From: Myxococcales bacterium
Lineage (GTDB): Bacteria; Myxococcota_A; UBA9042
Assembly (NCBI GenBank): GCA_037441385.1
Contig: JBBISH010000099.1
Coordinates: 1-24,352 of the forward strand
Length of the DNA: 24,352 bases
Direction of reading: 5' to 3'
This document shows positions 1 to 24,352 of the stretch, piece by piece; position 1 is the stretch's first letter; each line of letters begins with the position of its first letter. The translations under genes were made by a program, and so were the position numbers. Below the pieces are notes generated by a model, which saw nothing but the letters and a program-made list of their open reading frames with translations, did no database searches and had not been told where the DNA came from.

Positions 1-55
1 GAGCAGATGACTGTTAATCATCGGGTCCCGTGTTCAAGTCACGGCGTCGGAGCCA
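1..55 (+). tRNA. tRNA-Asn(GTT), 5' end truncated by the window edge
   Basis: Anticodon arm GATGA-CT-GTT-AA-TCATC, T arm CCGTG-TTCAAGT-CACGG, acceptor 3' strand CGTCGGA, discriminator G and encoded CCA at 53-55. Confidence 0.95.
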
Positions 56-84
56 AGTAAGTCCGCGAAAGCGGTAAAAAACGC

Positions 85-124
85 AAGGGCTTGCATCGAG
101 AGGTGCAGGCCCTTTGTGCTTTTT
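85..124 (+). terminator. Rho-independent terminator of tRNA-Asn
   Basis: Stem AAGGGCTTGCATC-GAGA-GGTGCAGGCCCTT (with G-U pairs) followed by TGTGCTTTTT. A small CCGC-GAAA-GCGG hairpin (63-74) lies just upstream. Confidence 0.85.
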
Positions 125-298
125 CACCCCGCAACCGCCGCACGCCCGGCAAGACCCAAGCCGGCTGGCCGGCCGCCGAGACCTTGCCCAGCCCAGCCCG
201 TGCCAGCCCGACTACCCGCCAGTCCGCGGGCCATGTACCATCGCAGCCCGGCGCGAGACTGCGCCAGCCTTGCTCTCTTTCACCCGCGAGCCCAGCCC

Positions 299-694
299 AT
301 GGCCACCCGCAAACCCCTGCCCGAGCCCGAGGCCGTGACGGCCTACATCGACGCCAGCGCCGAACCAGCCCGCAGCCGGCTGCAGACCCTGCGCGAGGTC
401 ATCCGCAGCGAGGCCCCCAACGCCATCGAGCGCATCGCCTACGGTCTGGCAACGTGGCATCAGGGCGAGAACCTGATTCATCTCGGGGCCTTTACCAATC
501 ACATTGGCATCTACCCTGGGGCGGCTGCCATGGTGGCGTTTGCCGGCGAGTTGACGGACTACGCCACCTCCAAGGGCACCATCCAAGTTCCGCACGACGC
601 GCCGCTGCCCACCGATCTGGTGCGGCAGTTGACACGCTGGCGCCTGGAGCAAGTCCGGACCAAGACCGCATCCCGCAAGGACAAAATCAAGTAG
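299..694 (+). CDS. DUF1801 (YdhG-like) domain protein, 131 aa
   Basis: Motifs VTAYID..., LREVIRSEAPNAIERIAYG, HIGIYP, SKGTIQVPHDAPLPTDLVRQL are typical of DUF1801. ATG 299 preferred over the Pro-rich upstream extension. Confidence 0.85.
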   Translation: MATRKPLPEPEAVTAYIDASAEPARSRLQTLREVIRSEAPNAIERIAYGLATWHQGENLIHLGAFTNHIGIYPGAAAMVAFAGELTDYATSKGTIQVPHDAPLPTDLVRQLTRWRLEQVRTKTASRKDKIK

Positions 695-732
695 ACTAGA
701 CGTACAGTTCAACGCAGATACGGAGCGATTGT

Positions 733-1341
733 ATGACCGACCTCTTCGCCGACAAGGCCGCTGACTGGGACAGCCGGCCTTTTCCGCTGCAAATCTCGGA
801 AGGCGTGGGCGCCGCGCTGCTGGCTCGGGTACCGCTGCACCGCGGGCTGACCGTGCTCGATTTTGGCGCCGGCACCGGGCTGCTGACCGGACGGGTGGCG
901 AGCCATGTGGCGGCCGTGGTAGCGGTCGATGTCTCGCCGGCCATGCTCGCCCAACTGATCGCCAAGCCCGAGCTGCAGGGCAAGGTCGAGCCGGTGTGCC
1001 AGGATCTCTTGGAAAAGCCGCTGGGGCGCCAGATGGACCTCATCGTCAGCGCTATGGCCATGCACCACGTGCGCGATACGGCGGCGCTCGCCCAGACTTT
1101 CTACGCTCACCTCCAGCCGGGTGGTCGGCTGGCTGTGGCAGACTTGGACCACGAAAATGGGGACTTCCACGCTCCCGGGACAGAGGGCGTGTTCCACCAC
1201 GGCTTTGACCGCGACGAGCTCGCGCACCTGCTGTGCACCGCCGGCTTTGCTGACGTTGCCATCGAGACGGCCTGCACGGTGGACAAAGAAGGCAAGCGCT
1301 ATCCGATCTTTCTGGCCACGGCGCAGCGGCCCGTCGCCTAG
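733..1341 (+). CDS. Class I SAM-dependent methyltransferase, 202 aa
   Basis: SAM motif I VLDFGAGTG, AVDVS..M, DLIVSAMAMHH, LQPGGRL; GGAG RBS upstream. Confidence 0.92.
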   Translation: MTDLFADKAADWDSRPFPLQISEGVGAALLARVPLHRGLTVLDFGAGTGLLTGRVASHVAAVVAVDVSPAMLAQLIAKPELQGKVEPVCQDLLEKPLGRQMDLIVSAMAMHHVRDTAALAQTFYAHLQPGGRLAVADLDHENGDFHAPGTEGVFHHGFDRDELAHLLCTAGFADVAIETACTVDKEGKRYPIFLATAQRPVA

Positions 1342-1347
1342 CCCGGC

Positions 1348-2247
1348 CTAGCCCAGGAAAGCACGCTCTAGCGCAGCCCAATCCAGCTTGCCCATCGGCA
1401 ACATCGCCGCAAAAACCCGTGCCGTCGCCTGCCGATCTGCGCCGCCCATCCACGCGGCCATCACCTCTGGCACCACCTGCCACGACAGGCCAAATCGGTC
1501 TTGGAGCCAGCCGCACGGACCCGGTTGACCGCCCTCGCTCAACTCGGCCCAAAGACGGTCGATCTCGGCCTGGTCCGTGCATGGGACCTGCAGCGACACG
1601 CCCTCGTCAAAGGCCAGGCCGTGGTCCACGTGCGCGTCCATCGCCACGAACTCTTGGCCCTGCAACACGAAACGCCCGTGTTTGACCGTGCCGACCGGTC
1701 CCTCGCCCTGCGCATAGAACTCCAGCCCCTGCACGCTGGATCCAGGAAAGACCCGCGTATACAACTGGATGGCCTGGGCCGCACGGCCATGCTGCGCGCC
1801 GGCAAACATCAAGCACGGCACGATGGTCGCCGGCCCAACGTTGCGGCGCCCGGCGATCAGCTGCCACGACACGCCGAAGCGGTCTTGCACCCACGCGTAC
1901 CGCGGGCTCCACGGGTAGGCGCCCAGGGGCATCAGCTCGTAGCCGCCGTCGCTCAAGGCGCCGTGCAACCGGTCCACCTCGTCGGCCGTGTCGGCGCGAA
2001 CGAAAAACGAAACCGTGGGGTTCGGTTTGAAGATCGGCCCGCCATTCAACAAGGTAAAGCGCTGCCCGGCCAGTTCGATCTCGGCGACGAGCACGCTGCC
2101 GGGCGGCCGGCCGCTGGGGTTGGCCAGGCCGGCGGGATACCGCGCGACAGCAAGCGCCCGAGCTGGTGAAAATACGCTGCAGTACCAGGCAGCTGCGGCT
2201 TCGGCCTGGTCGTCGAGCCAAATGCAGGGAACGATGGGCGCGGACAT
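1348..2247 (-). CDS. Two-domain VOC/PhnB-like protein (3-demethylubiquinone-9 3-methyltransferase family), 299 aa
   Basis: Two repeats beginning IVPCIW/IVPCLMF and ending WVQDRFGVSWQ / GWLQDRFGLSWQ; LNGGPIF motif. Confidence 0.9.
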   Translation of the reverse strand: MSAPIVPCIWLDDQAEAAAAWYCSVFSPARALAVARYPAGLANPSGRPPGSVLVAEIELAGQRFTLLNGGPIFKPNPTVSFFVRADTADEVDRLHGALSDGGYELMPLGAYPWSPRYAWVQDRFGVSWQLIAGRRNVGPATIVPCLMFAGAQHGRAAQAIQLYTRVFPGSSVQGLEFYAQGEGPVGTVKHGRFVLQGQEFVAMDAHVDHGLAFDEGVSLQVPCTDQAEIDRLWAELSEGGQPGPCGWLQDRFGLSWQVVPEVMAAWMGGADRQATARVFAAMLPMGKLDWAALERAFLG

Positions 2248-2365
2248 GGGCAACCTTGCTGGGAGGTGGGCCGCCAGCATGCCGTTTCTTTTCCGCACGT
2301 AAAGGGCGTTCGGCGTTGACGCGAGCGGGCGAAACGGCAAGGCTGCGCGCCGCAGAGGCTTTTCC

Positions 2366-2944
2366 ATGACCAAATCCAAGCAGAATGGCCGCGTACGCGT
2401 CTTCGTCGCCAGCAGTCTGGACGGCTTCATCGCCGGGCCAAACGATGACCTCTCGTGGCTGCCCGAGCCCGCGGACAGCGACCACGGCTACGCGGCGTTC
2501 ATGGCGCAGGTGGGCGCGTTGCTGATGGGCCGGCGCACCTTGGAAGTGGTGGTAGGCTTTGGCGTTCCTTGGCCCTACGGCGAGCGCAGCGTGCTGGTTG
2601 CGACCCACCGGCCCTTGCCGGCCCTGCCGCCGACGGTGCAAGCCGCGGGCGGGCCCATCGACGAACTGCTCGACACGGCGCTGCAATTGGCCGGCGGCAA
2701 AGACGTGTACCTGGACGGGGGCGAGTTGATTCGCGCCGCGCTGGACGCAGGGCGCATCGACGAGTTCATCATTACGCTGATTCCATCTGTACTTGGCGCC
2801 GGCATCCCGCTTTTTGCCGGCGCTCACCAACGCCACGCTCTGCAACTGCAAAAAGCAGAGCCGCTGCCGGGCGGGCTGCTACAGCTGACCCTGACGCCGC
2901 AGCCGGCGCCAGTGCGGCAAACCATTCGCAAGGGCCAACCCTGA
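2366..2944 (+). CDS. Dihydrofolate reductase-like (RibD C-terminal domain) protein, 192 aa
   Basis: VASSLDGFIA, LLMGRRT, VYLDGG, IDEFIITLIPSVLGAGIPLF motifs. Confidence 0.92.
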   Translation: MTKSKQNGRVRVFVASSLDGFIAGPNDDLSWLPEPADSDHGYAAFMAQVGALLMGRRTLEVVVGFGVPWPYGERSVLVATHRPLPALPPTVQAAGGPIDELLDTALQLAGGKDVYLDGGELIRAALDAGRIDEFIITLIPSVLGAGIPLFAGAHQRHALQLQKAEPLPGGLLQLTLTPQPAPVRQTIRKGQP

Positions 2945-3017
2945 AGGCACTGCGGGTTTGTGGTACAAGTTTCCTGCTCGACCTGGGCCCATCGCCCACA
3001 CTTACCCAAGGAAAATC

Positions 3018-3614
3018 ATGGCTTCCCTCCTGACCGACGACGACTGGAACCTGCTCTTGACCGATGCCCACACCCATCACGGCTGGACGGACCGGCCCGT
3101 GGAGCGCGCAACCCTAGAAAAACTCTACCAGTTGCTGCGGATGGCGCCCACGGCGATGAATTGTCAGCCGTTGCGCGTGGTCTTTGTCCAGAGCGCCGAG
3201 GCCAAGGCGCGCTTGCGGCCCAGTCTCGAGGCCGGCAACGTCGACAAGACCATGGCCGCGCCCGTGACGGCCATCGTGGCGTGCGACACCCAGTTCTACG
3301 CGCACATGGACCGCTTGGCCCCGCACATCGCTGGGATCGGCGCCCGGATGGCCGCGATGCCCGAAGCTGGCCGCGACAGCCTGATCCGCAACAACGCCAC
3401 CCTGCAGACCGGCTACCTGATCCTGACGGCGCGCGGCCTGGGCTTGGACTGTGGACCAATGGGCGGGTTTGACCGCGCCAAGGTCGACGCGGAATTCTTT
3501 GCCGATGGCCGCTACAAGTCGCTGCTGTTGGTGAACTTGGGCTACGGCGACCCGAGCAAGCTGCGCCCGCGCGCGCCGCGCTTGGACTTCGACGAGGCCT
3601 GCCGCGTCGAATAG
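3018..3614 (+). CDS. rutE: RutE/YcdI-like nitroreductase (putative malonic semialdehyde reductase), 198 aa
   Basis: MAPTAMNCQPLRVVFV, GNVDKTMAAPVTAIVA, LGLDCGPMGGFD, LVNLGYGD, PRAPRLDFDEAC; AAGGA RBS before ATG 3018. No other rut genes are nearby, so the substrate is uncertain. Confidence 0.8.
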   Translation: MASLLTDDDWNLLLTDAHTHHGWTDRPVERATLEKLYQLLRMAPTAMNCQPLRVVFVQSAEAKARLRPSLEAGNVDKTMAAPVTAIVACDTQFYAHMDRLAPHIAGIGARMAAMPEAGRDSLIRNNATLQTGYLILTARGLGLDCGPMGGFDRAKVDAEFFADGRYKSLLLVNLGYGDPSKLRPRAPRLDFDEACRVE

Positions 3615-3707
3615 CCCGGCAGTCGCCTTGGCCTTGCCGCGCTGCCGCGCTGACCTATCTTGGCCAACCCGCCGGGCGTCGGCGGTGCCCTGTGCCGGAG
3701 CCCACCG

Positions 3708-4952
3708 ATGACTCAGCCCGCCGACCTGCTGCGCCAGCCGCTCAAGCTGCGCTGCGGGGCTACCCTGCCCAATCGCCTGGTCAAGTCCGCGATGAGCGAA
3801 GCCCTGGGCACCAAGGATCAGCGAGCTACGTCCGAGCTCGTGAGGCTGTATGGCCGCTGGGCCGACGGCGGCATTGGCCTGTCCATCACCGGCAACGTCA
3901 TGGTCGACCGCCGCGCCCTGGGCGAGCCAGGCAACGTAGCCCTAGAAGATGACAGGGATCTCGAGGTCCTGCGCCAGTGGGCGGCGGCGGCCAAGCGCCA
4001 GGGCGGCGCCGTGTGGATGCAGCTCAACCACCCGGGCAAGCAAGCGCCCAAGGGCCTGAATCGCGAAACAGTGGCGCCCTCCGCCGTGCCGTTTGGGCCG
4101 GCCCTCGCTCCGTACTTCGCCACGCCGCGCGAGCTAACTGAGCAAGAAATCCTTGATATTGTGAATCGTTTTGGCCGAGCCGCCGGGCTGGCCGAACAGG
4201 CCGGGTTCGACGGCGTGCAAATCCATGGCGCTCACGGATACCTGGTGGGGCAGTTCCTGTCGCCGCGCCACAACACCCGCGAAGACGCCTGGGGCGGCGA
4301 CGCCGAGCGCCGGCGCAAGTTCGTCTTGGCGGTGTACCAGGCTATACGGGCCGCCACCAAGCCGGGATTTGCGGTGGGCATCAAGCTAAATTCCGCCGAC
4401 TTCCAGCGCGGCGGCTTCACCGAAGACGAGTCGCTGTCCGTCATGCAGGCCCTCGACGAGGCCGGGATCGACCTGCTGGAAATTTCGGGCGGCACCTACG
4501 AGGCCCCCAAGATGTCGACCGGCGTGGAGCAAAAAGGCAGCAGCAAGGCCCGCGAGGCGTACTTCCTGGAGTTCGCCGAAAAGGCCAGGAAGGTCGTACA
4601 AGCGCCGCTGCTGGTGACCGGTGGCTTCCGCACGCTGCCGGGGATGGCCGACGCGCTGGCTTCGGGGGCGCTGGACTGCGTCGGCGTGGCGCGGCCGCTC
4701 GCCTTGGAACCCGATGCTCCCAAACGGTGGCTGCAAGGCCTTGAGTCGCAAGTCAGCACTCCGCCGCGGATCAAGACGGGGATTGCCGCGATCGACGCGG
4801 TGGCCCTGATGGAAATCGCCTTCTATGCCCGCCAGCTGCGCAAGATGGGCAAGGGCCAAGAGCCCACGCCCAACGAGTCGCCCCTCAAGGCGGCCATGAG
4901 CGCCGTGATCGGCAGCGGCTGGAAGGGCTTGACCCACAAGCTGCGCGCCTAA
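3708..4952 (+). CDS. NADH:flavin oxidoreductase / Old Yellow Enzyme family, 414 aa
   Basis: PNRLVKSAMSE, WMQLNHPG, AGFDGVQIHGAHGYL, FLSP..N.R.D.WGG, EISGGTYE, LVTGGFR; GGAG RBS. Confidence 0.93.
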   Translation: MTQPADLLRQPLKLRCGATLPNRLVKSAMSEALGTKDQRATSELVRLYGRWADGGIGLSITGNVMVDRRALGEPGNVALEDDRDLEVLRQWAAAAKRQGGAVWMQLNHPGKQAPKGLNRETVAPSAVPFGPALAPYFATPRELTEQEILDIVNRFGRAAGLAEQAGFDGVQIHGAHGYLVGQFLSPRHNTREDAWGGDAERRRKFVLAVYQAIRAATKPGFAVGIKLNSADFQRGGFTEDESLSVMQALDEAGIDLLEISGGTYEAPKMSTGVEQKGSSKAREAYFLEFAEKARKVVQAPLLVTGGFRTLPGMADALASGALDCVGVARPLALEPDAPKRWLQGLESQVSTPPRIKTGIAAIDAVALMEIAFYARQLRKMGKGQEPTPNESPLKAAMSAVIGSGWKGLTHKLRA

Positions 4953-4959
4953 CCAACAA

Positions 4960-6288
4960 CTACGGCGCGCGCATCCGCAATGGGTAATGGACTTGCGTCG
5001 GTTGTCCGTCGCGCGAGGTGGGAAACCGCAGCTCCTTGGCCGCGGCGGCGATGCAGTCCTCCACGGCGTCGTCGCCCAGATCGCTGTCCTCGATCCGGCT
5101 CGACAGCACTTGGCCTTGCGGGGCGATCACCAACGCCAACACTAGCCGGCCCTGCAGATCCGGTTTGCGCTGAACGCCAATCTGGTAGCAGTGCTTGAAG
5201 GCGCCGTGGTGCTCGCGTAGCAGGCCGCGGACCTCGGCCGCGCTCAAGCCTTGCGCCGAAACCTTGGGCTGCTGCGGCGGAATCACCATCTGTTTTGGCA
5301 CCTTGACCTGCAGGGTCACGGTCCTGGTCTCGATCCGCGCGGGACCTGGGCGCGCCAGCTGCTCCAGGTCATCGCCGTGGCCAAACGGCCCGCTGGGACC
5401 ACCGCCAGGGTTGTCCGGCACGTCGGGCAGTGCAGACGCCGGAGCATCGCCCGGTCGCCCGGCCAAGTCTAGCTTGCCGCCGTCTTCGGCTGGCAGCGGC
5501 GGTACCAACCGGTCGACGATCTCGTTGGCCGTCCGCCTCACATCGACCTTGGTCGGCTCGGCGGGGTTTGGCGGGCGCGGCGCGGGCTGGTGCACGGTGG
5601 GCCGCGAAGGGGCCAAGGGCGGCGCCAGCGGGGGCGCCAGGTCAGACGCAGGACCGTCCTGGGGTTGCGCGGCCTCGACTTCAACCGCGACCGGCTCCGC
5701 AGGCACCACCACTTCCACGTAATCGATGTCGCGCGGCGGCACGGATTCGCGGACCGGATCGCGCCACTGGACGCGGTCGCCCGGCATCGCCAGCCCGACC
5801 AACAGCGGCCCTACGGTCGACGCCGTGGCCACCACCAGCGACACCGCCAGCGGCACGGCGTGGCGCCAGTTCAGGACCTCGTGGCCTTGGACCGGCACGT
5901 CAACGGCAGTGATTTCAAAGCAGAACGTGCCCCAACAGACCTCGGCTTTGGCGCCCGCGCCCAGGCGCACCACGGGGGCGTGGGCCAGCGGCGCGAGAAC
6001 ACGCCGCAACTCTTCAAAACTGCGACGAATCCCATCCAGTTCCAGCCAGCCGTCGCCCGCGTCCAAGCGCAGGCCAAAACCGCCCTGGAACGGCTCGAGG
6101 AGCGCTACCGCACCTGCGGGCCCCGCCGCCGGCAGCACAAAAGTACCGCTGGGCCCCAGCGTGACCCGAGTTGGCTGGGCGAAGCTCCGCTCGTCGAGCA
6201 GATCTCCGCCCCACACCTGCTGAACTTGGATTCCGCGAGCCGGCAGGGCCGCGGGCTGGAACAAGGTGGCGTGGCGTGCGGTCAGCAT
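4960..6288 (-). CDS. AgmX/PglI (GltG-like, TonB_C-type) C-terminal domain membrane protein, 442 aa
   Basis: N-terminal beta-rich region (VWGGDLLD..VTLG), one hydrophobic segment, Pro-rich linker, C-terminal FKHCYQ..PDLQGRL..VEDCI..LRFP..VHYP; GGAGGG RBS upstream of the ATG at 6288. Confidence 0.8.
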   Translation of the reverse strand: MLTARHATLFQPAALPARGIQVQQVWGGDLLDERSFAQPTRVTLGPSGTFVLPAAGPAGAVALLEPFQGGFGLRLDAGDGWLELDGIRRSFEELRRVLAPLAHAPVVRLGAGAKAEVCWGTFCFEITAVDVPVQGHEVLNWRHAVPLAVSLVVATASTVGPLLVGLAMPGDRVQWRDPVRESVPPRDIDYVEVVVPAEPVAVEVEAAQPQDGPASDLAPPLAPPLAPSRPTVHQPAPRPPNPAEPTKVDVRRTANEIVDRLVPPLPAEDGGKLDLAGRPGDAPASALPDVPDNPGGGPSGPFGHGDDLEQLARPGPARIETRTVTLQVKVPKQMVIPPQQPKVSAQGLSAAEVRGLLREHHGAFKHCYQIGVQRKPDLQGRLVLALVIAPQGQVLSSRIEDSDLGDDAVEDCIAAAAKELRFPTSRDGQPTQVHYPLRMRAP

Positions 6289-6464
6289 GGCTCCCTCCAC
6301 GGGGGACACAAGATGGTGGGCAACGGGCAAGGTTGACCCACGACCTTGGACGCGCCGACTACCCGCAGGATCTGGCGATAGGCAGGATTTTCTCGCGCCG
6401 AACCCAAGCCCGCTCGCCAGGCTCGCACCGCCCACACCGGCCAACGCGCCGGTCTGGACGGCCA

Positions 6465-6734
6465 ATGGGACTCTGGGGCTGGACCGGTGCGCTGCTGACC
6501 TGGCTGGCGCTGCAACTATGGATTCTGCCTAAATTGGGCGTGGCGACCTGCGCCGTGCCGCGTCAGCCGAGCTACCCGCCGTTGCCCGAGCGCGAGCCGC
6601 CGGCCGCCGACATTCCGCTGGCCGAGTTTGCGGCCACGCCGCCCCCGCGCAAACCGTGGCCGCGGCCTCTGCGCGCCGAGTACCGCCAGGCCAACTCGCC
6701 GCGGCGGACGTTGCGCCGGCTGCGCGAGACCTGA
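6465..6734 (+). CDS. Small hypothetical membrane protein, 89 aa
   Basis: Hydrophobic N-terminus MGLWGWTGALLTWLALQLWILPKLGVATC; fills the gap between two minus-strand genes. The C-terminus is Pro/Arg-rich and the RBS is weak. Confidence 0.5.
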   Translation: MGLWGWTGALLTWLALQLWILPKLGVATCAVPRQPSYPPLPEREPPAADIPLAEFAATPPPRKPWPRPLRAEYRQANSPRRTLRRLRET

Positions 6735-6788
6735 TCCCAAGGCAATTCAACGAAATCAGCCGGCCTAGCTCGTCGCTGTGCGGCCTGG

Positions 6789-8627
6789 CTACTGCCACTT
6801 CATGCCGGCAAGCTTGGCCCCCACTGCGGAAAATCGAATGCCCACGCTCGCTGCTTCGTTGTCGCCGTCGCCGTCCAAGTCCTGATCAAGCTTGAGCACT
6901 TTCTTGACCAGCTCGATGACTTGGTCCTTGGTCAGGCCGATCGCACCAAAAGCCCCGTCGCCGCTGGCCGCGATGACGTCTTGCAGGTTCGACATCGGGA
7001 TCGCGCCGCCCAACACGCCTTGCATGGCCTGAATCGACACGCCGTCGCTGGCAAACGTCACCGTACCCTCGATGCGCGCTCCCTTGACATAGATCAGGGC
7101 TTCGTTGGCGCCGTTGAGTTCGCCCTGCATCGCGAACAGCGTGTCCTTGGTGCCGGCGGTCAGCTTGCCACCTTGAATCTTGGCGTCTTTGAACGAGAAT
7201 TTGGGCTGACACGTCGCCGTCATCGCGCCCTGCTCTACGTACCATTCGCACACGTCGGCTTGGGGCTGGCAGCCGGCCGCAGCGCTGGCAGGAGTCAGTT
7301 GGGCGGCATACAAATTCAGGACAAAGGGAATGTTTTCGCCTTTGTACCCTTGCAGTTCGGCCACGAAGGTCAGGGTGCCGTCTTGGATGCCGGCGATGAG
7401 GCCCTTGTTGATGAACGCGCCCAGTACGGCAGCCGAATTGTCGATGCCGCCCGAGCAGTTGCCGGCTGGTGCGCACGTCTTGATGTCGCCGTCCACGTCG
7501 AAGCCCTCGCCCGGATTGCCGCTGGCGCCGATCTGGAACTGGATCATCTTGCCGGCCGATTTTTCAAAGGTATTTGTACACTTGGGGCACCAACCCGTCT
7601 TGAGGCCAATGCACTCGCCGCCCACGCAGGTGTCGCTGTCGGTGCAAGACTCGCCGTCGTCGCAGGGGGTCTGCGCCAGTACGTGGACGCAGCCCTTGAA
7701 GGGCTTGCAACTGTCTTGAGTGCAAGGGTTCTTGTCGTCGCAGGCCAGCGGCCCGCCGCCTTGGCACAACAGGTCCAGCGTGCACACCTGGCCCGTCAGG
7801 CAGGGATCGCCGGTGGTGCAGGAATCGCCAGGTTTCTTGTCAGGATGCGTGCACTTGCCCTTGTCGCACAGGTCTTGGGTGCAAGGCTTGCTGTCGTCGC
7901 AGACCTTGGGGTCGGGCACCGCGGTGCAACCGGTGGCCTTGTCGCAGCCATCCAAGGTGCACGGGTCCTTGTCGTCGCACACGGTGGCGGTGGCGCCGTG
8001 GCACAGGTTGGCCGCGCAGAAGTCGCCCGTGCTGCACGGGTTGCCGTCGTCGCAGGGCCCCGTGCCGGCGCTGTACTGGCAGCCCAGTTTCGCGTCGCAG
8101 ACGTCGACTGTGCACGGATTGCCGTCGTCGCACGACACCTTCTTGCCTGTGCAGTTGCCTTCGCTGCAGGCGTCGCCGGTGGTGCAGACGGTGTTGTCGT
8201 CGCAGGCGGTGACCGCTACGGACCAGTCGACCGCCGTCAGCGTGGGGCTGCACGCCAGGCAGACGTTGCCGGGCGCCGTGGCCCCGGCCGCGACGCACGC
8301 GCCCGCCACCGCGCACTGGCCATTTGCGACCTTGCTGACCACGCAACCCTTGCCCTTGTCACAGGTTTGCTCCGTGCAGGCCAGGCCGTCGTCGCACACA
8401 AGGGCGGTGCCCACGCACACTCCGCCCGCGCAGTGGTCGCCCTGCGTGCACGCATCGCCGTCGTCGCAGGTCGTGGCCGCGCCGCTGCATGGCCCGCCAT
8501 CACTGCCGACATCGACCGCCGCGTCGGCTTTGGCGCTCGCGGTCGTCGACTCGCTGGAGCACGCGAGCGCCGCCAGGCAGGCCCCCACGGCGCCCCACAC
8601 CAACCAACCCTTTCTACTGCCTTGCAT
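6789..8627 (-). CDS. Cys-rich repeat lipoprotein (CDDGNPCT repeats), 612 aa
   Basis: GGAGG RBS, lipobox-like ALAC, about 10 CDDxxxCTxxxC repeats, C-terminal globular domain with DVDGD and DLDGDGD Ca-binding-like motifs. Confidence 0.85.
   Translation of the reverse strand: MQGSRKGWLVWGAVGACLAALACSSESTTASAKADAAVDVGSDGGPCSGAATTCDDGDACTQGDHCAGGVCVGTALVCDDGLACTEQTCDKGKGCVVSKVANGQCAVAGACVAAGATAPGNVCLACSPTLTAVDWSVAVTACDDNTVCTTGDACSEGNCTGKKVSCDDGNPCTVDVCDAKLGCQYSAGTGPCDDGNPCSTGDFCAANLCHGATATVCDDKDPCTLDGCDKATGCTAVPDPKVCDDSKPCTQDLCDKGKCTHPDKKPGDSCTTGDPCLTGQVCTLDLLCQGGGPLACDDKNPCTQDSCKPFKGCVHVLAQTPCDDGESCTDSDTCVGGECIGLKTGWCPKCTNTFEKSAGKMIQFQIGASGNPGEGFDVDGDIKTCAPAGNCSGGIDNSAAVLGAFINKGLIAGIQDGTLTFVAELQGYKGENIPFVLNLYAAQLTPASAAAGCQPQADVCEWYVEQGAMTATCQPKFSFKDAKIQGGKLTAGTKDTLFAMQGELNGANEALIYVKGARIEGTVTFASDGVSIQAMQGVLGGAIPMSNLQDVIAASGDGAFGAIGLTKDQVIELVKKVLKLDQDLDGDGDNEAASVGIRFSAVGAKLAGMKWQ
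7611..8468 (-). repeat. Intragenic Cys-rich tandem repeats, about 10 units
   Basis: Recurrent GTCGTCGCA on the + strand, encoding CDDGDACTQGDHC, CDDGLACT, CDDNTVCT, CDDGNPCT, CDDGNPCS, CDDKDPCT, CDDSKPCT, CTTGDPCL, CDDKNPCT, CDDGESCT. Confidence 0.85.
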
Positions 8628-8827
8628 TGCTGCCTCCCCGGTCGTGCCGCCAAGCCGTTGCCAACCGAGCATAGACCAGCCCATGGCCGCGGCCAAGCAC
8701 GGATGGGTGGCAAAGTGACGGCCAAATCCGTGTGGACAATTCGCCGCCTCTGCGGCATGGTGTGCGCCAGGCGGGCGGTTGCGACGCCTTGCCCTAGCCG
8801 CCCATTCCCGGCGAGGCATTGGCCCCT

Positions 8828-10459
8828 ATGTCGCGTAGTTTCAACCTGTTCCTTGTACTGGTGTTGGTCTTGGGCGCAACCGTCCTGCGCCCCGCCAGCG
8901 TGCGCGCCGACGAACCGGCCGAAGCGGCGTGGAAGGCGGCCCCCAGTGCCGATGCCGCCGAACAGGCCGCGCGCGCCGCCCTGGACAAGGGGCAATTGGC
9001 CCGCGGTCTCAACTGGATCGAGCGCATGGTCCGGTCGCCTGGCCTAAGGCCGGCGCAAACCGCGTGGGCCGCCAAGATGCGCGCCGACCTGAAATGGAAG
9101 GCCGTGGATGCCGGTTTTGGCCAATTGCAGGTGACGGTGGTCCCCAGCCAGGCCCACGTCACCGTGGACGGCAAGCAATTGCTGCCCGTGGGCGGCAATC
9201 ACATGGTTTGGCTGTCCGAGGGCGGCCACCAAGTCGTCGCCACCGCGCCGGAGCACGGCAATTTCGACCAGTTCGTCAACGTGGTTCGGGGCGAAAAGCG
9301 CGAAATCGACATCCACTTGCCGCTTACTCGCGCGCCGGTGCTGATCCTAGAGGTTCGGCCAGCTTGCGACGTCTATGTCGACCAGGTGCGCATGGGGTCA
9401 AGCAGCAAGAGCCGGTTTACGGTAACGCCTGGGCCGCACTTGGTCGAGCTGCGTCTGGACGGATTCGTCAACTATATCGCTACCCTACACTTTGTCATGG
9501 GCGAGGAGAAGCGCCTGGGTGTGCAGCTGGTCAAAAGGGGCGATGAAGGACCGAGCGGCCCCAAGGTCAGCGACGTGGACCGTCCGATTCTGGATAGCGA
9601 GCGCCAAGACCATGGCGAGACGGGGCCGGACCTGGCCGCCGGGCCCCAGGTCGAATCGCCGATCTCGGGCCGCAAAACCCAGCGTGTCTCTGTCGATCGG
9701 CAACCCAAGGCCACCACCGGCGGACCAGATCACCCGGTCGTCGGCGGACCGGGCGCGTCCGGATCCAGCGGCGCCGAGGCGCCGGGCGGGGGCTCTGGCC
9801 CAGGCGACTATTCGGGGTCGGTGGCGGCCGACGGCCCGTCCCAGCCCTGGTCGGCAAGCACCAAGGGCTGGATGTTGGCTGGTCCCGGCCTTCTCGCGCT
9901 AGCCGGCGGGGCATATTACGCGCTTTCTTCGGCACGTGCGGCAGAGAATGTCAACGAAACCTTAGCGTATGGTGATTCAGGTTACGACGCTGCCTACGAA
10001 AAACAACAGCAGAACACCTACGTGGGCTACGCGGCCATGGGCGCTGGCGCGGTCCTGACCGGCTGGGGCAGCTACTACCTGCTGGCCAAGGGCGGGCTGT
10101 CGCGCACCGGCCGCGGGGCACTTGCCGCTGGCGTGGGCGCTGCTGCGCTGGGCGCCGCCGCGTACGTGTTCCTTGGGGCCCAGACCACGCTGAACAGCAC
10201 CGCGGATTTGCCGGCCAATCACCCCGAGATCGACCGACGCATCGCCGTGGCGCAGTCCAACGCGACCGTGGCCTACGGACTGGGCGGCGCCGGGGCCCTG
10301 GTGGCCAGTCTGGGCGTCTACTGGCTGGTTACCGGCGGAAGCTCATCTAGCGTTCAAGCCGAGTTGCCAAGCCAAACGGCATCAAGCACATCGCATTTTA
10401 CGTTGATTCCCCAAGTATCCACAGGGTTTTCTGGCGCATCGCTTCGCCTCGCCTGGTAG
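8828..10459 (+). CDS. PEGA domain-containing exported protein, 543 aa
   Basis: Signal peptide (..ASVRA-D), two PEGA-like repeats (GQLQVTVVPSQAHVTVDG..GGHQV; VYVDQV..PGPHLVELRLDGF), Gly/Pro linker, hydrophobic helix pairs, terminal aromatic residue (SLRLAW). Confidence 0.8.
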   Translation: MSRSFNLFLVLVLVLGATVLRPASVRADEPAEAAWKAAPSADAAEQAARAALDKGQLARGLNWIERMVRSPGLRPAQTAWAAKMRADLKWKAVDAGFGQLQVTVVPSQAHVTVDGKQLLPVGGNHMVWLSEGGHQVVATAPEHGNFDQFVNVVRGEKREIDIHLPLTRAPVLILEVRPACDVYVDQVRMGSSSKSRFTVTPGPHLVELRLDGFVNYIATLHFVMGEEKRLGVQLVKRGDEGPSGPKVSDVDRPILDSERQDHGETGPDLAAGPQVESPISGRKTQRVSVDRQPKATTGGPDHPVVGGPGASGSSGAEAPGGGSGPGDYSGSVAADGPSQPWSASTKGWMLAGPGLLALAGGAYYALSSARAAENVNETLAYGDSGYDAAYEKQQQNTYVGYAAMGAGAVLTGWGSYYLLAKGGLSRTGRGALAAGVGAAALGAAAYVFLGAQTTLNSTADLPANHPEIDRRIAVAQSNATVAYGLGGAGALVASLGVYWLVTGGSSSSVQAELPSQTASSTSHFTLIPQVSTGFSGASLRLAW

Positions 10460-10561
10460 GGCCGCCCGCAGTCCCACAAGCCATCGCGGGTCTCGCGAGT
10501 GCGACTCGGCAGCGCCGCTGAGCGGCGGCGACTTCGCAACACCCTGCAGAACAAGGACAAT

Positions 10562-12472
10562 ATGGTCCAGCACCCCCACCGTCAGCCCAGTCGCCCTGCG
10601 CTCGCCACCGACATGGCCAAGCCCGTCGAGGTGGTGACGATCGCAGCGCCGGCCCAGATCCTGCAGCGCGGGGCGACCTTTGCCGATGCCGATCACAAGC
10701 CCAGCCGCTACACCTTGCCCGCCAGCCTGGATTCGGCGTCGCCGGTGGCGTATCGGACGCGGGTGCCGCTGCCACGCGCCGAGGCCGAGCAAGCGCTGGC
10801 GCTGCTGTCGTTGGCGCGGCCCAGCGCGTTTGCGGCGCCGCAACCTTTGCGCGAGCAAGAGCTTTTTGAGGAAGTGTCGCTGGGCGTCTTATCGGCCCGG
10901 CAGTCGACCAATTTCCGCGGATATCGACAGGTGACCTTTGGTCCCAAGGACTCGGAGCGGTTGGCGCACCTGCTCCGGTCGCTGCAGCACCGCGAAGCCA
11001 GCGTGTTGGATCAAGCCTGCCACACTCACGTGGTGCTGGCGCGGCCCTACCGCACGCCGTTCACGCTGCTGCTGACGTTTGTGGGGCACAAGCCGCTGTG
11101 GTCGCTGGCCTCGGTCGCCAACCGCGCCTGGCACAAGCGGGTTCACCACGGCGACGACATCCCCACCATCGGCTACCTGCCGCAGCTGCACGTGGGCATT
11201 CTGGCCGATGCGATGGAGCGCGCGGCCGTGGTGGCGTCGGCCGGGACGCGCCTGGCACAGGTATTCATGCAGCCCTTCTGCGGCGTGGGGAGGCAGACCA
11301 ACAAGCCGGTCGCGCACGCCCTGGAGGAGCTGTGCGGTTTGACCTTGGCCGACCGAGCCGAGGGCTGGAAAGTGGCGCTGGTAGCGCAGGTAGGTCAGGC
11401 GCTGCCCGCCGAGCAGCCGCGCATCGACCCGAAAGTTCTGCGTAAGATTGGCGCTAATTTGCTGGCTTTCAGAAGCGAGCGTGTTCTTCCAGGTTATAAT
11501 TTTGAAGACAAGGCTCCGGAAGTCTACAAGCATCGCCAGGACATGGACGTGCCCGACGCGCTCGCCGTGCAGTGCGGCCGGGCCGGATACAACGCCTTTG
11601 CCCACTGGACGGGCTGCAACCGCGAACACGCCAAGGAGCTTTTGCTGCTGGACCGCGTCGATTCGCTGACGCCCGATGGCGAACGGCGCCTGGCCGAGAT
11701 GAGCGACCAGCAGAACCGAGTGACCGACAAAGTCATCGAGAACATGCCGCTTTGGGCGGACTTGCCCATGGGCAAAGCCCTGTCGCGCAACGCCGAGCGC
11801 GGCCGCAAGGCCTTTGCTCTGGTGGGTCAGCGCATCTACATCTGTGGCCTGTCGCGGCGCGACGTGCAGCGGGCCGGCCTGGACTGGGACCACGCGGTGC
11901 GCGCGGCCGGCGCGGCGGCGTCGCGGTCGGCGCTGATGGCCGAGCTGATGGGCGCTACGGAGCTGCCCGAAGGGGCGGATCTGCTGGCTGGCATCTGTTT
12001 GATGGCCGGGCCGGTGAACCAGAACGACATCGGCAAACAATTCTACGGCGAAAAAGACCTGCTCGACGAAAACTATGGGGACCGCGACCCAACCTCGCTG
12101 CTCGTGTGGACGCTCAAGGCCAAGACCGTCGCGGACCCGATCGGCAACGAAGAGCAACTGCTGAATCCGGCTCGTAAAGGCGCGCTCGTCGACCTGCGCC
12201 CGGGTCCGCACGAGGTCTGCCAGGTGGCCCAGGCCGGCGCGCTGAAGCCGCTGCGGCAGCAAGGCGGGCGCGTCAACGCCGAACGCGCCTTTGGCGAGCT
12301 GGGCAACTTTGTGACGGCCCCCGATGGCCGCGACATTGCCGGAAATCGCGGCTCTGCGTGGCCTGCGGCGTGGAGCCAGGCGCCCCTGTGGCCCGGAGAT
12401 TTGCCGGCTGCGCGCGCAGCCAGCGGCCCACATGCCGCCGCCCCACACCCCAAAGTCCAAGGTGGACGATGA
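10562..12472 (+). CDS. Hypothetical cytoplasmic protein, 636 aa; possible tandem divergent nitroreductase-like fold
   Basis: Long ORF with globular, enzyme-like composition, AAGGA RBS before ATG 10562 and ATGA overlap with the next gene. The coding call is strong; the fold assignment is inference. Confidence 0.8.
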   Translation: MVQHPHRQPSRPALATDMAKPVEVVTIAAPAQILQRGATFADADHKPSRYTLPASLDSASPVAYRTRVPLPRAEAEQALALLSLARPSAFAAPQPLREQELFEEVSLGVLSARQSTNFRGYRQVTFGPKDSERLAHLLRSLQHREASVLDQACHTHVVLARPYRTPFTLLLTFVGHKPLWSLASVANRAWHKRVHHGDDIPTIGYLPQLHVGILADAMERAAVVASAGTRLAQVFMQPFCGVGRQTNKPVAHALEELCGLTLADRAEGWKVALVAQVGQALPAEQPRIDPKVLRKIGANLLAFRSERVLPGYNFEDKAPEVYKHRQDMDVPDALAVQCGRAGYNAFAHWTGCNREHAKELLLLDRVDSLTPDGERRLAEMSDQQNRVTDKVIENMPLWADLPMGKALSRNAERGRKAFALVGQRIYICGLSRRDVQRAGLDWDHAVRAAGAAASRSALMAELMGATELPEGADLLAGICLMAGPVNQNDIGKQFYGEKDLLDENYGDRDPTSLLVWTLKAKTVADPIGNEEQLLNPARKGALVDLRPGPHEVCQVAQAGALKPLRQQGGRVNAERAFGELGNFVTAPDGRDIAGNRGSAWPAAWSQAPLWPGDLPAARAASGPHAAAPHPKVQGGR

Positions 12473-13434
12473 TGACCACAAACCCGAGCCACGCGGCGCC
12501 GTTGCGAAGAATCTACGAGCGTCCACCCAGCATGGTGCCCGCCTGGACGCGCGCGGTGACGGCAGGCGGCAAGCGCCCCGCCGCACCGCCGACCGGCGAG
12601 ACGCTCGCCCTGCCCAACCTGGAGCTGGAGCTGTGGCCGCAGCGGGCCGACCCAGGGCATCTGGCGCGCTACAAGCAACTGTGTGGTTTTACAGGCGATC
12701 AACGATTGCCGCTGCCCTATCCACAGCTGATGGCCGGGTCACTGCACTTCCACATGCTGACCGACCCACAGTTCCCCTTGCCTCCCGCAGGGTTGGTGCA
12801 CCTGGGCAACCACATCGAGCAGACGCGGCCGCTGCGGCCCGACGATCCGATCCATTTCGCCTGCCGCTTTGGCACCACGGCGCTCACGGCGCGCGGGCTG
12901 GAATTCGAGCTTTTGACCCAGGCCACGGTGTACGGGGAACCGGTGTGGCGGTCCGTGCTGACCATCTTGTCGCGGGCCGTGCGCGACGAGGCCGCAGCCA
13001 AAGCCAAAGCGACCCAAACCGCCTCGGGCAGTCGCCGGGCGCCGCCCGCCCTGCCAGGGACTCCACTTCGGTCCTTGCTGCTGCGCGTGCCCGAAGATAC
13101 AGGCCGGCGCTATGCCGCCGTGGCGGGCGACTACAATCCCATCCACTTGCATCTGATCACCGCAAAACTATTTGGGTTTCCGCGCGCGATTGCGCACGGC
13201 ATGTGGACGTTCTCGCGCACGCTGGCCGAGGCGAGCGACGACCTGCCCCCGGGGCCGCTGCAGTGCGACGTGCGCTTCAGCAAGCCGGTGCTTTTGCCCA
13301 GCACCGTGCAACTGCGCGCCAATCGAATCGATTCTGGCGTCGCCTTTGCCATGAGCAACCGCGACGGGAGCACCCAGCACCTGAGTGGCCAGGTGGTGAC
13401 GCGGACGGCGCCAACCAGGCCGTTTGCCGCTTGA
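12469..13434 (+). CDS. MaoC-like double hot-dog (R)-enoyl-CoA hydratase/dehydratase, 321 aa
   Basis: Hydratase-2 motif YAAVAGDYNPIH..AKLFGFPRAIAHGMW, GLVHLGNHIEQ and VRFSKPVLLP. Confidence 0.9.
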   Translation: MMTTNPSHAAPLRRIYERPPSMVPAWTRAVTAGGKRPAAPPTGETLALPNLELELWPQRADPGHLARYKQLCGFTGDQRLPLPYPQLMAGSLHFHMLTDPQFPLPPAGLVHLGNHIEQTRPLRPDDPIHFACRFGTTALTARGLEFELLTQATVYGEPVWRSVLTILSRAVRDEAAAKAKATQTASGSRRAPPALPGTPLRSLLLRVPEDTGRRYAAVAGDYNPIHLHLITAKLFGFPRAIAHGMWTFSRTLAEASDDLPPGPLQCDVRFSKPVLLPSTVQLRANRIDSGVAFAMSNRDGSTQHLSGQVVTRTAPTRPFAA

Positions 13435-13497
13435 ACCGGTGCGGCGGGGCGTAGATACTGCACAGATGGGCGCGGCTGCCAGCGCCAAGGATCCCGG

Positions 13498-15708
13498 ATG
13501 CGCTCGGCACTCGCTTTGTCTTTTGGCCTTGCTCGGTTCTGCGGCCTAGCCTTGTGGCTATCCCTGGCGGTCGCCGCACCCACCGTGCTCACTGCGTGCA
13601 GTAGCCCAGGCACCAGCACCAACTCGTCGGGCGCCAACGGCTCGCAGAACAGCGATGTTGGCACGATGTTCGGCGACGGCTACACCGTTTTGCCCGACGG
13701 CAAAGTCGTCGAAACGCAGTCGACCTCGGACGCCGTCACCGACAGCGGCAAGGACAGCACGTTCGTGGATGATACCACGTTCAATTGCACACCTGAGGGC
13801 CAAGTCGCGTGTTTCAACGAGACGGTTGTCAAGGCATGTGTCGAAGGCCAATGGCAATTCGCAGAGAAATGCAGTGAAGGGGATGTCTGTCAAAACGGCA
13901 AGTGCGTCACCCCCACCAGCTGCAAAGCCGGCGACGTTGACGGCTGCGACGGTACCCAAAGCGTCAAGATCTGTGCCGAGGGCGGCAACGCCTGGACCAC
14001 CAAGAAGTGCGTCGGCAAGCAACTGTGCATCGACGGCGCCTGCAAAGAAGTCGTGTGTACACCTGGCTTTGGCACCTGCCTCGACAAGGAAAACATCCAG
14101 CTGTGCAAAGCCGACGGCTCTGCCTTTGAGGCGCCCACGACGTGCAAGCCCGGCTCGTTCTGCTTTGGCGGCAAGTGCGTGTCGCTGTGCGAAACCAACT
14201 TGAAAATCAGCAACAACGTGGGCTGCGAGTACTGGACCGTGGACCTGGACACCAGCCACGACACCTTCTCGGCCATCACGACCCCGGGCAACGTTACGCC
14301 CGACTTCTTGCCCCACAGCGTGGTCATCGCCAACCCGGGACAATTCGACGCGGAATTGACGTTCCAGGTCGCCTCGAGCTGCGGCGTCTCCGGTCCGTGC
14401 AAGCCAATCTCGACGTGCGGGGGCAAGAACACCGAATGCAAGGTACCCTCTGGCCCGTACAACCTGGACATCCCCGACAACGTGGTCAAAGCTGGCGGAA
14501 CCAAAGAGTTCAAGATGCCGGTGATGAACGCCGACACCTCGGGGATTTTCCGCAAAGCGATCCGCATCAACTCGACCCAGCCGGTGGTCGCGTTCCAGTT
14601 CAACCCGTTCGACGCCCAGGGCGCCGCAAGCAACGACGGTTCACTGCTTTTGCCCGTGAACACGCTGGGCAAGCACTACATCGCGATCGTGCTGGGCTCG
14701 CGGCCCGAGATCAACTTTGGACCGACGATGCCCTCGCAAAACGGCTACTTCACGGTGGTCGCGACCTCGGCAGGCGAGACCACGGTGACGGTCACTCCCA
14801 CCAGCAAGATCTCGGCCAAACCTCAGTACGGCGTACCACAAGATGGAACGACGCCCACCGCGCTCGAAAGCGGCAAGACGTATACCTTCAAGCTCAAGCA
14901 GTTCGACATCCTGAACCTGGAGCATCTGGGCGAGATGACCCTGGGCAAGTTGACGGACCTCACCGGCACCAAGATCGACTCAGACAAGAATGTCTCGGTT
15001 TTCTGCGGACATGAGGAAGCTGTCATCGGCAACGACGGCCAATCGTCCAACACGGGTACCGACCCCAACGCCAAAGACAGCTGCTGCGCCGAACACATCG
15101 AGGAACAGATGATGCCCATCGAAGCGTGGGGCGCCGAGGTCTACGCCACCAAGACCAAACCGCGTGGAACTGAAAAGGATCTGTACTACATCGTGGCCGG
15201 TGTCGACAACGTGAGCCTGACCACGGTCCCGCCCATCGCCGAGGTCAATGGCAAGGTGCTCGCCAAGGCGGGCGACTACCTGAAGGTCCAGACCGACCAG
15301 AGCTTCATGATCAAGGCCACGGGCAAGATCGAGGTCGCTCAATTCATCGTCAGCCGCGGCCAGACCGAAGACTTCCAGGGCGACCCCAGCATGATGATCG
15401 TGCCGCCCAAGACCCAGTATCGCGAGGAGTATCTGATCCAAACCGCCAACGGCTACGGCGCTGACTGGGTGACGATCGTGCGGCCCAAGGGCATCAAGAT
15501 CCTGGCCGATGGCGCGCAAGTGCCCGACAATACCTTTGTTTCCCTAGGCGACGGCACCTGGGAAATGGCCTACTACAAGGTGACGGTGGGCGCGCACTTC
15601 TTCAAGTCGGACCCTGGCGGCGCTTTTGGCCTGATGGTCTATGGTTACGGCACGTCGGCGCCTACGGCCTACTCGTATCCGGGCGGCATGAACCTGATCG
15701 TGCAGTAG
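13498..15708 (+). CDS. IgGFc-binding-protein N-terminal domain lipoprotein with Cys-rich stalk, 736 aa
   Basis: Lipobox LTAC, Cys-rich repeats, then SNNVGCEYWTVDLD, QFNP, SNDGSLLLPVNTLG, GTKIDSDKNVSVFCGH, HIEEQMMP..WG, GDPSM, VYGY..YSYPGG. Confidence 0.88.
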   Translation: MRSALALSFGLARFCGLALWLSLAVAAPTVLTACSSPGTSTNSSGANGSQNSDVGTMFGDGYTVLPDGKVVETQSTSDAVTDSGKDSTFVDDTTFNCTPEGQVACFNETVVKACVEGQWQFAEKCSEGDVCQNGKCVTPTSCKAGDVDGCDGTQSVKICAEGGNAWTTKKCVGKQLCIDGACKEVVCTPGFGTCLDKENIQLCKADGSAFEAPTTCKPGSFCFGGKCVSLCETNLKISNNVGCEYWTVDLDTSHDTFSAITTPGNVTPDFLPHSVVIANPGQFDAELTFQVASSCGVSGPCKPISTCGGKNTECKVPSGPYNLDIPDNVVKAGGTKEFKMPVMNADTSGIFRKAIRINSTQPVVAFQFNPFDAQGAASNDGSLLLPVNTLGKHYIAIVLGSRPEINFGPTMPSQNGYFTVVATSAGETTVTVTPTSKISAKPQYGVPQDGTTPTALESGKTYTFKLKQFDILNLEHLGEMTLGKLTDLTGTKIDSDKNVSVFCGHEEAVIGNDGQSSNTGTDPNAKDSCCAEHIEEQMMPIEAWGAEVYATKTKPRGTEKDLYYIVAGVDNVSLTTVPPIAEVNGKVLAKAGDYLKVQTDQSFMIKATGKIEVAQFIVSRGQTEDFQGDPSMMIVPPKTQYREEYLIQTANGYGADWVTIVRPKGIKILADGAQVPDNTFVSLGDGTWEMAYYKVTVGAHFFKSDPGGAFGLMVYGYGTSAPTAYSYPGGMNLIVQ

Positions 15709-15747
15709 CCAAGCACCGGCGGTGTGCGCGGAAGCGGCGCCGGGTGG

Positions 15748-15776
15748 TTGACAGCGGCAGACGGTTGCGGCACACT
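15748..15776 (+). promoter_or_regulatory. Sigma70-type promoter for tRNA-Val
   Basis: TTGACA (15748-15753), 17-nt spacer, CACACT (15771-15776), 36 nt upstream of the tRNA. Confidence 0.7.
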
Positions 15777-15812
15777 CTTTCCCGCTTCCGCCCCCTGCGG
15801 GTGGGACGCCGA

Positions 15813-15884
15813 GCGCGCTTAACTCAGCGGTAGAGTATCACCTTCACACGGTGGGAGTCGTAGGTTCAAATCCTACAGCGCGCA
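15813..15884 (+). tRNA. tRNA-Val(CAC), CCA not encoded
   Basis: Acceptor GCGCGCT/AGCGCGC, D arm ACTC-AGCGGTA-GAGT, anticodon arm TCACC-TT-CAC-AC-GGTGG, T arm GTAGG-TTCAAAT-CCTAC, discriminator A followed by CTA. Confidence 0.96.
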
Positions 15885-15901
15885 CTAGGAGTTACGATGT
15901 G

Positions 15902-15935
15902 AAAGCCCTGGGAAACCGGGGCTTTTGCGTTTTTT
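15902..15935 (+). terminator. Rho-independent terminator of tRNA-Val
   Basis: AAAGCCCTGG-GAAA-CCGGGGCTTT stem followed by TGCGTTTTTT. Confidence 0.88.
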
Positions 15936-16090
15936 GCGCCAGGGCCTTCTGCGCGTTCGGCCTTGCCGCCGCGGCCTGCCTGCGCCTGATTCCCCCGCAC
16001 ATTCCGCTGCCTGGCCGACTATGCCTGGGCAGGGCCGGCGCGAGCCTGCTACCTTGATGCCAAGCGCAGCAAGCGCTTCTCTGCATCGCC

Positions 16091-16456
16091 ATGACGACCT
16101 TGACCAATCCCCCCTGTGCGTTCGACCTGCAGATCTGCGAGACGTGCCGCAAGTATCCGGCGCGCGGGGTCAAGGGCGAGCCCGTCAAGCAGTTGATTGC
16201 GGCGGCCAAAGGCTGGGCGCAGGAGCGCGGACGCCAAGTCGCTATCTCAGAAGTGTCGTGTTTGTCGGGATGTGCGGTGGGCTATACCGCCATGATCGAA
16301 ACCCCAGACGCGTCGGTGCGGCTGCATTCGATTTGCGGCGCCGCAGAGCTGGTGACGGTGCTGAACGACGCCGATGGCCTGCTCGCCGGCAAACCCAAGC
16401 CCGAGGCCAAGCGCCACCAACTGTCGCGCACCGACTGGTCGATGTGGCGCGACTGA
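16091..16456 (+). CDS. DUF1636-like Cys-motif thioredoxin-fold (metal-binding) protein, 121 aa
   Basis: ICETC near the N-terminus and EVSCLSGC mid-protein match the DUF1636 pattern; extended -10-like TGCTACCTT at 16047-16055. Confidence 0.65.
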   Translation: MTTLTNPPCAFDLQICETCRKYPARGVKGEPVKQLIAAAKGWAQERGRQVAISEVSCLSGCAVGYTAMIETPDASVRLHSICGAAELVTVLNDADGLLAGKPKPEAKRHQLSRTDWSMWRD

Positions 16457-16480
16457 GTAGATACTAACGATTTCTTCTAT

Positions 16481-19400
16481 TTACTTGATGCGCAGGACGC
16501 GCAGCCGCGCCTTGGCCGCAGCCGGCACCGTCACCGCCACCGGCACCTCGGCCTGGTCAGCAGACGCAGTCAGGGTCAGGTACTCCACGCCCCCCGACTT
16601 CAGGGTACCGTCGGCCTTGCCCACCGCCTTCATCGCGGGACCTGCCATCGCTTGGCCGTGGAAGGGGGCGTACACGTCGCCGCCGCGCGGTTTACCCGTC
16701 ACCGGATCCGTTGCGGCGGGCAAGAACGAGAAACACGGGTTACTGGGCGCAGTTCCGCCCTTCTCGGCGCGGTTGCTGGCGGCGAGTGCGGTGTAGAAGT
16801 CGACGGCCATGTCGCCAGGATCGGCCTTGCTCAGACTCGCGATGGTCGCGGCCACGGGCTCTTTGCCGTTCAAGAGGGCTTTGAGAAAGCCCGGGCCGCC
16901 CTTGTCCGCGATGCTGCCGTCTTTGGCCGCCAGGTCGCCCCCGCCGCGGTCGTAGAGCCAGCGGACGAACCAGTAGCTGACGCCGCGCAACACGCCGTCT
17001 TTGCTCGTGTCGTAGGCCGTGTGGTCCATGAGGGTGGCCGAGAGCGAGAAGTCGTTGATGCCGTCGAGCCCGGCCTTGGCCACGTACAGGTTGCCCGACT
17101 GGAAGCCGACCGCGTCTTGGGCAAAGGCGCCAAAACCCTCGATCATGTAAGAGCTATCGTCCCAAGTGGCCAACTTGTTGCGGAGCACCTTGCGGTTGAA
17201 GTGCATCAGGTGCCCACACTCGTGGGCGAGGATCTCTTTGATGGCTGCGGGCGTGTTGTAGGGCGGTTTGATGTTGGCCGGCGGGGTCAAGTACAGAAAT
17301 TCCCCCTGGTTGCCCTGGTAGCAGCCATCGAGCGGGGCCAGGTCGCAGGCGGTGAAAAAGGCGACCGCGGTCTTAGCCGTCAGCGGCGTGAACACCAGCC
17401 CGACGCGGCCGTCGCCGTCTTGGTCGGACTCTTGGCCAAACAGCTGCCGCTCGCGGGGGAGGATGAGGTCGTTGAAGTCTTTGAGAAAATCATCAATCAC
17501 TGCCACATCGAGCGTAGCCGGGTGAGCTGGGCTGACGTCGAGCCACACCACCGCGCGTTCGGCCACCGCCACCACCTTGGCGTCGATCACCTCGGTGCCG
17601 GTGCCCGTGGACATCACCAACTTGCGCACGGTGTCCAACGCCGGGGGCTGCCCAGTGGGCGGTGTTTCCGCCTGACCCGCCTGACCTTGCCAGCCCTGGA
17701 TCGCGCACCCCTTGACCAACTGCGCCTGCAGTGCGCTCGGGTCGCCCAAAGCTTCGCTGTCGCCCACTGCGACCGTGTACGCGTGCTTCTTGGAAGCCGA
17801 GGTCAGCTGCGTCGACGCCAGTATCAAGGCGAACTGCTCGGTGCCGCTCGGAGTGGCCAGGCGCACCCCGGCAAAGCCATCCGTGACCGTCACTTCGCCG
17901 ACTTCGCCCGGTTGGAGCGCCAACATACCCGGTTCCGCTGCGGCCGTGTCGGCGTCTTGCGCGGCCGTGCCACCGTCGCCCCCGGCGTCGGATCCTGTGG
18001 AATCTTGGATGGTTGCCGAACCATCCGCCCCGGCTTGGGTCGTTGGCCCGGCAGAACTGTCGCAGCCGAGCGCCGCCAAGGCCACAAGCATCGCCAAAGC
18101 CGCCCGCCGCCACCGCTGCCCAGCGTACAGGGCCAACAGCAAACCAAGCAGCACGCCGGCCGAACCGCCCCCTGTTCGCCCCGCGCGACACCCCCCTTCG
18201 GTCCGGGCAGGCGCAGCGACCGAGGCCTTTGCATCTGCAGCCCTATCTCCCCCAGACGTGCCCGCATCGGCCGCGGTATCGCCGGGGGCGGTGTCACCCG
18301 CTGCCGTGTCGCCCGTGGGGGCTGGCACGCAGGGCTCCAGCTCGTCGGGACCGCCCAAGCACAGCGTGCCTTGGATGCTATTGCCGGCCGCCGCACCATT
18401 GACCAGCATGACAAACACCTCGTCCACGCCCTGGCAGTCCACCATAACCGGGCTCCCAGACTGGGCAAACACCGGGTCACTCAGCTTGTTGCCCTTGCGC
18501 GTCAGCAGCGCCACCTGCAGGTCTACGGTCGGCTTGGTCGGCACCACGGCCAGCGCCATCTGGGTACGACCCGCCGGCGCCACATTCAGATACTGAGCCG
18601 ACGCCGAGAAAACCCGCATCGAGTCATCCACATACGGCGCATCGACCTTGCTCGTCGCCACCAACGGCAGCTCATTGCCGTGTGGGTAGCTGCGCTGCGG
18701 GTCCCAGCGCTTGCTGGTGAGCAGATTCCAGAACGCGAAAGTGGCCATCTCTTTGGGGAAAGTGGTCTTGTCGTCGCGCGGGAGCAGCGCTACCAGGGCC
18801 GGCAGCCACTCGGGGTTGGCCACACCTTGGGCACCGTTGCGGCAGTCCTCCCACAGTCGGCGCACCACGTCGTTGCCCACGCGCAGGTCCAGGAACATGT
18901 AAAACAGGCTCATGCCGTAAGAAAACGCGTCGACGGGCCCCAAGTTGGGCTTGTTGAGCGACCGCTCGGGGTGGTCCAGGTAGCCGCTGGCAAAGGCCTC
19001 GAAGTCGCTCAAACTGCTATCGAATCGCTCAGTCGCCCACACGGCCGTGCCCTCGACGAACTCGGTGCTTTGACCGGCATCGTAGGCCGCCTGCACGGCA
19101 TGGAAGAACTCGTGGCTCGCCAGGATGCGATTGGCGTAGTCGACCGACGGATAGCCGTAGCCGGCAAAGTCATTCTCTTGAATCATGAAGCCGGCGCAGG
19201 TGTCTTGGATGCACGACTCCTGCACAAAGCTCCCGTCAGCCTTCCCTGCAAAATCCAGCAGATATACGTCGAACTTGCCGTCGCCGCCGTTCTTGGCCTG
19301 CTTGGCGTCGCTCAGGGGCTCAAGAAAGCCCAGCGATTTGTAGAAGGCCAACACCTCTTCGTACAGCGCCGCGAGCTTCTGCACGTGGTCCGGCACGTTG

Positions 19401-19618
19401 TCGGCGTCGGCATCGCCCAACGGCACAGCGTGGTCGCCGGCGATGGTGTAGTGGAGCTTGAAGTGGCCGCCAACCGAGTCAAAGGTCAGGACTTTGTCGG
19501 TCGCGGCGTACTTGTAGATGTCGGTCTTGGTCGGAGCGTCGGGCCGGGCCAAGGCCGGGGCCGCCAGCAACCCCAGCAAGGCCGCAACGGCATAGCGCAA
19601 CAGCTTAAACTTGCTCAT
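16481..19618 (-). CDS. Double zinc metalloprotease: MXAN_6640-like domain + internal MYXO-CTERM/lipoprotein signal + second HEXXH domain, 1045 aa
   Basis: Signal peptide MSKFKLLRY..PALA-RPD; HEFFH (19100-19114) + EGTAVW; GGC..LLGLLLAL..RWRR then AALAMLVALAALGC; HECGH (17210-17224) + EGFGAF. Confidence 0.85.
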   Translation of the reverse strand: MSKFKLLRYAVAALLGLLAAPALARPDAPTKTDIYKYAATDKVLTFDSVGGHFKLHYTIAGDHAVPLGDADADNVPDHVQKLAALYEEVLAFYKSLGFLEPLSDAKQAKNGGDGKFDVYLLDFAGKADGSFVQESCIQDTCAGFMIQENDFAGYGYPSVDYANRILASHEFFHAVQAAYDAGQSTEFVEGTAVWATERFDSSLSDFEAFASGYLDHPERSLNKPNLGPVDAFSYGMSLFYMFLDLRVGNDVVRRLWEDCRNGAQGVANPEWLPALVALLPRDDKTTFPKEMATFAFWNLLTSKRWDPQRSYPHGNELPLVATSKVDAPYVDDSMRVFSASAQYLNVAPAGRTQMALAVVPTKPTVDLQVALLTRKGNKLSDPVFAQSGSPVMVDCQGVDEVFVMLVNGAAAGNSIQGTLCLGGPDELEPCVPAPTGDTAAGDTAPGDTAADAGTSGGDRAADAKASVAAPARTEGGCRAGRTGGGSAGVLLGLLLALYAGQRWRRAALAMLVALAALGCDSSAGPTTQAGADGSATIQDSTGSDAGGDGGTAAQDADTAAAEPGMLALQPGEVGEVTVTDGFAGVRLATPSGTEQFALILASTQLTSASKKHAYTVAVGDSEALGDPSALQAQLVKGCAIQGWQGQAGQAETPPTGQPPALDTVRKLVMSTGTGTEVIDAKVVAVAERAVVWLDVSPAHPATLDVAVIDDFLKDFNDLILPRERQLFGQESDQDGDGRVGLVFTPLTAKTAVAFFTACDLAPLDGCYQGNQGEFLYLTPPANIKPPYNTPAAIKEILAHECGHLMHFNRKVLRNKLATWDDSSYMIEGFGAFAQDAVGFQSGNLYVAKAGLDGINDFSLSATLMDHTAYDTSKDGVLRGVSYWFVRWLYDRGGGDLAAKDGSIADKGGPGFLKALLNGKEPVAATIASLSKADPGDMAVDFYTALAASNRAEKGGTAPSNPCFSFLPAATDPVTGKPRGGDVYAPFHGQAMAGPAMKAVGKADGTLKSGGVEYLTLTASADQAEVPVAVTVPAAAKARLRVLRIK

Positions 19619-19641
19619 GCTTTTGTTCCCGCTCGTCTGGG

Positions 19642-20484
19642 CTAGTCGAGGTAGGCCCAGCGCAAGCCCAGGTTGCCGCCTTCGCTGCCGGCCGGAATCG
19701 AGCCGCCACTGTCGCATTTGGCTTGCACTTCAGGCTGATAGTAGGTGACGACGCTGACCTTGACGTGGCGACCGTTGGCGAGCTGCAGGATGTACACAGT
19801 TCCGGTCATCTTGACGCAGTTGGTGTACTTCCAAAACGTGGCGAGCTGAGTGGCGGGCGTGCCCAGGCCCGACTTGTCGGCGACCACCTTGCAGCTGCTG
19901 TCGTAGTACGCCTCTGGCTTGAAGACAGCGGCATCTGGGACGGCGCTGACGTCGTCGAACTTGTTGGCCGAGCTGAGCTTGTAGGCGCTGACGCACGACG
20001 GGCCAGAGACGCCGCTGTTCAAGCGCACGATGAAGCGGCGGGCGGCCAGGTCCCAATCCTGTGACATAAAGGCCTTTTCGTCGCCGATGTTGACCTTGAC
20101 CAAGCCCTTGTCGGTGAACTTGGCGTAGACGTAGGCCTCGCTGGGCGAGGAACCGCCACCGCTGCTGTCCAGGGTGCTGACAAAGCCGTTGCCGTCGGCC
20201 ACGTTGTCGATGCTGCGGTCGCTGGCTTGTTTGAACAACGCCAAGTCCAGGATCTGATTGTCGGTGCACTGCGGTTCGACGGGGTCGCAGATGGGAGCGG
20301 CGGTCGTGTCTGCCGTGGCGGTGTCTTGGCTCGCGGTGTCGCTGCCAGCCGTGTCGGCGGCGCTGGCCGTGTCGCTGGTGTCGCCGCTTGGGCAATTGAC
20401 GCCGGGCGTGCACGCCGAGCCGCCCGCGTTGGCCGTGCATCCGGCCGCAGCGAGCACCATCACGAAAGGAACGAATCGACCCAT
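19642..20484 (-). CDS. hmuY: HmuY-family lipoprotein, 280 aa
   Basis: Lipobox AAGC, Asp/Thr/Ala linker, YVYAKF, DWDLAARRFIVRLNSGVSG, VYILQLANGRHVKV..YY and terminal LRWA motifs typical of HmuY. Confidence 0.78.
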   Translation of the reverse strand: MGRFVPFVMVLAAAGCTANAGGSACTPGVNCPSGDTSDTASAADTAGSDTASQDTATADTTAAPICDPVEPQCTDNQILDLALFKQASDRSIDNVADGNGFVSTLDSSGGGSSPSEAYVYAKFTDKGLVKVNIGDEKAFMSQDWDLAARRFIVRLNSGVSGPSCVSAYKLSSANKFDDVSAVPDAAVFKPEAYYDSSCKVVADKSGLGTPATQLATFWKYTNCVKMTGTVYILQLANGRHVKVSVVTYYQPEVQAKCDSGGSIPAGSEGGNLGLRWAYLD

Positions 20485-20531
20485 TGTTTTCCCTGCCCAG
20501 CGGCCACCACGGACCGGGCCAAAAGCGCGGC

Positions 20532-20592
20532 AGGATAGCACAGTCGGCTGTGCGGTGGCCACGGAAATCCCACATGCGACAGACTTTGTCGC
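20532..20592 (-). promoter_or_regulatory. Putative promoter/operator of the hmuY-protease pair
   Basis: Extended -10 TGCTATCCT (minus strand, 20532-20540), with inverted repeats at 20538-20553 and 20576-20592. Confidence 0.4.
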
Positions 20593-20602
20593 TTTGGGGC
20601 AG

Positions 20603-21304
20603 CTACTCGAACGGCTCCAGCGAGTACATCCGCACGGTCGCATCCGTCTTGGCCCAGTCTTGGCTGCCGTGGCGCCGCGTGAACACTTGCAGCTGGAACC
20701 AACGCCCGCACGACAGATGCACCGGCATGTTGATGAGCCAAAACAGCGGCTCGGTCATGGCGTACCAGCCGGGCGGCCCGGCGCGCACCAACTCCACCTG
20801 CCGCAGTGGCTTGGCGATCATCGTGTCGCAGCTGTACCAGGTGGCGGTCACCAGGTCCACGGTCGCGGTCGGCCCTGCATCGCCCAAGTCGACCTGCAGC
20901 CCCGTCAGAGCGTGCCCCGTGCCTTGGATGCCCTGATGCAGGCCCAACCAGCTGCCCTGATCCACCGCGAGCGCCTGGTCGTCCCACTGCACCAGCGCCG
21001 CGTGGGCGTGGTCCTCGGCGACTTTGCCGCCCGCGTGGAGCACTGGCTCGGGCCAATCCGTGGCGCAACCGTGGAAATTGGGAATCAGATCGCCCGGCAC
21101 TGCCACCGGTGCCGCACCGACCGGACACGTCGTGGGGTCGGGCAAATTCACGAACGTCGCGTCCGTTGCGGCCTGAGCGTCTTGGACAATAGCGACAGAA
21201 TCTGTCGCTTGGCCTGTTCCGTTGGCGCACGCCGCCAAAGCCAAGCTGACGAGCCACGCCGGCCGTCCAGCTTGCTGCCCTGCCCGCACTGGCGGCCACC
21301 GCAT
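20603..21304 (-). CDS. Hypothetical lipoprotein, 233 aa
   Basis: Lipobox LAAC after an Arg-containing N-terminus; starts 9 nt after the stop of the upstream TPR gene. No family recognised. Confidence 0.65.
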   Translation of the reverse strand: MRWPPVRAGQQAGRPAWLVSLALAACANGTGQATDSVAIVQDAQAATDATFVNLPDPTTCPVGAAPVAVPGDLIPNFHGCATDWPEPVLHAGGKVAEDHAHAALVQWDDQALAVDQGSWLGLHQGIQGTGHALTGLQVDLGDAGPTATVDLVTATWYSCDTMIAKPLRQVELVRAGPPGWYAMTEPLFWLINMPVHLSCGRWFQLQVFTRRHGSQDWAKTDATVRMYSLEPFE

Positions 21305-21313
21305 CGACTTGCC

Positions 21314-23335
21314 TCAGCCTTTGGGCCGTCCCCACCACCGCACGGCCACCGCCGCCACCAGCGACAACAGCAACGTCAGCGGCCACCACGGAAAACCGTC
21401 GCCGTCTTGGGACCTGGGTCCTTGAATCGGCGAGCCCTGGCCGCGATCACCAGTCGCCGTAGCGGCTTGCGCCGGGACCGCCTCCGCCGCCGTGGCCGCA
21501 GTCGGGCCATCGGTGGGCGTCGCGGCCCCCGGCAGCCAGATCTTGCCCTCGCGAACTTCGGCCGAGACAGGACGACCTTTTTGCTGATCCGGCTGGAACG
21601 GCGCGCGCTCGGGCCCAGGTCGGTCCCAATCAGGGGGCAATTCGCCGCGGCGCATGAACGCCAGCTCGGCCTCGACCCGCGCCGCCTTCTGCTTGGGGCC
21701 CACCGACCACGGCTGGGTGGTCATCGCCTCGTAGCGCACCAAGTCGGCGATCGCCAACGGCAGATTCACCGACCGCACGATCTGGCTGCGGCAGTAAAAC
21801 ACATCGGGATCCGAGGGGCCGATGTCGACCGCGTGCTGAATCAGCTTCTGGGCTTGCTCTTGGTGCCCCAGCCAAAAGTGCGCCATCGCCGTGTAGAGCG
21901 GGATGCGCGGGTCGCGATTGCCGCTGGTCACCAGCGCCTCGAGCTGCGGCAGCGCCTCTTCCAACCGGCCGGCATAGTAGGCGCGGGTCGCGACGATGAA
22001 GCGGGCGACCACGTCGTTCGATTCGGTGGCCGCCGCGCGCATCCGCGCTTCGATGGCCTGCAGGTCGGCCTTCTTGACCGGGTCGCGTCCCGCTTCGTCG
22101 GTCAGAAAGTTGATGAGCCCGGCGATGCGCCCCAGCACGATGTCGCGTTCGGGGTGCTTTTTGGACAGGTCATGCAACACCTCGATCGCCTTGCGGAACT
22201 GCCCCGAGCGCGCCAAGCCGGCGGCCAGCACGTCGTAGCCTTCGGGCGAGTCCGGGTGCAGCTCGATCATCCGCTGCGCGACCTTCTGCTCGGCGTCCGC
22301 GTCGTTGCTGGCGCTGGCCAAGCCGAACCGCAGCTTGAGCAGGTCGTCGCGCGGCTTGGCGGCTTTCAGCGGGCCTTGGTCGAGCAGCCGCGCCGCCTGG
22401 CCGAACGCCCGCGCCGCCGCCAGGGCTCGCACAGACGGCAGCACGTCGCAACCGGGCGGGTTGGCGCAGTTTTCGGCCTTCTGCACGGTAGCGGTGGGAT
22501 CCCCGGAAAGCGCCGGGACCGCGGCGGCGATGGCCCGCAAGTCCGCAGCATCCGGACCTTTGAAGCCAGCCTCGATCGGCATGGCCCGCGCCGCCAAAGC
22601 CTGGGTCAGCGCCGCGAGCGCCCACTTGAGCGAGTCGTCGGCCACGGCCCCGCGGGCCAACACCGCAAAATCGAATAACTCTTCGGGGGTCAGCTCGGCC
22701 GCGGGGCGGGCCTTGCGGGCCGTTTCCAAAGCAGCCGTCAGCGCCCGGTCATCGCGGGTCGCCAGGGCGCGGTGGGCGTCGAGGAGCGCCCCCAGGAATG
22801 CGCCGGCCGGCGAACCCGGTGGTGGACGAACCTGCTGCCACGGAATGGCTGCTTCGCCCTTCTCGACCCGCCCGGTCAGCTGCTGTCGGACGGCGTCGCG
22901 CTGGGCCGTGCAGGTCGCATCGCAAGGCGTCGCCCAGGCTTGCGGCCAATGCAGCGCGAACAGCAGCGTGCCCGGCTCGGTCGAGGCCGCCGAGCGCGCC
23001 GCCAGCTCGACCACCTCTTTTTGGGGGCCGCAGACGACCTCGGCCAGGACGCGCGTGGCTTCGAGCCTAAGGTCGCCGAGCCCACAACCCAAGGCGGCGC
23101 CGGCAAATTCGCGCCCGCCGGCTGTCAGCATGGCCTGGACCGCGGTGCTCGCCTCGGGAGCCAACACCCGCGGCCCGGTCGGGCCGAACACGACGTCGAA
23201 CCCGCCGTAAGGCTCTAACAATGCAGGTGGTTTTTCGGCGGCCTGCCCGGTCGCGACCGCACCGGCCCAGGCGATGGCCACCAAGGACAACGCACCCAGG
23301 CCGATGGGCCGCAACGCAAGGCAATTCATAGTCAT
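21314..23335 (-). CDS. Exported tetratricopeptide-repeat protein with C-terminal membrane anchor, 673 aa
   Basis: Signal-like N-terminus, TPR-like helices (HPDSPEGYDVLAAGLARSGQFRKAIEVL; AYYAGRLEEALPQLEAL; GPSDPDVFYCRS), C-terminal FPWWPLTLLLSLVAAVAVRWWGRPKG. Start overlaps the upstream stop (TAATG). Confidence 0.8.
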   Translation of the reverse strand: MTMNCLALRPIGLGALSLVAIAWAGAVATGQAAEKPPALLEPYGGFDVVFGPTGPRVLAPEASTAVQAMLTAGGREFAGAALGCGLGDLRLEATRVLAEVVCGPQKEVVELAARSAASTEPGTLLFALHWPQAWATPCDATCTAQRDAVRQQLTGRVEKGEAAIPWQQVRPPPGSPAGAFLGALLDAHRALATRDDRALTAALETARKARPAAELTPEELFDFAVLARGAVADDSLKWALAALTQALAARAMPIEAGFKGPDAADLRAIAAAVPALSGDPTATVQKAENCANPPGCDVLPSVRALAAARAFGQAARLLDQGPLKAAKPRDDLLKLRFGLASASNDADAEQKVAQRMIELHPDSPEGYDVLAAGLARSGQFRKAIEVLHDLSKKHPERDIVLGRIAGLINFLTDEAGRDPVKKADLQAIEARMRAAATESNDVVARFIVATRAYYAGRLEEALPQLEALVTSGNRDPRIPLYTAMAHFWLGHQEQAQKLIQHAVDIGPSDPDVFYCRSQIVRSVNLPLAIADLVRYEAMTTQPWSVGPKQKAARVEAELAFMRRGELPPDWDRPGPERAPFQPDQQKGRPVSAEVREGKIWLPGAATPTDGPTAATAAEAVPAQAATATGDRGQGSPIQGPRSQDGDGFPWWPLTLLLSLVAAVAVRWWGRPKG

Positions 23336-24126
23336 TACAGCAGCGTCACCGACTTGATGTAGTCCAGGTTGGGGAAGTCCTTCTTCAAGTAGGCATTGCC
23401 CTCGGACTGCACGCGCATCTGGTTGGGGCCGTTGCCGCCGGGCGCGCCTTCGCCGTACTCGGTGTTGACCTTGTCGACGACTTCCTTGCCCTCGATGACT
23501 TCGCCGAACGGGGTGAAGCCCATGCCGTCGAGCATCGGGTTGTCCTTGAAGTTGATGAAGAACTGCACCGAGCGCGAGTTGGGGATGCCCTTCTTGGCAA
23601 ACGTGATGCGGTACTTGTTGTTCGACTGCCCGATCGGCGGATCGTCGTCGATCGAGGCCTCTTTCCACACCGAGTTGACCGTGGGGTCGCCGTGGATGCC
23701 GAATTGGCACATGAAGCCCGCGACCGCGCGGAAGAACGCGATGTCTTGGAAGTAGCCGATCTTGACCAGGTTGTAGAAACGATCGACGCCCTTGGGCGAC
23801 CAGGCCTTGTGGATGGCCAGGACAAAATCGCCCTTGGTGGTCGAGACCTTGACCTTGAACTCGTCCGGCGCGGTCAGGTTGGCGACCTTGGGGTCCTTCA
23901 TGGCGGCGGCCGAGTCGACGTTGCCGGCAGCGGGAGCTGCAGCGGGGGCAGCAGCCGGGGCCACGGCCGCGGGTTCGGCGGGCTTGGCCGCCTCGACCGG
24001 CTTGGCGGGTTCGGCGGGCTTGTCGGCCGTCGGCGCAGCGGCCTCGGCGGGCTTGGGCGCTTCTTTGTTGCAGGCCATGGTGCTGACCAACAGGGCAGCA
24101 ACGGCAAATCGTGCCAGGTTTCGCAT
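23335..24126 (-). CDS. Cyclophilin-type peptidyl-prolyl cis-trans isomerase, lipoprotein, 263 aa
   Basis: GAGGAG RBS, lipobox-like TMAC, Ala/Pro/Lys/Glu linker, TTKGDF, WSPKGVDRFYNLV, FFRAVAGFMCQFG, QFFIN, PFGEVIEG. Confidence 0.93.
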   Translation of the reverse strand: MRNLARFAVAALLVSTMACNKEAPKPAEAAAPTADKPAEPAKPVEAAKPAEPAAVAPAAAPAAAPAAGNVDSAAAMKDPKVANLTAPDEFKVKVSTTKGDFVLAIHKAWSPKGVDRFYNLVKIGYFQDIAFFRAVAGFMCQFGIHGDPTVNSVWKEASIDDDPPIGQSNNKYRITFAKKGIPNSRSVQFFINFKDNPMLDGMGFTPFGEVIEGKEVVDKVNTEYGEGAPGGNGPNQMRVQSEGNAYLKKDFPNLDYIKSVTLL

Positions 24127-24352
24127 TTTTGCAGACTCCTCGTGGGATGCGCCGGCCACTGCGGCGACGGCGGCGGGTTGTGGTCGGGGTGGCCCAACCG
24201 GGTGGGTAGTCTCGGCATTTTCGCCGGCCGTGGCAAGGGTCCGCGGAGCATTGGGGTGAGGATCCCAAAACCGGGACCAACGCGCGGTAGGACGACAACT
24301 TGCGAAAACAAAGAAAGGGGGTACCTCTCGTTGTGCTAACCCCGCCCGCGGA

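Follow-up and report, generated by a model that had tools for sequence, protein, structure and literature searches.

RESULTS

The locus and its reading frame

Within the window, a 24,352-nucleotide stretch of contig JBBISH010000099.1 from a Myxococcales bacterium, we analyzed a gene currently annotated only as hypothetical, together with the gene that overlaps its end (Table 1). The 636-aa open reading frame that a preliminary description had placed on the forward strand was recovered with a stop-free translation. The frame stays open upstream as far as a GTG at 10499, and a gene call on the window puts the start at the second ATG, 10613, which would give 619 aa. Because the residues ahead of that second ATG are retained in an 89%-identical homologue, and because AAGGA lies 5 nt upstream of the first ATG, 10562 is a plausible start. 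An antisense open reading frame (10889 to 12586, minus strand) was considered as a gene and rejected as a high-GC shadow; its apparent homologues are 34 to 48% identical, compared with 59 to 70% for the plus frame at the same loci. A promoter and terminator scan of positions 10300 to 13600 returned no site of either type.

Table 1. Features of the 636-aa protein gene and of the overlapping downstream gene
Feature	Residues	Position	Strand	Remarks
Coding sequence of the 636-aa protein	1-636	10562..12472	+	636 aa plus stop; no internal stop
Conserved N-terminal arm	20-70	10619..10771	+	mostly extended; block pLDDT 84-94 (21-70); conserved columns
Nitroreductase-fold domain 1	~71-287	10772..11422	+	predicted structure
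RPSAF	86-90	10817..10831	+	putative degenerate version of the R-x-S-x-R/K-x-F loop of nitroreductases
RQSTN	113-117	10898..10912	+	at least 90% conserved; in the loop that joins helix B to strand 1
Nitroreductase-fold domain 2	~288-560	11423..12241	+	predicted structure
RSERVLPG	304-311	11471..11494	+	follows helix 290-300; putative FMN-phosphate loop of domain 2
CLMAGPVNQND	479-489	11996..12028	+	strand and turn after long helix 442-464
Conserved C-terminal tail	561-612	12242..12397	+	pLDDT 94-97 (561-610), 72 (611-620)
Nonconserved C-terminal extension	613-636	12398..12469	+	low confidence; final codons overlap the start of the next gene
HtdX-type double-hotdog (3R)-hydroxyacyl-thioester dehydratase/enoyl hydratase 2		12469..13434	+	321 aa; PF01575, 4.6e-16
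GDYNPIH hydratase-2 motif of the dehydratase	220-226	13126..13146	+	second hotdog

Homologue searches returned 841 proteins at an E value of ≤0.001, the best 120 of which are 566 to 641 aa long and 60 to 100% identical. Of 201 genomes of the phylum in a taxonomic survey, 59 carry the gene, each as a single copy, with identities of 57 to 89% across classes. Comparison with the 89%-identical homologue gave a dN of 0.074 and a dS of 1.19 (dN/dS of ~0.06). The alignment used for structure modeling has 46 rows at 39 to 89% identity to the protein and is shallow in diversity; only 13 of its columns are strictly invariant. By these sequence measures the gene is real, constrained, and slowly evolving. 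Fused forms were not seen among proteins of 1114 to 3180 aa, which is weak evidence; many shorter matches also occur, and these are indistinguishable from contig-end fragments.

Sequence searches place the protein in no known family

The preliminary description had found no obvious family for the protein, and the searches of sequence and profile libraries bear this out. Pfam and NCBIfam matched the whole protein to no family at an E value of ≤1, and Pfam matched none at ≤10 when residues 1 to 70, 71 to 290, 291 to 570, and 501 to 613 were submitted separately. PADLOC and PHROGs returned noise alone (E > 0.03), searches of the PDB by single sequence or by the 46-row profile gave no usable match (noise at E values of 0.17 to 2.3), and the ESM Atlas gave none with either the full-length protein or residues 288 to 562. 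A PF00881 search of the source genome matched two other canonical genes and not this one, and BLASTP against the genuine nitroreductase encoded in the window gave a best E value of 0.061. When the two halves were compared by hhalign with a 29-sequence nitroreductase alignment, the N half scored a probability of 1.4% and the C half one of 0.5%; the N-half alignment is colinear and sets QSTN (114 to 117) on SSTN (39 to 42) of NfsB. Since no profile library or profile comparison picks up the protein, the earlier view of it as highly divergent and possibly a new family holds.

An exhaustive search paired residues ~496 to 595 with two giant SdrD_B/CarboxypepD_reg repeat proteins (summed E values of 1.5e-7 for 8 repeats and 2.4e-6 for 11 repeats), and this was the origin of the idea that the C terminus forms a prealbumin-like beta-sandwich. 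A Pfam check of residues 501 to 613 found nothing, and the structure model assigns 496 to 560 to domain 2 and leaves 560 to 612 as a mostly nonregular tail. The beta-sandwich was rejected, and we treat the similarity as spurious or motif level.

Structure prediction gives a tandem nitroreductase fold

The structure model (pLDDT of 88.4, pTM of 0.90) was compared with solved structures. Foldseek returned 21 matches at an E value of ≤0.001, all of them nitroreductase-superfamily structures, and a VIA search against 48,161 representatives likewise returned that superfamily exclusively. The preliminary description had named structure prediction with Foldseek beforehand as the way to refute its nitroreductase-fold assignment, which survived. 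The closest structure is a member of the Acg subgroup (2ymv, MSMEG_5246), and the single-domain matches include many of NfsA, NfsB, NfnB, and FRase I. In the model, a central antiparallel sheet flanked by helices forms the alpha+beta fold, and two such units interlock. The first half comprises helix A (72 to 83) and a loop, helix B (98 to 107), a further loop, and strand 1 (121 to 126), and later a long helix (201 to 225) that precedes a strand (230 to 235); the elements of the second half follow in the same order (290 to 300, 332 to 350, and 362 to 367, then 442 to 464 and 476 to 481). Within one cytoplasmic chain, the halves are predicted to pack against each other in the way that the subunits of homodimeric nitroreductases do, as in monomers of the Acg/flavin-dependent oxidase (FDO) subgroup, whose two halves mimic a homodimer. 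We hold this fold and tandem architecture with high confidence.

The internal duplication that had been proposed stands as far as the recurring order of fold elements goes, but the halves lack sequence similarity (hhalign probability of 0.2%), so that duplication, as against fusion of two different genes, can be argued from the fold alone. The same division applies to the four segments said to echo nitroreductases. They lie where they had been placed (RPSAF at 10817, LHVG at 11186, LLAFRSERV at ~11459, and AVRAAG at ~11894) and fall on matching fold elements of the model, whereas by sequence statistics their resemblance is chance-like.

Conserved motifs point to one putative flavin site

Inspection of the conserved columns revealed an asymmetry between the domains. 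In the domain 1 loop, R86, P87, and F90 are at least 90% conserved and position 88 is variable. In the domain 2 loop, R304, S305, E306, R307, P310, and G311 account for 6 of the 13 strictly invariant columns among the 46 sequences. G483 also is strictly invariant in this set, and the CLMAGPVNQND segment around it is taken as the likely counterpart of the nitroreductase G-L-G..x.m.G-f turn. An invariant loop in domain 2 and a degenerate one in domain 1 fit a single predicted site, and many polar and charged residues are at least 90% conserved where the lining of one putative flavin site is expected. The site was placed by motif position together with the contacts of NfsB; PDB titles name T41 of NfsB among the residues changed in engineered active-site mutants. 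From the conservation of RSER, G483, and RQSTN, we infer that the protein may bind FMN.

The overlapping gene encodes an HtdX-type dehydratase

The stop codon of the 636-aa protein gene (TGA, 12470 to 12472) shares a 4-nt ATGA overlap with the ATG (12469) of the downstream gene. The product of the latter has a MaoC domain and carries the G-D-x-N-P-x-H motif, and its profile aligned with HtdX (PDB 3wew_A and 4oob_A) at an E value of 1e-60 over residues 37 to 289 (253 profile positions). Among 23 orthologues, D221, N223, P224, I225, and H226 never vary. These features of its sequence identify it as a double-hotdog protein of the HtdX/hydratase-2 type.

We also monitored the neighborhood across 80 species loci. 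An HtdX-like gene lies directly downstream in 40, and in 20 of 28 clustered cases it starts between -13 and +4 nt from the upstream stop, 10 of them with the 4-nt overlap. No other neighbor cluster is shared by more than 4 of the 80 loci, or by more than 4 in a set of 15. Thirty-nine loci have no HtdX-like gene in the stored flanks, 35 of them with at least 1 kb of room; among 5 genomes without adjacency, a good HtdX-like orthologue was found elsewhere in only 1. Sister genera that lack the 636-aa protein retain an HtdX-like gene (40 to 50% identity) in a different context, either beside NTP transferase, CDP-alcohol phosphatidyltransferase, and nitrogenase-like genes or beside an amidase gene, and no obvious substitute for the missing protein was seen. 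Given loci with one gene and not the other in both directions, neither protein depends strictly on the other. Four loci that lack the dehydratase gene have an SDR gene nearby, too few cases to build on. In Nannocystaceae, a gene for a DEAD-box/MrfA-type helicase lies downstream.

Cofolding supports docking of the dehydratase on the C-terminal tail

The two proteins were cofolded in runs that gave ipSAE values of 0.78, 0.82, and 0.78, whereas no control scored above 0.00; at least 98% of contacts are shared between the runs, and the pLDDT of the dehydratase is at least 83. Of 157 solved complexes, 116 attain the ipSAE mark, as do 2 of 215 mismatched pairs; these counts are only a rough guide here because the alignments were our own and FMN was included, unscored, in the cofold. 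We know of no solved complex of a nitroreductase with a hotdog protein, so the high score is unlikely to reflect memory. The predicted docking surface on the tail comprises residues 568 to 573 and 591 to 604 (DIAGNRGSAWPAAW), and residues 54 to 57 of the arm also lie in the predicted interface. A tail motif, [GA]N.G..W, occurs in 74 of 80 loci and is kept in 34 of the 39 loci without an HtdX-like gene in the stored flanks. The models support docking of the HtdX-type protein through the conserved C-terminal tail.

DISCUSSION

Computational prediction yields the fold and its tandem arrangement, the coupling of the two genes in an operon, the family and catalytic motif of the partner, and model support for binding. 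What is new here is the overlap and recurrent adjacency with an HtdX-type dehydratase gene, together with the cofold support for binding. A literature search returned nothing that combines nitroreductase, MaoC, and myxobacteria, and among the matches listed for nitroreductase fold, pseudo-dimer, or single polypeptide, nothing was relevant.

We propose that the protein is a single-chain flavoprotein with two full-size nitroreductase-fold domains, one FMN site, an arm, and a tail. The invariant R304-S305-x-R307 loop of domain 2 would hold the FMN phosphate and the G483 turn the flavin edge, the R113-Q-S-T-N117 loop of domain 1 would close the site from the opposite side, and the mirror site would be degenerate. 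The tail would dock the (3R)-hydroxyacyl-thioester dehydratase translated from the overlapping gene, and the pair would perform two adjacent steps on a fatty-acyl thioester: C-alpha/C-beta redox between saturated acyl and trans-2-enoyl on the flavoprotein, and interconversion of enoyl and 3R-hydroxyacyl on the hotdog partner. We give this reading as a whole a probability of about 0.45. Its mechanistic part, acyl C-alpha/C-beta redox with the partner, is put forward tentatively. The same applies to FMN binding at one site only, to a thioester as the substrate, and to the direction, which may be that of an enoyl reductase or of a desaturase/oxidase. That the protein founds an unrecognized class of flavin-dependent acyl/enoyl-thioester oxidoreductases, in stoichiometric complex with an HtdX-type dehydratase, is somewhat doubtful.

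Known systems supply parts of this picture. PMC10404671 describes the Acg-containing FDO subgroup, which similarity networks within PF00881 delimit and whose typical length is ~340 aa, as monomeric and as mimicking a homodimer while having one active site; its FDOs TyzC and OxzB desaturate C-alpha/C-beta of N-acyl amino acids, and FDO genes often lie beside lipid genes. The Acg-type likeness that had been suggested holds for the tandem single-chain pseudo-dimer architecture but not for size: at 636 aa the protein is about twice as long as 2ymv, TyzC, or the OxzB NTR domain (~330 to 370 aa), each half being a full-size domain, with an arm and a docking tail added. It also differs in lacking a PF00881 or NCBIfam match, in occurring in Myxococcota rather than mainly in Actinobacteria, and in having an HtdX-type hotdog as its partner rather than a ThiF or acyltransferase protein. 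The two-domain putative nitroreductase of the Ava_2154 type (3eo7, 487 aa) is 13% identical over aligned residues, with no sequence-level relation. NfsB, NfnB, BluB, IYD, the FbiB C domain, and CLA-ER use two identical chains and two sites, in contrast to one chain and probably one site here, and such homodimeric FMN nitroreductases share no detectable sequence similarity with the protein. A tandem PF00881 protein broadly of the Ava_2154 kind, with a twin-arginine-like leader, occurs in one genome of the phylum (L139:1642-3318), in an unrelated sequence context. HtdX forms enoyl-CoA from beta-hydroxyacyl-CoA and usually acts after the ketoreductase FabG4 (PMC6008564). As in the FabG4-HtdX pair, a close HtdX relative here comes second in two tightly coupled genes; unlike in that pair, the upstream gene encodes a nitroreductase-fold protein and not an SDR ketoreductase, so that it would supply the enoyl/acyl step instead of the keto/hydroxy step, these two steps flanking that of the dehydratase.

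The characterized FDO substrates are N-acyl amino acids, not thioesters, which is a counterpoint to a thioester reading; that Acg makes no use of NAD(P)H (PMC11841060) also counts against our proposal. An oxidase of the TyzC/OxzB type, desaturating C-alpha/C-beta of an N-acyl amino acid or other nonthioester lipid while the partner acts separately on the acyl chain or merely stabilizes, would suit the Acg-subgroup nearest structure and the chemistry of the only characterized members in PMC10404671, which ties the subgroup to lipid genes. Neither a ThiF-like nor an N-acyltransferase gene recurs beside the protein, however, and it lacks sequence membership in the subgroup; we consider this reading distinctly improbable. 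It is unlikely, too, that the protein is noncatalytic or holds a cofactor, as an FMN-sequestering or flavin-less shell serving hotdog dehydratases as a structural or regulatory partner, like noncatalytic hotdog subunits. The degenerate phosphate loop of domain 1 and a tail conserved whether the partner adjoins or not would agree with such a role, and Acg offers a precedent, with a lid over FMN, no use of NAD(P)H, and proposed FMN sequestration (PMC11841060). Set against this are the conserved polar and charged residues at the expected lining of one flavin site, the very low dN/dS, and a cross-class identity of 57 to 70% that suggests constraint beyond what storage would need.

Many of the single-domain fold matches are nitro-, quinone-, or flavin-reductases, and an ordinary NAD(P)H-dependent enzyme of this kind, acting in detoxification, might be supposed. 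The genome already has two canonical proteins found by the PF00881 model that misses this one, and the fused pseudo-dimer with its arm and tail, the operon coupling to a dehydratase, and an evolution that appears much slower than that of typical detoxifying nitroreductases make this very unlikely. An azoline or peptide dehydrogenase of natural-product biosynthesis (SagB/McbC/BmdC or cyclodipeptide-oxidase type) is barely credible: the 80 loci have no recurrent gene for a cyclodehydratase, an NRPS, or a cyclodipeptide synthase and none that is precursor-like, Pfam scans of sampled neighbors contained no YcaO-type cyclodehydratase or NRPS, and the conservation of a single-copy gene across the phylum is housekeeping-like.

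The protein is invisible to profile libraries yet clearly placed by structure prediction, and a motif reading made by eye can be right though it lies below any statistical threshold. As predicted, it adds to the nitroreductase superfamily a single chain of double size that bears appendages for docking. Should its coupling to the dehydratase prove real, the range of nitroreductase-fold flavoenzymes would extend into core acyl-thioester chemistry, and the pair could be tested as the source of a step not yet described in myxobacterial and bradymonad lipid metabolism, which is unusual. Were the new-class reading true, the protein would be distinct from the known enoyl reductases, namely FabI, FabL, and FabV (SDR type) and FabK, and from acyl-CoA dehydrogenases. 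It would be a new structural solution to an enoyl-reductase or acyl-desaturase step in fatty-acid elongation or modification, one on which much of the Myxococcota would rely.

Target gene and its family

The target gene (see the table) is a real gene, with dN of 0.074 and dS of 1.19 against an 89%-identical homologue. The gene call of the source collection starts at the second ATG, 10613, and gives a 619-aa product. The start at 10562 adopted in the preliminary description is plausible, since the residues N-terminal to ATG 10613 are preserved in the 89%-identical homologue and AAGGA stands immediately 5' of ATG 10562. A long antisense ORF (10889-12586) was rejected as a high-GC shadow.

Protein matches to the target at an E value of ≤0.001 numbered 841, and the best 120 of these are 566 to 641 aa long and 60 to 100% identical. 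When 1.84 billion cluster representatives were searched exhaustively with phmmer, 114 proteins passed the same threshold. Because only three of them were near full length (611 aa, 60%; 627 aa, 47%; 605 aa, 55%) and the remainder were shorter pieces and two giant repeat proteins, the family is judged from these searches to be tight, with distant relatives undetectable by sequence. In the phylum sample, 59 of 201 genomes carried the target, each as a single gene (high-quality genomes, 58 of 191; genera, 44 of 143), and its presence across families was patchy (16/19, 7/7, and 9/17 in some versus 0/11, 0/13, and 0/11 in others). In two of the 59 genomes (G116:C47:35788-37580 and G156:C100:12303-14112), the match was broken into pieces lying in different frames, or it had internal stops; frameshifting, pseudogenization, or misassembly could account for this. 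With one genome per species, GTDB contains 247 stretches that code for a relative. Named isolates with a relative are Lujinxingia, Enhygromyxa, Plesiocystis, Archangium, and Cystobacter; Persicimonas and Microvenator are labels on metagenome-assembled genomes, and some other such genomes bear the deposited labels Enterobacteriaceae, Rhodobacterales, and Bdellovibrionales. Every relative is annotated at source as "hypothetical protein," and a literature search found no paper on the target protein.

Features of the window discussed in the text
Feature	Coordinates	Strand	Remarks
Methyltransferase	733-1341		
3-Demethylubiquinone-9 3-methyltransferase/glyoxalase-like protein	1348-2430	-	
RibD_C protein	2366-2944		
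Canonical nitroreductase	2958-3614		PF00881, 7e-16
Old-Yellow-Enzyme-type FMN oxidoreductase	3660-4952		
Likely surface/secreted protein	6789-8819	-	
Likely surface/secreted protein	8819-10459	+	
Target CDS	10562-12472	+	Uninterrupted 636-codon frame; open from GTG 10499
Partner gene (HtdX type)	12469-13434	+	ATG 12469 overlaps target TGA 12470-12472 (from sequence)
Likely surface/secreted protein	13498-15708	+	
ORF, 1078 aa	16481-19717	-	No Pfam family at E≤0.01
ORF, 806 aa	20258-22678	+	No Pfam family at E≤0.01

The genes at 733-4952 form a cluster of small redox/detoxification-type genes on both strands. The likely surface/secreted-type genes flanking the target pair encode Cys-rich Dicty_CTDC-repeat, PEGA-domain (with hydrophobic C-terminal segments), and IgGFc_binding-domain proteins; none is a conserved neighbor of the target. 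Some of the long ORFs at the end of the window may be shadow frames of high-GC DNA.

Predicted fold and candidate active site

AlphaFold2, run on an alignment of 46 sequences, returned a model with a pLDDT of 88.4 and a pTM of 0.90, in which pLDDT drops under 50 only at residues 1-6, 309-311, and 621-636. Comparison of the model with the PDB using Foldseek gave 21 matches at E≤0.001, nitroreductase-type throughout among the matches listed. The four nitroreductase-like segments that had been picked out by eye map in the model to the helix A/loop, the helix B/loop/strand 1, and the long helix/strand of each half. As regards fold and architecture, the earlier proposal of two nitroreductase repeats in one chain holds up, and we consider a tandem nitroreductase-fold single chain highly probable (roughly 0.9). 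A prealbumin-like beta-sandwich at residues ~496-595, suggested by similarity to SdrD_B-type repeats, was dropped, being unsupported by the model and by Pfam.

That no family was obvious agrees with the searches: the whole target matched no family in Pfam or NCBIfam, four pieces of it matched none in Pfam at E≤10, PADLOC and PHROGs gave noise only, as did the PDB queried with the single sequence or a 46-row profile, and the ESM Atlas gave no usable match. A PF00881 search of the window's genome did not find the target; it found two canonical nitroreductases, one of them in the window. Against 29 aligned nitroreductases (NfsB from E. coli, the canonical one in the window, and 27 others found in the phylum), hhalign probabilities were 1.4% (N half) and 0.5% (C half), and the two halves aligned to each other at 0.2%, so that the nitroreductase echo does not rise above chance in sequence statistics. 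The N-half alignment is colinear, with RPSAF near NfsB RHSTKAF and QSTN (114-117) exactly on SSTN (39-42). Another genome of the phylum encodes a 558-aa protein (L139:1642-3318; G015:C70) in which PF00881 matches twice within a single frame and the N terminus carries a twin-arginine-like leader (RRSFFRLL); this is a sequence-detectable tandem nitroreductase of a different kind from the target.

Only 13 columns are strictly invariant among the 46 sequences. Six of them (R304, S305, E306, R307, P310, and G311) lie in the loop directly following domain 2's first helix, the place at which nitroreductases have their R-x-S-x-R/K-x-F phosphate loop. G483, in the turn following the long helix, is also invariant. 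The counterpart loop of domain 1 retains only R86, P87, and F90; also retained in domain 1 is RQSTN (113-117), the counterpart in the alignment of NfsB loop S39-N42, which in NfsB structures extends into the flavin site of the partner subunit. PDB titles among the Foldseek matches give NfsB T41 as an engineered active-site position. Given the invariant domain 2 loop and G483 and the retained RQSTN, set against the reduced domain 1 loop, the pattern fits one probable functional site, which would be formed by the domain 2 phosphate loop, the G turn, and the domain 1 STN loop, the mirror site being degenerate. By model and analogy, the target would be shaped like, and may work like, a single-chain nitroreductase of the Acg/FDO (flavin-dependent oxidase) type. 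Its sequence, however, places it in neither PF00881 nor the Acg/FDO subgroup, and it differs from the latter in being twice as long and in its extra arm, predicted docking tail, partner, and phylum.

Relationship between the target and the adjacent HtdX-type gene

The partner contains a MaoC domain (PF01575, 4.6e-16), and a profile of 23 orthologues matched the solved HtdX dehydratase (3wew_A and 4oob_A; E 1e-60) over nearly its whole length; the GDYNPIH hydratase-2 motif is invariant in the orthologues. Across 80 species loci, the partner lies directly downstream of the target in 40 and 1.5 kb off in 1, and it was not found within the flanks in 39, 35 of which offer at least 1 kb of room; in the 8-kb-flank set it was found in 9 of 15 loci. 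It starts -13 to +4 nt from the target stop in 20 of 28 clustered cases, 10 of the 20 having a 4-nt overlap. No other neighbor recurs in more than 4 of the 80 loci. At one partner-less locus, a fatty-acid desaturase gene (PF00487, 3.2e-40; L022:6891-7967, G072:C15) lies directly upstream of the target, and an SDR is found near it in four others.

Target residues 20-615 were co-folded with the partner using alignments built for this analysis, with FMN included unscored. The ipSAE values were 0.78, 0.82, and 0.78 (best of three controls, 0.00), the runs shared at least 98% of contacts, and partner pLDDT was at least 83. Among solved complexes, 116 of 157 attain the mark applied, as do 2 of 215 mismatched pairs; these counts are only an approximate guide here, since the runs used purpose-built alignments and included a ligand. 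The model supports binding through a predicted interface of target residues 54-57, 568-573, and 591-604 (DIAGNRGSAWPAAW) and partner residues 199-204, 254-257, 279-284, and 298-300. An obligatory pair is disfavored, since the tail motif [GA]N.G..W occurs in 40/40 loci with an adjacent partner and also in 34/39 without, a good partner orthologue was found elsewhere in only one of five genomes lacking adjacency, and all five genomes of sister genera without the target keep an HtdX-like gene (40 to 50% identity), which has other contexts at both loci examined (L140 and L141). At L140 (G009:C7, 2559-9665), this gene sits between an NTP-transferase/CDP-alcohol phosphatidyltransferase gene pair and a group of one NifH-like and two nitrogenase-component-1-like genes.

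The fold matches of the target model include the FbiB C-domain and CLA-ER, nitroreductase superfamily members that reduce C=C bonds. PMC10404671 describes C-alpha/C-beta bond desaturation with O2 by the characterized Acg-subgroup enzymes TyzC and OxzB, and places the subgroup near lipid genes, its authors proposing lipid desaturation as a general role. According to PMC6008564, HtdX forms enoyl-CoA from beta-hydroxyacyl-CoA, and its usual place is behind the ketoreductase FabG4, with which it makes up a conserved pair. In the target pair, a flavoprotein-like fold holds the upstream place. By analogy, we tentatively offer, at clearly less than even odds, acyl/enoyl redox on an acyl thioester beside the dehydratase as the simplest joint reading. 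The target would then perform an acyl/enoyl step next to the partner's enoyl/3R-hydroxyacyl step, acting either as an enoyl reductase that would finish an elongation-type cycle or as a desaturase/oxidase that would supply the hydratase, for a net beta-hydroxylation.
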